Source of the DNA: an uncultured bacterium
Lineage (GTDB): Bacteria; Cyanobacteriota; Vampirovibrionia; Gastranaerophilales; Gastranaerophilaceae
Direction: 5' to 3'
Length of the DNA stretch: 64,000 bases
Assembly (NCBI GenBank): GCA_902802825.1
Contig: CADCNV010000001.1
Coordinates: 567-64,566 of the forward strand
Translations under genes and position numbers: made by a program
Part shown: piece by piece, positions 1 through 64,000 of the stretch
Numbering within the stretch: the first letter of the stretch is position 1
Layout: the number at the start of each line of letters is the position of its first letter
Notes under the pieces: model-generated
The model's input: only the letters and a program-made list of their open reading frames with translations
Database searches by the model: none
What the model was told of the DNA's origin: nothing

Positions 1-1
1 A

Positions 2-1207
2 GAAAGCATATATAGTACGAGTACGAAATATACTCCGAGCAGTGTTGCAAAGGATTGTTGTGCAGGGAGTGGTAAAGGTTTAGTGCAGACCGCTTCGAAT
101 TGGCAGAAGTATTGTTGCGGAATGATAAATAGTGAACATAGTTGGTCGTTTCCAATGAGTGGTTCGAATGGTTCTTGTTGTGAGAAGCGTAAAACTTCAA
201 ATACGGGTGTTTATGTATACGATCCTTATTATATAGATCATGCTTGCCCTGCGGGCGGGGAGAAGAATGCATGTTCGGCTTATGGTTATGCTGCCTTTGG
301 CTTTGTATGTCAAAATGATGATAAATGTAGTGCCTGGAAATCATTCCCGAATGATGTAAGTTTATCTGACAGTGAAAAGCAATCCTGTTGTTATGGGAGT
401 GATCACCCTCAATGTAAACCAAGCTGCGAAGTTGCAGGTGCCTGGGGCGAAATGAATTGTTGGCGAAGTGGTGAAAACTTTATATGCGAAGCAAAAGGGT
501 ATTCTCCGGCAGGAGCTTTCCCATTATTTGTCAATGGTGGTCAATATTCTTACGGATTCCCAACAAATAGTCCTACTTCCTATGCAGCTCAGCAATCTAG
601 GGCGATACCAAAGGATTTTACGTCTGTACCTGTTGGAGTATTTTATCCTTCAAATAATGCTCCGACAGGTACAGTTTCAGCTTCAGGTCTCAACACTTGC
701 TACGGTTTTACGGCTAAGTTTTCTGTTTCAAACAGTTGCGTATTAAGTGGTTCAATTACTTCAAATTATCAGGGAGACGGTTGTCCAAAAGTTTGTTCGA
801 CTTCATCTTTCACATTAAATTGTTCCGGAACTTATACAAATAATTCTTCATATTATCCGAATATACTCGGCACGAATGTTCATTGCCAAGCATCAGGTTG
901 TCCCGGTGTCGAAAATTCATATACTCCGTACGTTGGAAAAAGTGTTTGGGGTGCTGTTTTCTATACGAAATCTGAGTTATCTAATGGCAGTTATCTATAC
1001 GAGAGTGGATCCTATGCTTTAACAGATGGTGATACTAAAGAATGGGATTGGCGAGGAACGTGGAATGGTGCTGCTATTCAAAAATGTCAAATTGTTCAGG
1101 GGAATAAAGGAAGCGGGCAAACTTTGAAAACTGTTCAAGCGGATTGTGATGGCGGGCCATGTACGAATGGTAAAACCCCTAATCATTGTTCTATTTCATA
1201 TCCTTAA
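2..1207 (+). CDS. Cys-rich hypothetical protein; 5' end lies outside the window
   Basis: The frame of ORF 83..1207 stays open back to base 2, so the listed GTG start is probably internal. About 25 Cys including several CC pairs. Rich in Gly, Ser, Thr, Tyr and Asn. No family recognised. Confidence 0.5.
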   Translation, partial: ESIYSTSTKYTPSSVAKDCCAGSGKGLVQTASNWQKYCCGMINSEHSWSFPMSGSNGSCCEKRKTSNTGVYVYDPYYIDHACPAGGEKNACSAYGYAAFGFVCQNDDKCSAWKSFPNDVSLSDSEKQSCCYGSDHPQCKPSCEVAGAWGEMNCWRSGENFICEAKGYSPAGAFPLFVNGGQYSYGFPTNSPTSYAAQQSRAIPKDFTSVPVGVFYPSNNAPTGTVSASGLNTCYGFTAKFSVSNSCVLSGSITSNYQGDGCPKVCSTSSFTLNCSGTYTNNSSYYPNILGTNVHCQASGCPGVENSYTPYVGKSVWGAVFYTKSELSNGSYLYESGSYALTDGDTKEWDWRGTWNGAAIQKCQIVQGNKGSGQTLKTVQADCDGGPCTNGKTPNHCSISYP

Positions 1208-1214
1208 TAAGCTT

Positions 1215-1235
1215 GTAGGTTGGGTGGAACCCAAC
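1215..1235 (+). repeat. GTAGGTTGG-type hairpin repeat (copy a)
   Basis: gtag + gttggg / tggaa / cccaac. It is preceded by agcttgtag, as is copy b. Confidence 0.7.
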
Positions 1236-1292
1236 AATAATAGTGTCGGTTCGTAATCTGCTTTCAGGGTCTATTCATTTCATTAAATTGAT

Positions 1293-1320
1293 AGATTCTG
1301 AAACAAGTTCAGAATGACAA
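1293..1320 (+). repeat. 28-nt hairpin repeat agattctgaaacaagttcagaatgacaa
   Basis: Stem attctgaa/ttcagaat with loop acaag. The identical 28-mer recurs at 24403-24430. Confidence 0.8.
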
Positions 1321-1328
1321 TATAGCTT

Positions 1329-1352
1329 GTAGGTTGGGCATACCTGCCCAAC
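1329..1352 (+). repeat. GTAGGTTGG-type hairpin repeat (copy b)
   Basis: gtag + gttgggca / tacc / tgcccaac. Confidence 0.7.
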
Positions 1353-1393
1353 ATGTAAGTGATGTAATTCACATCCAATCCAAACCTTCCCCA

Positions 1394-1431
1394 TAAAAAA
1401 ATGGGTTTGATAAAATACCAAACCCATTTTC
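1394..1431. terminator. Bidirectional intrinsic terminator
   Basis: A-run, then aatgggtttg / ataaaatac / caaacccatt, then T-run. It lies between convergent genes. Confidence 0.7.
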
Positions 1432-1448
1432 ATTATGATATTTAATTA

Positions 1449-3608
1449 TTAGTGGCAGCAAGTGCAAGTTGTGCCACAGCCAAATTGTTCTTTTGCTGCA
1501 GTCATATTAACTTTGATTCTGCCGTCAACAGCGATACCTTCACCTGTTTTTTCAGAAATTAACAATGGGTTAATATCCAATTCAGTGATGAAGCTGAAGT
1601 CTGAAACTAATTGAGATAATCTCAAAATTGTTTCTTCAATTTGTTCCATTTGTGCAGGAGTTGTACCTCTTGCGCCTTCTAACAGTTTGTATGCTTTTAC
1701 TGATTTAATCATTTCTTTTGCATCAACGTCAGTTAAAGGTGCAATTCTGAATGTTACGTCTTTCATAACTTCGATAAATACACCGCCTAAACCGAACATC
1801 ATCATATGACCGTATTGAGGATCTGTTGCAACACCGCAAACCATTTCACGGTTGCCTTTAACCATTTCCTGTATGATTACACCTTCCAAACCGTCTAACA
1901 AACCTTTTGCTTCAAGTTTAGAAATAAGGTCTTGATATTCTGCTCTCAATTGTTCAGCTGACTGAATGTTTACTCTTACACCGCCAACATCTGTTTTGTG
2001 AGAAGTTGTTTTTGATGTCATTTTCATAACAACAGGGTAGCCGATTGAATCTGCAATAGATACTGCCTGATCTTCAGTTGTTGCAAATCCGGATTTGCAA
2101 ACTCTGATTCCGTATGCATCCAATACATCAATTGATTCTCTTGTTGTTAATTGTTCTCTTCCGTCAGCAATTGATTGTTTAATAATTGATTCTGCTTTTG
2201 CCTTATCAACGTTATAAGACGGAATTTTACCTTCCGGTCTTTCAATCCATAATCTTTGTTGATTTAATCTGTGTAAGCCCTCTGCAGCTTCTTCAGCATA
2301 CATAAAGAACGGAATATTAACATCCATATCAGATAATGCTGTGAAGAATTCTGATTTAGTCATAAATACACCGATAACCGGTTTTTGTGGATTCTTTGCC
2401 TTAATTTCCATCAATGCTTTAGCAACATCAATATCTTTCAGACCCAAGAACGGTAAGTAAATACAAATAATCATATCAACATTTTCATCAGCAATAACTG
2501 TTTCTAATGTTTGCTTGTAGTGTTCGATAGGAGCAGATGCAATCATATCGATTGGGTTTTTAACAGATGCAGCTGATGGTAAGAAGCTTCTCAATTTATC
2601 TTTTGTAGCGTCTGTAATTTTAGCAATCTGCATACCGTATTCGCAAACAGCATCAGTTGCCATAATCCCAGGTCCGCCTGAGTTTGTAATGATTGCAACT
2701 CTGTCACCCTTTGGGATAGGGCAGTTTGCAAAAACTTTAGCGGTTGAGAATAAGTTCTTTAATGAGTATTCTCTGATTACACCTGACTGATTTAATAAAG
2801 CGTTAGCGGCTTTATCAGCACCTGCTAAAGAACCGGTGTGAGAAGATGCAGCGCTTGCACCTGCTGCTGATCTACCTGCTTTTAATGCCAAAATAGGTTT
2901 TTTCTTAGAAATTCTTGTTGCTAATTTTCTAAAGTTAGCAGGATTTTGAATGGATTCCATATATAAAAGAATCTGTTCAACGTCTTGTTCATTTTCCCAG
3001 TATTCCAAAGCTGTTTCCGCGTTAACATCTGCCTGGTTACCGATTGAAATGAATTGAGCAAAGCCCAAGTTTAAGTCTTTTAAGATATTTAAAATACCGC
3101 CGCCTAATGCGCCTGATTGTGAAACGAATCCGATGTGACCTCTTTCAGGAAGTGATTCAGCAAAGCATCCGTCCATAGAAATTTCAGGTAATGTATTTAC
3201 AACACCTAAGCAGTTAGGCCCAACGCATCTCATACCGTATTCCTGAACTTTAGCTAATAATGCTTTTTCTGCCTCAGCACCTTCTTTGCCTGTTTCTTTA
3301 AAGCCGGCAGTGATGATACAAAGACCTTTGATACCTTTTTGGTGGCACTGATCAATTGTGTCTAAAACGAATTTAGCGTTAACAACGATGATTGCCAAAT
3401 CGATTTCTCCCGGGACTTCCAAAACAGAAGTATATGCCTGTAAACCTTCAATAATACCGCCTTTTGGGTTAATCGGGTAAATATTACCTTTGAATTTGTA
3501 TTCTTGAAGTCTTTTCATGATGTCAGAACCGATTGTGTGTTCTTTTGTAGAAGCACCAACAACCGCAATTGACTTTGGTTTCATAATTTTGTCTAAATTT
3601 GCTGTCAT
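1449..3608 (-). CDS. Acetate--CoA ligase (ADP-forming), fused alpha/beta subunits
   Basis: N-terminal CoA-binding/succinyl-CoA-synthetase-like flavodoxin domains (VVGAS..., NPKGG, GPNCLG, SQSGA, HTGSLAG) plus a C-terminal ATP-grasp domain. 719 aa. Unusual C-terminal tail GCGTTCTCCH. Confidence 0.85.
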   Translation of the reverse strand: MTANLDKIMKPKSIAVVGASTKEHTIGSDIMKRLQEYKFKGNIYPINPKGGIIEGLQAYTSVLEVPGEIDLAIIVVNAKFVLDTIDQCHQKGIKGLCIITAGFKETGKEGAEAEKALLAKVQEYGMRCVGPNCLGVVNTLPEISMDGCFAESLPERGHIGFVSQSGALGGGILNILKDLNLGFAQFISIGNQADVNAETALEYWENEQDVEQILLYMESIQNPANFRKLATRISKKKPILALKAGRSAAGASAASSHTGSLAGADKAANALLNQSGVIREYSLKNLFSTAKVFANCPIPKGDRVAIITNSGGPGIMATDAVCEYGMQIAKITDATKDKLRSFLPSAASVKNPIDMIASAPIEHYKQTLETVIADENVDMIICIYLPFLGLKDIDVAKALMEIKAKNPQKPVIGVFMTKSEFFTALSDMDVNIPFFMYAEEAAEGLHRLNQQRLWIERPEGKIPSYNVDKAKAESIIKQSIADGREQLTTRESIDVLDAYGIRVCKSGFATTEDQAVSIADSIGYPVVMKMTSKTTSHKTDVGGVRVNIQSAEQLRAEYQDLISKLEAKGLLDGLEGVIIQEMVKGNREMVCGVATDPQYGHMMMFGLGGVFIEVMKDVTFRIAPLTDVDAKEMIKSVKAYKLLEGARGTTPAQMEQIEETILRLSQLVSDFSFITELDINPLLISEKTGEGIAVDGRIKVNMTAAKEQFGCGTTCTCCH

Positions 3609-3680
3609 GTTCTTATCCTTTCTTGTTTGATAGTAATATTATATAATAAACATTGATAAACAAACATAATTTTTGGGGTA

Positions 3681-4151
3681 ATTTACATAAATCATATTAT
3701 AGGAATATGTTTGAGAAATAATATTTCTCTTTGTTCACTTTTCTTTTTGATTGCGACGCAAAAAGAAAAGTGAACCGAAAAGAAAAACACGCTATGGTAC
3801 AATACTGCCTTACGGCAGCATAAGACCGCTTCCGCGGTAATATGTGTTTTTGCCTTTCAGGCAAAAATCTCTTAGCGCTGCTAAAACTACGCAGCGCACT
3901 AGGGAAGTTTTCATCAAAGGCGCCGTTGTTTTAGGCGCCTGATAGATTTTTGTCCGTTAGGACAAAAACGTATGCTCGTCCTAAGACTTATATCTTAAGT
4001 GCGTGGCGATGCCGGCAGGCATTGCTGTGCTTTAGCGTTTTTCTCTTTCTTGGTTCTATTCTTTCTCTTTTCATCGCAAGAAAAGAGAAAGAATGAACAA
4101 AAAGAAATTTTCAATCTCTCAATATATTCCTATAATATGATTTATGTAAAT
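3681..4151. mobile_element. Foldback MITE/BIME-like element A (471 bp) with a perfect 28-bp TIR and an internal hairpin mosaic
   Basis: 3681-3708 is the exact reverse complement of 4124-4151. About 10 GC-rich stem-loops lie between them. The two arms are inverted copies with compensatory stem changes. Confidence 0.7.
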
Positions 4152-4157
4152 ATTATG

Positions 4158-5453
4158 TTATTTTACATAATATTTACGCAATTTTGTAATCATAACAAGG
4201 CATAATATTACTGACGAACTCAAAAGCCCTATCCAAAAACCTTTTAAGTACATTTTCAAATGTAACCCGAGATAACAACCCAAAGGAATTGATACGCACC
4301 AATAGGCAATAAAGTTTGCAAGCATAATGATTTTTGTTTGTTTAATTCCTTTACAAATCCCCGAAAGCGAAATTTGTAATCCGTCAAAAATCTGATAACC
4401 CGCCAAAATTACCATTACAGGAAGTACAATCTGATACAATTTTGGGTCCGGGGTGAAAATTGAAACGATAAATTTTGGCAATGATAAATAAACAAGTGCG
4501 CAAATTGTCATAAATGATAGTGACATTCCGATACCTGCAAATGAATATTTTTTAAAGTCGTAAAAGTTCCCTGAACCGTTTGCAAAACCGACTTTTACCG
4601 CAATACCGTTTGAAATTGCAAATGGTATCATAAATGTCATGTTTACCAAAGTTATTAAAATATTTTGTCCTGCTGCATAAATTCCTGCAATCCTTCCCAT
4701 TAAAACTGCAACGATATTAAATGCGACAAATTCAACAAGTATAGCTATGGCAATCGGCAATCCGATTTTTAAAAGGGCCTTGTAGTAGCCCTTTTCGTGG
4801 AAATTTCTCAGCTCCATAATTTTGTGGCAGTAAATTAAAAGAGCAAATCCCATAAAATATCTTACGATAAAACTTGAAACGGCAAGTCCGATAACCCCCA
4901 TTGACGGGATTATTCCCCAGCCAAAAACAAAAATTATATTAAGTGCAAGATTTAAAAATACGCTGAAAATGGTTACTAAATTAGGAAATAATACGATTTC
5001 AAATGCCTGTAAAAATTCTTTTAAACTGTGATGTAAACCGCCGCCAAAAGTTGAAAATGCGCTTATCAGCATATAATCCTGAATCGGCTTAACAAGTTTT
5101 TGCTCAAATCCGATGTGCGGAATAATCGGTATAAATAAAAGAATTAGCAAACATGAAACCCCTGCAAGCCAAAGAGCAAATCTTATTGACGGATAAAAAT
5201 ATCTTTTTATCGGCTTCCCTTCTCCGTTGTAGTTTGATAATAGCGGAGAAATGCTTGCAGTTAATCCGATTGCAAGAGTCATAATGCAGTTTACTATTGC
5301 CGCCGCAAGACTGATTGCGGCAAAGGTATCTGTCGAATGCCGACCGGCAACGATTATATCCCCAATGCCGATAAAAATAAATCCGACGTTGCCGAGTATG
5401 ATCGGGAATGCGATTTTTAAAAGTTCTTTTATATAATAAATCGGCTTGTGCAT
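4158..5453 (-). CDS. MATE family efflux transporter
   Basis: 431 aa, about 12 TM segments, typical MATE N-terminus (LLKIAFPIILGN...). Confidence 0.8.
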   Translation of the reverse strand: MHKPIYYIKELLKIAFPIILGNVGFIFIGIGDIIVAGRHSTDTFAAISLAAAIVNCIMTLAIGLTASISPLLSNYNGEGKPIKRYFYPSIRFALWLAGVSCLLILLFIPIIPHIGFEQKLVKPIQDYMLISAFSTFGGGLHHSLKEFLQAFEIVLFPNLVTIFSVFLNLALNIIFVFGWGIIPSMGVIGLAVSSFIVRYFMGFALLIYCHKIMELRNFHEKGYYKALLKIGLPIAIAILVEFVAFNIVAVLMGRIAGIYAAGQNILITLVNMTFMIPFAISNGIAVKVGFANGSGNFYDFKKYSFAGIGMSLSFMTICALVYLSLPKFIVSIFTPDPKLYQIVLPVMVILAGYQIFDGLQISLSGICKGIKQTKIIMLANFIAYWCVSIPLGCYLGLHLKMYLKGFWIGLLSSSVILCLVMITKLRKYYVK

Positions 5454-5465
5454 AGTTTGATTTTA

Positions 5466-5496
5466 GCATAAAAATAAGGTGCAAAAATTGCACCTT
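5466..5496 (-). terminator. Intrinsic terminator after rplT
   Basis: aaggtgcaa / aaa / ttgcacctt, followed on the minus strand by atttttat. Confidence 0.6.
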
Positions 5497-5522
5497 ACTC
5501 TTATTATTTTTATTTTATGTAA

Positions 5523-5867
5523 CTATTTTGAAACTGTTTCAAAAATTACATCAAATGCTTCAGAATCTCTTACTGCCATATCAGCAAGCATTTTTCTGTT
5601 TACAACAACATTTGCTTTTTTGCATGCATTTACGAATTTTGAATAGCTCATACCGCGTTGTCTTACTGCTGCGTTGATTCTTACAATCCACAATCTTCTC
5701 ATATTGCGTTTTGTAGTACGACGATCTCTGTAAGCATACTTAAGTGCTTTCATTACAGCGATGTTTGCTACTTTAAAGATTCTGCTTCTTGCACCAATAA
5801 AACCTTTAGCAAGTTTTAATATTTTTTTGTGCCTTTTAACACCGGCACTACCACGTCTAATTCTCAT
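5523..5867 (-). CDS. rplT: 50S ribosomal protein L20
   Basis: 114 aa. [23 protein letters not shown]...YAYRDRR is a canonical L20 sequence. Confidence 0.95.
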
Positions 5868-5878
5868 TTTTCATGCTC

Positions 5879-6088
5879 CTATCTTGAATACTTCTTGTAT
5901 GGTAACTCTTTAGATACCAGTGCTACATGTGACTCAGAAACGTCAACCATCTTGAAAATTCTGCGTTTTCTTGATGCTGACTTGTGTTGGAGCAAGTGGC
6001 CGATGCCTGCTTGTCTTTTCATAATTTTGCCGCTTGCAGTAACTTTATAACGTTTTGCTGCGGATCTGTGTGTTTTTAATTTTGGCAT
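5879..6088 (-). CDS. rpmI: 50S ribosomal protein L35
   Basis: 69 aa. MPKLKTHRSAAKRYKVTASGKI... An aaggag SD lies upstream. No infC precedes it. Confidence 0.95.
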   Translation of the reverse strand: MPKLKTHRSAAKRYKVTASGKIMKRQAGIGHLLQHKSASRKRRIFKMVDVSESHVALVSKELPYKKYSR

Positions 6089-6109
6089 TTCGTTTCTCCT
6101 TTTTTGTTT

Positions 6110-6133
6110 GTTGGCGCATCAACGCCAACCTAC
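6110..6133 (-). repeat. GTAGGTTGG-type hairpin (copy c) in the rpmI leader
   Basis: The minus strand reads gtag gttggcg ttgatg cgccaac. The hairpin base lies 21 nt upstream of the rpmI ATG, just before the SD. Confidence 0.7.
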
Positions 6134-6342
6134 GTACATCTTCTTCGCTTCATAGGCATACCAAGGCCTATTTCGGCTGTGTGTTCATATTAGTATGAAC
6201 ATATTTCTTTTGCAATAGGTTTATTCCAAATTTTGAATCACAACCTTTATAATGTAACAATTCCTTAACAATAACCAATAATTTTCTAAAGTTTTAATTA
6301 AATATGCCGATTATTCATTTGTAAGGAAACAAGGGATTAACT

Positions 6343-6873
6343 ATGAGTCTTAATGTAAATTATACTTCTCTATACAAAAATGGCATTGACAGATCAATGC
6401 TTAAAGAAGTTTCTCAGGAGATTCTTAATCGTGCGGCTCAAAAAAGTGCTGCTTATACAAATAACATCACTTCTAATGCACAAGTTGGTTCTTTGGCTAA
6501 ACCTGAATTGGGGATTGATTTATATAACGGGAAAGTTGATGTACAAGCACAAAAACAAATAGCTTTAAATAATACCTTACAATTTCAGTTAAATGCTGAC
6601 ACATTGAAATCTATTCAATTTTTAAATTCTCAGGCAGCAATTTCATCAAAGATTGATGGAAAGTATATGCCAAATGTAAATGCAAGCGCAATTGTTCCGG
6701 AAGCTCAAAAAACTTCTGAGGCAAACAAATCTCAGTTTATGAGTATATTTACATCTGAAACAGCAAAAGACAAAAACGGTTCTAATCCTTTTTATGGCGG
6801 GGAATTACTTATGAATAACAATAATCCTAAAAAGGAAGAAACCAAAAACGAATTAAAAAGCATTTTTGCTTAA
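6343..6873 (+). CDS. Hypothetical protein (Asn/Gln/Ser-rich, no signal peptide)
   Basis: 176-aa ORF with an aagg SD-like sequence upstream and a terminator downstream. No family recognised. Confidence 0.55.
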   Translation: MSLNVNYTSLYKNGIDRSMLKEVSQEILNRAAQKSAAYTNNITSNAQVGSLAKPELGIDLYNGKVDVQAQKQIALNNTLQFQLNADTLKSIQFLNSQAAISSKIDGKYMPNVNASAIVPEAQKTSEANKSQFMSIFTSETAKDKNGSNPFYGGELLMNNNNPKKEETKNELKSIFA

Positions 6874-6926
6874 TTATAAATCCTCGTATTGAGGGCATCA
6901 CAAGTGTTTACAAGAAAGTGTATATA

Positions 6927-6958
6927 ATATCTTCTCTAACAGGAGAAGATATTTTTTT
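6927..6958 (+). terminator. Intrinsic terminator
   Basis: atatcttctc / taacag / gagaagatat followed by ttttttt. Confidence 0.75.
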
Positions 6959-7002
6959 ATCCTGTTGGCGAATTATATTTTTCATGTTATGGGTAATTAT
7001 AG

Positions 7003-7482
7003 CTACATAAAACATATTATCGGTATGTATGTTTTGACAAACTACCTTGCCCCATTTCTTTGACCGCAAAGAAACGGGGCGCAAAGAAACTCCCCGACCT
7101 GAACTACGTTCGCTAATCATTTGTACGCCCTCGCATTAAGTGAATACGGCTTACGTCTAATATCCTCTGCTCGGGCTATGCTCCACATTCAGGCGAGATA
7201 ACTCACTATCGTTCAGACAAATCCCGCCTTGTTGTCGTGTCGCAAACAATGATTGCTCACTTCGTAAAGGTCGGAAATCTTACAGGTGTGCGGGGCGTTG
7301 TCCTTAGCCCCGCTAAGAGATTTTTGCCCCAAGGCAAAAATACATATTACCACGAAGTGGTCTTATGCTGCCGTAAGGCAGTATTGTACCCTAGCGTGTT
7401 TTTCTTTTTTGGTTCGTTTTTTCTTTTTGCTTCAAGACAAAAAGAAAAAATGAACAATATACCAATAATATGTTTTATGTAG
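7003..7482. mobile_element. Foldback MITE/BIME-like element B (480 bp), same TIR family as element A
   Basis: ctacataaaacatattatcggtat (7003-7026) against ataccaataatatgttttatgtag (7459-7482) matches 23/24 as an inverted repeat. 7311-7405 is the reverse complement of about 95 nt of element A. Confidence 0.7.
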
Positions 7483-7506
7483 TCAGGCAAAATGAGGATT
7501 TATACT

Positions 7507-7971
7507 ATGAAAAAAGAAAACATTTGGTTTGTTGCGGCTTGCGCATTGTTTTTTATCGGAGGTTATACAATGAATGATGTTGCTATTTCACTTCCCCGCT
7601 ATAAAGTCGCTGTTGTTGATATTACAAAAGTTATGGAGCAGTCTAATGATATAAAAAATCTTAAAGCAAGTCAGGACAAACAATTAAAAGAACTCCAAAC
7701 GCTGATTTCAAAAGCTCAAAATGAAATTGCAAATACTCAGGATGAACAAAAAGCAGTTCAGTTGCAGGCAAATTACAGTAAAGAAATTGAAACAAAAAGA
7801 AATGCAATAGATGAAGAATACAGCAAAAAAATTGTTCAAATAACATCAAACATAAAAAATCTTGTAGCTACACAGGCCAAAAAGGCGGATTATAATCTTG
7901 TCCTGCCGACAGGAATGGTAATTTCCGGAGGTGAAGATATTACTGATAATGTTTTAAAAGAAATGCAATAA
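7507..7971 (+). CDS. Skp/OmpH-like periplasmic chaperone
   Basis: Signal/anchor segment then a coiled coil (VAVVDITKVMEQS...). ATG 7507 has a gagga SD 8 nt upstream. The listed start at 7492 is less likely. Confidence 0.7.
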   Translation: MKKENIWFVAACALFFIGGYTMNDVAISLPRYKVAVVDITKVMEQSNDIKNLKASQDKQLKELQTLISKAQNEIANTQDEQKAVQLQANYSKEIETKRNAIDEEYSKKIVQITSNIKNLVATQAKKADYNLVLPTGMVISGGEDITDNVLKEMQ

Positions 7972-7974
7972 TTT

Positions 7975-8355
7975 TTAGCTAATAATAATTCTGTAAATTG
8001 GCGGAATAAATAATAAAGCCCCTATCATTAACGCAACAACAGTTACAATCATAACTGCTCCTGCTGCAATATCTTTTGCCATTCCGACCATGCGGGAATA
8101 TTTGTTGTGGTAAATTGAGTCAAGTGCAAATTCTATTGCTGAATTCATCATTTCAGACGAAATAACCATTACTATTGTCAGTAACAATATGCAAAACTTT
8201 ACCGTTGAAAAATGCAGTGCAAATCCCAATGCAAGTGCAAATGCTCCGCATAAAATATGTACTCTGATATTCTGTTCGCTTTTTAATGATAAGCGCATAC
8301 CCTTGCGGGCGTTTCTAAAGGTGTTTATAAAACCCTGTGATTTATATTTTGTCAT
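7975..8355 (-). CDS. dgkA: Diacylglycerol/undecaprenol kinase family protein
   Basis: 126 aa, 3 TM segments, motifs SEQNIRVH and SSEMMNSAIE...AKDIAAGAV. Confidence 0.85.
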   Translation of the reverse strand: MTKYKSQGFINTFRNARKGMRLSLKSEQNIRVHILCGAFALALGFALHFSTVKFCILLLTIVMVISSEMMNSAIEFALDSIYHNKYSRMVGMAKDIAAGAVMIVTVVALMIGALLFIPPIYRIIIS

Positions 8356-8857
8356 AATTTATATTTATACTTCCTAATGCTTTTTTTTGCCAATCTACTA
8401 CAAAATCATACTCAGGTTGTGTCTGGTGGTCAAATCCCAAAAGATGCATTATACCGTGAGTAATGAAAAATGCGAGCTCATCTTCTTTTGAAATTTCCTT
8501 TTCTTTGGCTCCTTCAATCATTTTATCAAGAGCAATGATTATTTCTCCGAGGTTTATATCCCCGTCAAGCACAAATCTTTCATCTTTTGGACTATCTGCA
8601 AATACTGCAAATGTGATAATATCCGCAGGATAGTCCTTGCTGCGGTATTCAAGATTTATGGCATGTGTCTGTCCGCTATTGCAAAATACAAAGTCAAATG
8701 AAACTGATTCGTATTCATAATCAGTCAGACAGCAATTTGTTTTAATTTCATTCTGATTTAATAAATACTCAAATGTTGATTTTGCTGTATTCTTAACCCA
8801 ATCAAAATCCAAATTCCAACCATCAAATTCGTTTGTACATTCAATATTGATATTCAT
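8342..8857 (-). CDS. ybeY: rRNA maturation endoribonuclease YbeY
   Basis: HGIMHLLGFDHQT zinc motif. Overlaps dgkA by 14 nt. Confidence 0.85.
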   Translation of the reverse strand: MNINIECTNEFDGWNLDFDWVKNTAKSTFEYLLNQNEIKTNCCLTDYEYESVSFDFVFCNSGQTHAINLEYRSKDYPADIITFAVFADSPKDERFVLDGDINLGEIIIALDKMIEGAKEKEISKEDELAFFITHGIMHLLGFDHQTQPEYDFVVDWQKKALGSININYDKI

Positions 8858-8941
8858 ATCAGTATTTTACCACAAATTGCTTTTCAAAACAAAATCGGCA
8901 CCGTGTAATCGGCACCGATTTCGAATAACTCTTTAAATTTA

Positions 8942-10247
8942 TTATTTGTTCATTTCTTTTACGATTTTATCTGCTTCTTCTTTGGTTAAGCCGGTTGCAG
9001 CTACTGACGTTTCTACTGAACCATCTGCTTTTTTGCATGTTGTAATAATTTTGTAACCATTTGAAGTTTTTTCTGTTCTTGTTTTATTTTTTGCTTCCTG
9101 GCTTACTCCTTTAGTTTTGTCATATTTTGATTTTTGAACTTTATTGTCCTGATATTTAGCACCGCCGAGTTCTTTTGGTAACTGTTCAGGGAAATAATAT
9201 GCATCATATAATGTTTTCCCTTTTTGTTCTATTCTTGGGATAATTGTTTTGCCTGAAGCATCCTGACCTGATTTTGGTAAACCCATTTGTTCTCTGATGT
9301 ATTCACGAACTTTTTTGTTTTGTTCAGGGTCTTTAATACCGTATTTTGCTTCGATTACTTTGTCAAGACGGTCACCTGCCTGCATTTTATATGCAATATT
9401 TTTTATTTCTTTTTTAGTTACATCTTCTTTTGCCGTTGCCTTGCAATCTTTTTCAGGATTTGCAGGGGCTACAGGTGCTGCTCCATTGCTGCATCCTTTG
9501 CAATCTTTGAGTAAATATGCTGCGCCTGCGAGAAGCAATAACGGAATACCCCATTTACCTAATTTTTTGCCAAATTTACCAAGTTTCCCAAAGAACCCTG
9601 ATTTTGGTGTCGCATTTGGTTTTGGACCAGGAGCCGGAGTAGGTTTTGGTCCCGGAGCCGGATTTGGTTTTGGACCTTCGACCGGAGCTTGAATCGGAGC
9701 CGGAGTTGGGAGCCGGATTTGGTTTTGGACCTTCGACCGGAGCTTGAATCGGAGCCGGAGTTGGTTTTGGTGTTGGCTTCTCAATCAAAGCCGGTAAATT
9801 AGGAGTTGGTTTTACCACAGGAATTGGATTTGCATCTTTATATCCAAAACTTCTCCACCATTCAGCTGTTTCCGGAGTTACAGGTATTTTTGCCCCTTTA
9901 AAAGGTTCAAAAGGACAAGTTGCAGTGACTGTTCCTTTAGCAGCTTTTCTGTTTTCAGCTTTGCGCAAACTTTTTTGTAATTCGCTTTCGCCTTTGTTTA
10001 TTCCTAATCTTTCATCAATGGCTGCTGCACTTACTTCAGGTCTTTCTTTTAGGCATTTACCAATATAACTTTTAACCCTTTTGCCTGCTTCAGCTTGGGA
10101 CATAATTCTTCCTGTAACCGGATCTTGCGCTCTTATGCCGTATATTGCATTCTGCGTATTTTTTGCTTCCGATTTAGAAATAACTCTTCCGGTTTTCGGA
10201 TTTTTTGCATAAACATGATAATTGACGATGTCATTGATAGAAACCAT
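8942..10247 (-). pseudogene. LysM-like/proline-rich single-pass membrane protein gene, frameshifted by a 55-bp tandem duplication
   Basis: ORFs 9576..10247 and 8942..9784 overlap in different frames, and both encode PTPAPIQAPVEGPKPNPAP. Removing one 55-bp copy fuses them into one 416-aa ORF. aaggagg SD before 10247. Confidence 0.75.
9655..9764. repeat. Perfect 55-bp tandem direct repeat (2 copies)
   Basis: gagccggatttggttttggaccttcgaccggagcttgaatcggagccggagttgg occurs at 9655-9709 and again at 9710-9764. Confidence 0.95.
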
Positions 10248-10329
10248 TTTAATTCCTCCTTAAATCCCCTATAAAATTTTTAGTATCCCCTATGTTTTTA
10301 TAAACAATTTTTGTAAGTAAAAATTGACT

Positions 10330-10372
10330 AAAAAAAATCAAAGAATTCCAACACTAGGTTGAAATCCTTTGA
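10330..10372 (-). terminator. Intrinsic terminator after pgpH
   Basis: 15-bp stem. It is perfect with two G-U pairs only when read on the minus strand, where a U-run follows (A-run 10330-10337 on the plus strand). Confidence 0.7.
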
Positions 10373-10412
10373 TAATCATTATTTTACAAACTTAACAATT
10401 TTTAATAATTAT

Positions 10413-12563
10413 TTATAGTGTATGAAAATTGTCATTTTCTTCTTCGGGCTTATCTGAGGGGGCTATGGTTTTTGAGGCCTCCAACTCTTTTATTTTATTC
10501 TCTAAATCACTGTCAAGAGCTTGCGCAGGTATATCTATTTTGTTTTTCTTGAATTCTTTTGCAATATCTTCCTGATATTTAATTCTGTCATGCTGCATGC
10601 CTCTTAATACTCTATTAAATGTTGTAGCTATGATTTTGATATCTTTAAGTGTAAGCGGGCTGTCCTCCAATTGTCCGTCATCCAAGCGTTCTGTAATAAT
10701 TTTGTTGATAATATTCCCGATTTCTTCTGATGTTGCGCCTTTCATTGCTCTGACTGCGGATTCTACCGCGTCTGCAATCATAAGAATGGCTGTTTCTTTG
10801 GAATTTGGTTTTGGTCCTGTGTAGCGGAATTGCTGGAGTATAAAATCATTTATAATACTTGGTAATCCGTATTCTTTTGCAAGCTCAACCCCATCTTTTG
10901 TGTGTGCGGTAATAACCATTTTACTTAATCTCGGGGTCAAATTGTTGTGTGGGTTTTCTATACTGAAATAAGATTGATTTTCTACAAAGAATAAAGGACG
11001 TTTAAGTTTCCCTATATCATGGTAAAACGCTCCGACTCTTGCCAAAATCGGATTGGCTCCGATTGCTTCCGCTGCAGCTTCACATAAAGTAGAAACCATC
11101 AGACTGTGGTGATATGTTCCGGGTGCTTCCATCTGAAGCCGTTTCAGCAACGCCTGATTGTGATCACCTAATTCTGCCAATCCGTATGGAGTAATAATAT
11201 GAAAAGTACTTTCTAATAGCGGAGATAGTCCCAAAGCCAAAATGGAACTTATTAATGTGTTTATAAATATAAATGTACAATCTTTTATAATCAAATAGTT
11301 GTCAACATCGATTAAGCATTTGTCAATCAAATACAAACTCAGCATGATGAGTACTCCTGCTATACCCAAATGAAATCCGAGTTTGATGAGGTCAAAACGT
11401 CTTGTATATTTTATTTTTGAAGTCGTTATCATAGAAATTAGTGACAAAAGTATGAATACAACGATAAATTGTGATTTGTACTGAATACCGGTTGTCATTA
11501 TTGATAAAATTAAAGTAGATAACAAAAATGCAATTCTCGGATTTAAAAATATTGATGCAATAATGACAACTGCAGGAATAGGGATTACATAAGGTGAAAA
11601 TCCTGTTGGCAGCAGAACTCCTGTTGCGCATGCAATTATTGACAAAACTGCAGACAAAGATAAATAACGCGGTTCATTATATTTTTTTTCAAAAAATTTC
11701 AGATATGCAAGATATATGATACTTATAACAAATACAAGAATATAAACCGATAAAACACCCTGCCAATTAAGTTCATATACGTTATACCCTGCTTCTCTGA
11801 GGGCATCTCTTTTTAATCTTGTGATTGGTTCGCCTTTGTCAACAATTTGTTCATCTTTTTCAAATGTAACCATATATGGTTTTACTGATTGTTGTGCATT
11901 TAATTTCGCAAGTTCTGTTGCGGCATCATCAACAACAAGATTCGGAACAATTACTTGCTCTAATATTGCGCATATTACGGCAACCTGTCGTTTGGAAACA
12001 TTGCTGACTAAGTTATTTAATATAATTTTATTAACATTATCTTTACTGTAATCGGTTTCAGTAATCCCTTTTTGCAGGATATTGTTAAGTGACAAAGATG
12101 CTTTGTCAAAGGCCTCGCGTAAGCTTTCTTCATCGACATTTAAAAGAAAATTGACTATAAAGTCCTGTTTGGGGTTGTCAGTAAGATCTAAAAGTATATT
12201 TATTTTATTAATCTTTTCTTTGTCTGTTATATCTTTTTCTCTTATTTGAAAAATAGCATTTTGAAGTGTTTTGAGATTGGACTTAATAAAATCGTCTTCT
12301 GCAGGTACAAGTTTTGGTTCAACCTTTTTTACGGCATCTCTTTTGTGTGCCTTTGTTCTTTCAATATCTTCAACGGTTATTGTTTTTTGAGCAATAATCT
12401 CTTTTTTGCTTTTACCGTTTTCAATTACGTTCTGGAAAAAGAAGTTTTGAGAAGATATTATTGCAGTAATTACAAGAGTAAAACATATCAAATAGAAGAA
12501 TTTGATAAACTTTGAAGAAGTGAAAAACTCTCTCGCTGCTTCTAAATATTCAATTTTAGCCAT
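10413..12563 (-). CDS. pgpH: 7TM-HD (HDIG) membrane phosphohydrolase, PgpH/YqfF family
   Basis: Extracellular N-domain, 7 TM segments, HD domain (GTYHHS, FYHDIGK, FRYTGPKP, IADAVESAVR). The expected HHG-containing segment before FRY appears to be absent. Confidence 0.8.
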   Translation of the reverse strand: MAKIEYLEAAREFFTSSKFIKFFYLICFTLVITAIISSQNFFFQNVIENGKSKKEIIAQKTITVEDIERTKAHKRDAVKKVEPKLVPAEDDFIKSNLKTLQNAIFQIREKDITDKEKINKINILLDLTDNPKQDFIVNFLLNVDEESLREAFDKASLSLNNILQKGITETDYSKDNVNKIILNNLVSNVSKRQVAVICAILEQVIVPNLVVDDAATELAKLNAQQSVKPYMVTFEKDEQIVDKGEPITRLKRDALREAGYNVYELNWQGVLSVYILVFVISIIYLAYLKFFEKKYNEPRYLSLSAVLSIIACATGVLLPTGFSPYVIPIPAVVIIASIFLNPRIAFLLSTLILSIMTTGIQYKSQFIVVFILLSLISMITTSKIKYTRRFDLIKLGFHLGIAGVLIMLSLYLIDKCLIDVDNYLIIKDCTFIFINTLISSILALGLSPLLESTFHIITPYGLAELGDHNQALLKRLQMEAPGTYHHSLMVSTLCEAAAEAIGANPILARVGAFYHDIGKLKRPLFFVENQSYFSIENPHNNLTPRLSKMVITAHTKDGVELAKEYGLPSIINDFILQQFRYTGPKPNSKETAILMIADAVESAVRAMKGATSEEIGNIINKIITERLDDGQLEDSPLTLKDIKIIATTFNRVLRGMQHDRIKYQEDIAKEFKKNKIDIPAQALDSDLENKIKELEASKTIAPSDKPEEENDNFHTL

Positions 12564-12684
12564 ATATATATAATTCCTATTTTATTCTGTTTTTTTTATA
12601 TATATATTCTATAACCATTCCAAAATTTTTCAAGTCAAAATCATTCGCTTGATGTATGAAAGTATAAATAATATTTAATGCTTG

Positions 12685-15600
12685 CTATCTTCTTTTTCTG
12701 CCATTTTGTGCAGAAGATGCGGCATTCACTTTTTGAGAACGTCTTTTTGAATCAATAGCGCCATCTTTATTGAATCTTGCAAGTTTAACATCGGATTTGT
12801 CTGTTGTATCGAATTTTGCATATACTTTTGCATATTCATTTGCCATTGCAACATCATTAGGATTGTTTCCGTTTAATTCTGCATTTAGTGAAGATTGATT
12901 AAAGCCGGTACTGATATCCTTGGTTGATGGTTGAGGAATGTATGCAGTGTTATTAAAGCTGTTATTATTGATGTTTTCTTGATTATTATTTTGGTCTTGA
13001 TTTAAAGTGTTTTCACCTGAATTTTGTTTTTCTTCGTCAGAAATTATATGTGCTTCTTTTTCAGCAGGCAAATTATCCATTTTATCAAGTTTTGCTTTTG
13101 CGATGTTTTTTTCTGCTTTAGACATATTTTTTTGTTGTTCAATTCTTGATTTTGACTGATCTTGGAGTTGTTTATTATTATCATCAATTTTGTGTTCAAC
13201 ATTATCGCTTACAAGCTTGGCTGCTACGCCTGTTGCCGCAACGGCAGCATTTTGTATAAGAGTTTTTGCCCATAATGCAGCAAGAGGCCAGCACCATGGC
13301 CCTCCTGCCATAAGTATTGCAATTAATGCAGTAATTATTCCTTGTGCGACAATCGTTTCTGCTATAATGACGTCTCCGACTGCGTCATTATTATCATTTC
13401 TTTCTGTTAATTTAGTATTAAGGTCATTAAACCCTTTTGATGAAAGGTTCGATTCTTTCATTGTTTTTAGAACTTTTGATTTTGGTTCTTCAATTGAAGA
13501 TAAAAGTTTTTCATCTTTTTGTGCCATGAGTGAAACTTGTTTGCGAATGACACTTTTTGCACCTGCTGTCGGGTCTTCATATTCAACAATGTCTTCTTCT
13601 TTCATTTTGCCTGACTGAACAAGTTTTATTTGGTTTTGGTACATTGCAAATTGATAATCAATTGCTGCATTTTGCAGTTCTTTAAGCTGTTGAGTATAAA
13701 TTTTTGATTGAGCAAAATTTTTATCGTGTTCAGCTTTTATTTGATTAGCTTTGGTCGTTAATGCCTTTGATGCATCTTCTGCAGATTTTGCATCCTTGTC
13801 AGCAAGTTCTCCGCTTTCGTCAACTATACCCTTTTTAGAGTATAAATCAAGTATTGACAGTCCGACAATAGCTGCCCATTTAAGAATTGCAAAAGTGAAA
13901 CTCGCAGGCCCAAGCCCAATAAGAGATACAATATTATTTGCAACTACAAGTTTTACAAAATCGAAGTTATTTCCATATTCATCTTTTAATGATGCCTGAT
14001 GGTCTACAATTTCTTCTTTTTGATTATTTTTTTCCGTTTTATTTGTTTTCTCTGTGTTTGAAGTTGAATTATCTGATTTGGATGTTTTCTTTGTTTCGGT
14101 TACTTCAAATTTATGTGTGCCATTATAAGAAGAAATCAGATCTTCCGGTTGTCTTCCTTGTACTATGTTTTGTACTACATATTCTTTTAGATCTTCCGTA
14201 TTCGTGTCTGTTTGTCGATTTGTGGTCTCAGATGTTTCATTATCATCCGTGTCCGAATTAATAATAGTTTCGTTTTCATTAATTTCCTGTTCAGAATTTT
14301 GATTTGATACAAAATTTTCATTTTCTGGAATAATATCCTGTGTATTTGCATCAGGTTCAGCGATATTCTGAGGTTCTAATTCGGTATTCACACCAGGAAT
14401 TGCAGAATTAATTTTTGCAGTATCAACATTTGTTGTGTCTTCTTCATTTAAATTTGAATCGCTATTTGTGTTGTTTGTTTGGTTATTATTTAAAATAGTA
14501 TTATTAGTATTATTATCGTCTTCAGTTAAAACCGTAACATTGTTATTAATAGCATCATCAATATTGTTTTCAGATATAGTATTTGTATTGCTATTCACAA
14601 CAGCATCAGTGCTTTCTTCTGATATAGAATTGGTATCGTTATTAATAGTATTATCAATATTGTCTTCAGATATAGTATTGGTATCGTTATTAACAACGTT
14701 ATTTGTTTTTTCTTCTTCCTGAATTACTGATTTAGGGCTGTCTGTATTTTCTTTGTTTTCTTCTGTTTCAATTTCTGTATTGTTTATTATTTCATTTTCT
14801 GCGGATTCTTTTGTATTTTTATTCTCATCTGAAATATTTTGGGTGTTTGTAATGTCTGTTCCATTCTTCATTTCAGTTGATTCTGATTCTGAAGAATTTT
14901 TATTATTCAGGGTAATATCTTTTTGGTCAGATGTTATTTCTGCTAATATATTTGTTTGTGTCTGATTGTCAGTTTTAGTTGAAGTCGTTTCGTTTTGATT
15001 TTTGTTTTGGGAAACTTCGTCCTTATTTTCATTTTGTTCATCTGTATCTTTAACTTCTGTTTTATCTGTGCTAAAGGATTCGATGTCTAAAACATTTTCT
15101 ATATGTTCTGCAGTATGAGTGTATTCATCGGCAAAAGATATAATTTCTTTTGTTGTATCACTATTAATAATTACATTTGCTTCATTGCTTATATTTTCTA
15201 AGTCATGACCTATTTTTTCTGCAACTAAAGATAACTGAATATCATTTATTCCGCTCAGTCTATCTGCTAAAGATGAACTGGTTGTTGATGCCATTTTGTA
15301 TGCGTGTGCTCGGTGAAAAATGTTTAATCCGTCATCTAAATTTGATAAATTTGCTGCAGCATTGATTGTGCTTCCGGCTATATTTCTGCCTTCAGTAGTT
15401 TTATTTTGCAAATCATCTATTGAATCAAGAAAATCATCCAGTTGAACGGCATCATTTTGCATTTGTTTAATTATGTCGCTGTTTTTGTCGAGTTTCTTTG
15501 ATAATTTAGTATATTCTGCGTATTCGGAAGATGTTATTGTTCCTTCTTTTTTCTTCTTATCAAGTTCTTTCCATTCATTTACCATTTTTTCGGTTTTATC

Positions 15601-16290
15601 TATTGAACTTTGATTTAATATATTTTTTTGCTTTTTGCTGATATCAGAAGCTTTGCCTGCGTACTCATTTGTTTTTTCTGATTTTTTTATAATATCTTCC
15701 TGAGCTTTTTTAGATTTGACTGAATAATCTTTTACCTGTGCGCGGATCTTATTTATTTCTGATTCCCCGGTTTTTTGGTTTTTAAAATTATCGTCATTAT
15801 ATTCAGAATTGTCTGAAACGATTACATAATCAGTAACGTCTGCTTCTTGCTGCCCCTTTGCCCAACCAAGAACAGCTTTTGGAATGTTGACACCATTATT
15901 TGCCATTGCAATAATTTCTTCATAAGAATATTGTGCATATTTAGGATCCGGTGCAACATCAAGCCCCCCAAGTACCTTGTCGTAATGGCCGTTAAAGCTC
16001 ATGTTTATTTGTCTTTGAGCGTATTGGAGATAAAAAGCATCACTAAATTTTTGATTCTGACCTCCACTTGGAGTAAAATCTTGTTCTCCCTGATATTTTA
16101 ATTGCCCCGCAAGAGCCACTACTTCCGGGCTGTATCCGGCAGCTTCATTTGTATCAATAGGCAATGACTTGCTGTGGTCTTTAATGTTCCCAAAGCCGGT
16201 ATGTTTATTTATAGATGTTTTCAGCGATTTTGAAACATTTGCTCTTTCAGCTTCCGGTGTCGCTGCTACTGTTTTTGTGTACTTACTCAT
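12685..16290 (-). CDS. Very large hypothetical membrane protein (1201 aa) with an Asn/Thr/Glu-rich low-complexity core
   Basis: Single long ORF. It has coiled-coil-like Lys/Glu segments, two hydrophobic hairpin regions (VVANNIVSLIGLGPASFTFAILKWAAIVGLSIL and IITALIAILMAGGPWCWPLAALWAKTLIQNAAVAATGVAA) and a basic C-terminus. Confidence 0.7.
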   Translation of the reverse strand: MSKYTKTVAATPEAERANVSKSLKTSINKHTGFGNIKDHSKSLPIDTNEAAGYSPEVVALAGQLKYQGEQDFTPSGGQNQKFSDAFYLQYAQRQINMSFNGHYDKVLGGLDVAPDPKYAQYSYEEIIAMANNGVNIPKAVLGWAKGQQEADVTDYVIVSDNSEYNDDNFKNQKTGESEINKIRAQVKDYSVKSKKAQEDIIKKSEKTNEYAGKASDISKKQKNILNQSSIDKTEKMVNEWKELDKKKKEGTITSSEYAEYTKLSKKLDKNSDIIKQMQNDAVQLDDFLDSIDDLQNKTTEGRNIAGSTINAAANLSNLDDGLNIFHRAHAYKMASTTSSSLADRLSGINDIQLSLVAEKIGHDLENISNEANVIINSDTTKEIISFADEYTHTAEHIENVLDIESFSTDKTEVKDTDEQNENKDEVSQNKNQNETTSTKTDNQTQTNILAEITSDQKDITLNNKNSSESESTEMKNGTDITNTQNISDENKNTKESAENEIINNTEIETEENKENTDSPKSVIQEEEKTNNVVNNDTNTISEDNIDNTINNDTNSISEESTDAVVNSNTNTISENNIDDAINNNVTVLTEDDNNTNNTILNNNQTNNTNSDSNLNEEDTTNVDTAKINSAIPGVNTELEPQNIAEPDANTQDIIPENENFVSNQNSEQEINENETIINSDTDDNETSETTNRQTDTNTEDLKEYVVQNIVQGRQPEDLISSYNGTHKFEVTETKKTSKSDNSTSNTEKTNKTEKNNQKEEIVDHQASLKDEYGNNFDFVKLVVANNIVSLIGLGPASFTFAILKWAAIVGLSILDLYSKKGIVDESGELADKDAKSAEDASKALTTKANQIKAEHDKNFAQSKIYTQQLKELQNAAIDYQFAMYQNQIKLVQSGKMKEEDIVEYEDPTAGAKSVIRKQVSLMAQKDEKLLSSIEEPKSKVLKTMKESNLSSKGFNDLNTKLTERNDNNDAVGDVIIAETIVAQGIITALIAILMAGGPWCWPLAALWAKTLIQNAAVAATGVAAKLVSDNVEHKIDDNNKQLQDQSKSRIEQQKNMSKAEKNIAKAKLDKMDNLPAEKEAHIISDEEKQNSGENTLNQDQNNNQENINNNSFNNTAYIPQPSTKDISTGFNQSSLNAELNGNNPNDVAMANEYAKVYAKFDTTDKSDVKLARFNKDGAIDSKRRSQKVNAASSAQNGRKRR
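14521..14712. repeat. Four degenerate 48-bp tandem repeats inside the giant ORF
   Basis: Units start at 14521, 14569, 14617 and 14665 (ttcagatatagta...). They encode the 16-aa repeats (NNDTNTISEDNIDNTI-like). Confidence 0.85.
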
Positions 16291-16371
16291 AATTTCTTGC
16301 CTATTGATTAGTAATTACTCATATCTAAAGACGGCAAGAATATTGATAAACTTTAAAAAAATACCCATAAA

Positions 16372-16418
16372 AAAATAATGCCGTTACAAATTGTTACAAT
16401 GTAACAGGCATTATTTTA
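16372..16418 (-). terminator. Intrinsic terminator after trxA
   Basis: ataatgcc gttaca ... tgtaac a ggcattat, with a U-run on the minus strand (A-run 16373-16379). Confidence 0.7.
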
Positions 16419-16431
16419 GTTTGTTAATAAA

Positions 16432-16755
16432 TTATATGTGCTTTTCTATATTTGTAATAATAGTTGATTTTGGCATTAATCCAACCATTCTTTCAACCGG
16501 CTGTCCTTTGTCAAAAACTAAAAGACAAGGGATTCCGCTTATTGAATATTTTTTTGCTGTTTCTTTGCTTTGTTCAACATTTACTTTTACAAACTTCACT
16601 TTTCCTTCGTAATCTTTTGAAATTTCTTCCAAAACAGGTCCTAATTTTCTGCATGGCCCGCACCATGTTGCCCAAAAATCAACAACTGTTGGGATGTCAG
16701 ATTGTTCTACTTCCTGTTCAAATATTTCATCTGTTAATTCTAAGATTTCTGCCAT
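16432..16755 (-). CDS. trxA: Thioredoxin
   Basis: 107 aa with the WATWCGPC active site. Confidence 0.95.
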   Translation of the reverse strand: MAEILELTDEIFEQEVEQSDIPTVVDFWATWCGPCRKLGPVLEEISKDYEGKVKFVKVNVEQSKETAKKYSISGIPCLLVFDKGQPVERMVGLMPKSTIITNIEKHI

Positions 16756-16847
16756 AATTCCTCTCCATTAATTTTATTACATGCCGCATTTTAACATAGA
16801 AAAATTTTTTGTGCTATTATCTAATGTAGGATTGTTAGGATAGAGAT

Positions 16848-17765
16848 ATGGCAAGAAAGAAAATAATTGAAATAGTTTTGGATACAGAAACAACCGGGCT
16901 TGATTATACTAAAGAAAAAATGGTTGAATTTGCTGCTGTCCGTCTTGAAAACGGAAAGATTAAAGATCAGTTCCAAACTTTAATTAATCCGCAACAGCAT
17001 ATAAGAAAATCAAGTATTGCTATTCACGGTATTACCCCTGAAATGGTAGAAGATGCTCCGACAGAAGAAGAAGCAATGCCAAAAATTCTTGAATTTATGG
17101 GGGACTACCCAATGGTTGCTCACAATGCGATATTTGATTATTCATTTATAAATGAAGCATCAAAAAGAGTAACGGGGAAAGAAATTCAAAATGAAAGAAT
17201 AGATACTCAGCAAATGTTCAAAGAAGTCTATCCTGATTTGGATGCGCATGGTCTTAATGCCTTAACTGAAAAATTTAAAGTTGAGTTAAAAGATCATCAC
17301 AGAGCAATGGGTGATACTATGGGACTGGCTCTTGCTTATCCAAAATTAAAAAAATTATATCTTCAGAGAAATGATTGGGCTAACAAAGAACTTGAAAATG
17401 TTGAATACCTGTTTGAAAGATTTTTGCGTATACAGAATACCGTCACTACATTACAATCCGAATTGCAGGACTTAAAATCAGTATTCAAATTGTACTTTGA
17501 TTTAGGCGGCAAACCGTTGACCTCAGAAGAAGGTGACTTATTAATATACAATTCAAAACAGTCTTTTGGATATGATTTTGAAGCAATAAAACCGGTACTT
17601 GAAGAATTAGGTGCATTATCAAAGGCAGCTCGGCTTAATACGGGCTTTGTTGACAGACTTGCAAACGGTCATAGTATTGATGACGAAAAAAGAGAAATTT
17701 TAAAAAGTGCCCGCACTGAATTGACTGAAACAAGAAATGTGCAAATAGTAAAAAATAACAAATAG
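16848..17765 (+). CDS. DEDDh 3'-5' exonuclease (DnaQ/epsilon-like) with a ~130-aa C-terminal extension
   Basis: VLDTETTGL, HNAIFDYSFI and HRAMGDT motifs. Confidence 0.75.
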   Translation: MARKKIIEIVLDTETTGLDYTKEKMVEFAAVRLENGKIKDQFQTLINPQQHIRKSSIAIHGITPEMVEDAPTEEEAMPKILEFMGDYPMVAHNAIFDYSFINEASKRVTGKEIQNERIDTQQMFKEVYPDLDAHGLNALTEKFKVELKDHHRAMGDTMGLALAYPKLKKLYLQRNDWANKELENVEYLFERFLRIQNTVTTLQSELQDLKSVFKLYFDLGGKPLTSEEGDLLIYNSKQSFGYDFEAIKPVLEELGALSKAARLNTGFVDRLANGHSIDDEKREILKSARTELTETRNVQIVKNNK

Positions 17766-17834
17766 CTGCCCGTTTTTGCGTTGTGAACGAAATCTTGTGA
17801 AGTGCAGAAATGGGAAATAAGGAGAAGGTAAATA

Positions 17835-19244
17835 ATGTTAAATAAAATAGGAGCTTTTTTTGCAGAACCGCCTGCAGCAGAACCTATTCAGGATAGCGAA
17901 AAAGTCGCATCCATGTATAAACACTGGAGATGGAGAATTTTTTATTCAAGTTTTATTGCTTATGTAGTTTTCCATTTGTGCCGTAAAAATATGGCGGTTG
18001 CGTTGCCTGTTATGTCTACTGATTTGGGACTTTCCAATACTCAGCTCGGAATTTTGGGCTCTACTCTCTATATTACATACGGTATAGGGAAATTTATAAA
18101 TGGCGTTATTGCTGATAAATCAAATGTAAGAACGTTTTTACCGACAGCTTTGATTTTATCTGCTATTTGTAATATATGTTTTGTTTTAAGTGCATTATTT
18201 ATTACTCCGGGGAAAGTAAGTTTCTTTGGTTTACCTTCTGCAACTGTTTTGTTGTGGTTATTGGCTTTCTTCTGGGGCGCAAACGGTTGGTTCCAATCCT
18301 GCGGATTCCCTCCGGTTGCTAAAAGCTTATCATATTGGTTTTCAAATTCCGAGCGCGGAACAAAATGGTCAATTTGGTCTACATCTCACCAAATTGGGGT
18401 ATTTTCATCGGTTGCATTATCGGGCTTGATTATTGGTAAACTTGGTTGGATGGGTGCCTTTTACGTTCCTGCAATAATTTGTATAATTACAGGTATATGG
18501 TTATTTAATCGTTTGCGTGACAAGCCGCAATCTCTTGGTTTACCTGATATTGAAAAATATAATAATGAGCCGGTTAAAGTTGAAGTTGCTGATGAACAGG
18601 CAAATGTTTCTTATCTGCAAATTTTCAAAAAACATATTCTTTGCAATCCTATTATATGGATGCTTGCAATCGCCTATACTTTTGTTTACATAATCAGATT
18701 TGGTACGGAAGATTGGCTTGTTAAATATTTGGTTGAAGTAAAACATAATACTTTGCCGATTGCTAGTGCAAAGCTCAGTACATTGGCTCTTGTTGGTTCT
18801 GCCGGAGCAATTATGGCGGGGGTAATTTCCGATAAATTATGCAAAGGTAACAGAACCCCTGTTAATATAGTATTTTTAATTTTACTTGTTGCAAGTTTGT
18901 ATGCTTTTGCTATCAACCCTGCAAATAATGTTTTCTTAGAAATTTTAGATTATGTGTTTGCAGCGTTAATCGGGGTATTCACAGCAGGCCCTCAGATGCT
19001 GATTGGCGGACTTTGTGCAGTTGAAAGCAGTTCAAAACGTGTTGCCTCTGCTTCTATCGGCTTTACCGGGATATTTGGGTATATCGGTGCGGCGTTATCT
19101 GCAAGCGGTACAGGATATTTTGTTGATAAATTCGGCTGGAACGGTGCTATTTCATTCTGGATGGTTGCAACAGTAATTTGTGTTGTAATTTGTATAATAC
19201 TTTATATTTTTGAACAAATGAGAAAGAAAAAAGCTCAGGCGTAA
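17835..19244 (+). CDS. MFS transporter, organophosphate:Pi antiporter (GlpT/UhpC-like) family
   Basis: 469 aa, 12 TM segments. N-terminal YKHWRWRIFYSSFIAYVVFHLCRKN is typical of the OPA family. Confidence 0.7.
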   Translation: MLNKIGAFFAEPPAAEPIQDSEKVASMYKHWRWRIFYSSFIAYVVFHLCRKNMAVALPVMSTDLGLSNTQLGILGSTLYITYGIGKFINGVIADKSNVRTFLPTALILSAICNICFVLSALFITPGKVSFFGLPSATVLLWLLAFFWGANGWFQSCGFPPVAKSLSYWFSNSERGTKWSIWSTSHQIGVFSSVALSGLIIGKLGWMGAFYVPAIICIITGIWLFNRLRDKPQSLGLPDIEKYNNEPVKVEVADEQANVSYLQIFKKHILCNPIIWMLAIAYTFVYIIRFGTEDWLVKYLVEVKHNTLPIASAKLSTLALVGSAGAIMAGVISDKLCKGNRTPVNIVFLILLVASLYAFAINPANNVFLEILDYVFAALIGVFTAGPQMLIGGLCAVESSSKRVASASIGFTGIFGYIGAALSASGTGYFVDKFGWNGAISFWMVATVICVVICIILYIFEQMRKKKAQA

Positions 19245-19341
19245 TTTTAGAATAAAACATTAAATTGTACCATAGTCCAATTGATACATAATTTTTGTTT
19301 ATATATTCTTCAATTGTATTAATTTATATAGTGAGGAATGT

Positions 19342-19557
19342 ATGAAAAAATTATTATTAGCGGTTTTAAGTTTATTGTTTGTTGCAGGTTTTTCTGTATT
19401 TGTTTTTCATCCGGATAAAGCTTTTGGTCAATGCAGTCCAAACAGCGTTGAAAGATCAGGATGTTGTTCTCATCACGGAGGTGTTTGCGGATGCAATTCA
19501 TACTCCGGAAGGTTGCGCTGCTGCGATGGTACAACAAGCCCTTCTTGCGGTTGTTAA
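19342..19557 (+). CDS. Small exported Cys-rich protein
   Basis: Signal peptide ending AFG|Q. The mature ~43 aa carries 10 Cys (CCSHHGGVCGC...RCCDGTTSPSCGC). Confidence 0.6.
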   Translation: MKKLLLAVLSLLFVAGFSVFVFHPDKAFGQCSPNSVERSGCCSHHGGVCGCNSYSGRLRCCDGTTSPSCGC

Positions 19558-19560
19558 TAC

Positions 19561-19938
19561 ATGAAAAAAATCTTTGTTATATTATCTTTATTTCTTTATT
19601 CTGTGCCTGTTTGTGCAAAGCATTTGTATTCCGAAAAAGAATATCAGACGTATTGGTGCAATAAAGAAGGCGGTCAAACTGAATATATTCTTGATGATAA
19701 AGCAAGAGTCGATTGCTTATTACCTAATTATGCAGTAGAATTTGATTTTGCCCAAAAATGTGCTGAATGTATAGGGCAGGCACTATACTATGGCAAAAAA
19801 ACAAACAGAATCCCAACGTGTGTTTTGATTATGGAAAATTATTCTAATGATTTACGTTACCTGAACAGATTAAAATATGCTACGCAAAATCAAAAATTCT
19901 GCGTATATACAATTCAACCTGATGTTTTCTCAAAGTAA
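19561..19938 (+). CDS. Small exported hypothetical protein; possible PD-(D/E)xK-like motif
   Basis: Signal peptide, then RVDCLLPNYAVEFDFAQKCAECIGQALYYG. Starts 4 nt after the previous stop. Confidence 0.6.
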   Translation: MKKIFVILSLFLYSVPVCAKHLYSEKEYQTYWCNKEGGQTEYILDDKARVDCLLPNYAVEFDFAQKCAECIGQALYYGKKTNRIPTCVLIMENYSNDLRYLNRLKYATQNQKFCVYTIQPDVFSK

Positions 19939-19946
19939 GTTTTATA

Positions 19947-20175
19947 ATTCATTCTTGCATAATTGTTTTTCCCGTATTTCGTGCCTGTCTTGACCTGTTC
20001 GCAATAAACGTGACTCCGTGCCCTGCTCGTCTTGCTCATCGCAAGCCGACACTGGTACTTCGAACTCTGCTCGGAGCCCGCTCCTCGCATTAAACGGCAA
20101 CGCCTCCAATTAGCAAGAATATTCATTCTTGCATAATTGTCGGTCTGGTACTTTGTACCTGCCTCTGCTCGGAGC
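19947..20175. repeat. GC-rich hairpin-module mosaic C with a 20-bp perfect direct repeat
   Basis: attcattcttgcataattgt occurs at 19947-19966 and 20121-20140. ctctgctcggagc occurs twice. One module, cgtgccctgctcgtcttgctcatcgcaagccgacactggtacttc, is shared with 25975-26020. Confidence 0.65.
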
Positions 20176-20176
20176 T

Positions 20177-20206
20177 AAAAAAAAGTTGCCATTGAATAAC
20201 GGCAAC
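20177..20206 (-). terminator. Orphan terminator-like hairpin (minus-strand orientation)
   Basis: gttgcc / attgaataac / ggcaac preceded on the plus strand by an A8 run. No annotated minus-strand gene ends here. Confidence 0.4.
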
Positions 20207-20494
20207 ATTAAATAAACACGAGGATATTAAGAGAGAGAGTATAAAATAAACTTTTTTTAATTCTTAAATCCTTTTCACAAATATTTTAGATTTAATCTTT
20301 ATTTTCCCTGAATTGAAATTTGCATTTCCCTTACACTTATATAAAGTATTTTTGTTTTATGAAATTGCGTTTTTATATAAATGTTGTTAACAATTCTTAA
20401 ATAAAGCCGTTTTATAGATATTAAGTATATATTATTTATATAAAAAATATAAACAAATTGAGATTTAATCTTAATATTTAATTTAATAAATAAT

Positions 20495-20525
20495 AAAAAA
20501 AATCATGCTAAATAGCATGATTTTT
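20495..20525. terminator. Bidirectional intrinsic terminator after asd
   Basis: A-run, then aatcatgct / aaat / agcatgatt, then T-run. Confidence 0.75.
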
Positions 20526-20546
20526 AAGATAAGTTATTTTATTTTT

Positions 20547-21569
20547 TTAAAATAAACCCATTTCAATTACTTTTTGGCAAATTCTTACGGTATTAAGAGC
20601 CGCACCGATTCTCAAATTATCGGCAACGCACCAGAGAGAAATACCATTATTAAATGCCAGATTTTTTCTGATTCTGCCGACATAAACAGGGTCAACTCCC
20701 GAAGAGTCTTTTGTTGTAGGGTATTCGAAATTCTCCGGATTATCAATTACCTTGACGCCGAATGTATTTTGTAAAATACTGCGAATTTCACTCGGTTCCA
20801 CATTTTTTTCAAACTCAATATCAACGGCCTCAGAGTGACTGTTAAATACAGGTACCCTTGCGGCGGTACAGGAAATTGGTAAATCCGCATCAAGATGTAA
20901 AATCTTTTTCGTTTCATTTACAACTTTCATTTCTTCCTTTGTATAGCCGTTATCGCAAAATACATCTATTTGCGGTAAAACATTAAATGCAATTTCTTTT
21001 TTGAAGGCGTTTGGTTCAAATTTTTCGCCGTTTAGGGCTGCTTTTGTGTTATCTCTTAATTCATTTATTGCTTTGAGCCCTGCTCCTGAAACTGCCTGAT
21101 ATGTTGATACAATAAGTCTTTTTATTTTAAATCTTTCGTTAAGCGGTTTTAAAACAAGCATCAATTGTGAAGTTGAACAATTCGGGTTGGCAATTATTCC
21201 CTTGTGCAATCTGATATCATCTTCATTCGCACCAACAATTACCAAAGGTACTTCTTTTTCCATTCTGAATGCCGATGAGTTGTCAATTAAAACTCCTCCT
21301 CTTTTTACAATTTCAGGCGCAAATAATTTTGATGTTGTTCCCCCTGCAGAAGCCAATACAATATTTATTTCGTCAAAACTTTCCGGCTTGGCTTCTTCTA
21401 CGGTGTATTCTTTACCCTGAAAAGTAATTTTAGAACCGGCACTTTTTGCGCTCGATAGAAATTTTATTGTATTAAATTCAATTCCCAATTCATCAATAAT
21501 TTTTGTAATTTCTCGCCCGACAACCCCTGTTGCCCCTAAAATTGCTATATTCGGTTTGCGTTCTGTCAT
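20547..21569 (-). CDS. asd: Aspartate-semialdehyde dehydrogenase
   Basis: GATGVVG NAD(P) motif, NPNCST active-site Cys, 340 aa. Confidence 0.9.
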   Translation of the reverse strand: MTERKPNIAILGATGVVGREITKIIDELGIEFNTIKFLSSAKSAGSKITFQGKEYTVEEAKPESFDEINIVLASAGGTTSKLFAPEIVKRGGVLIDNSSAFRMEKEVPLVIVGANEDDIRLHKGIIANPNCSTSQLMLVLKPLNERFKIKRLIVSTYQAVSGAGLKAINELRDNTKAALNGEKFEPNAFKKEIAFNVLPQIDVFCDNGYTKEEMKVVNETKKILHLDADLPISCTAARVPVFNSHSEAVDIEFEKNVEPSEIRSILQNTFGVKVIDNPENFEYPTTKDSSGVDPVYVGRIRKNLAFNNGISLWCVADNLRIGAALNTVRICQKVIEMGLF

Positions 21570-21758
21570 ATCTTATAACCCTTTCTAATATGTCCTTTTT
21601 GATAATACTACAAGAATGAGGTTAATAGCGTATAAAATTAATAAATATTTACTCTAAGTTGTTATTTTTTTAAATTATTTTTGATTTGGTAATATCAGAC
21701 AATATAATTTGTTTTTTATATCTCATTATGGTAAAATCTGTATGTAAGAGAGGTTTTT

Positions 21759-22976
21759 ATGGCTGAAATTTTAAAATTGCAAAATGATGTTCAATTTATA
21801 TATAAACAAAATAAAAATACCCCCAGAATGGCTTTGTGCTTAAATTTTTCAATAAATCTGCCTGAAGAAATTCCGGGGATATATACTCTTATGGCTCGTT
21901 TATTGCTTCAGGGAACTAAAAAATATAATTCAGAGCAATTGGCAAATGAATTTGAAAAATATGCAATTGATTTTTCAAGCGAACTGTTTCCGAATTATTT
22001 GCGTGTAAAATTTGTTTGTCTAAATGAAGATTTTTCAAAAGCACTTGAATTAATGGATGATATTTTGAAAAATTCAACATTTGAAGAATTCGAAAAAGAA
22101 AAAATTAAACTTATCGGCGAAATTACAGCAGAACTCGATTCTCCCAGAACAGTTGCTATGGATGCATATTACAGTAAGATGTTTGAGGATCATTATTACA
22201 GCAATTCTTTGGTTCGTATACTTGATAATATAGAAAGAATTTCCAAAGATAATGTCATAAATGCCTTTAAGTATATTTTAAATAACAGCAAAAAAAGTCT
22301 TGCAGTAGTCGGGACTCTTGATAAGAACAAAATTTTTGACCAAATAAACAAATCATTGGGAACTCTGCCTATTTCGACAGCAAGTAATTTTATGATTCCT
22401 AAGCCCAAGCTTGATGTTGTGAAAACTGTCGAGAATACAAAATCGGATTTGAATCAGGCGCATATTATAAAAGGTTGGCTTCTTCCGACGTACGGAGAGC
22501 CGGATTATCCTGCTATCGTCTTATTGAATATTATATTGGGTTCATGCGGCCTAAGCTCAAGATTATTCCTCGAATTGCGTGATAAAAAAGGGCTTGCTTA
22601 TGTTGTCAGAAGTTCTTACGAAACATTTAAATATGCAGGGAATTTCATGATTTATATTGCAACGGCTCCGACCAATATTGATACCTGCCTGAGCGGCTTT
22701 GATGAAGAAATTAAAAAGATAAAAACCTATCCTGTTTCAGAAGAAGAACTTGAAAATGCAAAGACAAATATTGTCGGGAAATATGAATTTCTTGAAGAAA
22801 CTAATATTCAGCAGGCATGCTCTTATGCAAAATTTGATGTTTTGGGATTGGGATACAATTATACGGAAAATATTAAGCAGCAGGTTCAATCGGTATCTGC
22901 AGATGATATATTAAAATGTGCTCAAAAATATTTTGCGGATGATAAGTATGTTCTTTCAATTATTAAGCCGGAATAA
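21759..22976 (+). CDS. M16 (pitrilysin) family protein, non-catalytic type
   Basis: M16 fold-length ORF. The position of HxxEH reads YTLMAR, so the zinc motif is lost. Confidence 0.65.
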   Translation: MAEILKLQNDVQFIYKQNKNTPRMALCLNFSINLPEEIPGIYTLMARLLLQGTKKYNSEQLANEFEKYAIDFSSELFPNYLRVKFVCLNEDFSKALELMDDILKNSTFEEFEKEKIKLIGEITAELDSPRTVAMDAYYSKMFEDHYYSNSLVRILDNIERISKDNVINAFKYILNNSKKSLAVVGTLDKNKIFDQINKSLGTLPISTASNFMIPKPKLDVVKTVENTKSDLNQAHIIKGWLLPTYGEPDYPAIVLLNIILGSCGLSSRLFLELRDKKGLAYVVRSSYETFKYAGNFMIYIATAPTNIDTCLSGFDEEIKKIKTYPVSEEELENAKTNIVGKYEFLEETNIQQACSYAKFDVLGLGYNYTENIKQQVQSVSADDILKCAQKYFADDKYVLSIIKPE

Positions 22977-22990
22977 TATTAAATCAAATC

Positions 22991-23114
22991 TACGTTAACT
23001 ATATTTATAAGTAGTAGTTGAGAGATTAAAACTTTTTGCTTGTACACTTTTCTTTTGCCTCGCAAACAAAAGAAAAGAAATGAACATAACATACCTATAA
23101 ATATAGTTTATGTA
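22991..23114. mobile_element. Minimal (124-bp) member E of the tacataaa-TIR foldback family
   Basis: tacgttaactatatttataagtag (22991-23014) against atacctataaatatagtttatgta (23091-23114) as inverted repeats. Central cacttttcttttg...caaaagaaaag hairpin as at the ends of elements A and B. Confidence 0.6.
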
Positions 23115-23559
23115 TATTTTTGTAAACATTATTTTCAAATTAATCAATTTTTACCCTTGAGCTTTCTTTCGATATATGCAAAAGAAAAGAAAGCAGGTAA
23201 AAGATGTGTGCTGATTGTGTGTTAGTTCAAAATGAAGAATTTGATGAAAATATTGTTGAAAAATACAATTCTGAATTTCAGCAAAAACGAATTGAAGCTT
23301 CAATGATCGACATTGTTGAAAATTTAGAAAAATTATATTTTTTATAATTATAGGGCAGTAAGCCACTAAGTTACTGAGCCCCAGGGCTTTTTAGATTATT
23401 AATATCAGTATTATTTACTTTATTCCAATTAATGATACTTTCCATTTATTTTAGAAGTTTTTATTTTACAAAAAGTATCTTTGGATTAAAATATTGTTGT
23501 AAACTGATAAAATAGGTCGGCTTTGTTACGTCGGCAAAGTTAAATAAGGAGAAAGTTTT

Positions 23560-24366
23560 ATGAAAAAGGTTTTATTAAGTCTTTTTGTAGCAATAGCAAT
23601 TGCTATTCCTTCTGTGGCTGCTACAACTTACAATGCAGCTTCAAGAGTTCAGGAAATTGGTCAGAATTTATTAACAAAAAATGGTATTCCTGCTACAAAT
23701 ATTAAATTTATGGTTGTTTCTGATACTCCGAATAATTCAGAATTCATTTCAACAAAAGTTGTGAATGTATCAAGTTTAGAGCTTGCATTTGCAGGAAATG
23801 ATAATGAAGTTGCTGCTGTTGTTGCAAATGAACTTGGGCATATTATTTTTGGTCACAGTTCAAAAAATAAAGTAATGAGTTTGCTTCAATCCACAACCGA
23901 TACAAATATTAAAACATCAACAACAGTTCAGACTTTCGCTTCTAACTATCAAACAACAAAAGAAGATAAAGAAGCAGATTTGGTAGCTGTAAACCTGATG
24001 GTTGGTGCAGGATATAATCCACTGGCTGCAATTGTTGTTTATACAAAACAAACAGGTACTTATTGGGATACTATTGTAGGCCGTCCTGCAAACGCTGAAA
24101 AAGCTTTGAATATTTATGATTACATCGAGTATGTTTATCCTGCTAAATTGAAAGCCGGTTATGGCTGCAATGAATACAGAACATTTTTGGTTTATGCTCA
24201 AAGCGCAGCTGAAACAAGAAATGCTAATAAAAAATTAGCTAAAAAGCATGATAAAACATACAAAAAAGCACAAAAAACGACTGCAGATAAAATTGCCAAA
24301 TTCAAATTAAGAGGCGGAATCAGCGGTTGGGATGCTGTTTACGGCTTATTAAATACTGCTCAATAG
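23560..24366 (+). CDS. Secreted M48-like protein with a degenerate zinc motif
   Basis: Signal peptide. ANELGHIIFGH stands where HExxH is expected, with Asn replacing the first His. Lys-rich C-terminus. Confidence 0.55.
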   Translation: MKKVLLSLFVAIAIAIPSVAATTYNAASRVQEIGQNLLTKNGIPATNIKFMVVSDTPNNSEFISTKVVNVSSLELAFAGNDNEVAAVVANELGHIIFGHSSKNKVMSLLQSTTDTNIKTSTTVQTFASNYQTTKEDKEADLVAVNLMVGAGYNPLAAIVVYTKQTGTYWDTIVGRPANAEKALNIYDYIEYVYPAKLKAGYGCNEYRTFLVYAQSAAETRNANKKLAKKHDKTYKKAQKTTADKIAKFKLRGGISGWDAVYGLLNTAQ

Positions 24367-24391
24367 TTATATTGTTATAATTAGTAATAAA

Positions 24392-24445
24392 AGCGGGAAT
24401 TGAGATTCTGAAACAAGTTCAGAATGACAAAATTCCCGCTTTTTT
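24392..24445. terminator. Bidirectional terminator whose loop is the 28-nt hairpin repeat
   Basis: agcgggaatt [g + agattctgaaacaagttcagaatgacaa] aattcccgct ttttt, between convergent genes. Confidence 0.7.
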
Positions 24446-24465
24446 ATTTAAATTAATAATTTTAT

Positions 24466-24930
24466 TTATGCAAAATTTACACCCTTGCCACCATTTTCAT
24501 AAAATTCCTTTACTGCCTGTTTTTTACGAGCCAAATCTTCATACTTTTGATCAATTTTGCCCATTTCATAAGTGCCTTTTGTTGCTAAATAACCGACTGC
24601 AGCAAGTACAGGAAGTGCTATCATTCCTATAACCTTTGCTTTTCCGGGTAATTTTGCTAATTTTTCTGCTGCTTGCGGCGCTTTTTTAGCAATTTTTTCG
24701 GTGACTTTGTTGATAAATTTTAATGCTTTTTTATACAATGAAGGCTTTGTCAAAACTTTATAACCGGCATATATGCCACCGCCCATTATTAATGTATTTG
24801 CCGCATTATACTTAAAATTGTTTTTCATGTGCTCAACTGCACATTCTGTTCTGTTTGACAAATCCCCTTTGTCACTGCTTACAAGTGAGCCGATTACCGG
24901 CGAAATTGAATTGATAATAAATGATGTCAT
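24466..24930 (-). CDS. Hypothetical membrane-associated protein
   Basis: 154-aa ORF with two hydrophobic segments. No family recognised. Confidence 0.5.
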   Translation of the reverse strand: MTSFIINSISPVIGSLVSSDKGDLSNRTECAVEHMKNNFKYNAANTLIMGGGIYAGYKVLTKPSLYKKALKFINKVTEKIAKKAPQAAEKLAKLPGKAKVIGMIALPVLAAVGYLATKGTYEMGKIDQKYEDLARKKQAVKEFYENGGKGVNFA

Positions 24931-25165
24931 AGTACCTTTTCCTTTCTATTTTTTTTATTTTCCCTTACTCCTATATAAAAAAATAATAATAAGTAAAATT
25001 GTCATTAAATAAGAAATTAAATTGCATTAAATTGTAAAAAGTAATAGTATCAATGGTTTAGATAATTCACAAAACTTAATAAATATGTAATTTAGTTATG
25101 TATTTTGAGTAATAAAGATAATTTAATCACATTTAAAAATCTTAAAATATATGTAGTATAGTGAT

Positions 25166-25492
25166 ATGAACATAAAAAAAGAACTTGGCAGCAAAATTAA
25201 ACATTTAAGACAGAAAAAAGGTATAACGCAGGAACAGCTTGCTGAAATGGCTAATATTTCAACAAGAACTTTAGGCGGAATTGAAATTGGTAAGAATTTC
25301 ATGACTGCAGAAACTATGGGGAAGATTGTCAAATGTCTTGATATTTCTCTTGCAGAGCTTTTTGATGCTGAACATTTGCAGCCGACAAAAGTTCTTGTTC
25401 AGGATTTGCATGAAATGATAAATTCTATAAAAGACGATAGTGACAAGGTAAAAGAAGTTTATAAAGTTGTTAAGGCGCTGGTCTCGATTTAA
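25166..25492 (+). CDS. XRE-family helix-turn-helix transcriptional regulator
   Basis: LGSKIKHLRQKKGITQEQLAEMANISTRTLGGIE is an HTH_3-type sequence. Confidence 0.8.
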   Translation: MNIKKELGSKIKHLRQKKGITQEQLAEMANISTRTLGGIEIGKNFMTAETMGKIVKCLDISLAELFDAEHLQPTKVLVQDLHEMINSIKDDSDKVKEVYKVVKALVSI

Positions 25493-25522
25493 TTTTTTAA
25501 TTAATTGATAGGTATTACAACG

Positions 25523-25559
25523 ACAAAATCCCTCATACAAATCGAATGAGGGATTTTGT
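25523..25559. terminator. Bidirectional intrinsic terminator
   Basis: acaaaatccctcat / acaaatcga / atgagggattttgt. Confidence 0.75.
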
Positions 25560-25578
25560 GTAATTAATTTAAGTAAAA

Positions 25579-25806
25579 TTAATCGAATACGTAGCTGATT
25601 ATAGCTGCTTCTCTAGCTTGCTTGATAGCTTTTGCAATCATTCTCTGGTGTTTTGCACAGTTGCCTGTGATTCTTCTCGGAATGATTTTTCCTGCTTCTG
25701 TTAAGTATCTTCTTAATTTAGAAGCATCTTTGTAATCGATTGATTCGATTTTGTCAGCACATAATGAACAATTTTTGTGCTTTTTCTTATCGTCTGCTTT
25801 TGCCAT
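25579..25806 (-). CDS. rpsR: 30S ribosomal protein S18
   Basis: The start is reassigned to ATG 25806 (MAKADDKKK..., 75 aa). The listed extension to 25860 translates the upstream hairpin repeat. Confidence 0.9.
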   Translation of the reverse strand: MAKADDKKKHKNCSLCADKIESIDYKDASKLRRYLTEAGKIIPRRITGNCAKHQRMIAKAIKQAREAAIISYVFD

Positions 25807-25841
25807 GTTTCTATTTGCCTTTCTAGCCCTTATTATCTGTT

Positions 25842-25865
25842 GTTGGGCAAGTATGCCCAACCTAC
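25842..25865 (-). repeat. GTAGGTTGG-type hairpin (copy d) upstream of rpsR
   Basis: The minus strand reads gtag gttgggca tact tgcccaac. Confidence 0.75.
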
Positions 25866-25881
25866 CTTTCTTAATTTTTTA

Positions 25882-26038
25882 CATTGGCTTTCGCCTTTAT
25901 TCCGCCTGTGCAATCAAAGATTGCTTCGTTCGCTTCATTATCATTTCGCTCACAACGGCGGTGGTATTATGTTTCGTGCCCTGCTTGTCTTGCTAATCGC
26001 AAGCCAACACCGGCACTTCACATCGGCTTTCGCCTTTA
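25882..26038. repeat. GC-rich hairpin-module insert D between ssb and rpsR, bounded by an 18-bp direct repeat
   Basis: cat(t/c)ggctttcgccttta occurs at 25882-25899 and 26021-26038. The second copy contains the ssb stop codon. The interior shares a ~45-nt module with element C. Confidence 0.65.
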
Positions 26039-26449
26039 GAACGGAATTTCTCCGTCATCCATCAAAACTTCTGTTTCGGAAGCTCCTGATGGTTCCATAT
26101 CTCCAAAACTCAGGATGTCGCCTTCTTCGTGTACTTCTGATGATGATGAACTCCCGCCCATTAATTCGATTGATGATGCTTCAATTTCAAAAACTTTCTT
26201 TTCTGTTCCGTCATCAAGTTTGCTTACCCCTGTTTGAAGTCTTCCGCCAACCAAAACTTTTTGATTTTTTGAAAGAGTATCAATTACATCAGAAAGCGCT
26301 TGTCTTTTTGATATTACTCTGACTAATGTTTCTTCTCCGCCTTCGCCGATATTCATAACAAAAGAAGATACTGCAACATTATTCTGCGTATATCCTGTTT
26401 TTGGTTCTCTGTATACTATGCCTGTTACGGCTGCTTTTGCTAAAGTCAT
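26036..26449 (-). CDS. ssb: Single-stranded DNA-binding protein
   Basis: OB-fold N-terminus and an acidic tail ending DDGEIPF. The start is reassigned to ATG 26449 (MTLAKAAVTG...) with an aggaag SD. Confidence 0.9.
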   Translation of the reverse strand: MTLAKAAVTGIVYREPKTGYTQNNVAVSSFVMNIGEGGEETLVRVISKRQALSDVIDTLSKNQKVLVGGRLQTGVSKLDDGTEKKVFEIEASSIELMGGSSSSSEVHEEGDILSFGDMEPSGASETEVLMDDGEIPF

Positions 26450-26468
26450 ATATACTTCCTTTATCGTT

Positions 26469-26492
26469 GTCGGCATAGTAATGCCGACCTAC
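26469..26492 (-). repeat. GTAGGTYGG-type hairpin (copy e) between rpsF and ssb
   Basis: The minus strand reads gtag gtcggcat tact atgccgac. The loop is the same as in copy d. Confidence 0.75.
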
Positions 26493-26517
26493 TTCCTTTA
26501 TCTGTCGGGAATGTTTA

Positions 26518-26817
26518 TTATACAGAAGCTTTTTCTGAAACTTCCATGAACATTGTTCTTAAAATGTTATCATTCAATCTTAATTGTCTTTTAAATTCTG
26601 CAACTTTATCAGCAGGTAATGAAAGTATTGTTGTCGTAAAATATCCGTCTCTGAAATTCTGGATATCATAAGCCAGTTTTTTTCTTCCTGCTTTATCAAC
26701 AGATTCAACGCTTCCGCCAAAATCAGTAATTACTGAATTGATTTTTTCAATAATTTTTTCAACTTCTTCAGTGTCAAGATTTGGCTTGAATACGCTCATT
26801 AATTCGTATTTTCTCAT
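26518..26817 (-). CDS. rpsF: 30S ribosomal protein S6
   Basis: MRKYELMSVFKPNLD... is a canonical S6 sequence. 99 aa. Confidence 0.95.
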   Translation of the reverse strand: MRKYELMSVFKPNLDTEEVEKIIEKINSVITDFGGSVESVDKAGRKKLAYDIQNFRDGYFTTTILSLPADKVAEFKRQLRLNDNILRTMFMEVSEKASV

Positions 26818-26943
26818 TTTAAATTTCTCCTTTTACTATTTATATTGTGTGTGTTTAAATCTTATCATGAAAAAATATTTAATCAACTACATTATATTTT
26901 TACTTAATTGATTCATTGCACATATCTATGGTATAATCATTTT

Positions 26944-27753
26944 ATGTTAACATTTGCACAGTATTTCAGAAGATCCGCAACATACAAAGTCTTTTCGACG
27001 TTAGTCGCTGATTTTAAGGTATTTACTTCTACAATCGGTCAGATTGCTCAGATGGGTATCAGGATGTGTAAACGTATTCTGGTCGACGGGGTTCAGTTTA
27101 AAGAATTATTCGCTCAATGCGAAAGATTCGGGATAAGTTCTTTGCCGATTACTCTTTCAATTGTGGGTATGACTTCGATTATTGTGTCTTCTCAGGTTGC
27201 AAATGAGATGGTAAAGCAAGGCGGCTCCGGTTTAATCGGGATGTTAATGACCATTCTGACTGTCAGAGAAGTTGGTGTAATTATGTCAGGTTTTGCTATT
27301 ACATCAATGATCGGTTCTTCATTGGCTTCTGAACTTGCTACAATGCGTGTAACAGAACAGGTAGATGCAATTGATGTTCTTGGAGTTGATTCCGTCGGAT
27401 ATTTATTTACTCCGAGGGTGTTGTCAGGAATTTTAATGATGCCTGTTATAGTCATAATAGCTTCCGTATTCGGGATTATTCTTGGCGGGGTTGCATCAAA
27501 TATATTTTCAGGTCTTTCATACAGAGCATATTTTACATCAGTTTGGCTCGGTTTGTTTATGAAAGATTTGTGGGTTTGTTTAGCCAAAGCCGCTGTTTTT
27601 GGCGGGACAATAGCTTTAATCAGTTGTACCTGCGGGTATTTTGCAAAAGGCGGAGCAAAAGGTGTCGGACTTGCAACAACTAAAGCCGTTGTATGGTCAT
27701 TTATCTCAATTGTTATTTGGGATATGATTTTTGCAATGTTGTTTTTCTTTTAA
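26944..27753 (+). CDS. MlaE/TGD1-like ABC transporter permease
   Basis: ERFGISSLPI, MRVTEQVDAI and GGAKGVG motifs. The start is uncertain (TTG 26908 or ATG 26944). tggtataat lies at 26928-26936. Confidence 0.8.
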   Translation: MLTFAQYFRRSATYKVFSTLVADFKVFTSTIGQIAQMGIRMCKRILVDGVQFKELFAQCERFGISSLPITLSIVGMTSIIVSSQVANEMVKQGGSGLIGMLMTILTVREVGVIMSGFAITSMIGSSLASELATMRVTEQVDAIDVLGVDSVGYLFTPRVLSGILMMPVIVIIASVFGIILGGVASNIFSGLSYRAYFTSVWLGLFMKDLWVCLAKAAVFGGTIALISCTCGYFAKGGAKGVGLATTKAVVWSFISIVIWDMIFAMLFFF

Positions 27754-27767
27754 TAAAGGACAAAAAA

Positions 27768-28487
27768 ATGAGTATTGAAGTAAAAAATTTAATAAAAAGT
27801 TTTGAAGATAAAGTCGTAATAAATGATATTTCATTTAAGGTTAATGACGGTGAAGTTCTTGCGATTGTCGGGTTCTCCGGTTCAGGTAAAAGTACGGTTT
27901 TGAAACTTATTTCAGGGCTTATTCCTTACGATAACGGCGAAATTATTACTTCAGAGGGCGATATTGCAATGGTATTTCAGTATTCTGCTCTTTTTGATTC
28001 TCTGAATGTTTTTGAAAATATTTCATTTGCACTGAGAGAAAGAAAAGATTTGAGAAAACTCTATACCGAAGAAGAATTACACGAAATAGTAGCACAAAAG
28101 CTTGAACTTGTCGGCTTGCAGGGAATCGAAAACAAATACCCGTCCGAATTGTCAGGCGGTATGCAAAAGCGTGTCAGCTTTGCAAGAGCTATTGTAACAA
28201 AACCGAATACGATTCTTTATGATGAGCCGACGGCAGGTTTGGATCCTATGTCATCAACTCTGATTGAAGATTATATTGTTAGTTTGAAGCACGAAATTAA
28301 TGCTGCATCAATCGTCGTTACTCACCAAATGTCAACGATTACAAGGACTGCAGATAGAGTAATTATGCTTTATGACGGTAAAATTGTATTCGAAGGAACA
28401 CCTGAAGAATTGCTAAGACAGGACAATCCTTATACAAAACAATTTGTTACGGCTTCACTGGAAGGTCCTATGAAAATGAAAGCATAG
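27768..28487 (+). CDS. MlaF-like ABC transporter ATP-binding protein
   Basis: Walker A GFSGSGKST, signature LSGGMQKR, Walker B ILYDEP. ATG 27768 follows an aaagga SD. Confidence 0.9.
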   Translation: MSIEVKNLIKSFEDKVVINDISFKVNDGEVLAIVGFSGSGKSTVLKLISGLIPYDNGEIITSEGDIAMVFQYSALFDSLNVFENISFALRERKDLRKLYTEEELHEIVAQKLELVGLQGIENKYPSELSGGMQKRVSFARAIVTKPNTILYDEPTAGLDPMSSTLIEDYIVSLKHEINAASIVVTHQMSTITRTADRVIMLYDGKIVFEGTPEELLRQDNPYTKQFVTASLEGPMKMKA

Positions 28488-28506
28488 TAATTGCGCGGTG
28501 TTTTCA

Positions 28507-29343
28507 TTAGTTTACGTAAGCATCCTGAGTTAATTTTATTTCATACAAAGACCCTGATGGTATTGAAATATTTTTGCCCTTTTGTGTAAGTCCCGTAACA
28601 GGGGAAGTAACCGTGCAAACAGCAGAGCCAAGCCAACCCGTTATGGTCGGAATTGGTGATAGAATTGTGCCGACAGGATTCGAGGACATTTTGGTCGAAA
28701 GATTTCTTGCTTTTTTGTAGAAATTTATGCCCTGTGTAATTTTGTTATCAACTCCCTGCAAATATTGTCTTGCTCCTTTGATATTGTTAAAAAATATATT
28801 TTTTGAATTTGCTTTTGTTATCTTCCCTTCAACTGCAATTGTCTTACCGTTTAGAGTCATACTTGTAATTTTTATCTTAATTAAGCCGCCGTTACCTGTA
28901 ATCTGTCCTCCGTGTGATGCGGATATAACTCCTTTAAATTGAGTTCCGGCAGGAATAACTATGTTTTTATATACCGGTTCGGTTGAAGTAAAGGTTAATA
29001 GTGAGTTTACGCCTGACCAGCTTGAAATGCTTGCGTTTGATTTTACAGTGAATTTTGTTCCGGAAGGTATTTTCGTTCCTGTCTTTGGCGTAACAATATT
29101 TGATATTGTATTGGAAATTTTTGTAACAGCAGGAGTTGAATTATCAAAAACCGGTGTATTTTTAGGCGGTTTTTTGTTTGATATTTGTTTTGCCTGCTGA
29201 TTTTGATTCACTTTCATGTCTTTATTCAGTTTATTGGCATCATATTTTTGCTCAATTTCACTGTTAACTGAAGTGTCTAAATTGTATGCAAATACAGGAA
29301 TACACAGTGAACATAATAATAAAACTAATATAAATCTATACAT
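28507..29343 (-). CDS. Secreted beta-rich hypothetical protein (weak TrbI/VirB10-C-terminal-like pattern)
   Basis: Signal peptide, Asn/Lys-rich linker, then IPSGTKF...IPAGTQFKGVI...LNGKTIAVEGKI. Confidence 0.5.
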   Translation of the reverse strand: MYRFILVLLLCSLCIPVFAYNLDTSVNSEIEQKYDANKLNKDMKVNQNQQAKQISNKKPPKNTPVFDNSTPAVTKISNTISNIVTPKTGTKIPSGTKFTVKSNASISSWSGVNSLLTFTSTEPVYKNIVIPAGTQFKGVISASHGGQITGNGGLIKIKITSMTLNGKTIAVEGKITKANSKNIFFNNIKGARQYLQGVDNKITQGINFYKKARNLSTKMSSNPVGTILSPIPTITGWLGSAVCTVTSPVTGLTQKGKNISIPSGSLYEIKLTQDAYVN

Positions 29344-29716
29344 TTTTGATAATTTTACCCTGACGCAATATCAATACAAGATAAATTATAAGCGCAAGAG
29401 GAACAAAACTAATCATACCGATAACCGAGATTATAAAAATAAATATATTTATTATAATGGCATTGTTTTTTTCGCCCGTAATATCCCAAAGCCGTTTTGC
29501 ACTTTGAACAAAATAAAGATAAAGCAGTGGTAATTCAATGAAAATAGCAAAAACAAGCGGGAACCAAATTATTGATTTTAAACCTAAAATGTTACTTGTT
29601 GCATATACAAATATAAGAGCAAAGATTAATTGCAGAATTGCAATCAAAATTGAATATTTAAAAAATTCAAATCGCCCTATCGGATTGTTTATTTTTAATA
29701 AGTTTTTAAATTGCAT
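29336..29716 (-). CDS. DUF805-like small membrane protein
   Basis: PIGRFEFFKY... plus AKRLWDITG, with 3-4 TM segments. Confidence 0.6.
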   Translation of the reverse strand: MQFKNLLKINNPIGRFEFFKYSILIAILQLIFALIFVYATSNILGLKSIIWFPLVFAIFIELPLLYLYFVQSAKRLWDITGEKNNAIIINIFIFIISVIGMISFVPLALIIYLVLILRQGKIIKNV

Positions 29717-29733
29717 TAATTCTCAGAACCTCA

Positions 29734-31107
29734 TTATTTTGCAAGCATTTCGTTAATTGCTTTTGCAGCTTTTTTGCCCGCACCCATTGCATTAATTGCG
29801 TTTGATTCACCCACAGGAGCAACATCTCCGCCTGCATAAACACAAGGAATATTGGTTGAGCGAGTATCAGAATCAACTACGATGTAACCTTTTCTGTCTG
29901 TTTCTATGTTTAATCCGTCATATTCTGCCGAGCGCTGAATAATAGGATTCGGGTCCGTACCGAGAGCAACAATTACCGTATCAACATCTTCAACTACAAA
30001 TTCTCCCGTTCCGACAGGTCTGCACCTGCCTGATTCATCCGGCTCACCCAAAATCATTTTTTCAAATTTCATTCCGTCAACATATCCGTCTTTTTCTAAA
30101 ATTTCGACAGGTGCGTGTAAAAATTTAAAAATGATTCCTTCTTCTTTTGCGTGACGAATTTCTTCAAGACGTGCGGGGAGTTCTTTTTCTGTTCTGCGGT
30201 ACATAATGGAAACTTCTTCAAAACCGACACGTACAGCTGTTCTTGCAGCATCCATTGCAACATTACCGCCTCCGATTATTGCTGCTTTTTTACCTATACG
30301 CAACGGAGTTGGGGAATCATTTCTTCCTGCGCCCATTAGGTTTACTCTGGTAAGAAATTCGTTTGCGGAATATACACCGTTTAAGTTTTCGCCTTTTATG
30401 TGCATCATTTTAGGGAATCCTGCTCCGGAGCAAATAAATATTGCATCATATCCGTCGTCTTTCAATTGTTTTAGCGTAATTGATTTCCCGACGATAACAT
30501 TTGTTTTAAATTCTACCCCCATTTTTTTAAGATTATCGATTTCTCTGTCTAAAAATGTTCGGGGTAATCTGAAAGGAGGGATACCGTATCTTAAAACTCC
30601 GCCTAATTTGTGTAAAGCTTCAAATACAACAACTTCGTGTCCTGCTTTTCTGAGGTCTGCGGCTGCTGTTATTCCTGCGCAACCTGAGCCGACAACTGCA
30701 ACTTTTTTACCGCTTGGAATAATATCTGTTTGAGAAGCTTTTGTATTATCTCCGACATATCTTTCCAGCGCTCCGATAGCAACGCTTTCGCCTTTAATCC
30801 CCAAAACGCAGTTCCCTTCGCATTGTCTTTCCTGAGGGCAAACTCTGCCGCAAACTGACGGAAGCATACTTGTTTGTCTGATAATATCTCCGGCTTTATT
30901 TAAATCATCATTTTTTATTGCCTCTATAAAATCAGGAATCTGAATATTAACAGGACAGCCCTGAACGCATCTTGGATTTTTGCAATGCAGGCATCTCGAT
31001 GCCTCAAGTTTTACCTGTTCAGGAGTTAAATTACTCTCTACCGCATCAAAATTTGAACGACGCGCAATCTTATCCTGCTCTTTTACTCTTTGTCTGTCAA
31101 CTGCCAT
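29734..31107 (-). CDS. GltD/NfnB-like NAD(P)H-dependent oxidoreductase (glutamate synthase small-subunit family)
   Basis: N-terminal Cys clusters (CLHCKNPRCVQGCP, CGRVCPQERQCEGNC) plus two Rossmann motifs (VVGSGCAG, IIGGGNVAMD). Confidence 0.85.
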   Translation of the reverse strand: MAVDRQRVKEQDKIARRSNFDAVESNLTPEQVKLEASRCLHCKNPRCVQGCPVNIQIPDFIEAIKNDDLNKAGDIIRQTSMLPSVCGRVCPQERQCEGNCVLGIKGESVAIGALERYVGDNTKASQTDIIPSGKKVAVVGSGCAGITAAADLRKAGHEVVVFEALHKLGGVLRYGIPPFRLPRTFLDREIDNLKKMGVEFKTNVIVGKSITLKQLKDDGYDAIFICSGAGFPKMMHIKGENLNGVYSANEFLTRVNLMGAGRNDSPTPLRIGKKAAIIGGGNVAMDAARTAVRVGFEEVSIMYRRTEKELPARLEEIRHAKEEGIIFKFLHAPVEILEKDGYVDGMKFEKMILGEPDESGRCRPVGTGEFVVEDVDTVIVALGTDPNPIIQRSAEYDGLNIETDRKGYIVVDSDTRSTNIPCVYAGGDVAPVGESNAINAMGAGKKAAKAINEMLAK

Positions 31108-31212
31108 ATTACTATCCCTTTCTTAATTAATAATATTTTAGATTAAACCAAAATTATGTGCAAGCAGAAATATCGGGGTTTAATATTATAAGAATACGCT
31201 GTGAAAATATTG

Positions 31213-31950
31213 CTATTTTGCAATGTAAAACAGCAAATTTATCAAGAAATCCGCAACAAGCATATAAATTGTTGATAAAATTGCCGCTCTTGTAGTTGAA
31301 GTCCCGACTTCTTTGGCTCCGCCTTTTGTTTCATATCCTTTTGAAGCACAAACAAGTGAAATCAATCCTCCAAAAATACATGCTTTTAAAAGACTTACAT
31401 AAATGTCTTTTGTTGACATCCACGCCCAGACAGAGTGCCAATATCTTGCGGGGTGGAGTCCGATTGTTCCGTGAGCAACTGCCATTCCGCCGGCAATCCC
31501 TATAAATTCCGCAATCAAAACAACCATAGGCACTGTAATCGCTGCACCTATAATTCTCGGGGTGAAATAATACCCGACAGGGTCTATTTTTAATGTTTTT
31601 ATTGCATCAACCTGTGAAGTTACCTGCATATTTGCAATTTCTGCTGATATTGCTGTTCCTGCTCTTGCCCCGATTGCCAATGCTACAAATCCGGGGGCAA
31701 TTTCTCTTATCATTACAATTGCTATTGTTCCGCCAATGTATGCTTCTGCTCCGGTCATCAAAAATTCTTTTGAAACCTGAATGGTAATAACAGCAGCGGC
31801 AATAAATGCGATTACAAGTGATATGGGTAAAGAATCATAACTAATGGCTGCCGCCTGTGAAATAACAGTTTTGAGTCTTTGATTCCCGCCAAACAAATAC
31901 TTAATACAAATTATTAAATTTTGAACACAAACACCTAAAAATCTAATCAT
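31213..31950 (-). CDS. Second MlaE-like ABC permease
   Basis: MQVTSQVDAI and GGAKEVG motifs. The start is probably ATG 31950 (MIRFLG...). Confidence 0.75.
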   Translation of the reverse strand: MIRFLGVCVQNLIICIKYLFGGNQRLKTVISQAAAISYDSLPISLVIAFIAAAVITIQVSKEFLMTGAEAYIGGTIAIVMIREIAPGFVALAIGARAGTAISAEIANMQVTSQVDAIKTLKIDPVGYYFTPRIIGAAITVPMVVLIAEFIGIAGGMAVAHGTIGLHPARYWHSVWAWMSTKDIYVSLLKACIFGGLISLVCASKGYETKGGAKEVGTSTTRAAILSTIYMLVADFLINLLFYIAK

Positions 31951-32019
31951 TTGAAATAAATATACCACAAAAAAAGTCGTCTGACAAACTGCCAAACGAC
32001 TTTTAAAAAACTTATAAAA

Positions 32020-32778
32020 CTATACCAATTCAGGAACTTTTACAGAATTTCTGTTAGCAATTTCAACCAAAGCTGAAATTGTAGCCATCATTGAAAGTTC
32101 TGAAGATAATTTATTAACACAAGAACCGCATCCGATAGCACTTGCGCCTGCTGCAAAAGCAAACGGTGCAGTTGTAGGATTGATACCTGTTGCTGTCATC
32201 ACAGGAATCTCAACGTTTCTGCAAAGTTCAATTGTATTTGAAATAGTTAATTCTGCTCTGTCCATCAATGCTCTTGCACCTGTCATTTCAGCGTGAGCAT
32301 GGTAATGTCCTTCAGTCTGAATCAAATCAATACCCATTTCTTCCAAATGATGCGCAAGTTCAATTTGTTCGGCTGTAGAAATTTCACCGGGGATTGTAAC
32401 ACAGAAAAATACATCACTGTCACCGATTAAAGATTTTGTTTCTTTAACGATGTTTAAAACTTCTTCAGCACTGAATGAACGACCTTCTTTATACAATGTA
32501 TCAAAGTTACCTACTTCCAAGCCGTCTGCTCCGAGTTCAACCGCTCTTGCAAGTTCTGACGGAACAACAGATGATACAAAAACAGGCATATCCGTCATTG
32601 AACGGATTTCTCTGACTATATCTTCTCTTGCACAGATATCAACTGCACTTGCACCTGATTTTTCTGCGGAAGTTACAACTTTTTTAATGTTTTCAATATC
32701 AAAATTATCAATACCTGCGATAATTTTTACTGCTCTTTTTTCTTCTAAATGATGTTTGAATAAATCAATTCTTGACAT
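32020..32778 (-). CDS. DUF561/Ycf23-like TIM-barrel protein
   Basis: KIIAGIDNFDIENIKKVVTSAEKSGASAVDICA resembles cyanobacterial/plastid Ycf23 (from memory). Confidence 0.6.
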   Translation of the reverse strand: MSRIDLFKHHLEEKRAVKIIAGIDNFDIENIKKVVTSAEKSGASAVDICAREDIVREIRSMTDMPVFVSSVVPSELARAVELGADGLEVGNFDTLYKEGRSFSAEEVLNIVKETKSLIGDSDVFFCVTIPGEISTAEQIELAHHLEEMGIDLIQTEGHYHAHAEMTGARALMDRAELTISNTIELCRNVEIPVMTATGINPTTAPFAFAAGASAIGCGSCVNKLSSELSMMATISALVEIANRNSVKVPELV

Positions 32779-32802
32779 AATTTTCTCCTTTTATATTTTT
32801 AT

Positions 32803-32826
32803 GTTGGGCAAATATGTCCAACCTAC
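32803..32826 (-). repeat. GTAGGTTGG-type hairpin (copy f) in the ycf23-like leader
   Basis: The minus strand reads gtag gttggaca tatt tgcccaac. It is followed by the aaggag SD and ATG 32778. Confidence 0.7.
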
Positions 32827-32961
32827 ATATTCTTTTCAACTCTCAAGGCAATTATACATTATTATTTTAATATTTGCAAGAACACAACCCGTTTAAAACA
32901 AAAAGAGAATGGTTTTGTCACAATAAAAAATAATAATTATTTGTAAATTAAATGAGGTAAA

Positions 32962-33627
32962 ATGAAAAAAATTATAATAACAATTGCAATTATGTTAGGT
33001 TTTTGTACTCCTGTTTTTGCACAAAATTATGACAATGATGAGCTTATTAATATAAATGTTTACGAAAAAATTTCACCTGCAATCGTATCAGTTATGGCAC
33101 AATTGGCTGACGGGGTTTCAGAGGGTACAGGGTGTATAATTACAACAGACGGACAAATTTTAACCGGCTGGCATGTTGTAGAGGGGGCAAAAACTATTGA
33201 TATAACAACATCAAACGGTAAAACTTACAAAGCAAAATTGGTTGCAAAAATGCCAGATAAAAAGGATTTGGCAATCATAAAAATTGAAGTAAATGAAGAG
33301 CTCCCGACAGTATCATTTGGGGATTCGGAAGAAGTAAAAGTCGGACAAAAAGTTTTGGCAATAGGCAATCCGTTCGGATTTTCCAATACCCTCACTCAGG
33401 GTATAATATCAAGAATTGATTATGTAAAAAATCGTTTTCAGACTGATGCTGCAATAAATCCCGGGTGTTCGGGAGGCCCTGTGCTAAATTCAACAGGCGA
33501 AGTTATCGGTATAAGTCAGTCAATTTATAATCCGGACCATAATATCTCAAATATCGGAATCGGTTTTGCAATTCCGTCTAATGAAGCGGTGAAATTTATT
33601 GCTTCTCAAAAGGCATTGAGGCACTAA
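32962..33627 (+). CDS. Secreted trypsin-like serine protease (S1C/HtrA-like, no PDZ domain)
   Basis: LTGWHVV (His), DLAIIKI (Asp), GCSGGP (Ser), with a signal peptide. Confidence 0.8.
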   Translation: MKKIIITIAIMLGFCTPVFAQNYDNDELININVYEKISPAIVSVMAQLADGVSEGTGCIITTDGQILTGWHVVEGAKTIDITTSNGKTYKAKLVAKMPDKKDLAIIKIEVNEELPTVSFGDSEEVKVGQKVLAIGNPFGFSNTLTQGIISRIDYVKNRFQTDAAINPGCSGGPVLNSTGEVIGISQSIYNPDHNISNIGIGFAIPSNEAVKFIASQKALRH

Positions 33628-33631
33628 GATA

Positions 33632-33673
33632 CTAGGGCACTAAGATTTTTACGATAGTGCCTTACTGCCCTAG
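33632..33673. terminator. Hairpin between convergent genes, overlapping the acsC-like 3' end
   Basis: ctagggcactaag pairs with cttactgccctag (12/13) across a 16-nt loop. Confidence 0.45.
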
Positions 33674-34783
33674 CGCCTTTATCTTCACAAACTCCCTAAT
33701 ATCCGAAGCATCTTTTGTACCTTCGACAAACTCAAAATCAGGACATTGTGCGTTTAGTTCTTCAATCATATCCGAAACAAGCCCCGGAATAATAATTTTG
33801 CGGGTTTTAATTTTATTTTTTATATCAAGCTCAGCTAAAAATTTTGAAACAATTTCCGGGGTGAAAGTTTGCGCGGACCACGCAGTCAAAACACTCATTC
33901 CATCAGCAGGAACAATTATTAAATATGCAGGGACATCAAGATTTTCAAGTTCATTGGCAACAGCAAAATAAGTCAGTGCAAAGTTTGTAGTCATAAAGAT
34001 TATAGAATTTTCATCCGGATTATTATATTTGTATAAGCCCGAATCAACCTGCAGAGTTCTTTGCGGATCAGTAAAAATATTGTGCCTTAAAGTTATAAGT
34101 GTTGAAAACAAATCTTTATCAAATTCTTCAAAAATAAGCATGTTAGCGTATTTGCACAAATAAAAGCTTGCTCTTGCGCATTGTGAATAAATATCATCAT
34201 TTTTCATAACAACGCATACAGGAGCAGAACAACTTTCATCTTTTTCCGAAATGGCTTTTGTACGGGTTTCAATCAGATAATTTTTTGTGGTTCCAAAATC
34301 CTGTTCTTTAATAATATTTAATCCCAACTCCTGTAATTGTTCAAAATTAACAGAATTAATTTCATTTTTTATATTTCCGTTTTTAAATATAATCAAATCC
34401 ACACCGAAGGTTTGTCCAACATGAGTGTATTTAAATTCGCAGATTGCTTTAATCTTTTCTTGATAATCCGCTTTTGAACAATCAACTATAACAGCCAATG
34501 CTGTCGGATTTATAAATGTTTTTTCGTGCCTGTATAAAACATTTTCGCCGCCGATTTTTAAATCTCCGATTTCAACAGTATTTTGCGGATGTTTTATACT
34601 TTGAGAATAATTTTGTTTTAATTCTTCACAGACATAAGGACATTTGTCTATTTCAATTTGTTGTTTAGCAAGTTTTAGTGAATAGATCATGCATGTCTGA
34701 CAGCCGCATTCTTTGCAATTTGATTGCGGGAGTTTCTTAGCGGCAGGCATATATTTAAAAATCTGTAAACCTGTCATTTCCAT
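33662..34783 (-). CDS. Corrinoid iron-sulfur protein large subunit (AcsC/CdhE-like), shortened
   Basis: N-terminal [4Fe-4S] motif LTGLQIFKYMP...NCKECGCQTCM...KCPYV. Also LYRHEKTF, NIFTDPQ, TTNFALTYFAV, ADGMSVLTAW and KTRKIIIPG. Confidence 0.75.
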   Translation of the reverse strand: MEMTGLQIFKYMPAAKKLPQSNCKECGCQTCMIYSLKLAKQQIEIDKCPYVCEELKQNYSQSIKHPQNTVEIGDLKIGGENVLYRHEKTFINPTALAVIVDCSKADYQEKIKAICEFKYTHVGQTFGVDLIIFKNGNIKNEINSVNFEQLQELGLNIIKEQDFGTTKNYLIETRTKAISEKDESCSAPVCVVMKNDDIYSQCARASFYLCKYANMLIFEEFDKDLFSTLITLRHNIFTDPQRTLQVDSGLYKYNNPDENSIIFMTTNFALTYFAVANELENLDVPAYLIIVPADGMSVLTAWSAQTFTPEIVSKFLAELDIKNKIKTRKIIIPGLVSDMIEELNAQCPDFEFVEGTKDASDIREFVKIKALGQ

Positions 34784-34784
34784 A

Positions 34785-35465
34785 CTATAATAGCCCCCGT
34801 ATTATACTAATATTCTCAGGATTTTGAATTAAAACAATATTCGCTCCTGCTGCCAAAGCCCCGGAAACCGCAGTAAGTTCTATCATTTTTGCACGTTTAG
34901 TGCTGCCAAGTTTTGCTTCTTTTGTTTTTAAAGATTCAATTCCCGCCTCGCTGATTAATGGCAGATTCAGATATTCATCTTCCTTTTCAAGGCGGATTTT
35001 TTCCATTATGCTGTAACCGTATTCATAACCGTAACCCAAGCCGCCAATATCCGTATTCATAATAATTTTATTTTTATCTAACCCCATATCTAAACATAAA
35101 ATGTTCAATTCCTTAGCCAAATTAATATCAATGGGAGTTTTCAAAACAGCATAATGCCCGCCTTTAATTACAGCCGGAATAATGTCTTTATAAGTTTTTT
35201 CGGTTACATAAGAAATAATACATTCTCTGTCCAAAATCTTCAAAAGTTCAGGGAGTAAAACTCTGTCGATATCATCTTTCCCGCATCCGCAAATCATAAG
35301 TGGCTTATCAAATTCAGGCAGTTTATTTTTTAAAATATCTTTTGATTTTTCAATATCTTCATCAAATTTTATAGCCAAAATATCACAATCAGCATCCGGT
35401 AAAGATTGATTGTTGGCATTTATATTTAATGCAATTAATTTTGATTCGTTGTTTATTTTAATCAT
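34785..35465 (-). CDS. Corrinoid iron-sulfur protein small subunit (AcsD/CdhD-like), shortened
   Basis: DIGGLGYGYEYGYSIMEKIRLE and the C-terminal AAGANIVLIQNPE pattern. The acsC-like start lies 2 nt after its stop. Confidence 0.7.
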   Translation of the reverse strand: MIKINNESKLIALNINANNQSLPDADCDILAIKFDEDIEKSKDILKNKLPEFDKPLMICGCGKDDIDRVLLPELLKILDRECIISYVTEKTYKDIIPAVIKGGHYAVLKTPIDINLAKELNILCLDMGLDKNKIIMNTDIGGLGYGYEYGYSIMEKIRLEKEDEYLNLPLISEAGIESLKTKEAKLGSTKRAKMIELTAVSGALAAGANIVLIQNPENISIIRGLL

Positions 35466-35470
35466 AAATT

Positions 35471-37375
35471 TTATGAAAAATTACGGCTGTTTTTTACCCG
35501 TTCCATAATCTGTGCAAATTCTTGTTCATCAATTGTTTCTTTGTCTAAAAGTTCTTTTGAAATTGCTTCAAGCATATCTCTGTTTTCGTTTAATAATCTT
35601 TTAGCAAGTTCATATCTTTCTTCAACAATATTTTTAATTTCTTCGTCTATTTCGTAAGCAATTTGTTCGGAGTAATCTCTCTGATGCCCAAAATCTCTGC
35701 CCATAAAGACATTTTCCTGATTTTTACCGTAAGCCATAGGCCCTAACTTATCGCTCATACCCCATGCAGTAACCATCTTGCGCGCCATATCTGTTACATT
35801 AATCAAATCCTGAGAAGCACCTGTTGATACTTCATTTTTGCCATAAACAATTTCTTCAGCCGCACGACCGCCTAACGATACTGCAATTTTTGCTAACAAT
35901 TTTGCTTTACTTACATGTACACTTTCATCTTTTGGTCTTGTCCATGTTACACCTAAAGCCATTCCGCGCGGTATAATTGAAACTTTATGCAATTCGTTTG
36001 CATCAGGCAAAAGCTTGTCTATCAATGCATGCCCTACTTCGTGATATGAAGTTAATTCTTTATCTTTATCGGTTAATACACGACTTTTCTTTTCAACCCC
36101 GGCAATTACACGGTCTATTGAAACATCGACATCTTCCATATTGATTTTATCCTTGTTTTTGCGTGCTGCAAGGAGTGCTGATTCATTCAATAAATTCTGC
36201 AAATCTGCACCTGTAAATCCCGGGGTACGTTTTGCAAGAATTTTTAAATCAACATCACTATCAAGTTTTTTGTTTTTTGCGTGTACTTCCAAAATTTGTT
36301 CTCTGCCTTTGACATCAGGAGCATTGATATAAATTTGTCTGTCAAATCTTCCCGGTCTTAAAAGTGCATTATCCAAAATATCAGGTCTGTTCGTAGCTGC
36401 AATTACAATAATATTTGTATTGGCATCAAATCCGTCCATTTCAACAAGCAATTGGTTCAGGGTTTGTTCTCTTTCGTCATGCCCCCCGCCAAGACCGGCG
36501 CCGCGCTGACGTCCGACAGCATCAATTTCGTCAATAAATATAATACATGGCTGATGTTTTTTTGCCTGTTCAAACAAATCACGAACACGGCTTGCACCTA
36601 CGCCCACAAACATTTCAACAAAATCTGAACCGGAAATTGAGAAGAAAGGAACATTTGCTTCTCCTGCAACGGCCTTTGCCATCAATGTTTTACCTGTTCC
36701 GGGAGGCCCTACAAGCAAAACTCCTTTTGGAATTTTTGCTCCGAGTTTCATGTATTTTTCACCGTTTTTCAGGAAATCAACGATTTCTTCAAGTTCTTTT
36801 TTCTCTTCATCAATCCCTGCAACATCTTTAAATGTTGTTTTGACTTTACTGTCTAACAACATTTTTGCTTTGCTTTTACCAAATGACATTGCCTGAGAAC
36901 CGCCTGCCTGAATGGCTTTTATCATTAAGCCAAGTGAAATGACAGCAAATAAAACGATTAAAAACGTCCCGATATTACCTAAAAGCTGGCCGGATTCCTG
37001 TGTTTTTTTGACCGTAACATCAGCTCCGGATTCATTTAATTTATCCATCAGAGTTTCATCGCTTGCCGGTATTTGCACCTTATATTGGTATAATGGCGCT
37101 TTATTTGCCATATCAGGAGATAAAAACGGGGAATTTATATTTATTTCTTCTTCCTGTTTTTTTTCTTGTTTTGGCTGATTCACAGGAACTGCAATTATCA
37201 TATCGTCATATTTCTCAATTCTTGAAAATTCTTTGTTTTCAAGCATTGAAAGAAATTTTGTATATGATATTTCAGAAGTATTTGTATTAGGACCTGTCAC
37301 AAAAATTGTGGACATAAATACCACAACAATTATTGCAAGTATTATATATAACCCCGTAGATTGACTTTTATTCAT
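35471..37375 (-). CDS. ftsH: ATP-dependent zinc metalloprotease FtsH
   Basis: Walker [12 protein letters not shown] region, HEVGHAL zinc site, N-terminal TM segments. Confidence 0.95.
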
Positions 37376-37479
37376 ATAAATATAACCTTTCCAAAAATAA
37401 TCTATGTATTTACTGTAAAGATTATAACTTAAAAAGATAAAAATGTGAAATAAACAGTTTGAACTTATTCAGATTGTAA

Positions 37480-38721
37480 TTATTTTGTATATAAATCTAT
37501 GTCTTCGTCAGTAATCATTTCAGTCACTGCGACAAGAATTTTGTGTTCATCAAGTTTAATTCCGCCCAAAATACCCTTTTGTTCCAAATCAGATAAAAAT
37601 TTACCGGAATCATCAACTTCTATAACAAATTCGTTAAAGAAATTTTTATTCAAAACTTTAATTCCTTTGTCTTGTAATTTTTTTGCGAGTTTATGAGCAT
37701 TCAGTGTTGACAGGTATCCTGCCTGATAAAATCCTTTTTCTCCCATAACAGAAAGATAAAGATTTGCGCATAATCCGATTAATGCCTGATTTGAGCATAT
37801 ATTACTTGTTGCTTTTTCACGTTTTATGTGCTGTTCTCTTGTTTGAATCGTGAGGCAAAAAGCTTGTTTACCTTCTTTATCCGTTGTTCTTCCTGCAAGT
37901 CGTCCTGGTAATTGGCGCATAAATTTTTCTTTGCATGCAACAAAACCGGCTGTCGGTCCGCCGAAATTCATAGGAATACCAAGTGTCTGAATGTCCCCTA
38001 CAACTATGTCTGCACCGTATTCACTCGGCGGTTTGAGAATTGAAAGTGTTGATACATCAGTGCATACTACAAGCAGGCAATCTTCATTCTTTTTCGGTTC
38101 AATTATTTCTCCGTAATAATTTGGAGTTTGTACCAAAACGCATGCGTAATCTTTTGCTTCCTGAGGAATTTCATCAACCCAATCTACTTCTATGTTTTGT
38201 GAATATGTATAGGTTTTTATTACTTCTTTGTATTCAGGATTAATCGAGTTTAAGACACAAACTTTGTATTTTTTTGCTATACGGCAGGCCATTAAAATTG
38301 CCTCCGCACAAGCTGTCCCGCCGTCGTATACTGTTGCATTGGAAATATCCATTCCTGTCAGACGGCAAATCATTGTTTGGAATTCGTACATAACCTGTAA
38401 TGTGCCTTGCGAAATTTCCGGCTGATAAGGGGTATAAGCAGTATTAAATTCAAATCTGCCTGCAACCTGTGCTATGCATGCAGGAACAAATTTATTATAT
38501 ATTCCTCCCCCCATAAAGTTAATGTAATCTGATTTATTTTCTCGGGCTAGTTTTTTTACCTGTCTTTGGGTTTCCATTTCGCTTAAACCGTCAGGCAGAT
38601 TTAATTCTTTCATTCGTATTTCTTGCGGAATTTGCTTAAATAAATCTTCAACATTGTTTACCCCGATTTCGGAGCACATTTCCTTTATTGTTTCTTCGTT
38701 ATGTACTAAAAAGTTTTTCAT
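37480..38721 (-). CDS. gcvPA: Glycine dehydrogenase (decarboxylating) subunit 1
   Basis: 413 aa. YTPYQPEISQG motif. No gcvPB follows. Confidence 0.85.
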   Translation of the reverse strand: MKNFLVHNEETIKEMCSEIGVNNVEDLFKQIPQEIRMKELNLPDGLSEMETQRQVKKLARENKSDYINFMGGGIYNKFVPACIAQVAGRFEFNTAYTPYQPEISQGTLQVMYEFQTMICRLTGMDISNATVYDGGTACAEAILMACRIAKKYKVCVLNSINPEYKEVIKTYTYSQNIEVDWVDEIPQEAKDYACVLVQTPNYYGEIIEPKKNEDCLLVVCTDVSTLSILKPPSEYGADIVVGDIQTLGIPMNFGGPTAGFVACKEKFMRQLPGRLAGRTTDKEGKQAFCLTIQTREQHIKREKATSNICSNQALIGLCANLYLSVMGEKGFYQAGYLSTLNAHKLAKKLQDKGIKVLNKNFFNEFVIEVDDSGKFLSDLEQKGILGGIKLDEHKILVAVTEMITDEDIDLYTK

Positions 38722-38724
38722 ATT

Positions 38725-39105
38725 CTAATCCAATTCTGATTTGTATTCATCGTAAGTCATTAAATCATCAAGTTCGCTATCCGCTGCATTTGATTCAATT
38801 TTAACAAGCCAGCCGCCCTCGTAGCAATCTTCATTCAATTTTTCGGGAGCATCAACTAATTCTTCGTTAACTTCAACAATTTTACCGCTAATTGGCATAT
38901 AAATTTCCGAAGCAGCTTTTACGGATTCAATATTTGCAAAAGTTTCTCCTTTTTCAAATTCATCTCCGACAGATGGTAATTCCAAAAATACAATATCTCC
39001 GAGCTGTTCAATTGCGTAATCTGTTAATCCGATTACATAATTACCGTTTTCTTTTACTGCATACTCGTGAGATTTTGTGCAATACATTTCATCTTTGTAA
39101 CTCAT
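38725..39105 (-). CDS. gcvH: Glycine cleavage system protein H
   Basis: Lipoyl-lysine motif ESVKAASE. 126 aa. Confidence 0.9.
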   Translation of the reverse strand: MSYKDEMYCTKSHEYAVKENGNYVIGLTDYAIEQLGDIVFLELPSVGDEFEKGETFANIESVKAASEIYMPISGKIVEVNEELVDAPEKLNEDCYEGGWLVKIESNAADSELDDLMTYDEYKSELD

Positions 39106-39126
39106 TTATCATACTCCTTTATATGT

Positions 39127-40227
39127 TTATACTTTATTTCTTTTTTGTACAAAAGGTCTTTTGACTACTTTTGCATCATGTAATTTTTCTCTTATCATAA
39201 TCTGAATGGTTGTATCTGTGCAAATATCAGGAATATTTTTCACATAGGCCATCCCGATATTTTTCTCTGCTGTTGGTGCAACGCCGCCGCTTGTCACTTC
39301 TCCGACTTTTTCTCCGTTGAAATAAACTTCATATTCGTGACGGGGGATGTTTCTGTCAAGCATTTCAAAACCGATAAGTTTTTTGTCTGTTCCGTTTTGT
39401 ATTTGGTTCATAATTACTTCTTTCCCGTTGTAATCCTGCACTTTGTCTTTTGGAACAGACCAGCTTAATCCTGCCTCAATCGGTGTTGTGTTTTCATTTA
39501 AATCATTCCCGTACAGATGAAGTCCTGCTTCTAATCTCAGTGTATCTCTTGCTCCGAGTCCGATAGGTTTTATGCCGAATTCCTGTCCTTTTTCCAGCAT
39601 TTTGTCCCATAAAAACTCGGACAATTCGTTTTCTGCAAGAATTTCAAACCCGTCTTCGCCCGTATAACCCGTACGCGAGACTAAAAGTTTAATTCCTTCA
39701 ATATCTGCGGATTTTATAGTGAATGATTTTTGGTCTTCAATGTTATAACCCATTTTTTGCATCAAATTTATTGCTTTTGGACCTTGTACGGCGATAAGAG
39801 AATAATTGTGCGATTGATTGTCTATTTCAACGTCAAATCCTCTTGCATTTAATGAAAGCCAATTTATATCTTCATCAATTCTTGATGCATTGCAGATAAT
39901 AAGATAATTTTCAATTCCTAATTTATATATAATTAAATCATCGACCAACCCGCCGTTTTCTTTTGTCAATTGGCAGTATACAGCTTTTTCATAAGGAAGT
40001 TTATCTATACATTGAGGAACTACTTTATTTAAAAATGCAGTTGCGTCATTTCCCGAGATAAAAACTTCTCCCATGTGTGAAACATCAAAAACTCCCAATT
40101 TTTCGCGTACCGTTTTGTGTTCTTCAATTATTGAAGAATATTGTACGGGCATGTGCCATCCTGCAAAATCGACCATTTTAGCACCGAGCGCGACATGTTT
40201 GTCATGTAAATAAGTTTGTTTAACCAT
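39127..40227 (-). CDS. gcvT: Glycine cleavage system aminomethyltransferase T
   Basis: LHDKHVALGAKMVDFAGWHMPVQY. ATG 40227 has a gaggga SD, so it is preferred over the listed start at 40248. Confidence 0.9.
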   Translation of the reverse strand: MVKQTYLHDKHVALGAKMVDFAGWHMPVQYSSIIEEHKTVREKLGVFDVSHMGEVFISGNDATAFLNKVVPQCIDKLPYEKAVYCQLTKENGGLVDDLIIYKLGIENYLIICNASRIDEDINWLSLNARGFDVEIDNQSHNYSLIAVQGPKAINLMQKMGYNIEDQKSFTIKSADIEGIKLLVSRTGYTGEDGFEILAENELSEFLWDKMLEKGQEFGIKPIGLGARDTLRLEAGLHLYGNDLNENTTPIEAGLSWSVPKDKVQDYNGKEVIMNQIQNGTDKKLIGFEMLDRNIPRHEYEVYFNGEKVGEVTSGGVAPTAEKNIGMAYVKNIPDICTDTTIQIMIREKLHDAKVVKRPFVQKRNKV

Positions 40228-40258
40228 AATTTTATATCCCTCTGTCATGTTTTATTGT

Positions 40259-40298
40259 CTGATTATAAGTTAATTTTGTCAAGAGAAATTATAATCAG
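40259..40298. promoter_or_regulatory. 10-bp inverted repeat in the gcvT / 40331 divergent control region
   Basis: ctgattataa (40259-40268) and ttataatcag (40289-40298) flank a ttgaca-containing 20-nt spacer. Confidence 0.3.
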
Positions 40299-40330
40299 GT
40301 CTGCTTGCCTTTTTTTTATCAGCGAATACC

Positions 40331-41641
40331 ATGAATAAGATTATGGATTGTAAAAAAGTATCAAATGCATTACCCTTTAAAGGGATAAGTTTATATAATG
40401 CGACATCTTATGTCCAGGATCACACCCTGATAAATAGGGGGATAACTACTCTTGGCGGCAGTACATTCCCTCAGTGTGTTATGTCAAATAACAAGTATGA
40501 AGCGCAGGAGCGTGCCCTGATGGGCGGAATATATTTTGTCGCTTCATATTTAACCCCAATTTTATTAATTCCGCTATATAACAAGCATTTTCTGAAAAAT
40601 AAAGGTGTAATAAAAAATCTTGATGATGCGGGTAAGAAAATAATTCAGGTATCAAAAAAATACCTTACTCCTGATGCGAATTTAAAAAAGGGGTTAGAAG
40701 AAAGCGCAAAAATTTTTGATAAAAAATTAGGCACAAATAAATATCAAAAGGCATTTGAAGAAATTTATAACAGATATAATAATCCGGAAAAGCTGAAAAA
40801 AGATTTGCTTTCTGTTCACGAAAAAATTTTGATGACTGATTTTATTACAACAGGTGCAATGTGGTCTGCAATTCCGTGGATTGCAACCGAGTTCACCCAG
40901 CACAGAACAAAACGCAAAGATTTTTCTGCCGGCTTTGAACTAAAGCAGGAAAAAAATATATCCGACAAAGAAAATAAAAAATCCAAACTTAAAAAATTAG
41001 CTTGGAATATTGCATTTTCTATTATTCCGGGGATACTTTTTGCAAAAACAATTACAAATGGCTTAAGTTCAAAAAGCGTAAATCCGATACTGAAAAAAAT
41101 TGCTGATAATCCGCGCAATTTTGATTATACATCAGGAACAAATATGTCAAAAACTATTTATGCTGCAATATGGGTTTTATCAAGTTTTCCTGCAAAACTG
41201 ATTTCTTCGAGGGATTCAAATGAACGTAAAGACAGAGCTTTAAGAGATATTGGGCTGTTTACAATGTTCTTTGGCGGGGATTTTCTTATTAATAATATCG
41301 CAGGCAGAATGGCAGATAAGATATTTGGAACTAAGATTATGGATGATAAAGGGCGGAATTTGAATTTTATTCAAAAATTTAAAATGCCGCTGAAAAATTT
41401 CAGAACTTTGGAACAATCAAATGATATTACTGTCGAATTATTGAAAAAAACAAAATCTATCGGGGCGGGATTGTATTGGTTCTCGCTGCTTGCAAATACC
41501 GCATTGATTGGTTTTGCTCTCCCAAAGGTGCTTAATAAGTTTCTCCGTCATAATATAGAAAAGGAAAAGCAGCAAGAATTCGGGAATTCAGCTCCGACTT
41601 TCCGCGGTAAAATTTCTATGGAAAAGTTTTTGGCTAAATAA
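40331..41641 (+). CDS. Hypothetical polytopic membrane protein
   Basis: 436-aa ORF with several TM segments and Lys-rich loops. No family recognised. Confidence 0.55.
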   Translation: MNKIMDCKKVSNALPFKGISLYNATSYVQDHTLINRGITTLGGSTFPQCVMSNNKYEAQERALMGGIYFVASYLTPILLIPLYNKHFLKNKGVIKNLDDAGKKIIQVSKKYLTPDANLKKGLEESAKIFDKKLGTNKYQKAFEEIYNRYNNPEKLKKDLLSVHEKILMTDFITTGAMWSAIPWIATEFTQHRTKRKDFSAGFELKQEKNISDKENKKSKLKKLAWNIAFSIIPGILFAKTITNGLSSKSVNPILKKIADNPRNFDYTSGTNMSKTIYAAIWVLSSFPAKLISSRDSNERKDRALRDIGLFTMFFGGDFLINNIAGRMADKIFGTKIMDDKGRNLNFIQKFKMPLKNFRTLEQSNDITVELLKKTKSIGAGLYWFSLLANTALIGFALPKVLNKFLRHNIEKEKQQEFGNSAPTFRGKISMEKFLAK

Positions 41642-41745
41642 ATTAATTTGATTTTTTAACATTTTTCTCGTACATTAATATTAATTGTTGTTGTTTAAAC
41701 AACAGTTGTGGGTTAAATGAGACAAATGAAGGAATAGGAGCGAGA

Positions 41746-42243
41746 ATGATGGAAGAAAATTCTCGTAAAATCGACACAAAGAAATTGGATTCAATTATTG
41801 AAGCTTGCGGCGGAGATAAGTCCCATTTGATAGCGATTTTACAAAAAGTACAGGAAGAATACAAATATCTGCCTGAAGATGCGTTGATTTACATAGGAAC
41901 AAAGATTGAAGGGCTATCTCCAGCAACGGTCTATGGTGTTGCAACATTTTATGCCCAATTTTCTTTGGATCCGAAAGGTAAATATGAAATTAAAGTATGT
42001 GACGGAACAGCATGTCACGTCCGTGGTTCAATGCCTGTTTTGAACGCAATCAAAGCACATTTAAAACTTGAAGAAGGTAAAATGACAACTTCTGACGGAT
42101 TGTTTTCTTTGGAAACAGTCAGTTGCCTAGGGGCTTGCGGGCTTGCACCTGTCTGCGTAATCAACGGTAAAGTTTACCCGCAAATGACATCTGATGCTGT
42201 CAAAATAGTTTTAGACACTCTTTTAAAGCAGGAAAGAGGTTAG
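41746..42243 (+). CDS. hydC: NuoE-like [2Fe-2S] subunit of NAD(P)-dependent [FeFe]-hydrogenase
   Basis: Thioredoxin-like 2Fe-2S Cys pattern CDGTAC...SCLGACGLAP. Confidence 0.85.
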   Translation: MMEENSRKIDTKKLDSIIEACGGDKSHLIAILQKVQEEYKYLPEDALIYIGTKIEGLSPATVYGVATFYAQFSLDPKGKYEIKVCDGTACHVRGSMPVLNAIKAHLKLEEGKMTTSDGLFSLETVSCLGACGLAPVCVINGKVYPQMTSDAVKIVLDTLLKQERG

Positions 42244-42247
42244 AGAT

Positions 42248-44101
42248 ATGGCAAATTTGAATATTGATATAAAAAATGAGCAGGAAAGAGCTCGTGAAGA
42301 AATAAAAAAACAGGGTTTCAGAGTTCTTGTATGTGCCGGTACCGGTTGTGTTGCAAACGGTTCTTTGCAGATTATAGAAAAGTTTAAAGAACTTGGTGCT
42401 GATGTATCTGTAATGTCCGATTATGACAAGGTTACAATCGTTCCGACAGGATGCCACGGTTTTTGTGAACAGGGTGTTTTGGTAGTATTCCCTGATTTGG
42501 ATTTGACTTATGTGAAAGTCCGCCTTAACGATGTTGAAGAAATTTATGAAGCACTGAAAAATAATCAGGTGGTAGAAAGACTTTTATACACAGATCCGCA
42601 TACAAATGAAAAAGTTCGCAAAAATGAAGACATCAACTTCTATGCAAAGCAAACCCGTACGGCTCTTGCTAACTGCGGGGAGATGAATGCTGAAAGCATT
42701 GATGAAGCAGTTGCATTGCGTGCTTATGAAGCATTATCAAAAGTGTTAACTGAAGGTAATCCTGATGCAGTAATTGATGAAATTATTAAATCCGGATTAC
42801 GAGGCAGAGGGGGCGGCGGCTTTCCGACAGGTCAAAAATGGAAATTCACTGCGGCAAATAAAGGCGGAAAGTCTTATGTTGTGTGTAACGGTGATGAAGG
42901 TGACCCCGGTGCATTTATGGATCGTTCTGTTATGGAAGGTGACCCGCACAAACTTCTTGAAGGTATTGCTATTGCTGCTTATGCGGTTGGTGCAGACGAA
43001 GCATATATTTATGTCCGTGCCGAATACCCGCTTGCAATCAAGCGTTTAAGAAGGGCCATTGCTCAGGCGGAAGAAAGACACTTCTTGGGCGAAAATATTA
43101 TGGGTTCCGAGTTTAACCTCACTATTCATATCAAAGAAGGTGCCGGAGCATTTGTTTGCGGTGAAGAAACAGCATTAATTGCATCAATTGAAGGTGAAAG
43201 AGGTATGCCAAGACCAAAACCTCCATTCCCTGCGAATAAAGGTTTATTTGGCAGACCGACATTAATTAATAACGTCGAAACTTTGGCTAACGTACCTGTC
43301 ATTATTTTAAAAGGTGCAGATTGGTTTAGTTCCATGGGTACAGAAACTTCTAAAGGAACAAAGACATTTGCTCTTACAGGTGAAGTTAACAATACCGGCT
43401 TAATCGAAGTACCGATGGGAACGACATTAAGAGAGATCGTATTTGATATCGGCGGCGGAATCCGTGGCGGCAAGAAATTTAAAGCCGTTCAGATTGGTGG
43501 TCCGTCAGGCGGATGTTTAACAGAAGAACATTTAGACATCCCGATGGATTACGATAACTTAATTAAAGCAGGTGCGATGGTCGGTTCAGGCGGGCTTGTT
43601 GTAATGGCTGAAGATACCTGTATCGTTGAAGTTGCAAGATTCTTTATGAACTTTACGCAAAACGAATCATGCGGCAAGTGTGTTCCTTGCAGAGAAGGTA
43701 CAAAAAATATGTTAAAAATCCTGCAAAAAATTGTTGCAGGCAAAGCAACAATGAAGGATTTGGATTTGTTGGAAGAAATTGCCCATACGATTAAGGACGG
43801 TTCTTTATGTGGTTTGGGTAAAACTGCTCCGAATCCCGTACTTTCAACATTAAAATATTTCAGAGATGAATATATTGCACATATCAGGGATCATAAATGC
43901 CCTGCAGGTGTTTGTACAGCAATGAAAAAGATTGTTATTCAGGAAGATCTTTGTAAGGGTTGTACAAAATGTGCAAGAAATTGTCCGGTCGAAGCAATTT
44001 CAGGAGAAATTAAACAACCGCATCACATTGATCAGTCTAAATGTATTAAATGTGAAGCGTGTCTGAAAAATTGTCCGTTCAAGGCAATAGTTTTGGAATA
44101 A
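42248..44101 (+). CDS. hydB: NuoF-like flavoprotein subunit of [FeFe]-hydrogenase
   Basis: GLRGRGGGGFPTG FMN/NADH motifs, ESCGKCVPCREG, and a C-terminal 2x[4Fe-4S] ferredoxin domain. Confidence 0.9.
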   Translation: MANLNIDIKNEQERAREEIKKQGFRVLVCAGTGCVANGSLQIIEKFKELGADVSVMSDYDKVTIVPTGCHGFCEQGVLVVFPDLDLTYVKVRLNDVEEIYEALKNNQVVERLLYTDPHTNEKVRKNEDINFYAKQTRTALANCGEMNAESIDEAVALRAYEALSKVLTEGNPDAVIDEIIKSGLRGRGGGGFPTGQKWKFTAANKGGKSYVVCNGDEGDPGAFMDRSVMEGDPHKLLEGIAIAAYAVGADEAYIYVRAEYPLAIKRLRRAIAQAEERHFLGENIMGSEFNLTIHIKEGAGAFVCGEETALIASIEGERGMPRPKPPFPANKGLFGRPTLINNVETLANVPVIILKGADWFSSMGTETSKGTKTFALTGEVNNTGLIEVPMGTTLREIVFDIGGGIRGGKKFKAVQIGGPSGGCLTEEHLDIPMDYDNLIKAGAMVGSGGLVVMAEDTCIVEVARFFMNFTQNESCGKCVPCREGTKNMLKILQKIVAGKATMKDLDLLEEIAHTIKDGSLCGLGKTAPNPVLSTLKYFRDEYIAHIRDHKCPAGVCTAMKKIVIQEDLCKGCTKCARNCPVEAISGEIKQPHHIDQSKCIKCEACLKNCPFKAIVLE

Positions 44102-44117
44102 ATAAAGGAATAATAAA

Positions 44118-45881
44118 ATGACAGATAAGAAAACATTAATAATAGAAGGCAAAGAAGTTGAATTTACTGATGAACCGAATTTGCTTGAAGTTATCAGAAA
44201 AGCAGGGATGAATGTTCCTACATTCTGTTACCGTCCTGATTTGACTTCATTTGGGGCTTGCAGAATGTGTGTTGTTGAAGTTGAATATCCAAACGGAAGA
44301 AAAATTATCAACTCTTCATGCACGATGCCTCCGGAAGCAGGGATTAAAGTATATTTAAATACTGAAAAGGTACGTCGTATAAGAAAAACAGTCCTTGAAT
44401 TATTGTTAGCAAATCATGACAGAAAATGTTTAACTTGCGACAAATCCGGTGACTGCGAATTACAAAAATATGCAGAAGAATATAATATCAGAGATATTCG
44501 TTTCCCTGATAAAGCAGAAAAGGAATATTTGCCGATAGATGATTCAAGTCCTTCATTTGTTCGTGACCCGAATAAATGTATTCTTTGCGGAGCTTGTGTT
44601 CGAGCTTGTTCAGAGTTTCAGGGGCATTCTGTTTTGGGTTTTGCAAACAGAGGTTCTAAAACAAAAGTGCAACCGCTTAATGGCAGACCTATCGGTCAGG
44701 TTGACTGTATCAATTGCGGTCAGTGCGTTGCTGTTTGTCCGACGGGCGCTTTAACTATAAGAAATGAAGTTGATTTAGTCTGGGATCAGATTAATAATCC
44801 TGAAAAAACTGTGGTTGTTCAGATGGCACCGTCAGTTCGTGTTGCTTTAGGTGAAATGTTCGGACTTGAACCGGGTGAAAATACAATAGGTAAAATTAAT
44901 GCAGCTCTCAGACGGCTTGGCTTCAAATTTGTATTTGATACAAACTTCTCTGCTGACTTAACAATTTTGGAAGAAGCAACAGAATTTTTAGACAGATTAA
45001 AATCAGGTCAAAATTTACCGATATTTACATCATGCTGCCCTGCTTGGGTAAAATATTTGGAAACTTTACATCCTGATATGCTGCATCACTTGTCAACTTG
45101 CAAATCTCCGATGAGTATGATGTCATCGACATTGATTGATTTGATGCCGAAATATCACAATGTATCCAGAGAAAATCTTACAATTGTTGCAATTATGCCT
45201 TGTACTGCTAAAAAGTATGAAGCAAAACGTGAACAATTATACACAAACGGCAGACCTGACACCGATATTGTTCTTACAACAAAAGAACTTGGTGCAATGA
45301 TTAAAGGTGCAGGAATTGATTTCAAAAATATTGAGCCGGAATTAGCTGATTTGCCGTTTGGGGAATATTCAGGTGCCGGAACAATCTTTGGGGCATCAGG
45401 CGGTGTTGCGGAAGCTGCTGTAAGAACAGCTTACGAATACGTAACCGGGGAAGAGCTTAAAGATGTTGATATCAAAGAAATGAGAGGAACTTCAAATCGT
45501 TCTAAAACTGTCGAACTTGATATTAAAGGTACAAAAGTTGTTGTTCGTGTTGTTTCAACAATGGTTGAGGCAGAAAAAGCGCTTAAAGAAATCAAAGACG
45601 GAACAGCAAACTTCCAGATGTTAGAAGTTATGGCTTGCCCCGGCGGTTGTATCAACGGCGGCGGTCAGCCAAATAGTCACAATGATTCGTCAATTAAGGG
45701 TAAGCGTGCCTGCGGCCTTTATAAAGAAGATGCGGAACTTCCTGTTCGTAAATCTCACATGAATCCGTCGATTCAAAAACTTTATTCACAAGATTTTGAA
45801 CATCCGGGTTCACACAAAGCCCACGAATTGTTGCATACATCCTATCGCAACAAATACAATGGCTCATACAGAGATATATAA
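44118..45881 (+). CDS. hydA: [FeFe]-hydrogenase catalytic subunit
   Basis: N-terminal 2Fe-2S and 4Fe-4S domains. H-cluster motifs TSCCPAWV, MPCTAKKYE and MACPGGCINGGGQP. Confidence 0.9.
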   Translation: MTDKKTLIIEGKEVEFTDEPNLLEVIRKAGMNVPTFCYRPDLTSFGACRMCVVEVEYPNGRKIINSSCTMPPEAGIKVYLNTEKVRRIRKTVLELLLANHDRKCLTCDKSGDCELQKYAEEYNIRDIRFPDKAEKEYLPIDDSSPSFVRDPNKCILCGACVRACSEFQGHSVLGFANRGSKTKVQPLNGRPIGQVDCINCGQCVAVCPTGALTIRNEVDLVWDQINNPEKTVVVQMAPSVRVALGEMFGLEPGENTIGKINAALRRLGFKFVFDTNFSADLTILEEATEFLDRLKSGQNLPIFTSCCPAWVKYLETLHPDMLHHLSTCKSPMSMMSSTLIDLMPKYHNVSRENLTIVAIMPCTAKKYEAKREQLYTNGRPDTDIVLTTKELGAMIKGAGIDFKNIEPELADLPFGEYSGAGTIFGASGGVAEAAVRTAYEYVTGEELKDVDIKEMRGTSNRSKTVELDIKGTKVVVRVVSTMVEAEKALKEIKDGTANFQMLEVMACPGGCINGGGQPNSHNDSSIKGKRACGLYKEDAELPVRKSHMNPSIQKLYSQDFEHPGSHKAHELLHTSYRNKYNGSYRDI

Positions 45882-45895
45882 TTAAATAAAATAAG

Positions 45896-45930
45896 AATCG
45901 GGAATTTAGTATCATACTAAATTCCCGATT
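45896..45930. terminator. Bidirectional terminator hairpin 1
   Basis: aatcgggaatttagtat / c / atactaaattcccgatt. Confidence 0.7.
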
Positions 45931-45936
45931 TAATAA

Positions 45937-45968
45937 AAAAGACCTTTCATTAATATGAAAGGTCTTTT
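45937..45968. terminator. Bidirectional terminator hairpin 2
   Basis: aaaagacctttcat / taat / atgaaaggtctttt. Confidence 0.75.
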
Positions 45969-45990
45969 TATTTTACTATTTTTGTAAAAA

Positions 45991-46446
45991 TTACTTAATA
46001 ATTTTTGCAACTTCTGCTGTTATATCGGTTCCGCCATAAAGAACTATGCTCTTGCTTAAAACTACATTGTAGCCGTCAGCTTTTGCTTTTGCAGCAATCT
46101 GAGCTGAAATTGATTCATCAATGGCTTGCAATTTTGCTGCGTAATCCTTATCCATTTTTTCTTTTTTAGCTTGCAATTCTTTATTATATTTTTCTTCAGC
46201 TGCTTGTTTTTTCTTTGCATCAGAAATAGAAGCTACATCTTTTCTTGCTTTTTCAATAAACTGAACAATTTCTTTTGCTTTTGCTTGTTGATCTTTTTTC
46301 AATGCCTGAACCTGAGCTGAAGCATTTACTACAACAGGAACGTCAACTATTGCAACTGAAAAATCTGCAGCTTGTACAGCTGAACCGAATGTTAAACCAC
46401 CTAATAATGCAGCTGTTACTGCTAATGTGCTTAAAGTTTTTTTCAT
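45991..46446 (-). CDS. Skp/OmpH-like periplasmic chaperone (second copy)
   Basis: Signal peptide (AVQA|AD), VAIVDVPVVV..., then a Lys/Ala/Glu coiled coil. Confidence 0.75.
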   Translation of the reverse strand: MKKTLSTLAVTAALLGGLTFGSAVQAADFSVAIVDVPVVVNASAQVQALKKDQQAKAKEIVQFIEKARKDVASISDAKKKQAAEEKYNKELQAKKEKMDKDYAAKLQAIDESISAQIAAKAKADGYNVVLSKSIVLYGGTDITAEVAKIIK

Positions 46447-46700
46447 AATTTAATCTCCTTATTAACGCTTTATATACTACCACAAATGTATTTTTTATGC
46501 CATATCTCATCCGTTTGATTTATCTTTTTGTAACATTCTTTACATGGGTTGATTAATTTTATATAATTTTATTTAGAAAACCGAGGAGATTTTTATATAT
46601 TTCGTAACATGTTGTAATATAAAGTAATATTTTTATTTATTTGTAAGAAAATATACTCAAGGATATATAGTTGGATATATAAAAGAAAGTGATCACAATA

Positions 46701-47003
46701 ATGAAAAATTTTAACATTTTAGAAAAATTAACTGGCTTATCAACTCTTATTATTGCTTGTATTTTTATGGTATCAGTTCCTGCGTCTGCAGATATGGTAT
46801 CAAATGCAGGTTTAATTCCGGCGGGTTATGGTTATACTCACGGCAGAATTCCTGTTGTTGAAGCAACGGGCAAACCGGAAATTCACGATGCAGCAATTAT
46901 GAGATATGACAAAAACAGCCGTATCAGGGATATTGATAGCGGCGCGGCTGAAAATCCGAATTACGCCGAATCAAATGATGGTGTAAGACGTAAAGATTTT
47001 TAA
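46701..47003 (+). CDS. Small exported protein paralogous to the N-terminal extension of the adjacent TpsB
   Basis: Signal peptide ...VPASA|D. HDAAIMRYDKNSRIRD and NPNYAESND resemble HDRDMMKFDRDSRDE and NPVKNYASPNSD of the next ORF. Confidence 0.55.
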   Translation: MKNFNILEKLTGLSTLIIACIFMVSVPASADMVSNAGLIPAGYGYTHGRIPVVEATGKPEIHDAAIMRYDKNSRIRDIDSGAAENPNYAESNDGVRRKDF

Positions 47004-47045
47004 TAAGAAAATAACTAGATATATAAAATAGAAGGTGAATAGATA

Positions 47046-49028
47046 ATGAAAAGTAGTAGAAATTTAAAAGCATTCTTTGGTATGGCTTTGGCTGTATCAG
47101 TTTGTTGTATTCTTTCTTCTGTGCCTGCAAATGCGGAGGATATTCCAACAGGCATACAGCTGTTAAGGAATGAACAAGGTGGTGCAACTCAGCACGACCG
47201 TGATATGATGAAATTTGATCGTGACAGTCGTGATGAAGCGTCTGATTACGGTAACTACAGTCGTCAACGTTACGGTACAAACGGTAATCCCGTAAAAAAT
47301 TATGCATCTCCAAACAGTGACTATATGAAGGCAACAATTGATGAAATTGGCACAAAAGGTGTTTATGTAAACTCAATTGAAGTCTCTCCGTCAGAAATTT
47401 TATCTCAGGATGAAATCAATGGCGTAATCGGTCAATACGTTGGTAAAAACGTATTTATGAGTGACATTCAGGAAGCAATAAACGGAATCAACAAACTTTA
47501 TGCAGAAAAAGGATATGTAACTGCAAGAGCATATCTCCCTGAACAAACCGTTTCAAACGGAAATATTAAAATTGAACTTATCGAAAGTAAAATTGGTAAT
47601 GTAACTGTTAAAAATAACAGATATACTACAAGTAATTATATTTTAAACCGTATGCCTGAAAAATCAGGACAATTATTTGATATTGTGGGTTTAGAAAATG
47701 ATGTTTTGGATTTCAACAGATATCACGATGGAGTTAACCTAAGTGCAAACTTAAAAGCAGGTCAGACTCCCGGAACTACCGATATTGAATTGACGGCTCA
47801 GGAAACATTCCCGCTTCACATTATCGGTATGTTTGATAATGCGGGTCGTTACTCAACAGGTTCATTAAGAGGCGGTCCTGCTATTATCGTTGACTCTTTG
47901 TTCCACCAAAGAGACCAAATGTCATCCGGTGTTTACTTCTCTAAAGGTGTAATAAGTCCGTTCTTTGATTATAGTATTCCAATCAACAGAAAAGATGGTA
48001 GAATCGGTTTTTCATTCACTTCATCTTTTGCCAGAGTTGTTAACGGATCTTCTACTGTTACTAATTTGGGTTTGAGAAGTAATTCTTATGTTTATAGCTT
48101 GTACTATGATCAGCCGATTGTCAGAAAAAGAGGTTTTGAATTCAAAACTTATGCTGCTTTGAACTACAAACGTTCAAGATCTTGGTCTAAATACGATGGC
48201 ATATATGAAGATATTATTGGTTACAGTCCATTTAAAAAATTAACTCAAATTACAAGCTTGGATGCCGGCTTTAATTTAAGAAAAGATACAAAATACGGTA
48301 TTTGGTATTTAAACCAGATGGCTAGTATGGCATTTCCTATATTTGACAGTGAATCAAGTTATTTTAAATATTCAGGTAGTATCTTAAGATTACATGATTT
48401 CTCTCACGGCTTTATAGGTCAATTGAGAAGTAATTATCAAATTATTCCTAATGACAAACATATTCCTTATTTGGATTTATTCCAGACAGGTGGTTTGGCT
48501 ACAGTCAGAGGTTACTCAGAAGGTGTATTGATGGGTAAAAACGGATATTTAATCAGTGGTGAATTGATGTTCCCTCTTTTACCAAGAACAATAACAACAA
48601 AAGACGGCAAGATTCATAACTTTATCGGAAATTACATAAAAGGTGCGGTATTTGCTGATACTGCGGGGGTATTCCCGTATAGAGGTGAAGACGTTTATGG
48701 TGGAAGTTACTTCTTAGCATCATTAGGTATGGGTTTAAGAGTTCAGTTACCGGGTGACTTGAGTGCAAGATTATATTGGGGCTATCCGTTAGTTAACAAC
48801 AGATATGAAACTGATAGAAAATACGGAAGATTCCATTTTGAATTGACTGTTGAACCGGATTTAGACAGATTGCTTGCAAAAAGACAGCCAAAAGCGCCTG
48901 TTGTTGAACCGCCTGCTCCTCAACCGGAACCGGAACCAAAGGAAGCACCTCCAATCGAATTGCCTAATAACTATGATGATGTCAGACACTATGACTACAT
49001 GTTAGACGGAAGTGCAACTGCATTGTAA
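47046..49028 (+). CDS. ShlB/FhaC/HecB-family (TpsB) outer-membrane transporter
   Basis: Signal peptide. POTRA region (KGYVTARAYLPEQTVSNGNIKIELIESKIGNVTV). FQTGGLATVRGY barrel motif. An extra Pro-rich ~60-aa tail follows the barrel. Confidence 0.8.
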   Translation: MKSSRNLKAFFGMALAVSVCCILSSVPANAEDIPTGIQLLRNEQGGATQHDRDMMKFDRDSRDEASDYGNYSRQRYGTNGNPVKNYASPNSDYMKATIDEIGTKGVYVNSIEVSPSEILSQDEINGVIGQYVGKNVFMSDIQEAINGINKLYAEKGYVTARAYLPEQTVSNGNIKIELIESKIGNVTVKNNRYTTSNYILNRMPEKSGQLFDIVGLENDVLDFNRYHDGVNLSANLKAGQTPGTTDIELTAQETFPLHIIGMFDNAGRYSTGSLRGGPAIIVDSLFHQRDQMSSGVYFSKGVISPFFDYSIPINRKDGRIGFSFTSSFARVVNGSSTVTNLGLRSNSYVYSLYYDQPIVRKRGFEFKTYAALNYKRSRSWSKYDGIYEDIIGYSPFKKLTQITSLDAGFNLRKDTKYGIWYLNQMASMAFPIFDSESSYFKYSGSILRLHDFSHGFIGQLRSNYQIIPNDKHIPYLDLFQTGGLATVRGYSEGVLMGKNGYLISGELMFPLLPRTITTKDGKIHNFIGNYIKGAVFADTAGVFPYRGEDVYGGSYFLASLGMGLRVQLPGDLSARLYWGYPLVNNRYETDRKYGRFHFELTVEPDLDRLLAKRQPKAPVVEPPAPQPEPEPKEAPPIELPNNYDDVRHYDYMLDGSATAL

Positions 49029-49051
49029 TAAAACAAAAATAATGTAATATA

Positions 49052-49095
49052 AAATGAATAAGGGTCGTGGATAATATTCACGGCCCATTTCATTT
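49052..49095. terminator. Bidirectional terminator
   Basis: aatgaa..gggtcgtg / gataatatt / cacggccc..ttcatt. Confidence 0.6.
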
Positions 49096-49100
49096 GTAAA

Positions 49101-49838
49101 TTATTTATTTACTCCGTAGCCAAACATTGCAAAATCGTATTTTATCGGATCTTCCGGGCAAAATTCTTTCAACTTGTTTGTCAATTCCGTTACAGCTTTA
49201 AAATCATTTGCGTTGCGTTTAAGCAGCCCCATTTGTCTTGAGATTCTTCCAACGTGAACATCAAGCGGAATATATAATTCCGATGGCTTCATAAAATGCC
49301 ATATTCCGGCATCAACAGACGATTTTCGCACCATCCATCTAAGATACATACACATTCTTTTCATCGCTCCGCCATTACGCGGATTCGGTATCATATGGTA
49401 AAACCCTTGCCCGACAGATTTATCTGCTCTTGAATAAAAATAATCCGTAACGGTTTCAAACATTTTGTTTTGTTTGTAACCGTATCTGAAAAGTTCTTCT
49501 AAGCCACCCGAATTTGAATATAATTCTTTTAAAATCTCAAATATAGATATAAAATCATATGGTTTTCCAAATCTGTAATTAAAATCTCCGATAAGTTTTG
49601 GTTCAAAGTTCAGTATAAAATTAAGCGGCTCATTTTGTGCTATGTTGATAAATAAATTATCAAGCTTTCTGATAAACTGTTTTCTGCTTCCGTAAGCAAG
49701 TAGTGATGCTATAAAACCGGCAAGTTCAATGTCTTTTTTTTCTTTAAACCTGTGAATGAATTGAACAGGATCATCTTTGATAAAATCCTCATTTTCATAT
49801 TTCAAGACAAGTTCATCAAGTTCTGATTTTGTAATCAT
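49101..49838 (-). CDS. DUF2400/TIGR02757-like protein
   Basis: DPVQFIHRF...ELAGFIASLLAYGSRKQ pattern, assigned from memory of the family. 245 aa. Confidence 0.5.
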   Translation of the reverse strand: MITKSELDELVLKYENEDFIKDDPVQFIHRFKEKKDIELAGFIASLLAYGSRKQFIRKLDNLFINIAQNEPLNFILNFEPKLIGDFNYRFGKPYDFISIFEILKELYSNSGGLEELFRYGYKQNKMFETVTDYFYSRADKSVGQGFYHMIPNPRNGGAMKRMCMYLRWMVRKSSVDAGIWHFMKPSELYIPLDVHVGRISRQMGLLKRNANDFKAVTELTNKLKEFCPEDPIKYDFAMFGYGVNK

Positions 49839-49841
49839 AAT

Positions 49842-51614
49842 TTATGAAATCTCTCTTATGAGTTCCTGTGCTTCTTCGCATTCAGGGAACGTATCAACAA
49901 TTTTATCAAGATATTGTAGTGCCTCATCAGTTTGTTTAAGTTCGATGCAGCATTTTGCTAAATTTAATAAAGTATTGATATTCATCGGTGATTTTTCAAG
50001 CATGTTATTAAATATTATTTTTGCCTGATTAAAATCTTTCAGATTAAAGTAGCACAAAGCTAAAAGATTCTGAGTTTCAGGAAGTTTTTCCATTTCAAAA
50101 GATTTAATAAGATAATCTTTTGCTCTTTCAAAATTGTCTGATAAGAAATAAATTCTTCCGGCAATAAAGAATAAAAATGCTGAGGCAGGAGATTTTGTAA
50201 GTGCATTCTTTATTTGTTCTGTAGCTTTGTCTATTTGTTTTAAATGCGTTTTATTTAATGCCGAAAAAGCTAGAGCTGTTGAATTATCAGGTTTTAGAGC
50301 CAAAGCTTTGGCATACATTTCATCTGCTTTTTCAAAATCGGATGTTGCGTGAAAGTAATTTGCATATTCTATAATTATTGAAAAATCATCTGGTGCACAT
50401 TCATAAGCTTTATCAAATTCATCTTTTGCATAATCAAAAAGTCTTTTATTCAAATAAATTACGGCTAAATCTTTATGTGCATTTGCAAATTTCGGTTCAA
50501 TTTTTGTAACTTTTTTGAGCATATTTTCGGCTCTGTCTGTATCTCCGGTTTTTATGCATAGCATTGCAAGTTCATAGTAGGGCATAAAATCTGTAGAACC
50601 GAATTTTATTATTTTTTCATAAATTTCTTTGGCATTTGATATTTGACCTGTCATAATATATGCAGAAGCAAGTTTTTTCAATATTGGTACTGATTTCGGA
50701 TTCATAATACTAAGTTGTAAAAGTATTGATATTGCTGCATCATATTGCCCAATCATCTGTAAACAGCTTGCAAGGTTTAATTTATATGTTGTTTTTTGAG
50801 GATATGCGGCAGAAAGATATTTGTAATGTTCAATAGCTTCCGCAATTCTGTTTGCTTTGATTTCTGATATAGCCCAGGCAATTACGTATCCGTCATCCCC
50901 GGGTTCAAGATTGTGAGCTTTTTCAAAATATTCACAGGCCTTTTCGTGCTCGTCCTGCATTTGTAAGATTGATGCAATATTAAAATATGCCAGTGAGTCT
51001 GACGGCTCAAGTTCAATTGATTTTTCGTAAGTTTCAATTGCCTTATCAAGTTTACCGGTCGTAAGATAAGATGTTCCTAAATTGTTGTATAATTGAACAT
51101 TCTTCGGGTCGAGTTCAATGGCTTTTTCAATATATTGTATGCTCCCTTCAAAATCCTGAGCTGCCATACATGCGGTTCCCGCAATATAATAAAAAGCATA
51201 ATCTTCTTTATCTGCGTATTTTAGTCCTTCCTTGGCAAATTCAATAGCTTTTTGGGGGTTTTGAGATTTAATTTGAACAATTGCCATGCTTTTATATGCG
51301 TCCACATATTCCGGACGAAGCTCTATAACCTTTGAATATGCATGTTTTGCTTCGATTAACTGATCAAGATTGTCATAGCAGCAACCCAAATAGTACCAGC
51401 AAATAGCATCATCCTGACGATATTTGATTATATCTTCCAGGATTTTTCTTGCTTGATCGTAATTTCCAACATTTACTTCACATAATGCAACAAGTTTAAG
51501 GGCATCGATGTCTTTTTCATTTTTTGTAATAATATTGGCAAGGAGTTCTTTTGCTTTTATATACTCTCCCTTTTCAATAAGATTATATATTTTTTCGATT
51601 TCTTTTTCTTCCAT
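49842..51614 (-). CDS. Tetratricopeptide-repeat protein
   Basis: About 15 consecutive 34-aa TPR units (A..Y..AL...P....A...LG). Confidence 0.85.
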   Translation of the reverse strand: MEEKEIEKIYNLIEKGEYIKAKELLANIITKNEKDIDALKLVALCEVNVGNYDQARKILEDIIKYRQDDAICWYYLGCCYDNLDQLIEAKHAYSKVIELRPEYVDAYKSMAIVQIKSQNPQKAIEFAKEGLKYADKEDYAFYYIAGTACMAAQDFEGSIQYIEKAIELDPKNVQLYNNLGTSYLTTGKLDKAIETYEKSIELEPSDSLAYFNIASILQMQDEHEKACEYFEKAHNLEPGDDGYVIAWAISEIKANRIAEAIEHYKYLSAAYPQKTTYKLNLASCLQMIGQYDAAISILLQLSIMNPKSVPILKKLASAYIMTGQISNAKEIYEKIIKFGSTDFMPYYELAMLCIKTGDTDRAENMLKKVTKIEPKFANAHKDLAVIYLNKRLFDYAKDEFDKAYECAPDDFSIIIEYANYFHATSDFEKADEMYAKALALKPDNSTALAFSALNKTHLKQIDKATEQIKNALTKSPASAFLFFIAGRIYFLSDNFERAKDYLIKSFEMEKLPETQNLLALCYFNLKDFNQAKIIFNNMLEKSPMNINTLLNLAKCCIELKQTDEALQYLDKIVDTFPECEEAQELIREIS

Positions 51615-51629
51615 AACAAGAATATTATA

Positions 51630-52451
51630 TCACAAGTTCATTCGGTATTTCATCCCGAATTTTATGATTTTATTCAGTAATCCCTGCGGCAGTATTGACA
51701 TTATTTGGGCGAATTTTGCATCTTTGCCTATTGTATAGGAAGATTTAGGATTTTTATTCTTATCAATTTTTATTATTAAGTCTGCAACTTTAGATACAGA
51801 CAGCCCTTTTGCAGAATTCTTCAGGGCATTTCTTTTAATAAAGTCAAGCTCTTGTGCATATTCTGTACAACTTTCAAGATATTGCAGGTTGGCATTAACA
51901 GATTTTTCCCATATAGGGGTTGCTATTACTCCCGGTTTTACTGATATTATTTTTAAATTTTTATGATTTTCAAGTTCCAGTGCATTAAAGAATATATCCA
52001 AAGCTCTTTTTGATGCACAATAAGGACTTATAAACGGGAATATCCCAAAACTCGACATAGAGCTTATATTTATAATTTTTGAATTATCAAGAACAGGCAT
52101 TAAATTTTGTGTAAATTCTATATGCGAAAACGTATTTACATCAAATTGCTCTCTGAGTCGTTGTGTATCAATTTTTTCTATCGGACCTGCAACGACTGAA
52201 CCTGCAACATTTATTATGGTATCAACATGATTTGTTTCAGTTTTTATAAATTCGGCTGCCTTAATAACAGATTCTCTGTTATTCATATCAATATAAAAAT
52301 ATTTTACATTTTTTCGGTTATCTGAAGGTATTTTTTGTTCATTACGATATCCGGCATAAATTACAGAATCTTCATTATTACACAATTTTTCCAAAATTGC
52401 TTTACCGATGCCTGACGTTGAACCGGTAATAACATACACTTTTTCCATCAT
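51630..52451 (-). CDS. Short-chain dehydrogenase/reductase
   Basis: TGSTSGIGKA cofactor motif and YCASKRAL catalytic motif. Confidence 0.85.
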   Translation of the reverse strand: MMEKVYVITGSTSGIGKAILEKLCNNEDSVIYAGYRNEQKIPSDNRKNVKYFYIDMNNRESVIKAAEFIKTETNHVDTIINVAGSVVAGPIEKIDTQRLREQFDVNTFSHIEFTQNLMPVLDNSKIINISSMSSFGIFPFISPYCASKRALDIFFNALELENHKNLKIISVKPGVIATPIWEKSVNANLQYLESCTEYAQELDFIKRNALKNSAKGLSVSKVADLIIKIDKNKNPKSSYTIGKDAKFAQIMSILPQGLLNKIIKFGMKYRMNL

Positions 52452-53675
52452 TTACATTCCCATATAAGAAGCAAACAGCGGTAAGTACAAGGCAGAGGCC
52501 AAAACAAGAACAATAGTTCCTATAACAACAAGCATTATTGGTTCAATCATTCTCGTCATTAAGTCGATAGTGTTGTCCAATGCTTTATCAATATAACTTA
52601 CTGCCTGTCCGAGCATATCGCCCAAACGTCCGGATTGTTCACCTGTTGCGATCATAAACAAAATCATTTTAGGCATTGTTCTGGTTGCTCTCAATGCTGC
52701 TGACAAATGCTGACCTTGTTGAATTTTTAATGTTGCTTCTTCAACTCTTTTTTCAAGTGTGTGATTCGTCAGGGTTAAATTTGCAAGATACAAACATTCC
52801 AGAATTGGTACACCTGCGTCATATGCGACTTGCATGACAGCTATAAAGTTGGCAAAATTTGCAAATTGAATTAATTTTGACAATAAAGGAATTTTCAATA
52901 CATATTCATCAATTTTCCATTTACTCGGTTTCCATTTGAACAGAAAATTTATTCCAAAAATAGCACTGGCAAAGACAACAGGTATTGAAATCCAATTCTG
53001 TTTTAAGAATATACCCGTATTCATCAGTACCTCGGTAATCCATGGCAATTGCATCCCCATCTGATCAAACATATCTTTAAATACAGGAAATACAAATACT
53101 AACATAACAATGACGATGAATATTGCAAGTAAAATGATAAATGCAGGATACATTAATGTTCCTATTACCTTGGTTCTGATATTTGACTGTTTATTTAAAA
53201 GTTCGAGTAAACGGTCTAAAGTTTTTTCAAGTTCACCGGCATCTTCCCCTGTTTTAACAAGGCCGATATATACGTGCCCAAATTGTTCCGGGTATTTCGC
53301 AATTGTTCCGGCAAAAGTACCCCCGTTCATAATTTGTTTTCTTAATTCTGCTGCAACCTGACGCATTTTTAATTTAGCCGCATCATTTTCAATGAACATT
53401 AAAGATTCAATTATAGGTATACCTGCAGCAGCAAGTATTTGCAGAGTAGATGTGAATTCTATTTGTTCGGATAATCCCATTTTTGGCATACGGGCAACAG
53501 CTTTTTTACTGTTTTTATCTTTTTGCGATACTGTATTTTCTTCAATAATCGATGTTGGGGTATAACCCATTGAACGTATTTCAGTTCTGGCTTCTCGCAG
53601 ATTAGCTGCTTCAACTTGCCCCTTTACTATATCGCTTGTTCCGTTTTTATATGCTGTATAATTGTATCTTGCCAT
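52452..53675 (-). CDS. pilC: Type IV pilus/T2SS platform protein (GspF/PilC family)
   Basis: Two GspF repeats and 3 TM segments. 407 aa. Confidence 0.85.
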   Translation of the reverse strand: MARYNYTAYKNGTSDIVKGQVEAANLREARTEIRSMGYTPTSIIEENTVSQKDKNSKKAVARMPKMGLSEQIEFTSTLQILAAAGIPIIESLMFIENDAAKLKMRQVAAELRKQIMNGGTFAGTIAKYPEQFGHVYIGLVKTGEDAGELEKTLDRLLELLNKQSNIRTKVIGTLMYPAFIILLAIFIVIVMLVFVFPVFKDMFDQMGMQLPWITEVLMNTGIFLKQNWISIPVVFASAIFGINFLFKWKPSKWKIDEYVLKIPLLSKLIQFANFANFIAVMQVAYDAGVPILECLYLANLTLTNHTLEKRVEEATLKIQQGQHLSAALRATRTMPKMILFMIATGEQSGRLGDMLGQAVSYIDKALDNTIDLMTRMIEPIMLVVIGTIVLVLASALYLPLFASYMGM

Positions 53676-53676
53676 A

Positions 53677-55722
53677 CTATTCGCCCGCCAAACCTAATAC
53701 TCTGACAAATTCATTTATTGTCGTGTGTCCTTGTAATATATGTTGAATGCAGGATTCTCTCAATGTAGTCATTCCGTGTTCAACTGCATTTTCTTCAATT
53801 TCCAAATCATGAGCCCCTTGCGCTATGAGTTTTTTAATATCCTTTGTAATCGGCATTATTTCATAGACCCCCATACGACCTCTGTAACCCTGGAAATTAC
53901 AATGATTACATCCCGCAGCTTTATATATAGGAGTTTTCATCAAAGTTTCTATTTCATCTTCATCAAGTGTTAAACGCATTGCTTCTTCTCTTGTGCAATG
54001 ATATTCGACTTTGCAGTCATCACATAATCTTCTGACAAGACGTTGAGCTACAACTCCTGATAATGTTGATGATACCAAGTAATCTTTTGCACCCATTTCA
54101 ATTAAACGTGTAACAGTTGCAGCAGCCGAGTTTGTGTGGACTGTGCTTAATACAAGGTGCCCTGTTAATGCGGCTGAAATAGCCGTTTCTAATGTTTCAT
54201 AGTCACGGATTTCACCGATTAATATAATATCAGGGTCCTGACGTAAAATAGCACGCATACAAGATGCAAATGTAATACCTGCTTTGACGTTTACCTGAGA
54301 TTGGTTAATACCGTCAAGTTTAATTTCTATCGGGTCTTCAATTGTAGTGATATTAACCGATTCATCGTTCAAACTTTTTAGAATTGAATATAATGTAGTT
54401 GTTTTACCTGAACCTGTCGGACCTGATGTTAAGATAATTCCGTTTGGACAAGATACCATTTTTGTGATTTCTTCAAGGTCAGATTGACTTGCTCCGACCA
54501 ATTTAATAATTTTATCTTCGGATTTTAAACTTACGGCAGGAGCCAAAATACGGATTACAACCTTTTCTTTTCCGGACACAGGCAGAGTGTTGATACGGAA
54601 ATCATAGTTCATATCTTTATATGGCAGGGTAAAGGTACCGTCCTGAGGCCTTCTTTGCTCTGCAATATTCATTCTTGACAAAACTTTAAAACGTGTAATA
54701 ACTGAAGATTCTGCTTTGTCAGGGATATCGAGAGCTTTTTGTAAGATGCCGTCTTTTCTGTATCTTACAATATATCCATTTAGTCTTGGTTCAATGTGAA
54801 TATCTGAAACTTTATTATCAATTGCGTTTGTAATAATCTGATTTACAAATTTCGCGACCGTACCGGTTGAATCCAAAAGTTCTGCATCTAATTGATCTGA
54901 CAAGCTTGCTTCAATTTCAGATTCAATAGTTTCTGTTTTAATCTGTTCAAGAATACGCTCTGTTTGTTTTTTACGTTTTGAGAAAAATACTTCTAATGAA
55001 TTTTGGAATTCATAATGAGTCATTAAAAGCTGTCTTGGATTTTGACCGGTAATATAAATTATTGCTTTTAATACATCCTGTTTTAGTGGCTTTAAGACTC
55101 CGACTGTCAGTGTTTTCCCGTCAGAAGATATCGGAATAACCGAATTTGTACGTATAAAATCCTCAGGTAACTTGTTTATGTAGCTTTTTTGTTCCTGCAA
55201 TTGTTCTGCTGAAACAAGCTTATATCCGGTTTGTTCACTCAATGCGGACTTTAAATCGGCCAAGGTAATATAACCCATTTCATAAAGGGTTGAACCAACC
55301 GGTGCATTTGAGCGTTTTGCTTCTGTTAAGGCATCATTCAATTGCTCCTGAGTAATTAATCCTTTTTTAATGAGTAATTCTCCGAGCTTACCTCCGACAG
55401 GTTCGGCTATCATTACGGGTGCATCTTTTTTTTGTGCAACTTTCGGAGTCTCATCTTTTTTATCTTCTTTAACGAAGTCATTTAACAATTCATTTAAAAC
55501 GTCATCTCCACCAACAGGCATAAATCGAATAGGATTCGGATAATATCGTTTTATAATCTGACTTATCCTGTCCATATTTGATTTCTTTGAAATAGCAACA
55601 AATAATTGACCTTGCCGGATACTTATAGGTAAAAATTTCATTTTACCCATTGAAGTTTTATCCATTTTGTCAATTATTGTTGTATCTATACTGTTTTTTA
55701 TTCTTGATATAACTTCGTTCAT
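53677..55722 (-). CDS. pilB: Type IV pilus/T2SS assembly ATPase (GspE/PilB family)
   Basis: Walker A GPTGSGKTTT, Asp/His boxes, tetracysteine motif CDDC...CNHC, N-terminal GSPII_E_N-like repeats. Confidence 0.9.
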   Translation of the reverse strand: MNEVISRIKNSIDTTIIDKMDKTSMGKMKFLPISIRQGQLFVAISKKSNMDRISQIIKRYYPNPIRFMPVGGDDVLNELLNDFVKEDKKDETPKVAQKKDAPVMIAEPVGGKLGELLIKKGLITQEQLNDALTEAKRSNAPVGSTLYEMGYITLADLKSALSEQTGYKLVSAEQLQEQKSYINKLPEDFIRTNSVIPISSDGKTLTVGVLKPLKQDVLKAIIYITGQNPRQLLMTHYEFQNSLEVFFSKRKKQTERILEQIKTETIESEIEASLSDQLDAELLDSTGTVAKFVNQIITNAIDNKVSDIHIEPRLNGYIVRYRKDGILQKALDIPDKAESSVITRFKVLSRMNIAEQRRPQDGTFTLPYKDMNYDFRINTLPVSGKEKVVIRILAPAVSLKSEDKIIKLVGASQSDLEEITKMVSCPNGIILTSGPTGSGKTTTLYSILKSLNDESVNITTIEDPIEIKLDGINQSQVNVKAGITFASCMRAILRQDPDIILIGEIRDYETLETAISAALTGHLVLSTVHTNSAAATVTRLIEMGAKDYLVSSTLSGVVAQRLVRRLCDDCKVEYHCTREEAMRLTLDEDEIETLMKTPIYKAAGCNHCNFQGYRGRMGVYEIMPITKDIKKLIAQGAHDLEIEENAVEHGMTTLRESCIQHILQGHTTINEFVRVLGLAGE

Positions 55723-55747
55723 TTATGTTTTGTCTGGATTATCTTTA

Positions 55748-57619
55748 TTAAAGATCTAAATCGGTTATTTCTGCTGCATCCTCCGTATCAACAATTATTT
55801 GTGGAGTAAGCATAATGACCATTTCTTCTTTAGATCTTTGTGTTCCTGTGCTTCTAAAGATCATACCTATAAATGGTAAATCTCCTAAGAATGGAATTTT
55901 ACTTACGTTTTTGGTTTCAGTTTCCTGAATCATACCACCTATAATTAGTGTTTCTCCATCTTTAATTCTTATCCCTTTTAAGGTAAGATTACGTCTTTGC
56001 AGTAATGTTGCGGCCAAATCCCGTTCACCTTCAACTTCACCGCCTGTGTATAATTGTCCTGCAATAGTACTGTAATCAGGATTAATATCCATAGTTACAT
56101 ATCCGTCAGGGCTGATAAATGGAGTAATTGTTACTTTTATACCGTTATCGCTTTGGATATCGTAATCTTTTTGTACCTGCGATGAGCCGGTCCCGGTTGA
56201 ATCCAGGTACTGAGAAGTAACTTTTGCAACATAATCTGATGTCAAGTCAATAACAGATTGCTGGCCGTTTGTGATAAGTATTCTCGGATTTGCAAGAACA
56301 CGCCCTTTATTATTTTCAATTATATAGTTGATAGTCCAAATTAACTGTGGAGAACCCGGCCATTGTCTGTATCTGATATCCCCGTTATCATCTTTTGATG
56401 TTGAGGTGCCTTTACCTTTTGCTTCTTCACTAAATCCGTGACCTGTCAAGAATATCGGATAATTGTTACCGCCACCGGAGCTTGCTGTGCGGATTCCGTT
56501 TGAAGCATTGAATGAAATACTTTTGCTCATATATTGCCATGTGTTATCAAAAGTTTTACTTCCGGATTCAGATAATGAAATAATTTGAACTTCCAAATAT
56601 GCTTGTGGTGATTTTATATCGTTTGCAGCAATATAATCTTTAATCATTTCAAGCTGAGTGGGAGAACCCCCGATAACCTGAACCATACCAATTGTCGGGA
56701 AGTATGAAACGGTCATATTTTTGAATGGTAAAGATGATAAGTCATTATTTGTCGCCTTTTGATCGACAGAACAAAGTAATTTCCCACCTCCTATTGCAAG
56801 ACTGTTCCCGCTTCCGCTGCTACCGCCACTAAAGGAATCTGATGCAAAGCCGGTCGGCACCCCTGCGGCTCCGCCTGTTGCTCCTTCCCCGTTACTCATG
56901 AAGGAAGGTATTAATGTTGAACATATTAAACCTGCCATTTCCGCGGGTGTGACGTGGTTGACTTTATAATTTGTAATGGTTGGTTTTTTATCGAATTGTT
57001 CAATAATTTTTTGAGCCATAAGAGCATCTGACTGAGTTCCCATTATAATCAATTCGTTATTTGCAGGATTGGTTGTAACTACCGGCTTAGATGATACTCC
57101 CGGGCTTATGCTTGTTTTACTAAATATACTCTTATTTAGAAAATCTGCGATAGATGCGGCACTTACATATTTTACAGGAACAATAATAATATCTTTTGCT
57201 CCTGCACCATAGTCGATATCTTCATCATCGGCTGTTGTAACTATCATTGTATTCCCCTGAATCCCATATTTGAGTTTACTTGTTGTTGTAACAAGAGCCA
57301 ATGCTTTTTGTAAGGTGACATTTACCAAATCCATTGTTACTTTGCCGCTAATGTTTTGCGCAAAGATAATGTTCATACCTGCCTGATCGGCAAACATTCT
57401 CAAAACTTGCGTTACGTCTGCATCTCTTAAACTCAAATTTACAATGGAATCCGCATTCTTGATTTGTAAATCGGAATTTATATCCATTGATTTTATTGGC
57501 TGCTGAGAACGAATAACAGGGGTGTCATCCTGTGCATAAACAACAGGAGAAACTCCGGTTAATACAAATGATAACATCATTACGCTTGCTATAATTTTTT
57601 TTCTGATTTTATTTTCCAT
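55748..57619 (-). CDS. pilQ: Secretin (PilQ/GspD family)
   Basis: C-terminal secretin domain (VSKIPFLGDLPFIGMIFR...MVIMLTPQI). ATG 57619 has a gggag SD and is followed by a signal peptide. Confidence 0.85.
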   Translation of the reverse strand: MENKIRKKIIASVMMLSFVLTGVSPVVYAQDDTPVIRSQQPIKSMDINSDLQIKNADSIVNLSLRDADVTQVLRMFADQAGMNIIFAQNISGKVTMDLVNVTLQKALALVTTTSKLKYGIQGNTMIVTTADDEDIDYGAGAKDIIIVPVKYVSAASIADFLNKSIFSKTSISPGVSSKPVVTTNPANNELIIMGTQSDALMAQKIIEQFDKKPTITNYKVNHVTPAEMAGLICSTLIPSFMSNGEGATGGAAGVPTGFASDSFSGGSSGSGNSLAIGGGKLLCSVDQKATNNDLSSLPFKNMTVSYFPTIGMVQVIGGSPTQLEMIKDYIAANDIKSPQAYLEVQIISLSESGSKTFDNTWQYMSKSISFNASNGIRTASSGGGNNYPIFLTGHGFSEEAKGKGTSTSKDDNGDIRYRQWPGSPQLIWTINYIIENNKGRVLANPRILITNGQQSVIDLTSDYVAKVTSQYLDSTGTGSSQVQKDYDIQSDNGIKVTITPFISPDGYVTMDINPDYSTIAGQLYTGGEVEGERDLAATLLQRRNLTLKGIRIKDGETLIIGGMIQETETKNVSKIPFLGDLPFIGMIFRSTGTQRSKEEMVIMLTPQIIVDTEDAAEITDLDL

Positions 57620-57644
57620 ATCTGCTCCCGATTTATTGTATTTA

Positions 57645-58508
57645 TTAAATTTTTCTTCCGCCAAATCTTTCTTTTAAATTATATATATCAGTTTGATTTG
57701 TATTCATTTTATCTTTAGAGAATGCTTCTCCTATTGCTGCAGAATAAACGTTTGAGCCCATAGCTGCAGTTACCCAGTTCGGAGTTATTTTAACTACTCG
57801 GTATTCTTGCCCTATTATTTTATCTCCAGGTCTTACCAGATAATCTTTATTATCTACATTAATTATTGCAGACGGGCTTTTGGTATTATACATAATACCA
57901 ACCACTTTCGTTTTTGTTATCTTAGCTGCAACCGTATGTGTGTCAAGTGAAGTTGGCGGTACAGGAAGATTGAATTTGTAAGGGCTGATATCATCTTGTT
58001 CTCTAACCGCATAATCCTGAAGTCTTTTGATTTCACGAATCCTTGCATTCTTAGCATTTGCTTCTGCAATCGCAGAAGATCTTGCTTTCTCATACTCAAT
58101 CATTTCATTATATGGCATAAACGGATTGCTTCTTCCAATTGTTGTGACATCGTATGATATTAAACTGTTTGGTACATCATCGTTAACATCAATATCAACA
58201 GATTTTTTATTCTTTCTATTATTTGTCGTAGGATTCTCTGTTCCCATATTATTCATATCCATATCGCCTTGATTTGGTGCATATTGACCCTGATCCATTC
58301 TTCGGTTTTTATTCCTGTTTCTGTTTTGCTCGGGGGTTGTACCATTGTCAAACGCCGGCTGTTGCATATCAGCTTGGGGCATATCAGGTTGTTGTAAATC
58401 AGGTTGATTCTGTGAATTCCCGCATCCGCCCAATAAAAACGAAAATACAAAAACCGTAGTTAAAAGCCCCAGCATATTAAAAATTTTAAATTCTAATAAT
58501 CTTCTCAT
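57645..58508 (-). CDS. PilP-like pilus assembly lipoprotein
   Basis: Lipobox FLLGGC after MRRLLEF..., then a Gln/Pro/Asn-rich linker. The C-terminal beta-domain (VVGIMYN...YLVRPGDKI...YRVVKI) is PilP-like. The listed TTG start at 58556 is less likely. Confidence 0.55.
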   Translation of the reverse strand: MRRLLEFKIFNMLGLLTTVFVFSFLLGGCGNSQNQPDLQQPDMPQADMQQPAFDNGTTPEQNRNRNKNRRMDQGQYAPNQGDMDMNNMGTENPTTNNRKNKKSVDIDVNDDVPNSLISYDVTTIGRSNPFMPYNEMIEYEKARSSAIAEANAKNARIREIKRLQDYAVREQDDISPYKFNLPVPPTSLDTHTVAAKITKTKVVGIMYNTKSPSAIINVDNKDYLVRPGDKIIGQEYRVVKITPNWVTAAMGSNVYSAAIGEAFSKDKMNTNQTDIYNLKERFGGRKI

Positions 58509-58812
58509 TTTACCCGTCAAGTCTTTCAATTTTTGATTATCCGTACATTTCGACAAATAACCACTCTATCACTAATAATAACATATTTCGTAATATTGGG
58601 CAAAAATGGTATGAATTATCATCTGTTTGATGTATTTTAGCTGAAATTCCTTTTGCTGTCGCTTTTTCTAAGGTTTATATTTCGTAACAGATTGTTTAAT
58701 GTTAAAAAAATCAATCTTTCGATTGAATATATTTATGTCGAAATTTGAAAATTCTATTTAAAAAAGCATAGCCGTGAATTATTTTGTTATTTTTTTATGT
58801 TAAAATGTATAC

Positions 58813-59379
58813 ATGCAAAGTAAAAGACTTTTCGTAATATCAGGTTGTTCCGGTGTAGGCAAAGGCACGGTTATAAATGAATTTATGAGACGAAATTCCG
58901 GTGATTTTATTTTGTCTGTTTCCTGTACAACCAGAAATCCACGCCCGAATGAAATTGATGGTGTAAATTATTTTTTCATATCAAAAGATGAATTTGAAAA
59001 GAATATAAAAGAAGATAAATTTCTTGAATATGCGCAGTTTGCTGAAAATTATTACGGAACCAAGAAAAAGTATGTTCGGCAAAAAATGGAAGAAGGTTAT
59101 AACGTAATATTAGAAATTGATACGCAGGGGGCTTTGCAGGTCAAAGATAAAATGTCTGATGCAGTATTAATTTTTATTGCACCTCCCAGTGTTGAAGAGC
59201 TTGAACATCGTTTGCGCGGGCGTCATACAGAAGATGAATCAACTATCCAAAAACGCCTTGCACAGGTCAAAATAGAACTTGAGCGCTCTTTAAAATATGA
59301 TTATACAGTAATTAATGACAGTGTAGAACGTGCAGTCGAAGAAATTGAAAATATCGTGAGGAATAATGTTACAAAGTAA
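58813..59379 (+). CDS. gmk: Guanylate kinase
   Basis: GCSGVGKGT P-loop and TTRNPRPNEIDGVNYFF. Confidence 0.9.
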   Translation: MQSKRLFVISGCSGVGKGTVINEFMRRNSGDFILSVSCTTRNPRPNEIDGVNYFFISKDEFEKNIKEDKFLEYAQFAENYYGTKKKYVRQKMEEGYNVILEIDTQGALQVKDKMSDAVLIFIAPPSVEELEHRLRGRHTEDESTIQKRLAQVKIELERSLKYDYTVINDSVERAVEEIENIVRNNVTK

Positions 59380-60643
59380 ACATATTTTAATAGGAGTAAC
59401 AGGCGGAATTGCAGCGTATAAAATCTGCACTCTGATTCGTGATTTTAAAAAATCCGGGGCAGAAGTAAAAATAATTGCTACGCCTAATGCATTAAACTTT
59501 GTTACAAAACTCACCTTGCAAAATTTAAGCCAAAACGAAGTTTATGTTGAAGAATTTGATGTTAAAAATTGGAAACCCGAGCATATTTCGCTTGCAGATT
59601 GGGCGGATATTATGCTTATTGCTCCGGCTACCGCAAATACTATAAGCAAAATTGCGCAAGGTATTGCAGATAATTTACTGACTTCTGTTGCCTGCGCATT
59701 TTCAAAAAAAATAATTATGGCTCCGGCAATGAATTGCAATATGTGGCAAAATGAAACAATAAAAGATAATATAAAAATATTGCAAAAGCGTGGAATTGAG
59801 ATATTAGAGCCGGAGAACGGTTTTTTGGCGTGCGGATATATGGGGAAAGGACGGCTTTGTTCATCAGATAAAATATTTAATGCGATTGAAGAAGCACTAA
59901 ATTATTCACAGATGCTGAAGGGACAAAAAATCGTTATAACAGCTGGCGGGACAATAGAAGAAATTGATCCTGTTCGTTATATTTCTAATTATTCATCAGG
60001 GAAAATGGGTTTGGCACTTGCCAAATCGGCGTATGATATGGGTGCTGATGTGGTATTTATTACAACAAAAGATTTTGATGTCCCGTTTAAGAAAGTTATG
60101 GTAAAATCTGCGCAAGATATGCAAAATGCTGTTAATGATGAATTTGACTCTTCAAATTATATAATAATGGCTGCTGCAGTTGCGGATTACAGAGTAAAAG
60201 AACATTCGGAGCAAAAAATAAAAAAAGGTGAACAGGATTCAATTACTCTGGAATTTGTTAAAAATCCCGATATTTTGGCAGAATTGTGTAATCGTAAATT
60301 ATTTAATTGTTCTGAAACCAATAAAAATGAGATTCTTCGTTTTGCTCAGAATGACGTTCAAGCTGAGGAATCGCACGACGTTAAATCAGCTTGCAATGAT
60401 AAACCTGTAATTGTTGGTTTTTGCGCCGAAAGTGAAAATTTGCTTGAAAATGCGAAAGCAAAAATTGCCAAAAAAGGTTGTGATTTTTTGGTTGCAAATG
60501 ATATTTCGCGAAAAGATATAGGTTTCGGGGTAAATGATAATGAAGTCACAATATTAAATAAAAACGGTGATATTCTCAAACTTGACAAAGCGCCCAAAAA
60601 TATTATTGCCAGAAAGATTTTGGAATGTATAAATATGAAATAA
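59366..60643 (+). CDS. coaBC: Bifunctional phosphopantothenoylcysteine decarboxylase / phosphopantothenate-cysteine ligase
   Basis: GVTGGIAAYK, PAMNCNMW and ITAGGTIEEIDPVRYISNYSSGKMG motifs. Carries a ~30-aa insert (…NEILRFAQNDVQAEESHDV…) relative to typical CoaB. Confidence 0.9.
   Translation: MLQSKHILIGVTGGIAAYKICTLIRDFKKSGAEVKIIATPNALNFVTKLTLQNLSQNEVYVEEFDVKNWKPEHISLADWADIMLIAPATANTISKIAQGIADNLLTSVACAFSKKIIMAPAMNCNMWQNETIKDNIKILQKRGIEILEPENGFLACGYMGKGRLCSSDKIFNAIEEALNYSQMLKGQKIVITAGGTIEEIDPVRYISNYSSGKMGLALAKSAYDMGADVVFITTKDFDVPFKKVMVKSAQDMQNAVNDEFDSSNYIIMAAAVADYRVKEHSEQKIKKGEQDSITLEFVKNPDILAELCNRKLFNCSETNKNEILRFAQNDVQAEESHDVKSACNDKPVIVGFCAESENLLENAKAKIAKKGCDFLVANDISRKDIGFGVNDNEVTILNKNGDILKLDKAPKNIIARKILECINMK
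60309..60393 (+). repeat. Hairpin-repeat-derived segment inside coaBC
   Basis: gttctgaaac...gctcagaatgac (related to the 28-nt repeat) plus an 8-bp stem, caagctga (60359-60366) / tcagcttg (60386-60393). Confidence 0.55.
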
Positions 60644-61317
60644 CAAAAAGAATAGAAAATTTTGCACCGACTGAAACTCAGGAGGATTGGGATTGTTCCG
60701 GCTGGGCAGTAAATGTTGAAGGATATGATAATATTGATAAAGCCATGCTTTGCTTAACGGTTACGAATGATGTTGTCAGGCAGGCAAAAGAGCAAAATTG
60801 TGATTTGATAATTTCGCATCATCCATGTTTTTATATTCCGCTTGATTGGTCAGGTATAAATATTTATTGTGCGCATACCAATATGGATAAAGCAAAAGGA
60901 GGAACAACCGATACAATTATTGGAGAACTCGGACTGTCAAATTACAAAATAAATGTAGAACATGAATTTTTGAGAATGATTGAATACAAAACGACGGTTT
61001 CGGCTTTCAGCGAATTATTAAGGCAAATTTCGCTCAATGCAAGATTGATAAACAATTATAAGGTGACCGGGCTGAATAAAATTGCATTTTGCGCAGGTTC
61101 CGGCAGTGAATTTATAAACGAAGCCAAAGAATTGGGGGCGGATTGTCTTGTAACAGGAGATTTAAAGTTTCACACAGCAATTGAAAGTCCGATTATTGTA
61201 TATGACATAGGGCATTTTGAAAGTGAAATTTTGATACTTCCGGTGTTCGAAAAAATAATCGGAAAAGATGTAAAAATAGTTTATGCGGATGAACACAGTC
61301 CGTTTAATTTAATATAA
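60625..61317 (+). CDS. Nif3-like dinuclear metal center protein (YbgI/YqfO family)
   Basis: WDCSGW, ISHHP and CAHTNMD motifs. Short (230-aa) form. Confidence 0.75.
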   Translation: MYKYEITKRIENFAPTETQEDWDCSGWAVNVEGYDNIDKAMLCLTVTNDVVRQAKEQNCDLIISHHPCFYIPLDWSGINIYCAHTNMDKAKGGTTDTIIGELGLSNYKINVEHEFLRMIEYKTTVSAFSELLRQISLNARLINNYKVTGLNKIAFCAGSGSEFINEAKELGADCLVTGDLKFHTAIESPIIVYDIGHFESEILILPVFEKIIGKDVKIVYADEHSPFNLI

Positions 61318-61326
61318 GATTTTTAT

Positions 61327-62082
61327 ATGAATATTTTTGGAATTATAAAAGAGTTATATTCCGGTAAGGATAATCTGATTGCGCAGCTGGGATTGTTTGC
61401 ACTAATCGGTATAATGACAATAGCTTTTAACGAGGTGATTTCTGCATATACGGGAAATACTTTGTATTCATTATTTGCAGTTCCATCTGAATTTGAGGTT
61501 ATAATATTTTCTTTGGCTGCAATTATAATAACTGTATTTTTTACAGGTTACATTTATAAATTTGTACATGACAGTTATACAAATGAAAAAGCAGAATTAC
61601 CCTCAATTTCAATGAATTGTTTTGTAACTTTTTTAAGACTTGTTCCGTTGGGTGTTGTTTGGGGAATTTATTTATTTTTTATAATATATGTCGGGTTGTT
61701 ATTGTTTGGTTATGGGGTATTTTTATACATATTTTTAGCAGCGTTGGGCATTTTGTTGCCTTTTATTAATATTGTATTTTTATTATTTGCAAAGGATTTT
61801 AAGTATAATTTAAAACTCTTCAATCCTGGAATTATTGTAAATATAATGAAAAAATCTTTTGTCCCGACATTATTATTTGTGATTCAGTATATTTTAATTA
61901 TGTTTATAGTTTTGTCTGTTTGTGTGTTTATTTCAACATACATATATGGCTTGAATGTGTCAAGATTTTCTCAATTAACTTATAGCTTGGTGGCTTTGTG
62001 CATTGGCTCATATATTCAGCAGGTTTTAAATCTCGCATATTATAATGGTTTGACGAAGATAATAAAAAAGAACCTGATATAA
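61327..62082 (+). CDS. Hypothetical polytopic membrane protein
   Basis: 251 aa with about 6 TM segments. No family recognised. Confidence 0.55.
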   Translation: MNIFGIIKELYSGKDNLIAQLGLFALIGIMTIAFNEVISAYTGNTLYSLFAVPSEFEVIIFSLAAIIITVFFTGYIYKFVHDSYTNEKAELPSISMNCFVTFLRLVPLGVVWGIYLFFIIYVGLLLFGYGVFLYIFLAALGILLPFINIVFLLFAKDFKYNLKLFNPGIIVNIMKKSFVPTLLFVIQYILIMFIVLSVCVFISTYIYGLNVSRFSQLTYSLVALCIGSYIQQVLNLAYYNGLTKIIKKNLI

Positions 62083-62090
62083 AATCAGGT
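62072..62090. terminator. Short hairpin between convergent genes
   Basis: acctgat / ataaa / atcaggt, then cctctttt. Overlaps the stop codon at 62080-62082. Confidence 0.4.
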
Positions 62091-62109
62091 CCTCTTTTAT
62101 CATATATAA

Positions 62110-63246
62110 TTATTTCTTTGTTTTTGGAGTTGTCCCATTTGCCTGTTTTTGCATTTCTTCAAGCTGGCTTGTAAGCTTTTTGGTAATTTCTTCAGGGTCG
62201 TATTGTTTATCAACATATTCAATCTTGGCTTTTTTCTTTGCTGCATTTACAATATCATCAATCGCTTTAATTTCTTTTTCGTTAGTTAAGCTTTCTTTAA
62301 GATTGTTTTTAACTTTATCAAATGATTCCGTTCCTGCAGGACGTCTGTCGGTTACAAATATTATGTGATAACCGAATTTAGTTTTAACAGGACCGACAAC
62401 CGTATTGGGTTTTGCTCCGAATGCAGCTTTTGAAAATTCAGGAACCATAACCTTTGCTTCAAAATATCCCAAATCCCCGCCTCTTTGAGCAGTTGTAGTA
62501 TCTTGTGAATATTTTTTAGCATATTGTGCAAATTTTGAACTGTCAGCTTTTAATTCTTTTGCTAATTTATTTGCTAATTCTTCTTGTGCTTTTACTTTTT
62601 CACCTATTTTATTTGCCATTTCATTTTCAGATAATTCTTTTTTACTTTGGCTTGCAATTTCCTGACTTAATTGCATAGGATCTGTCATTAACAAAATATG
62701 ATAAGCCCTTACTTGTTCGCCATGTTTAAATTTATCAATATTTTTGTTGTAGAAATCTTTAACTTCCTTGTCGCTTACTTTCGGATTTGCAACGGTTCTT
62801 GCCAGTTTTTGCATTCTGACCTGAGTTTTTACATCAGATTTTAATTGGTTAATACTTACATTATTTTCTTTTAATATTGCAGATAATCTTTCTTTGCCGC
62901 CGATTTTGTCTATAATTTTATTTATTGCTTCATCTACATCTTTATTTGAAACTTTAATTCCTCTTGCGTCTGCTTCCTGATTTAAAAGTTCTTCAATTAT
63001 GAGTTGGGTAATAACCGAACGTTCAGTCATCAGGTATAAAACACTGTTTTTGTCATTTTTAATATCTCCTAGTCCCATTTTTGCAAACGGAGATGCAGAC
63101 AATTGTTTATCCAGAAGTTTGTCAAAGTCATTTTGAGTAATTGCTTTGTCATTAACCTTAATTATTGCCTGTGAATTTTTTAATCCGCAGCCGGTAAATA
63201 ACATTCCTGCAACTAATAGTGTCGCTAAAAGTTTTGTTGATTTCAT
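62110..63246 (-). CDS. PpiC-type peptidyl-prolyl isomerase lipoprotein (PrsA/SurA-like)
   Basis: Lipobox LFTGC after MKSTKLL. Parvulin motif VRAYHILL...GGDLGYF...GYHIIFV. ATG 63246 lies 8 nt after the gagaggg SD. Confidence 0.8.
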   Translation of the reverse strand: MKSTKLLATLLVAGMLFTGCGLKNSQAIIKVNDKAITQNDFDKLLDKQLSASPFAKMGLGDIKNDKNSVLYLMTERSVITQLIIEELLNQEADARGIKVSNKDVDEAINKIIDKIGGKERLSAILKENNVSINQLKSDVKTQVRMQKLARTVANPKVSDKEVKDFYNKNIDKFKHGEQVRAYHILLMTDPMQLSQEIASQSKKELSENEMANKIGEKVKAQEELANKLAKELKADSSKFAQYAKKYSQDTTTAQRGGDLGYFEAKVMVPEFSKAAFGAKPNTVVGPVKTKFGYHIIFVTDRRPAGTESFDKVKNNLKESLTNEKEIKAIDDIVNAAKKKAKIEYVDKQYDPEEITKKLTSQLEEMQKQANGTTPKTKK

Positions 63247-63265
63247 TAACATATCCCTCTCTTTT

Positions 63266-64000
63266 TTAATATTCGTAACTAACCTTGCGTATATAATAAA
63301 ACAAATCATTCAAAATGTTAAATATTTCATCAAAATTTACATAAGATGTATTAATAATAATTATTGAAGATCCTTCTGTGCAAGCTTTTGGGGCAATTGT
63401 AAATTTTATTTTCCTTAAAATATTCGGCGGCAGTGTTCGTGCAACAAGATTCCACTCCGCTTTTGAATAAGGGGTATAAATCCTTATATTATCCTGTGCT
63501 TCTCGGATTGCGCTAATTTTTATTTCTGTTGCCCCAAGTCGTAATCTTATTAATTTTATTAAATTTTCAACAGATTCAGGCGGTTTTGAAAATCTGTCTT
63601 TCCATTCATCAACAATATAATCAAGTTCGGTAACTGATTTTACATCCGCCAGACGTTTATATTCAATCATTTTTTGTTCTGACGAGCCGACCCATTCATC
63701 AGGAATATAAGCGGTTACATTAATATCAACGATTGTCGGCTGAGTTTTGTTTACTTTTTCTCCTTGGAGTTCTTTTACGGTTTCATCCAAGAGTTCACAG
63801 TATGTATCGAACCCGACATTTACCATGTGACCGTGTTGTTTTGTTCCCAATATGTTTCCTACTCCGCGAATTTCAACATCGCGCATTGCAATTTGGTATC
63901 CGCTGCCAAGAGTTGTAAATTCTTTGATGGCTTTGAGTCGATCTGTTGCATCTTTTGAAAGTTCTTTGCTTCGTTTATAAAAACAATAGCAATATGCCTG
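63266..64000 (-). CDS. mfd: Transcription-repair coupling factor, C-terminal part (5' end beyond the window)
   Basis: AMRDVEIRGVGNILGTKQHGH... and a TRCF C-terminal domain. The frame stays open from 63886 to base 64000. Confidence 0.85.
   Translation of the reverse strand, partial: QAYCYCFYKRSKELSKDATDRLKAIKEFTTLGSGYQIAMRDVEIRGVGNILGTKQHGHMVNVGFDTYCELLDETVKELQGEKVNKTQPTIVDINVTAYIPDEWVGSSEQKMIEYKRLADVKSVTELDYIVDEWKDRFSKPPESVENLIKLIRLRLGATEIKISAIREAQDNIRIYTPYSKAEWNLVARTLPPNILRKIKFTIAPKACTEGSSIIIINTSYVNFDEIFNILNDLFYYIRKVSYEY

Follow-up and report, generated by a model that had tools for sequence, protein, structure and literature searches.

Non-coding chromosomal modules with inverted dif-like ends form a low-copy family in uncultured rumen bacteria

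Relation to described systems

Among the closest described counterparts of the locus analysed here are the dif modules of Acinetobacter plasmids, in which a module lies between inversely oriented 28-bp dif-like sites (pdif) of the XerC/XerD type (PMC6449649, PMC13141974). Site orientation alternates along arrays of such modules, and the modules shuffle without a transposase. Two elements, el1 and el2, occur in the window, i.e., the whole stretch of 64,000 nucleotides that was analysed, and share this layout, with site orientation alternating along el1, four genes and el2. In contrast to the Acinetobacter modules, which reside on plasmids and have genes as cargo (resistance, toxin-antitoxin and others), those described here are chromosomal, 0.43-0.79 kb in size, non-coding and intensely structured, come from an uncultured rumen clade, and share no sites between neighbouring modules. 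Their context is one of chromosomal housekeeping genes.

A second likeness is to sites that are recombined in single-stranded form. In the attP(+) site of CTX phage and the attC sites of integrons, inverted core sites anneal in ssDNA and rebuild one duplex site, as is predicted here. In these systems structure is conserved above sequence, and the sites, whose cores are separated by about 90 nt in CTX phage and 20-100 nt in attC, are substrates of a tyrosine recombinase from the Xer/IntI group. Here, approximately 420 nt lie between the sites, phage genes and cassette ORFs are absent, and the R/L box consensus of attC is not found. In the resolution sites cer and psi, a Xer core site is flanked on the side of the XerC arm by accessory sequence of about 200 bp, and each core described here is likewise accompanied by a conserved module of about 200 bp on the XerC-type side. 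However, cer and psi are solitary sites that are directly repeated in plasmid multimers, and the accessory DNA next to them is bound by ArgR/PepA or ArcA and not rich in hairpins. Finally, MITEs and mosaic repeats (Correia, ERIC, BOX, P. gingivalis BrickBuilt, BIME) likewise lie between genes in multiple small, non-coding copies that have inverted ends, are predicted to fold strongly and are put together from modular "bricks". The elements described here differ from them in the absence of a target duplication and of a cognate transposase, in their dif-format ends and low copy number, and in their persistence at orthologous sites with conservation above that of synonymous sites. We found no description in the literature that combines dif-type ends, co-varying hairpins and triplex motifs, and the last two are without explanation in the Xer literature consulted.

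Two elements with dif-like ends and their relatives

Element el1 (3680..4152, without assigned strand) comprises two inverted dif-like sites around approximately 417 bp. The initial annotation described perfect 28-bp terminal inverted repeats, and positions 4124-4151 are indeed the exact reverse complement of 3681-3708; the inverted repeat reaches 31 nt at 97%, and no match of this kind was present in 100 shuffles. The placement given there also holds: el1 lies between a MatE gene, the stop codon of which ends 6 nt from the element, and a gene for a 719-aa ADP-forming acyl/acetyl-CoA ligase-type protein that starts 73 nt away. As had been stated, there is no credible ORF in the interior, which is made up of two diverged inverted copies of one module (module A, types A1 and A2). 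The left half and the reverse-complemented right half are approximately 68% identical, in agreement with the earlier reading of the right arm as an inverted copy of the left.

The left dif-like 28-mer (3680..3707, - strand) reads TATTCCTATAA-TATGAT-TTATGTAAATT and is divided into an inner XerC-type arm (3707-3697), a spacer (3696-3691) and an outer XerD-type arm (3690-3680). The right 28-mer (4125..4152, + strand) reads TATTCCTATAA-TATGAT-TTATGTAAATA and has the same spacer variant. Sites were scored with a matrix made from 37 dif sites in the literature (PMC3025954), in an arms-only version that ignores the central 6 nt. With this matrix, the left and right sites of el1 score 21.9 and 15.7 bits and rank first and second in the window, the former among 128,000 positions. 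Across all copies, 20 element ends exceed the highest shuffle maximum of 17.9 bits and reach 25.7, values to be read against a cross-phylum consensus that is applied to an AT-rich genome and may differ from the dif of this clade. The training sites score at least 18.7 bits (median 23.7), and outside the elements no position in about 530 kb of real sequence exceeds 13.9. Abutting el1 at 4153..4177 (without assigned strand), two additional XerD-arm-like half-sites were read from the sequence, TTATGTTATTT (+ strand) and TTATGTAAAAT (- strand). Both lie in the last MatE codons, and together with the outer el1 arm they make up a palindrome of 13 bp.

A second copy, el2 (7000..7485, without assigned strand; also delimited as window 7003-7482), went unnoticed in the initial annotation. 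It consists of module B (7028 to about 7300), which has a distinct branched fold, and an inverted module A (about 7300-7457). Its left site (7000-7027, - strand) scores 10.0 bits with the arms-only matrix; its right site (7458-7485, + strand) scores 4.5 bits with the full matrix and below 7.8 with the arms-only version, outside the top ten, and both el2 sites fall below the shuffle maxima on the arms-only matrix. The four genes that separate el1 and el2 include rplT and rpmI, which makes an excision-type mobility of this segment implausible.

The copies collected from related genomes confirm the dispersed nature of the element. At least 13 are complete, measure 430-790 bp and come from five rumen genome bins and metagenome contigs; in all, the searches located 16 loci in genomes and 11 in metagenomes. 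Each genome bin, of roughly 2 Mb, has few copies (about 3-5 seen), and el1 belongs to this low-copy family of chromosomal modules without coding content. Module content is mosaic, modules having been inserted and deleted among the copies. The neighbouring genes are arranged in tandem, convergently or divergently. The host carries a DUF561 gene and Gram-negative envelope genes and has a G+C content of approximately 35% and a genome of about 2 Mb, features that may point to a Melainabacteria-like lineage; in Stewart et al. 2019, the four RUG bins fall into a single clade with the label 'Bacteria'. Both el1 and el2 are present in all close strains examined, and copies are kept at orthologous loci in several species. 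The elements are conserved above synonymous sites: compared with one strain (L012), el1 is 99.3% and el2 97.5% identical, whereas third codon positions average about 93%.

In position counts over 50 ends, an inner ATAA/TTAT palindrome is invariant, the outer bases vary and the XerD arm is the better conserved. A conserved inner palindrome with variable outer parts is also seen in dif and pdif sites (PMC6449649). XerC-type arms face inward at both ends in 13 of 13 complete copies, and non-consensus spacers match within a module (TATGAT/TATGAT in el1 and in a mini element in L040, TATTAT/TATTAT in L020b). Based on the 28-bp dif-format fit and the inverted arrangement, the ends are predicted Xer sites, and the former "TIRs" of el1 are most likely crossover and binding sites for a Xer-type tyrosine recombinase rather than transposase ends. 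Neither a Xer gene nor a chromosomal dif site of these organisms was seen in the sequences examined. The sites are not chromosomal dif itself, which is a single copy at the replication terminus; here four sites lie within 3.8 kb, in inverted pairs, with several pairs per genome.

These ends also bear on the view of the elements as classical MITEs, i.e., deletion derivatives of a DDE transposon, with ends bound by a transposase encoded elsewhere and hairpins that are incidental or serve the element as RNA. The likeness to MITEs or BIMEs noted in the initial annotation stands insofar as this is a dispersed, mosaic, intergenic repeat family with inverted ends, small size and several copies per genome, at which assemblies tend to break. 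A relative at 92% identity (L039) has no element between its MatE and CoA-ligase genes, at a locus too diverged for a base-exact empty site, and L040 has a mini derivative of approximately 100 bp, both as expected of a MITE. The likeness does not extend to the ends, which match the dif consensus and have their least conserved bases outermost, and a consistent direct repeat that could be a target-site duplication was absent at all 8 complete copies compared. The two ends of a copy change together, and copies are held at orthologous sites across species with conservation above synonymous sites. The absence of a transposase was borne out, as neither a transposase nor a recombinase was among the approximately 55 window ORFs scanned against Pfam. 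Exact-pattern scans for the ends in genome, metagenome and viral collections, on fragmented assemblies, returned only short, non-coding elements and none that is longer and carries a transposase. A BLAST search of el1 against phages and plasmids gave no match, and viral contigs searched for the end pattern and for two interior motifs had no matches or chance matches only. Taken together, an origin as a MITE appears unlikely.

Hairpins, covariation and three-strand motifs

The predicted fold of el1 (471 nt) has a free energy of -207.5 kcal/mol on the + strand and -203.1 kcal/mol on the - strand, compared to approximately -100 +/- 6 kcal/mol for shuffled sequences (z = -17.0 and -17.4). A central chain of short G+C-rich hairpins (3805..3968, without assigned strand; 3805-3818, 3825-3838, 3847-3867, 3875-3897, 3918-3940 and 3947-3968) shows compensated stem changes with conserved loops. 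All of the paired changes with kept loops listed in the initial annotation were located, namely gcgctgc/gcagcgc (3875-3897) versus aggcgcc/ggcgcct (3918-3940), with the loop taaaac(t/a)ac common to both; tttttgcct/aggcaaaaa (3847-3867) versus tttttgtcc/ggacaaaaa (3947-3968); ctgcc/ggcag versus atgcc/ggcat; and a 17-bp stem (3733-3775) versus a 15-bp stem (4058-4094).

The proposal that structure and not sequence is conserved in the stems holds across copies, in which pair changes are compensated. For 12 copies, pairing within the gcgctgc hairpin (7-bp stem) amounts to 97.6% versus 83.3% in shuffles, with a covariation score (0.348 versus 0.091) that was reached by 0 of 500 shuffles. Variants are nearly all from Watson-Crick to Watson-Crick, and single mismatches are equally rare as G-T (7) and A-C (8). 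The G-U fraction is about 5% on either strand, and this lack of a G-U excess points to folding of DNA, or of both strands, rather than of one RNA.

The initial annotation also missed a triplex-type mirror-repeat motif. It lies immediately interior to each end and consists of a pyrimidine/purine hairpin and, after it, a second purine arm that mirrors the first exactly. In the left motif of el1 (3733..3787, + strand), stem 3733-3749 pairs with 3759-3775, such that the tract CTTTTCTTTTT (3738-3748) is paired to AAAAAGAAAAG (3760-3770) above a 5-bp base, GTTCA/TGAAC, and the mirror copy GAAAAGAAAAA (3777-3787) follows after a 1-nt linker. The right motif (4039..4094, + strand) has the third strand first (TTTTCTCTTTCTT, 4039-4051), then the Watson-Crick pyrimidine tract TTCTTTCTCTTTT (4059-4071) and the purine tract AAAAGAGAAAGAA (4081-4093), which on the + strand is the pyrimidine-motif (class IV) order. 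In el2, the right motif (7399..7450, + strand) is made up of TTTTTCTTTTTT (7399-7410), TTTTTTCTTTTT (7417-7428) and AAAAAGAAAAAA (7439-7450), and a short left motif (7055..7089, + strand) of TTTCTTT (7055-7061), AAAGAAA (7068-7074) and AAAGAAA (7083-7089). Motifs with tracts of at least 8 nt are confined within the window to el1 and el2, and none was found in 20 shuffles.

Exact agreement of all three strands was found in nine A/T-rich variants, for which a 5-bp base stem and a 1-nt linker are usual, and in one G/C-rich variant. By the loop rules of pseudoknots, a 1-nt linker over a 5-bp stem is compatible with an A-form groove. Three-strand covariation of this kind is, in terms of sequence, the signature of a predicted intrastrand triple helix, and we know of no earlier case of an intrastrand triple-helix motif with three-way covariation in nature. 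It would be direct evolutionary evidence that triplexes form and matter in bacteria. Two other roles of the third purine block were rejected. It is not an alternative, anti-terminator-like Watson-Crick partner, being the mirror and not the complement of the purine arm, and it does not pair with the opposite arm of the element, where the would-be partners differ in sequence.

The motifs resemble the intrastrand triplex repeats BoxC, PIT and TMECO in their order of pyrimidine arm, loop, purine arm, short linker and second purine arm. Both groups are dispersed extragenic repeats in which one strand has class II order and the opposite strand class III or IV (PMC4666352). The TMECO pattern itself occurs in two relatives, L010 and L015a, as CCCTCTCCC-N3-GGGAGAGGG-N3-GGG(A/T)GAGGG; the consensus, CCCTCNCCC N3-6 GGGNGAGGG N3 GGGNGAGGG, is absent from el1 and el2. 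Unlike these repeats, el1 and el2 have A/T-rich tracts of 11-13 nt above a co-varying 5-bp stem with a 1-nt linker, the motifs co-vary three ways across copies, and they lie beside recombinase-type sites. The function of BoxC, PIT and TMECO has been unsettled since the 1990s (PMC4666352).

The same features could be read as those of a large structured ncRNA family, an option raised in the initial annotation, in which the end repeats would be a closing helix and the motif beside an end would, on the strand that is read in the direction of that end, form a U.A-U/C+.G-C triple helix that guards the 3´ end in the manner of ENE/MALAT1. Extensive compensatory changes and conservation above synonymous sites would be expected of such an RNA, as would the class IV order, the one able to form in RNA (PMC4666352), and a linker that suits A-form groove geometry. 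One strand of module B has conserved purine-rich internal loops with tandem G.A mismatches. Unpaired bases are slightly purine-rich (55%) on this strand, and three copies (el2, L007 and L013) fold 15-23 kcal/mol better on it, a strand difference that is inconsistent across copies. Purine bias and energy difference leave room for RNA or a strand-specific role. However, a single RNA is not favoured, since G-U does not exceed A-C on either strand, the same flanking genes are found with the element in either orientation, copies occur in all three gene contexts, the putative closing helix is conserved in sequence instead of co-varying freely, and modules are gained and lost. Rfam 15 gave no match at gathering thresholds in the whole window, and with permissive settings the matches in el1, el2 and four related loci were all to miRNAs or leaders and below threshold, and were taken as chance hairpin matches. 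Matches to promoter consensus sequences in the el1 and el2 regions did not exceed those in shuffles. We consider this explanation improbable, and the fold to be probably one of DNA.

Inversion, flanking genes and a possible recombination substrate

Two orthologous loci differ by inversion of the interior. When L013 and L027 are compared with their flanks co-oriented, the flanks align plus/plus (92% and 81%) and enter the ends by 22 and 31 nt, and the interior aligns in minus orientation. The inversion was seen in this one pair, and a further candidate, L019, is possibly a chimera of assembly. The same outcome could arise by RecA-dependent recombination between the repeats of 24-31 bp.

A segment of a few hundred bp between inverted recombinase-type sites, in different orientations at orthologous loci, is what an inverton (phase-variation switch) would look like, in which a recombinase flips an outward promoter or terminator and so switches a neighbouring gene. 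Some copies are suitably close to start codons: el2 ends 10-25 nt before an OmpH-like gene, and the copy in L015a 36 nt before a purD-like gene. A flip would, however, alter little in the nearly symmetric el1, one copy (L020b) lies between convergent genes, promoter signal is not above chance, and there is no recombinase gene beside the copies examined. Hairpins and triplex motifs would also be left unexplained, and we regard a switch as very unlikely.

A passive REP/BIME-like element acting as a two-way transcription barrier, mRNA 3´-end stabiliser or supercoil-sensitive structure, with fortuitous dif likeness, would fit an element start 6-8 nt past the MatE stop in three species and overlapping it in a fourth, the perfect stems on both strands that a two-way barrier would require, and the precedent of BoxC, PIT and TMECO as known extragenic triplex repeats (PMC4666352), but is highly improbable: the stems lack following U-tracts, neither terminator nor promoter activity was seen for PIT elements (PMC4666352, citing its reference 41), and 28-bp ends conserved across species in dif format with matched spacers are left unexplained. 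Terminator-like matches are few and weak, with one in the el1 scan (shuffle mean 0.7) and three in the el2 scan (shuffle mean 0.5); of these three, el2 itself contains two and the upstream spacer the remaining one. REP units are palindromes of 20-40 bp with GTAG/CGTC tags and an associated RAYT transposase; inspection by eye revealed nothing like them, and a transposase-type Pfam match was absent from the window ORFs scanned.

For the el1 family as a whole, the reading that we put forward, at about an even chance, is that of a non-coding chromosomal module akin to dif modules, with two inverted 28-bp dif-type sites and the XerD-type arms outward. The acting recombinase would be of the Xer type, and recombination presumably continues at the present day. 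Recombination between both sites of one module would invert it, and recombination or gene conversion between sites of different copies would shuffle and spread the interior bricks, parallel to what has been proposed for the Acinetobacter dif modules. The interior, with its conserved-loop hairpins and an intrastrand triple-helix motif directly inside each site, may be selected for single-stranded folding on either strand, most simply as DNA. In the single-stranded form, the two end sites would pair with each other and so build a single dif-like duplex site where the foldback closes, by the same logic as the CTX-phage attP(+) hairpin and the attC sites of integrons. The cell would presumably gain from keeping such modules. 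A bolder and rather doubtful extension is that the modules are a new recombination substrate, i.e., giant sites like attC or CTX attP in which the ssDNA fold rebuilds a duplex dif-type site and the triplexes beside each half serve as clamps or recognition features that keep the fold stable. If true, housekeeping Xer enzymes could invert, exchange and copy non-coding DNA without any protein encoded by the element.

Should the ends be Xer sites, the idea of the dif module would reach beyond the resistance plasmids of Acinetobacter and take in chromosomes, a distant uncultured lineage and cargo that is entirely non-coding. The family also offers a defined system, in which Xer binding can be studied on the 28-mers and triplex melting on short oligonucleotides. 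In practice, the repeats break assemblies of this clade and gene callers place spurious ORFs across them; many of the family loci lie at contig ends, as repeats would.

The foldback element, its neighbor and their family

The foldback element at ~3680–4152 (el1) has exact inverted ends, 3681–3708 being the reverse complement of 4124–4151 as stated in the initial annotation, and with 97% identity the inverted match lengthens to 31 nt. No comparable inverted match was found in 100 dinucleotide-preserving shuffles. The description of the right arm as an inverted copy of the left also holds, with ~68% identity between the left half and the reverse complement of the right, and every stem pair listed previously was found with its paired differences. 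The predicted fold energy (471 nt) is -207.5 kcal/mol on the plus strand and -203.1 kcal/mol on the minus strand, compared to ~ -100 ± 6 kcal/mol for shuffles (z ~ -17 on both strands). The flanking genes are those of the initial annotation, a MatE gene and a 719-aa ADP-forming CoA-ligase-type gene, both on the minus strand. The MatE stop codon is 6 nt from el1 and the start of the CoA-ligase gene is 73 nt past the other end.

The initial annotation suggested the 28-bp ends as queries for further copies, and these reveal that el1 is not alone but belongs to a family found in the window, in genomes and in metagenomes. In the window, a relaxed search with the end sequence identified a second member (el2) at 7003–7482 with a 24-nt inverted repeat of 96% identity. 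Its right 170 nt (“module A”) match the left arm of el1, in inverted orientation, at 84% identity, and its left 270 nt (“module B”) have a different, branched fold. The elements are 2.85 kb apart, separated by MatE, rplT, rpmI and a 176-aa gene. An OmpH-like gene starts 10–25 nt past one end of el2 (7000–7485). A 70-aa ORF that gene callers predict across its left site (6908–7120, minus strand) is probably spurious. Upstream of el2, immediately behind the 176-aa gene, a 12-bp hairpin with a T-run after it (6926–6953) looks like an ordinary intrinsic terminator, separate from the element.

An exact-pattern scan of species-representative genomes returned 16 loci, 15 of them in five bins from the rumen (RUG13924, RUG11085, which is the window's species, RUG12313, RUG12020 and RGIG4922), and a metagenome scan added 11. 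Most of the genome matches are at contig ends, as expected because repeats break assemblies. The four RUG bins form a single clade labelled just ‘Bacteria’ by Stewart et al.; the RUG11085 assembly has 1.65 Mb and 80% completeness. Complete copies (n = 13) span 430–790 bp. Family members are mosaics: module A occurs in two subtypes, module B with or without a sub-domain, a “module C” of ~105 nt can be inserted in the apical part of a hairpin, and G/C-rich blocks are also present. In one strain (L031), a 26-bp deletion within module B of el2 corresponds to window 7156–7181 and falls in the sub-domain that is absent from other family members. Neighboring intergenic regions are often both occupied, as by el1 and el2 and similarly in loci L020 and L015, resulting in an alternating site orientation like that of dif-module arrays.

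Ends of the elements and the adjoining mirror motif

Read outward, the end of el1 is TATTCCTATAA TATGAT TTATGTAAAT(a/t), with an inner XerC-type arm, a 6-nt spacer and an outer XerD-type arm. The dif sites of B. subtilis, E. coli and F. alni are ACTTCCTAGAA TATATA TTATGTAAACT, GGTGCGCATAA TGTATA TTATGTTAAAT and CACGCCGATAA TGCACA TTATGTCAAGT, respectively (PMC3025954). Judged by sequence, the element ends are in dif format. When scored over all 28 positions with a matrix built on 37 published dif sites, which span six phyla, the el1 ends rank first and second among 128,000 window positions, and those of el2 fourth and twelfth in the window. With an arms-only matrix, from which the 6 non-contacted nt in the center are left out, the best element end reaches 25.7 bits and 20 ends lie above 17.9 bits, the highest value from 30 window shuffles (average maximum 13.3 bits). 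The minimum for real dif sites is 18.7 bits (median 23.7), and 13.9 bits is the top score of any non-element position in ~530 kb of real sequence. The dif-like site extends ~4 nt past the 28-bp repeat, the first base outside being A in 35 of 50 ends, and the XerD-type arm faces outward at every site. All ends share the inner ATAA/TTAT and differ in their outer bases, a pattern also described for dif and pdif sites (PMC6449649).

A non-consensus spacer is common to both ends of the same element in el1, in L020b and in a mini element of locus L040. Such matching is expected of sites that recombine or pair together and is unlike the independent decay of transposon ends, which, together with the absence of consistent target-site duplications at 8 complete copies, makes a classical MITE improbable. 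In agreement with the initial annotation, no transposase was found among the ~55 window ORFs scanned, nor was a recombinase gene. Additional XerD-arm-like half-sites abut el1 within the last MatE codons at 4153–4177 (TTATGTTATTT on the plus and TTATGTAAAAT on the minus strand), and a similar head-to-head outer-arm pair, 13 bp apart, is found at 2377–2407 of L015. Both pairs may be traces that earlier site-to-site events left behind.

Directly inside each site is a hairpin whose 5´ arm is all pyrimidine and whose 3´ arm is all purine, and behind it comes a purine block that mirrors the 3´ arm exactly (reversed, not reverse-complemented). The G positions vary among copies and all three blocks change in concert, as in these purine arm and mirror block pairs, excerpted from a longer list: AAAAAGAAAAG and GAAAAGAAAAA, AAAAGAGAAAGAA and AAGAAAGAGAAAA, AAAAAGAAAAAA and AAAAAAGAAAAA, AGAGAAAGAAA and AAAGAAAGAGA, AAAAGAAAAGAAA and AAAGAAAAGAAAA, and AAAGAAAGA and AGAAAGAAA. 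A mirror repeat cannot arise by duplication or inversion. The third block was also considered as an in-register partner of the pyrimidine arm or of the opposite end, with which it cannot pair. Motifs with a tract of at least 8 nt occur in the 64-kb window solely at el1-left, el1-right and el2-right, and in none of 20 shuffles. The usual geometry includes a 1-nt linker and a co-varying 5-bp base stem (e.g., GTTCA/TGAAC, GCCGT/ACGGC, GTCTG/CAGAC and GACCG/CGGTC). The arrangement corresponds to the ‘intrastrand triplex’ of Hoyne/Maher and Holder et al., with the strand read inward in class II (purine motif, DNA only) and the complementary strand in class IV (pyrimidine motif, which DNA and RNA can both form) (PMC4666352). 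The relatives L010 and L015a also contain CCCTCTCCC-N3-GGGAGAGGG-N3-GGG(A/T)GAGGG, the pattern of E. coli TMECO/BoxC. These G/C-rich triplex blocks (L010 minus strand, in the element at 5811–6303; L015 2640–2700) are bricks in some family members.

Folding of the interior

In 12 copies of the gcgctgc hairpin, 97.6% of cells are paired (83.3% in shuffles) and the covariation score is 0.348 (0.091 shuffled), a value reached by none of 500 shuffles; the signal collapses in slid controls. Other stems and module B co-vary in the same way. Almost all stem changes are from one Watson-Crick pair to another, single mismatches are G-T in seven and A-C in eight cases, and G-U makes up ~5% of predicted pairs on either strand. 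G-U would usually be tolerated in an RNA transcribed from a single strand, and a bias would then appear. The lack of one points to an interior that folds as DNA or in which both strands must fold. A structured RNA appears about as improbable as a MITE, given this lack of bias and the absence of a matching Rfam family. Weak signals to the contrary are that the A-to-B strand folds 15–23 kcal/mol better in three copies, that purine-rich internal loops of module B are conserved on this strand, and that its unpaired bases are 55% purine among copies that are not independent.

Conservation, inversion and possible mechanism

Both elements are present in all close strains at 98.8–100% identity. Compared to RUG11085 (L012), there are 3 differences in 440 positions of el1 and 12 in 480 of el2. 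In eight flanking genes, identity at third codon positions averages ~93%, predicting ~30 differences per element, and the elements are thus constrained or homogenized. In L012, a 32-nt deletion at ~7020–7030 (window 3678–3709) removes the entire 28-mer on the CoA-ligase side of el1, which is otherwise 99.3% identical; this may reflect a genuine ‘disarmed’ copy or an artefact of assembly. Past the MatE stop codon, an element is present in the window species, in L013, L027 and L041 (77% protein identity) and in L040 (80%). L040 has just a mini element of ~100 bp at the MatE 3´ end (~4790–4890), in which two inverted dif-like sites with the el1 spacer TATGAT enclose ~65 bp. Here, the MatE stop codon is inside a site and the downstream gene is recG rather than CoA ligase. 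In L039, a 92%-identical relative, a 118-aa gene without a Pfam match (4869–5225) takes the place of el1 between MatE and the CoA-ligase gene. The genes upstream of rpmI are likewise ordered differently, indicating that the neighborhood is rearranged between close species.

With the flanks of L013 and L027 co-oriented, plus/plus alignments reach 22 and 31 nt into the ends and the interior aligns in minus orientation, showing inversion between the sites. In L019, a further flip is apparent that may stem from a chimeric assembly, as the element there is 99.8% identical and the flank only 85%. An inverton switch and a passive REP-like element are each somewhat less probable than a MITE or an RNA. 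Promoter-like matches were not above shuffles, and terminator-like matches were few and weak.

Among readings that overlap in part, the best supported, with about an even chance, is that the elements are relatives of dif modules that are non-coding and chromosomal. Each module would be bounded by two inverted Xer-type sites and inverted by recombination between them, inversion having been seen once, and recombination or conversion among copies would generate mosaicism, matched spacers and high end conservation. The interior would be selected to fold as single-stranded nucleic acid of either strand. In this state, the two sites would pair into a single dif-like duplex with the triplex motifs on its flanks, comparable to the CTX-phage attP(+) hairpin or integron attC sites. 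A Xer-type recombinase would act on the sites, recombination may be ongoing and the fold may form in DNA. As benefits to the cell, a barrier that stops transcription from both directions behind genes and a phase switch are candidates; the element may also be a purely selfish persistence device. Each ingredient has precedent in dif modules, intrastrand triplex repeats or mosaic MITE-like repeats. Their combination, non-coding chromosomal dif-bounded modules with three-way co-varying triplex motifs, was not found described in full-text literature searches, and no phage, plasmid or viral-contig relatives were found. 

The window, including 32020–32778, has DUF561, MlaE and two OmpH-like genes among its content and also encodes a secretin with T2SS E and F proteins, an FeFe hydrogenase and the glycine cleavage system. 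Gene content, a G+C of ~35% and the lack of tRNA and rRNA by Rfam in the 64 kb suggest that the host, perhaps of Melainabacteria-like affiliation, is a small-genome Gram-negative anaerobe.

Follow-up and report, generated by a model that had tools for sequence, protein, structure and literature searches.

Bacterial MITEs are characterised by terminal inverted repeats (TIRs), TA termini and long stem-loops, and the classic families are shorter than 200 bp (PMC2229807). The Correia/NEMIS repeats are non-coding, end in TIRs of about 24 bp with TA termini and a TA target duplication, and lie near gene starts; their ends carry -10-like boxes, and their transcripts fold to long stem-loops for which cutting by RNase III has been proposed (PMC2229807). 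TA is also duplicated by IS630/ISY100, and ISY100 needs only its 24-bp TIRs in cis (PMC2170065). RUP of Streptococcus pneumoniae and the IS630/Tc1-mariner MITEs are bounded by TIRs, lie at TA and are mobilised in trans (PMC2170065, PMC2229807), and BIMEs are composite REP structures (PMC2817692).

Here we analyse element B, a repeat located directly upstream of a skp gene in a stretch of 64,000 nt from an uncultured bacterium (GCA_902802825.1, CADCNV010000001.1:567-64566), hereafter the window, from whose first letter coordinates are counted. Like MITEs, the members of the B family are TIR-bounded, non-coding and dispersed, with filled and empty sites, but their length of 430-788 nt is large for bacteria. 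B resembles the Correia/NEMIS repeats of Neisseria in being non-coding, in its TIRs, TA termini and -10-like boxes, and in its intergenic position near gene starts. However, Correia repeats measure 105-155 bp with one optional 50-bp insert, whereas B measures 478 nt and comprises at least six conserved hairpin modules and a nested repeat, and the two have no sequence in common. The likeness to RUP likewise lies in the TIRs and the TA sites, but RUP has 107 bp, the B family is 4-7 times larger, and no IS630-type transposase with matching TIRs was found for it.

Intergenic mosaic arrays of hairpins in or at operon ends, maintained by selection, are also formed by REP/BIME (and ERIC/IRU) repeats in enterobacteria. 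They lack long TIRs and are tied to RAYT (Y1) transposases, whereas the B array is framed by a TIR of 23-31 bp. Roles in mRNA stability and protein binding have been proposed for REP/BIME. Yeast mitochondrial GC clusters and the RPE of Rickettsia are G+C-rich palindromic modules, nested, in AT-rich intergenic DNA; with other hosts, other sequences and no common long TIR, they offer a resemblance to B only. Correia/NEMIS and RUP are the closest in kind, and REP/BIME is a resemblance for the mosaic hairpins.

Results

Ends, modules and position of element B

B occupies positions 7003-7482 on the minus strand and measures 478 nt from TA to TA (7004-7481). Its left TIR, TACATAAAACATATTATCGGTAT (7004-7026, plus strand), was recognised both by an inverted-repeat search and by the TIR pattern; its right TIR, TACATAAAACATATTATTGGTAT (7459-7481, minus strand), holds an outward -10-like AATAAT. 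An earlier note on this DNA had placed the TIRs at 7003-7026 and 7459-7482 with 23 of 24 positions matching, and had likened them to those of another repeat of the window, element A. Both statements are borne out: A and B have a common 23-nt consensus, TACATAAAWCATATTATMGGWAT, found in the window only at their four ends (0.00 chance matches expected). The distance to skp also agrees, as the right TIR ends at 7482, 24 nt before the ATG at 7507. The skp/OmpH gene itself (7507-7971, plus strand, 154 aa) was identified by gene callers and is preceded by a Shine-Dalgarno sequence, GAGGA, at 7494-7498.

The module order M1, M2, M3, M5 runs on the minus strand of the window; B is thus reversed there and its M1 end adjoins skp. 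Starting from this end, all on the minus strand, B consists of M1 (7412-7455), a subterminal hairpin whose stem of about 18 bp pairs a pyrimidine arm with a purine arm; the linker X (7382-7411), purine-rich on the forward strand, CCAAAAAAGAAAAACACGCTAGGGTACAATA; M2 (7290-7381), four small hairpins (7290-7313, 7321-7340, 7343-7367 with a core at 7349-7361, and 7368-7381) that form the block common with A 3783-3899; M3 (7095-7273), a long imperfect hairpin whose inner helices covary and whose outer sequence is invariant (CGACCTTTACG.AGTGAGCAAT ... ATTAGCGAACG.AGT.CAGGTCG); and M5 (7049-7080), a hairpin reading GCCCCGTTTCTTTG-CGGT-CAAAGAAATGGGGC on the forward strand. The same sequence as part of a conserved protein-coding gene, which the note had named as the contrary case, was not found: the ORFs inside or overlapping B are not conserved and have no Pfam match, and relatives carry empty sites.

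Element A (3684-4148, plus strand; its inverted repeat extends to 3681-4151) is a symmetric member of the family, with M1/X at both ends and without M3. Segment 7311-7405 of B matches the reverse complement of A 3783-3877 at 87 positions, with 6 mismatches and 4 gap positions located in or beside hairpins, and the similarity extends past this 95-nt block to 173 nt at 84%. The compensatory change proposed for the first hairpin is confirmed, ACCGC-TTCC-GCGGT in A becoming ACCAC-TTC-GTGGT in B by a G-C to A-T double change, as is the difference in the second, where TTTTTGCCT-TTC-AGGCAAAAA in A corresponds to TTTTTGCC-TTGG-GGCAAAAA in B. The opposite orientation attributed to the block holds in window coordinates but not within the element: measured from the M1 end, its place is the same in A and B, and the two blocks read as reverse complements only because of the reversed position of B in the window. 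The third copy of the window is a minimal or degenerate member of about 124 nt (22991-23114), reduced to TIR, linker, M1 hairpin and TIR.

Members and distribution of the family

A scan with the TIR pattern over one genome per species returned 24 loci, six of which are chance matches in unrelated taxa. The other 18 belong to uncultured rumen MAGs: RUG13924 (five loci), RUG11085, RUG12313 and RUG12020 (three each), RUG13727, RGIG4922 and MGG30239. Scanning metagenomes with the same pattern added further rumen contigs, so that the family is present in at least seven rumen MAGs (five RUG genomes, RGIG4922 and MGG30239) and in several rumen metagenomes. The two scans combined gave at least 22 complete elements, with lengths of 430-788 nt and a median of about 470. 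About 15 further copies break off where the stored locus stops, some of them at true contig ends, as is to be expected of repeats that break assemblies. Contigs of the same species as the window carry the B locus, five of them retrieved via the acetyl-CoA synthetase gene and more via Skp; three of the Skp-bearing contigs end inside B.

The 22 complete elements have a 23-nt TIR consensus, TACATAAAACATATTATCGGWAT, at both ends, and the ends of the family are CATAAAACATATTAT-like. All 22 occupy intergenic positions. Most have co-directional genes on either side, and a stop or start codon is often at a distance of 0-30 nt; many copies follow stop codons or lie between convergent genes.

None of the 4227 Rfam families gave a gathering-level match in the 64 kb, and a scan of 3500-7600 at E<=10 returned only noise, with at most 27.5 bits compared to gathering scores of 40-230. 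The known structured RNAs of Rfam 15, including ROOL, GOLLD, OLE, HEARO and raiA, did not match. Neither plasmids and phages (searched with blastn) nor viral contigs (searched with the TIR, M2 and M3 patterns) contained the family, and a tRNA/tmRNA search of the window was negative. As it corresponds to no Rfam family and has no plasmid or phage match, the family looks previously undescribed.

A fixed module order with nested repeats

On the forward strand the elements read TIR, optional linker, M1 (an 18-bp hairpin), X (the purine-rich linker), M2 (four small hairpins), M3 (a 129-nt imperfect hairpin), M4 or M5, and TIR. The earlier note had described the family as modular with shuffled cargo. 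It is modular indeed, but free shuffling does not hold, since the order and orientation from X/M2 through M3 to M4 or M5 are the same in 14 of the 14 M3-bearing copies. Copies differ by optional modules, by nested insertions and, occasionally, by inversion of the interior. A symmetric subtype (A, L054a, L065a and L068, L designating the loci analysed) has M1/X at both ends and no M3, whereas B is of the asymmetric type. Content can also differ at one site: M1 occurs with or without a 90-nt nested module at the orthologous sites L017 and L052, and the asymmetric and symmetric subtypes face each other at L047 and L068. Such sites speak for exchange between copies by recombination or conversion, or else for more than one insertion.

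A small repeat is nested in M3 of B (7126-7176, minus strand), with TA at 7124-7125 and 7177-7178; on the forward strand it reads TA-GCCCGAGCAG...ATGCGAGGGCG-TA. Of 12 aligned M3 copies, 8 do not have this branch. The repeat also exists outside large elements, alone or in tandem, in L049, in L028 and at 20078-20175 of the window (minus strand), where it is preceded by TA and by the end of a tandem neighbour (20065-20077); in L054b the small repeat has a different interior. TA is found on both sides of the small repeat in L019, L049 and L028, which makes its TA case clearer than that of B. In L002 (ERZ1024272), a 26-nt deletion polymorphism in B, corresponding to window 7156-7181, removes one end of the nested repeat.

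The modules of B had been related to the segment 19947-20175. The relation exists through the termini of the nested repeat, B itself having only motifs of 10-16 nt in common with that segment (E 0.016-0.2). The motifs cctcgcattaa and ctctgctcgggc on which it had been based are these termini, which explains the link. In other members of the large family, 57-77 nt align to 19996-20140 at 82-84% (E 1e-9 to 1e-18). Another module stands free at 19996-20072 and 25973-26028 and is nested in the M1 loop of L017 and L064. The large elements thus owe part of their growth to smaller palindromic repeats that inserted into them.

Other repeats and gene content of the window

TIR-less arrays of hairpin modules that also occur in the large elements are present at 19940-20180 and 25880-26045. 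Within the former, two copies of the small TA-flanked repeat stand in tandem, and direct repeats of 20 nt, ATTCATTCTTGCATAATTGT, are found at 19947 and 20121. A REP-like G+C-rich hairpin, GTAGGTTGGGC...GCCCAACA, is found at gene 3' ends, twice in the convergent spacer 1207-1449 (1216-1240 and 1329-1353) and once beside a small gene near 25.8 kb (25841-25865). Another hairpin, GATTCTGAAACAAGTTCAGAATGACAA, exists in two 31-nt copies that are 97% identical and lie each just past a gene end (1293-1323 and 24403-24433); a related module, kin of this 31-nt hairpin, is included in the family member L010.

In-frame tandem repeats were observed at 14539-14716, with a period of 48 nt, in a 1201-aa ORF without Pfam matches (12685-16290), and at 9606-9763, with periods of 24 and 55 nt, in a 280-aa ORF (8942-9784). 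The neighbouring gene product is not of constant length in related contigs, with 416 vs 460 aa in L001 and L002. At about 16300-16850, gene orientation switches together with the cumulative GC skew, whose minimum lies near 16.5-16.8 kb; this may be a replication-related strand switch. The window also encodes a DUF561/ycf23-like protein, an FeFe hydrogenase and type IV pilus genes, from which we guess an affiliation of the host to Gastranaerophilales.

Filled and empty sites upstream of skp

The comparison with related genomes that the earlier note had proposed revealed an empty site: relatives have a spacer of 160-168 nt without the element at the same place. Their Skp orthologues are 95% (P0010 and P0012), 92% (P0015), 87% (P0038) and 82% (P0052) identical at the amino-acid level, and the gene pair formed by the 176/178-aa gene and skp is kept. 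In the window the spacer measures 634 nt with B and 158 nt once B is removed. We aligned filled and empty loci (the latter being L078-L084, L090-L093, L095 and L096) with MAFFT, and both flanks align up to the junction TA. The empty locus L084 reads ...GTAATTATA-TA-GTTAGTC...ATGAGGATTT, and the window ...GTAATTATAGC-TA[CATAAA...TTTATG]TA-GTCAGGC...ATGAGGATTT. On these alignments B is an insertion, repeated precise loss being the less simple alternative.

The junctions are compatible with an insertion of B accompanied by duplication of TA, as in IS630/Tc1-mariner, Correia, ERIC and RUP. Over the family, the termini are TA at 19 of 22 left and 17 of 22 right ends (36/44). The filled sites have 2 extra nt at the left junction relative to L084, so that TA duplication is not proven, and there is no duplication outside the TIR; the terminal TA could itself be the duplication, or simply part of the TIR.

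The same junction is filled in RUG11085, RUG13924 and ERZ842401, in which flank divergence reaches about 20%, while relatives closer than these are empty. To account for this distribution, the element must have been lost several times, or one site must have been used repeatedly. Presence and absence were seen at just one other site, L024 vs L054, which was considered as a clean insertion and rejected: the indel comprises the element plus 7 and 29 nt, lies between 6-nt direct repeats GTATAA and has a solo TIR fragment alongside, and it looks like a microhomology deletion.

Conservation of the hairpins

Both strands of B and of A fold far more stably than shuffled controls, with z-scores of -10.6 and -11.1 for B and of -17 for A. 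The covariation analysis advocated in the earlier note supported the structure: in 15 aligned M2 blocks, 99% of the cells are paired and 7 pairs have changed on both sides, a result reached by none of 500 shuffles, slid controls being 31-49% paired. Two M3 subfamilies differ by 6 double changes. The linker sequences are invariant while the stems covary, being kept by compensatory change. The two arms of the TIR have derived (non-consensus) bases in common at 17 positions, compared to 7.9 ± 2.3 expected, a value attained in 1 of 2000 permutations.

Resident copies change slowly. Between the window and RUG11085, B shows 11 differences over 478 sites and A shows 3 over 433 (0.7-2.3%), whereas dS of the neighbouring genes is 0.12-0.44 and adjacent unstructured DNA diverges by about 10-20%; orthologous copies thus diverge 5-19 times less than neighbouring synonymous sites. 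In more distant orthologous pairs, the divergence of the element is about that of the mostly coding flanks and still below neutral. The RUG11085 orthologue of A (L019, about 7022-7060) has lost its ACS-proximal TIR, with 32 nt deleted, and its remaining 433 nt account for the 3 differences above: a copy unable to transpose is still conserved.

Five of the 11 changes in B fall within 25 nt (7023-7047), at the inner end of the left TIR and in the adjoining linker. None of the 11 disrupts the stem of a local module, the three broken pairs being weak linker pairs or long-range pairs of the MFE structure. A test of paired against unpaired substitutions on the MFE structure was not significant once long-range MFE pairs were counted. 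Eight substitutions affect paired positions, and five of them exchange a Watson-Crick pair for G.U or the reverse on the forward strand; when the same changes are placed in the fold of B's reverse strand, three of them affect pairs, and these become A.C mismatches. The forward strand also folds better by 13-23 kcal/mol in 6 of 14 copies. A family-wide strand bias was considered and rejected as inconsistent (137 G.U pairs on the forward strand vs 117 on the reverse), and the strand-specific signal comes from few events. The covariation of the stems and the slow change of orthologues make some constraint on resident copies likely, at the level of the host or of the RNA.

Discussion

Nature and mobility of the element

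B is probably a non-autonomous, TIR-bounded foldback element of the MITE type, which entered the gap between the 176-aa gene and skp; with the same fair confidence, the insertion took place at or next to a TA of this short spacer, in the lineage of an AT-rich diderm rumen bacterium. The best reading of the family as a whole is that it is MITE-like, unusually large, composite and new. B would have been mobilised in trans by a TA-duplicating DDE transposase of IS630/Tc1-mariner-like type, encoded elsewhere or since lost, and would now be mostly static, tolerated or exapted. No transposase, recombinase or invertase family was recognised among the window ORFs scanned (nearly all those of at least 140 aa). 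No autonomous element with these TIRs was found either, and no two paired TIRs are more than 788 nt apart in the 66 loci from the genome and metagenome scans. Because the searches turned up no partner transposase, and because the junctions agree with a target duplication but do not prove it, membership of an IS630-derived class cannot be claimed.

Expression of skp

The earlier note had concluded that skp must be transcribed from or through the element. From the layout of the locus, this may reasonably be supposed. A terminator-like hairpin followed by a T-run (6926-6953, plus strand) closes the upstream 176-aa gene; it lies outside B and is kept in genomes with and without B. It would leave for the promoter either the roughly 50 nt to the left of B or B itself. 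A promoter on the left would entail read-through of a 5' leader of about 500 nt, in which the 24-bp TIR stem and the inner hairpins could be sites of processing or stability, as in Correia- and REP-type repeats. Alternatively, skp might be expressed from the outward -10-like box in the TIR. All 44 termini carry an outward NATAAT ending 12 nt from the tip, but no -35 enrichment accompanies it (5/44 vs 11% in the control), and a promoter scan of the region was at chance level (21 sites vs 17.9 expected). With no -35 partner above background, an element-borne skp promoter is unsupported beyond the -10-like box. A second OmpH/Skp-like gene (45991-46446) adjoins the gene of an Omp85/ShlB-type POTRA protein (47046-49028), and skp beside B is therefore not the sole copy in the genome.

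Other readings of the locus

The slow, structure-preserving change of B and A is not predicted for neutral or purely selfish DNA and points to an added function. It could be taken further, to a large structured ncRNA gene or a strand-specific ssDNA structure that has spread on a transposon-like chassis, the TIRs being its closing helix. The dispersed copies would then be paralogous RNA genes, kept by selection on the RNA and not by transposition. The fixed order and orientation of the modules, the invariant linkers between covarying stems, the low divergence of the A and B orthologues relative to neighbouring genes and to unstructured DNA, the G.U toggling on the forward strand and the better folding of that strand in 6 of 14 copies all agree with such a gene. 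It would, however, have no counterpart in Rfam even at E<=10 and no recognisable promoter or terminator; its orientation relative to co-directional neighbours is mixed (about 5 antisense to 4 sense), its interior is inverted between orthologous sites, and the family-wide G.U count favours neither strand consistently. The greatly varying module content, the insertion polymorphism and the nested TA-flanked repeat are moreover classic transposon features. We consider this reading unlikely, though the most serious of the alternatives, and the same modest weight goes to the proposal that the M1-X-M2-M3 backbone is a functional strand-specific RNA or ssDNA of a new class under host-level purifying selection. 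If true, the element would not be a decaying selfish repeat; the backbone might serve operon transcripts as a modular cassette for their processing or stability, or might be what a trans-acting recombinase uses for recognition or as a guide.

Phase variation, in which the TIRs would be recombination sites and flipping of the 430-nt interior would switch skp and other downstream genes, seems improbable. Inverted repeats of 23-31 bp around some 430 nt, 24 nt upstream of a gene start, do recall the invertons fimS, hin and those of Bacteroides, in which inverted repeats enclose a few hundred base pairs just upstream of a gene and for which such a size and position are typical. As in invertons, interiors of the B family are inverted between related genomes: that of L021 relative to L064 is reversed with respect to both flanks, and L032 carries a flipped B, identical at 453 of 454 positions. 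But the interior of an inverton is a promoter, whereas that of B is a stack of hairpins, and many copies of the family sit at gene 3' ends, after stop codons or between convergent genes. The M1 end is next to skp in contigs of at least eight samples of the species (window, L001-L003, L072, L073, L076 and L077), the orientation is the same in RUG11085 (L019), RUG13924 (L006) and L030, related genomes exist without the element, and the window ORFs scanned include no invertase. L032 was rejected as a case of phase variation: this contig has a length of 1959 nt and breaks off inside the element, its nearest relatives are empty-sited, and its skp follows that of the window over about 140 nt before diverging, so it is probably a chimera. 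L094 (ERZ27280160 contig, positions 1-160), in which the reverse complement of the skp 5' end is joined to the spacer at a shared 10-mer, ATAAATCCTC, is an assembly chimera at the skp locus and shows that orientations read from short contigs need caution. A vertically inherited, non-mobile cis-regulatory leader of skp is the least credible explanation and a very remote one. It would fit a highly structured segment directly upstream of skp with the same orientation in at least four genomes, but the same TIRs and modules recur at many unrelated loci, three of them in the window alone, and skp orthologues that are 82-95% identical have a plain spacer of 160-168 nt.

Significance of the family

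The family has consequences for annotation, as it explains contig breaks and spurious small ORFs in the rumen MAGs of this lineage. If it is indeed undescribed, it extends the MITE-type repeats of bacteria to a much larger, composite and nested form. It is also a natural example of resident copies on whose hairpins purifying selection appears to act. This raises the question of whether such an element is a parasite of spacers or an RNA or DNA structural module that shapes the expression of its neighbours, here that of the outer-membrane chaperone gene skp.

What the first reader, a model, noticed from the sequence alone, without database searches (positions are those of the whole stretch)
25842..26492. 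Conserved GTAGGTYGG hairpin placed just 5' of the Shine-Dalgarno sequence of four highly expressed genes
The same 24-nt element (gtag + 7-8-bp stem gttgg[gc].. + 4-6-nt loop) occurs in gene orientation at four sites:
- 26469-26492, between rpsF and ssb.
- 25842-25865, before rpsR.
- 6110-6133, before rpmI.
- 32803-32826, before the ycf23-like gene.
In the rpmI, ssb and ycf23-like cases the hairpin base sits 19-24 nt upstream of the ATG, directly followed by the SD; the rpsR copy sits 35 nt upstream with only a weak SD. Stems vary by paired changes (gttgggca/tgcccaac, gtcggcat/atgccgac, gttggcg/cgccaac), while the single-stranded GTAG and the GGTYGG stem start are constant. No U-run follows, so these are not terminators. 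Candidate roles are a 5' stabiliser or RNase processing site in polycistronic mRNAs, or a binding site for a translational regulator. The hairpin also generates spurious N-terminal extensions of the rpsR and ssb ORFs.
Basis: seen in the sequence. Interest (0 to 1): 0.62.

Follow-up and report, generated by a model that had tools for sequence, protein, structure and literature searches.

The report
REP hairpin repeats beside ribosomal genes
The hairpin seen in front of four genes is a copy of an ordinary bacterial REP repeat, a small mobile DNA palindrome spread by a RAYT transposase, here in an uncultured rumen relative of cyanobacteria. It is not a dedicated control element of those genes.

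Summary
GTAGGTYGG plus a 7-8 bp GC-rich hairpin occurs six times in the window (0.22 expected). Four copies lie 19-35 nt before rpmI, rpsR, ssb and a DUF561/ycf23 gene. Two lie after a gene in a convergent spacer.

The element is a GTAG-tagged REP. The same 24-mer is dispersed in many Gastranaerophilales (Melainabacteria) gut and rumen MAGs. In 20 of 26 full-length RAYT loci examined it sits 24-31 nt upstream of a REP-associated tyrosine transposase gene (NCBIfam NF047646, 142 bits; best PDB match E. coli TnpAREP 4ER8).

The copies are not conserved operon features:
- 0 of 31 relatives have one before rpmI.
- Only 4-5 of 79, all closest relatives, have one at the rpsF-ssb or ssb-rpsR junctions.
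- The ssb copy is a 37-nt presence/absence polymorphism within the species, and the empty allele keeps the same Shine-Dalgarno.

Across about 110 copies the commonest context is just after a stop codon. About 8% abut a start. A sense-strand orientation bias is real (22:6 and 9:0) and unexplained.

A side effect on mRNA is not excluded. This is a new member of a known kind, of low interest.

The parts
1215..1235 (+). REP copy (GTAG + 7-bp stem, 3-nt loop). It lies 8 nt after the stop of ORF 2..1207, in a convergent intergenic spacer.
1329..1352 (+). REP copy GTAGGTTGGGCATACCTGCCCAAC in the same convergent spacer. It is identical to the REP that flanks RAYT genes in relatives.
6110..6133 (-). 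REP copy 21 nt upstream of the rpmI ATG (6088). It is inserted between a conserved leader motif (6155-6168) and the SD. It is absent at this position in 31 of 31 relatives.
25842..25865 (-). REP copy 35 nt upstream of the rpsR ATG (25806). It is shared only with the closest relatives (L208, L212, L219, L237) and decayed in L210.
26469..26492 (-). REP copy 19 nt upstream of the ssb ATG (26449) and 26 nt after the rpsF stop. It is a strain-level presence/absence polymorphism.
26453..26489 (.). The 37-nt segment missing from other strains. It comprises the REP body plus one copy of the 13-nt direct repeat TACTTCCTTTATC (26453-26465 and 26490-26502), which contains the ssb SD.
32803..32826 (-). 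Degenerate REP copy with one A.C mismatch in the stem, 24 nt upstream of the DUF561/ycf23-like ATG (32778), in a divergent spacer.
25579..26817 (-). The rpsF (26518-26817), ssb-like (26036-26449) and rpsR (25579-25806) operon that hosts two REP copies and a further hairpin-module insert.
5523..6088 (-). rpmI (5879-6088) and rplT (5523-5867), downstream of the rpmI REP copy.
32020..32778 (-). DUF561 (ycf23-like) gene downstream of the degenerate REP copy.

Best explanation
The six elements are copies of a GTAG-tagged REP (repetitive extragenic palindrome). The family is of the short perfect-palindrome type and belongs to Gastranaerophilales (non-photosynthetic cyanobacterial lineage) gut and rumen bacteria.

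By homology with characterised systems, the single-stranded GTAG-plus-hairpin form is the substrate of a REP-associated tyrosine transposase (RAYT/TnpAREP, HUH/Y1 family). That enzyme binds the folded hairpin, needs the GTAG for cleavage, and is thought to disperse REPs through intergenic DNA.

Copies survive where they do no harm. That means mostly just after stop codons, and inside tight operons in the few bases between a stop and the next SD. This geometry puts some hairpins about 20-25 nt before an ATG. The four pre-SD copies in the window are lineage-specific insertions of this kind.

Shown:
- The repeat family and its anatomy.
- Its dispersal in relatives.
- Its physical association with RAYT genes in related genomes.
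- Insertion polymorphism.
- Absence from orthologous leaders.

Inferred:
- That a RAYT of this organism moves the copies.
- That the sense-strand bias comes from strand-specific ssDNA insertion or from selection on transcripts.
- Any effect on expression of the flanking genes.
For: Anatomy: GTAG followed by an 8-bp perfect GC-rich palindrome and a 3-4 nt loop, 21-24 nt in total. This matches the published definition of REPs (20-50 nt palindrome preceded by GTAG) and the group-3 type, such as the 23-nt S. maltophilia REP (PMC8266576). Published RAYT-linked REPs include GTAGGTTGGGC...GCCCAAC (Coxiella) and GTAGGTCGGCC...GGCCGAC (Thioalkalivibrio) (PMC2817692).

Copy number: 6 in the window against 0.22 expected. 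The exact 24-mer pattern occurs in at least 120 8-kb blocks of public genomes, mostly Gastranaerophilales/Melainabacteria MAGs.

RAYT link:
- 178-183-aa genes sit directly downstream of the identical REP.
- They score 142 bits on NCBIfam NF047646 REP_Tyr_transpos (cutoff 80) and hit Pfam PF01797.
- The only PDB match found (E <= 0.001) is E. coli TnpAREP 4ER8, E = 4.6e-20.
- The HUH motif (HIHLIL) and the tyrosine motif (YIHYNPVKHG) are present.
- Of 26 full-length RAYT loci, 20 have the REP 24-31 nt before the ATG and 23 carry an inverted REP inside the ORF.
- An intact RAYT is present in RUG12313, whose rpsF is 95% identical to the window's.

Context across about 110-120 copies matches published REP distributions (PMC3733652). 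Counts were 38 unidirectional sense, 21 convergent, 16 unidirectional antisense and 9 divergent. Distances to the upstream stop cluster at 0-75 nt.

Mobility and non-conservation:
- A 37-nt presence/absence polymorphism at the ssb copy is seen in 4 RNA runs, 1 DNA run and L208.
- 0 of 31 relatives have a REP before rpmI.
- 4 of 79 (rpsF-ssb) and 4-5 of 79 (ssb-rpsR) have one in the rpsF operon spacers, all among the nearest relatives and some decayed.
Against: No RAYT gene lies in the window. RUG11085, the same-species genome, did not appear among the RAYT hits. Laying contigs of the samples that hold this strain on two RAYT genes gave only short repeat matches and one 160-nt piece at 86% identity.

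Four of six window copies are start-proximal, against about 6% in relatives. That is more than the family average.

The ssb insertion is flanked by a 13-nt direct repeat. This is not expected for IS200/IS605-like single-strand transposition and is not seen at other copies.

No biochemical evidence exists for this RAYT/REP pair.
Confidence: 0.9

Rival explanations
1. One reading: a dedicated cis-acting RNA hairpin placed just 5' of the SD. It would act as a 5' stabiliser, an RNase processing mark or a regulator binding site, serving expression of highly expressed genes.
For: Four of six window copies lie 19-35 nt before an ATG in sense orientation, with the SD left unpaired in predicted folds. 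In relatives, 6 further copies sit 19-26 nt before an SD-led start and none does so in antisense. The RAYT genes themselves carry the REP 24-31 nt before their ATG. REPs are reported to affect mRNA stability and expression in E. coli (introductions of PMC8266576 and PMC3733652).
Against: Most copies are not near starts. Orthologous rpmI, ssb and rpsR leaders in most relatives lack the hairpin. A same-species genome and several strains lack the ssb copy yet keep the identical SD-ATG sequence. Retained copies decay, for example the tag GTAG to GCAG, stem mismatches, and the DUF561 copy, which barely folds. No Rfam family matches. RNA contigs run through the rpsR copy without a break, though contigs are poor evidence for RNA ends.
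Confidence: 0.06
2. A small repeat that spreads without a RAYT. Possible routes are recombination or gene conversion between copies, replication slippage, or an RNA intermediate as proposed for very small cyanobacterial dispersed repeats. On this reading the RAYT association would be incidental.
For: The one recent insertion caught (ssb) carries a 13-nt flanking direct repeat. Its 37 nt equal the hairpin plus the 3' flank seen in filled alleles of sister species (L215, L219), which looks like recombination. The window holds several other hairpin-module repeats with flanking duplications (note e1-4051222).
Against: The GTAG tag plus perfect palindrome is the signature of RAYT substrates. The identical sequence sits at a fixed distance upstream of RAYT genes in 20 of 26 loci, and its stem variant co-varies with the RAYT clade. 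The other roughly 130 copies show no flanking duplication beyond chance.
Confidence: 0.04

Closest known systems
Group-3-type REPs with their TnpAREP/RAYT, e.g. Stenotrophomonas maltophilia REPtron Sm (Corneloup et al. 2021, PMC8266576)
   Same: Both have a GTAG tag, an 8-bp perfect palindrome and a 3-4 nt loop, 23-24 nt in total. Both are dispersed in intergenic DNA. The cognate RAYT gene has the same REP next to it.
   Different: The host is a low-GC (35%) member of the Gastranaerophilales, not a proteobacterium. Copies are mostly single units rather than inverted pairs. The RAYT carries an inverted REP inside its ORF. No biochemistry exists for this pair.
RAYT-associated REPs of Coxiella burnetii (GTAGGTTGGGC...GCCCAAC) and Thioalkalivibrio (GTAGGTCGGCC...GGCCGAC) (Nunvar et al. 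2010, PMC2817692)
   Same: They share the same GTAGGTYGG head and first stem bases, and both are linked to a RAYT gene.
   Different: Loops and inner stems differ, and the phyla are different. Whether the similarity reflects common descent, transfer or convergence was not tested.
GTAG-tagged REP superfamily, including cyanobacterial families GTAG-12/15/16 (Di Nocera et al. 2013, PMC3733652)
   Same: All have an unpaired GTAG, a 6-13 bp stem with compensatory sub-families and tolerated G-T pairs. They lie mostly between unidirectional and convergent ORFs near 3' ends. The TAG of the tag sometimes serves as a stop codon. They cause spurious N-terminal ORF overlaps.
   Different: Those families were described in photosynthetic cyanobacteria (Anabaena, Nostoc, Cyanothece) and other phyla. 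I found no paper that describes them in Melainabacteria/Gastranaerophilales.
E. coli REP/BIME and RayT (YafM), PDB 4ER8
   Same: The Gastranaerophilales RAYT aligns over its whole length with 4ER8 (E = 4.6e-20). Both systems use a GTAG-headed hairpin as substrate.
   Different: E. coli REPs are longer imperfect palindromes with a bulge and are arranged in BIMEs. The protein here has an insertion of about 14 residues that encodes the inverted REP.

Membership tests
GTAG-tagged REP / RAYT (REPtron) system | Short (20-50 nt) palindrome preceded by a conserved unpaired GTAG | tested here: met
   All six copies have GTAG plus a 7-8 bp stem and a 3-4 nt loop. One copy has a stem mismatch.
GTAG-tagged REP / RAYT (REPtron) system | Many dispersed, mostly intergenic copies in the genome | tested here: inconclusive
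   There are 6 copies in 64 kb against 0.22 expected. Relatives carry many copies.
GTAG-tagged REP / RAYT (REPtron) system | Located mainly between unidirectional or convergent ORFs, close to 3' ends of genes | tested here: met
   In relatives plus the window: 38 unidirectional sense, 21 convergent, 16 unidirectional antisense and 9 divergent. Upstream-stop distances cluster at 0-75 nt. In the window itself, 2 copies are convergent, 2 are operon-internal and 2 are divergent.
GTAG-tagged REP / RAYT (REPtron) system | A cognate RAYT gene flanked by the same REP | tested here: met
   Met in related genomes: 20 of 26 full-length RAYT loci have the REP 24-31 nt upstream, including RUG12313, a close relative. 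It is not in the window, and the window's own genome was not searchable.
GTAG-tagged REP / RAYT (REPtron) system | The transposase has RAYT hallmarks: HUH motif, catalytic Tyr, RAYT-specific profile | tested here: met
   NF047646 scores 142 bits against a cutoff of 80, and PF01797 is hit. The motifs HIHLIL and YIHYNPVKHG are present. The only PDB match found (E <= 0.001) is 4ER8 TnpAREP.
GTAG-tagged REP / RAYT (REPtron) system | Evidence of mobility or turnover of copies | tested here: met
   The ssb copy is a 37-nt indel within the species, seen in both DNA and RNA runs. Copies are absent from orthologous sites in most relatives.
GTAG-tagged REP / RAYT (REPtron) system | RAYT binds and cleaves the single-stranded REP | not testable with these tools
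   This needs purified protein and ssDNA oligonucleotides.
Conserved cis-regulatory leader hairpin (r-protein leader or 5' stabiliser) | Conserved at the orthologous position upstream of the same gene in related genomes | tested here: not met
   rpmI: 0 of 31. rpsF-ssb: 4 of 79. ssb-rpsR: 4-5 of 79, only in the nearest relatives. The ssb copy is absent in the same species.
Conserved cis-regulatory leader hairpin (r-protein leader or 5' stabiliser) | Sits at a mature 5' end or processing site of the mRNA | not testable with these tools
   Only assembled RNA contigs were available. They run through the rpsR copy but cannot show RNA ends.
Intrinsic terminator | GC-rich hairpin followed by a U-run | tested here: not met
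   The hairpins are followed by A-rich sequence (AACAA, AACGA and similar) in all six copies.

The most novel reading that the evidence does not exclude
The subset of REP copies wedged 19-26 nt before start codons, always in sense orientation (9:0), including the copy before the RAYT gene itself, has been co-opted. These copies would act as RNA 5'-end protectors, processing marks or translation modulators in operons. On this reading the sense bias of the whole family reflects selection on transcripts rather than strand-specific insertion.
Probability: 0.12. Interest if true: 0.5.

Novelty: new member of a known kind. Interest (0 to 1): 0.24.

Why it matters
The result mainly serves annotation. 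It explains a recurring GC-rich hairpin, the false N-terminal extensions of rpsR and ssb, and contig breaks in assemblies of these rumen and gut bacteria. It extends the GTAG-REP/RAYT system to the non-photosynthetic cyanobacterial order Gastranaerophilales. I found no paper that describes it there.

It also provides a natural filled/empty allele pair at the rpsF-ssb junction. That pair could be used to measure what a REP directly upstream of an SD does to expression.

Tried and rejected
- Rfam at gathering thresholds gave no match anywhere in the window.
- tblastn of a RAYT against the window found only the REP stems themselves.
- An exact 50-mer of the window was not found in genome contigs. 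The same species was later found through rpsF as RUG11085 (L208).
- I laid contigs of four samples that hold this strain on RAYT genes of L012 and L045. This gave only short repeat matches plus one 160-nt piece at 86% in one sample, which is inconclusive for a RAYT in the window's own genome.
- Target-site duplication test: apart from the ssb copy (13 nt), flank matches are no longer than in mismatched controls.
- Replication-strand test: GC skew on the GTAG strand of 8-kb blocks was positive in 55 and negative in 44, which is no signal.
- 'REP carries its own SD': rejected for rpmI. The A-rich SD region is orthologous to the REP-less leaders of relatives, and the 3' flanks of start-proximal copies share nothing beyond a generic SD.
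- A REP-like string at 23512-23535 turned out to be a direct repeat, not a palindrome.
- My first strict regex missed copies with a GCAG tag in sister species. I corrected this with a relaxed scan.

Full report
**Observation**

Pfam confirms the neighbouring genes as rpmI (followed by rplT), rpsR, an SSB-family gene, rpsF and a DUF561/ycf23-like gene. The gap between the hairpin foot and the ATG is 21 nt (rpmI), 35 nt (rpsR), 19 nt (ssb) and 24 nt (DUF561).

GTAGGTYGG occurs six times in the window against 0.22 expected, and no shuffle reached six. The two extra copies, at 1215 and 1329 on the plus strand, lie after the stop of ORF 2..1207 in a convergent spacer. They are not in front of any gene.

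Five copies are perfect 7-8 bp hairpins. The DUF561 copy has an A.C mismatch in gene orientation and hardly folds better than shuffles. The spurious ORF extensions of rpsR and ssb are real.

**What it is**

An unpaired GTAG followed by a short GC-rich perfect palindrome is the published definition of a REP element. The 23-24 nt format with an 8-bp stem matches the 'group 3' REPs studied biochemically (PMC8266576). Nunvar et al. list RAYT-linked REPs that begin GTAGGTTGGGC (Coxiella) and GTAGGTCGGCC (Thioalkalivibrio) (PMC2817692).

Most hits are Gastranaerophilales/Melainabacteria MAGs from rumen and gut, with about 30-40% GC like the window at 35%. The rest are mostly Cellvibrio and other Proteobacteria.

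In several of these blocks the element is followed 27-29 nt later by an ORF starting MNYRR. Evidence that these proteins are RAYTs:
- They are 178 aa long.
- They score 142 bits on NCBIfam NF047646 'REP-associated tyrosine transposase' (cutoff 80) and hit Pfam Y1_Tnp.
- Their only PDB match at E <= 0.001 is E. coli TnpAREP, 4ER8.
- The HUH and tyrosine motifs are present.

A search for this protein in species-representative genomes returned 50 loci, nearly all Gastranaerophilales. In 26 full-length genes, 20 have the REP 24-31 nt upstream of the ATG. One intact RAYT is in RUG12313, whose rpsF is 95% identical to the window's.

No RAYT lies in the window.

**Are the copies regulatory parts of these operons?**

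I fetched the rpsF-ssb-rpsR region from 79 related species and the rpmI-rplT region from 31.
- None of the 31 has a REP before rpmI. The window's copy sits between a leader motif conserved in relatives (GGCYTTGGTATGCC) and an SD region that is orthologous to the REP-less leaders.
- Between rpsF and ssb, a REP-like hairpin exists in only 4 of 79 genomes, all with 94-96% rpsF identity. All four carry the tag mutated to GCAG.
- Between ssb and rpsR, one exists in 4-5 of 79, again only the nearest relatives. Several have G-T or mismatched stems, and one is collapsed.
- The same-species genome RUG11085 (L208, 99% rpsF identity) lacks the ssb copy.
- Contigs from four metatranscriptomes and one metagenome skip exactly 26453-26489. 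Near-identical strains in two other metagenomes keep that segment.
- The empty allele reads ...GATAAAGGAAGTATATATG, the same SD and start as in the window. So ssb is served by the same SD with or without the hairpin.

**Context statistics**

I analysed about 120 copies in low-GC loci plus the window, using a crude ORF caller. The counts were 38 between co-directional genes in sense, 16 in antisense, 21 convergent and 9 divergent. Distance to the upstream stop clusters at 0-75 nt, while distance to the next start is broad.

A stricter test required an SD, a start codon and an ORF of at least 60 codons. It found 9 of 107 copies within 45 nt upstream of a start in sense and none in antisense. Three of the nine are the window's. 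It also found 22 against 6 within 45 nt after an ORF stop.

This is the distribution published for GTAG REPs: mostly downstream of genes, in unidirectional or convergent spacers, with the TAG sometimes used as a stop and with apparent N-terminal ORF overlaps (PMC3733652). Several start-proximal copies, such as the ssb copy (26 nt after the rpsF stop) and the two in L111, fill short operon spacers. There, any surviving insertion must lie between a stop and the next SD, which would account for a narrow spacing; the rpmI and DUF561 copies lie in divergent spacers, so this does not cover every case.

**Mechanism**

- Shown: family membership by anatomy, dispersal, RAYT association in relatives, and turnover.
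- Inferred from the E. coli, Stenotrophomonas and Marinomonas work (PMC8266576): the RAYT recognises the folded top strand and needs GTAG for cleavage.

The sense-strand bias is real but unexplained. It could come from strand-specific insertion into the lagging-strand template, as for IS200/IS605 relatives (PMC6006769 abstract). It could also come from selection on transcripts. GC skew in 8-kb blocks gave no signal.

The single recent insertion has a 13-nt flanking direct repeat, and no such repeat is seen at other copies. Its 37 nt equal the hairpin plus the 3' flank present in sister species' filled alleles. This points to recombination between alleles or an atypical insertion, and I leave it open.

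**Comparison and novelty**

This is a GTAG-REP/RAYT system of a known kind in a lineage where I found no published description. That note is not independent evidence.

A regulatory side effect of individual copies remains possible, since REPs are reported to influence mRNA fate. Nothing here requires one, and the natural empty allele argues that the hairpin is dispensable.

**Side observation**

In 23 of 26 RAYT genes an inverted copy of the REP lies inside the ORF at about codon 85. It encodes VGQVCPT(Y/D) or VGVETPTY, within a stretch that is an insertion relative to E. coli TnpAREP. Its stem variant matches the REP upstream of the same gene: GGGCA/TGCCC in one clade and GGGGT/ACCCC in another. 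Other agents of this scan noted similar in-gene REPs in Clostridia.

Noticed in passing
L119:5376-5909, L126:10001-10531 (internal copy 10259-10282), L288-L318: RAYT genes of Gastranaerophilales carry a complete inverted REP inside the ORF at about codon 85 (VGQVCPTY or VGVETPTY), in 23 of 26 genes. Its stem variant matches the REP 24-31 nt upstream of the same gene. The segment is an insertion relative to E. coli TnpAREP.
   Followed up: partly
window 26453-26502: The ssb REP insertion is flanked by a 13-nt direct repeat (TACTTCCTTTATC) that contains the SD. The other roughly 130 copies examined have no such duplication. The 37 inserted bases equal the hairpin plus 3' flank of filled alleles in sister species (L215, L219). 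The origin is unexplained.
   Followed up: partly
window 6155-6168 (minus strand GGCCTTGGTATGCC): A motif GGCYTTGGTATGCC upstream of rpmI is conserved in many relatives' leaders (L128-L155). It is a better candidate for a real rpmI-rplT leader element, such as an L20 autoregulation site. There was no Rfam hit at gathering score.
   Followed up: no
L007, L014, L019, L021, L049, L050, L068, L070; L005, L047, L041: The same 24-nt REP core occurs in Cellvibrio and other Proteobacteria, often as inverted pairs 20-80 nt apart (REPIN-like). It also occurs in a 65% GC betaproteobacterial MAG and in Planctomyces. Whether this reflects transfer of the RAYT or convergence was not examined.
   Followed up: no
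window 25882-26038: A hairpin-module insert between ssb and rpsR is itself a repeat. Metagenome contigs match parts of it at higher depth, with unrelated flanks. It is bounded by a near-duplicate CAT(T/C)GGCTTTCGCCTTTA.
   Followed up: no
L009:436, L030:6790, L088:604/1908/3138: The REP also forms the head of a longer repeat (...AGCTTGTAGGTTGGGCATACCTGCCCAACGATAAAAYTGGACATTAWTTGGA...) that recurs within and between genomes.
   Followed up: no
L111:2695 and L111:1448: In a relative's ribosomal-protein operon, two REPs fill whole intergenic spacers. The TAG of the GTAG tag serves as the stop codon of the upstream gene, and the next ATG follows about 21-23 nt after the hairpin.
   Followed up: no
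L125-L127 (RAYT at 10001-10531; rpsF at 14106): In three BRZ/ONAT Gastranaerophilales assemblies the RAYT gene lies about 3.5 kb upstream of the rpsF-ssb-rpsR operon. The window has different genes at that position.
   Followed up: no
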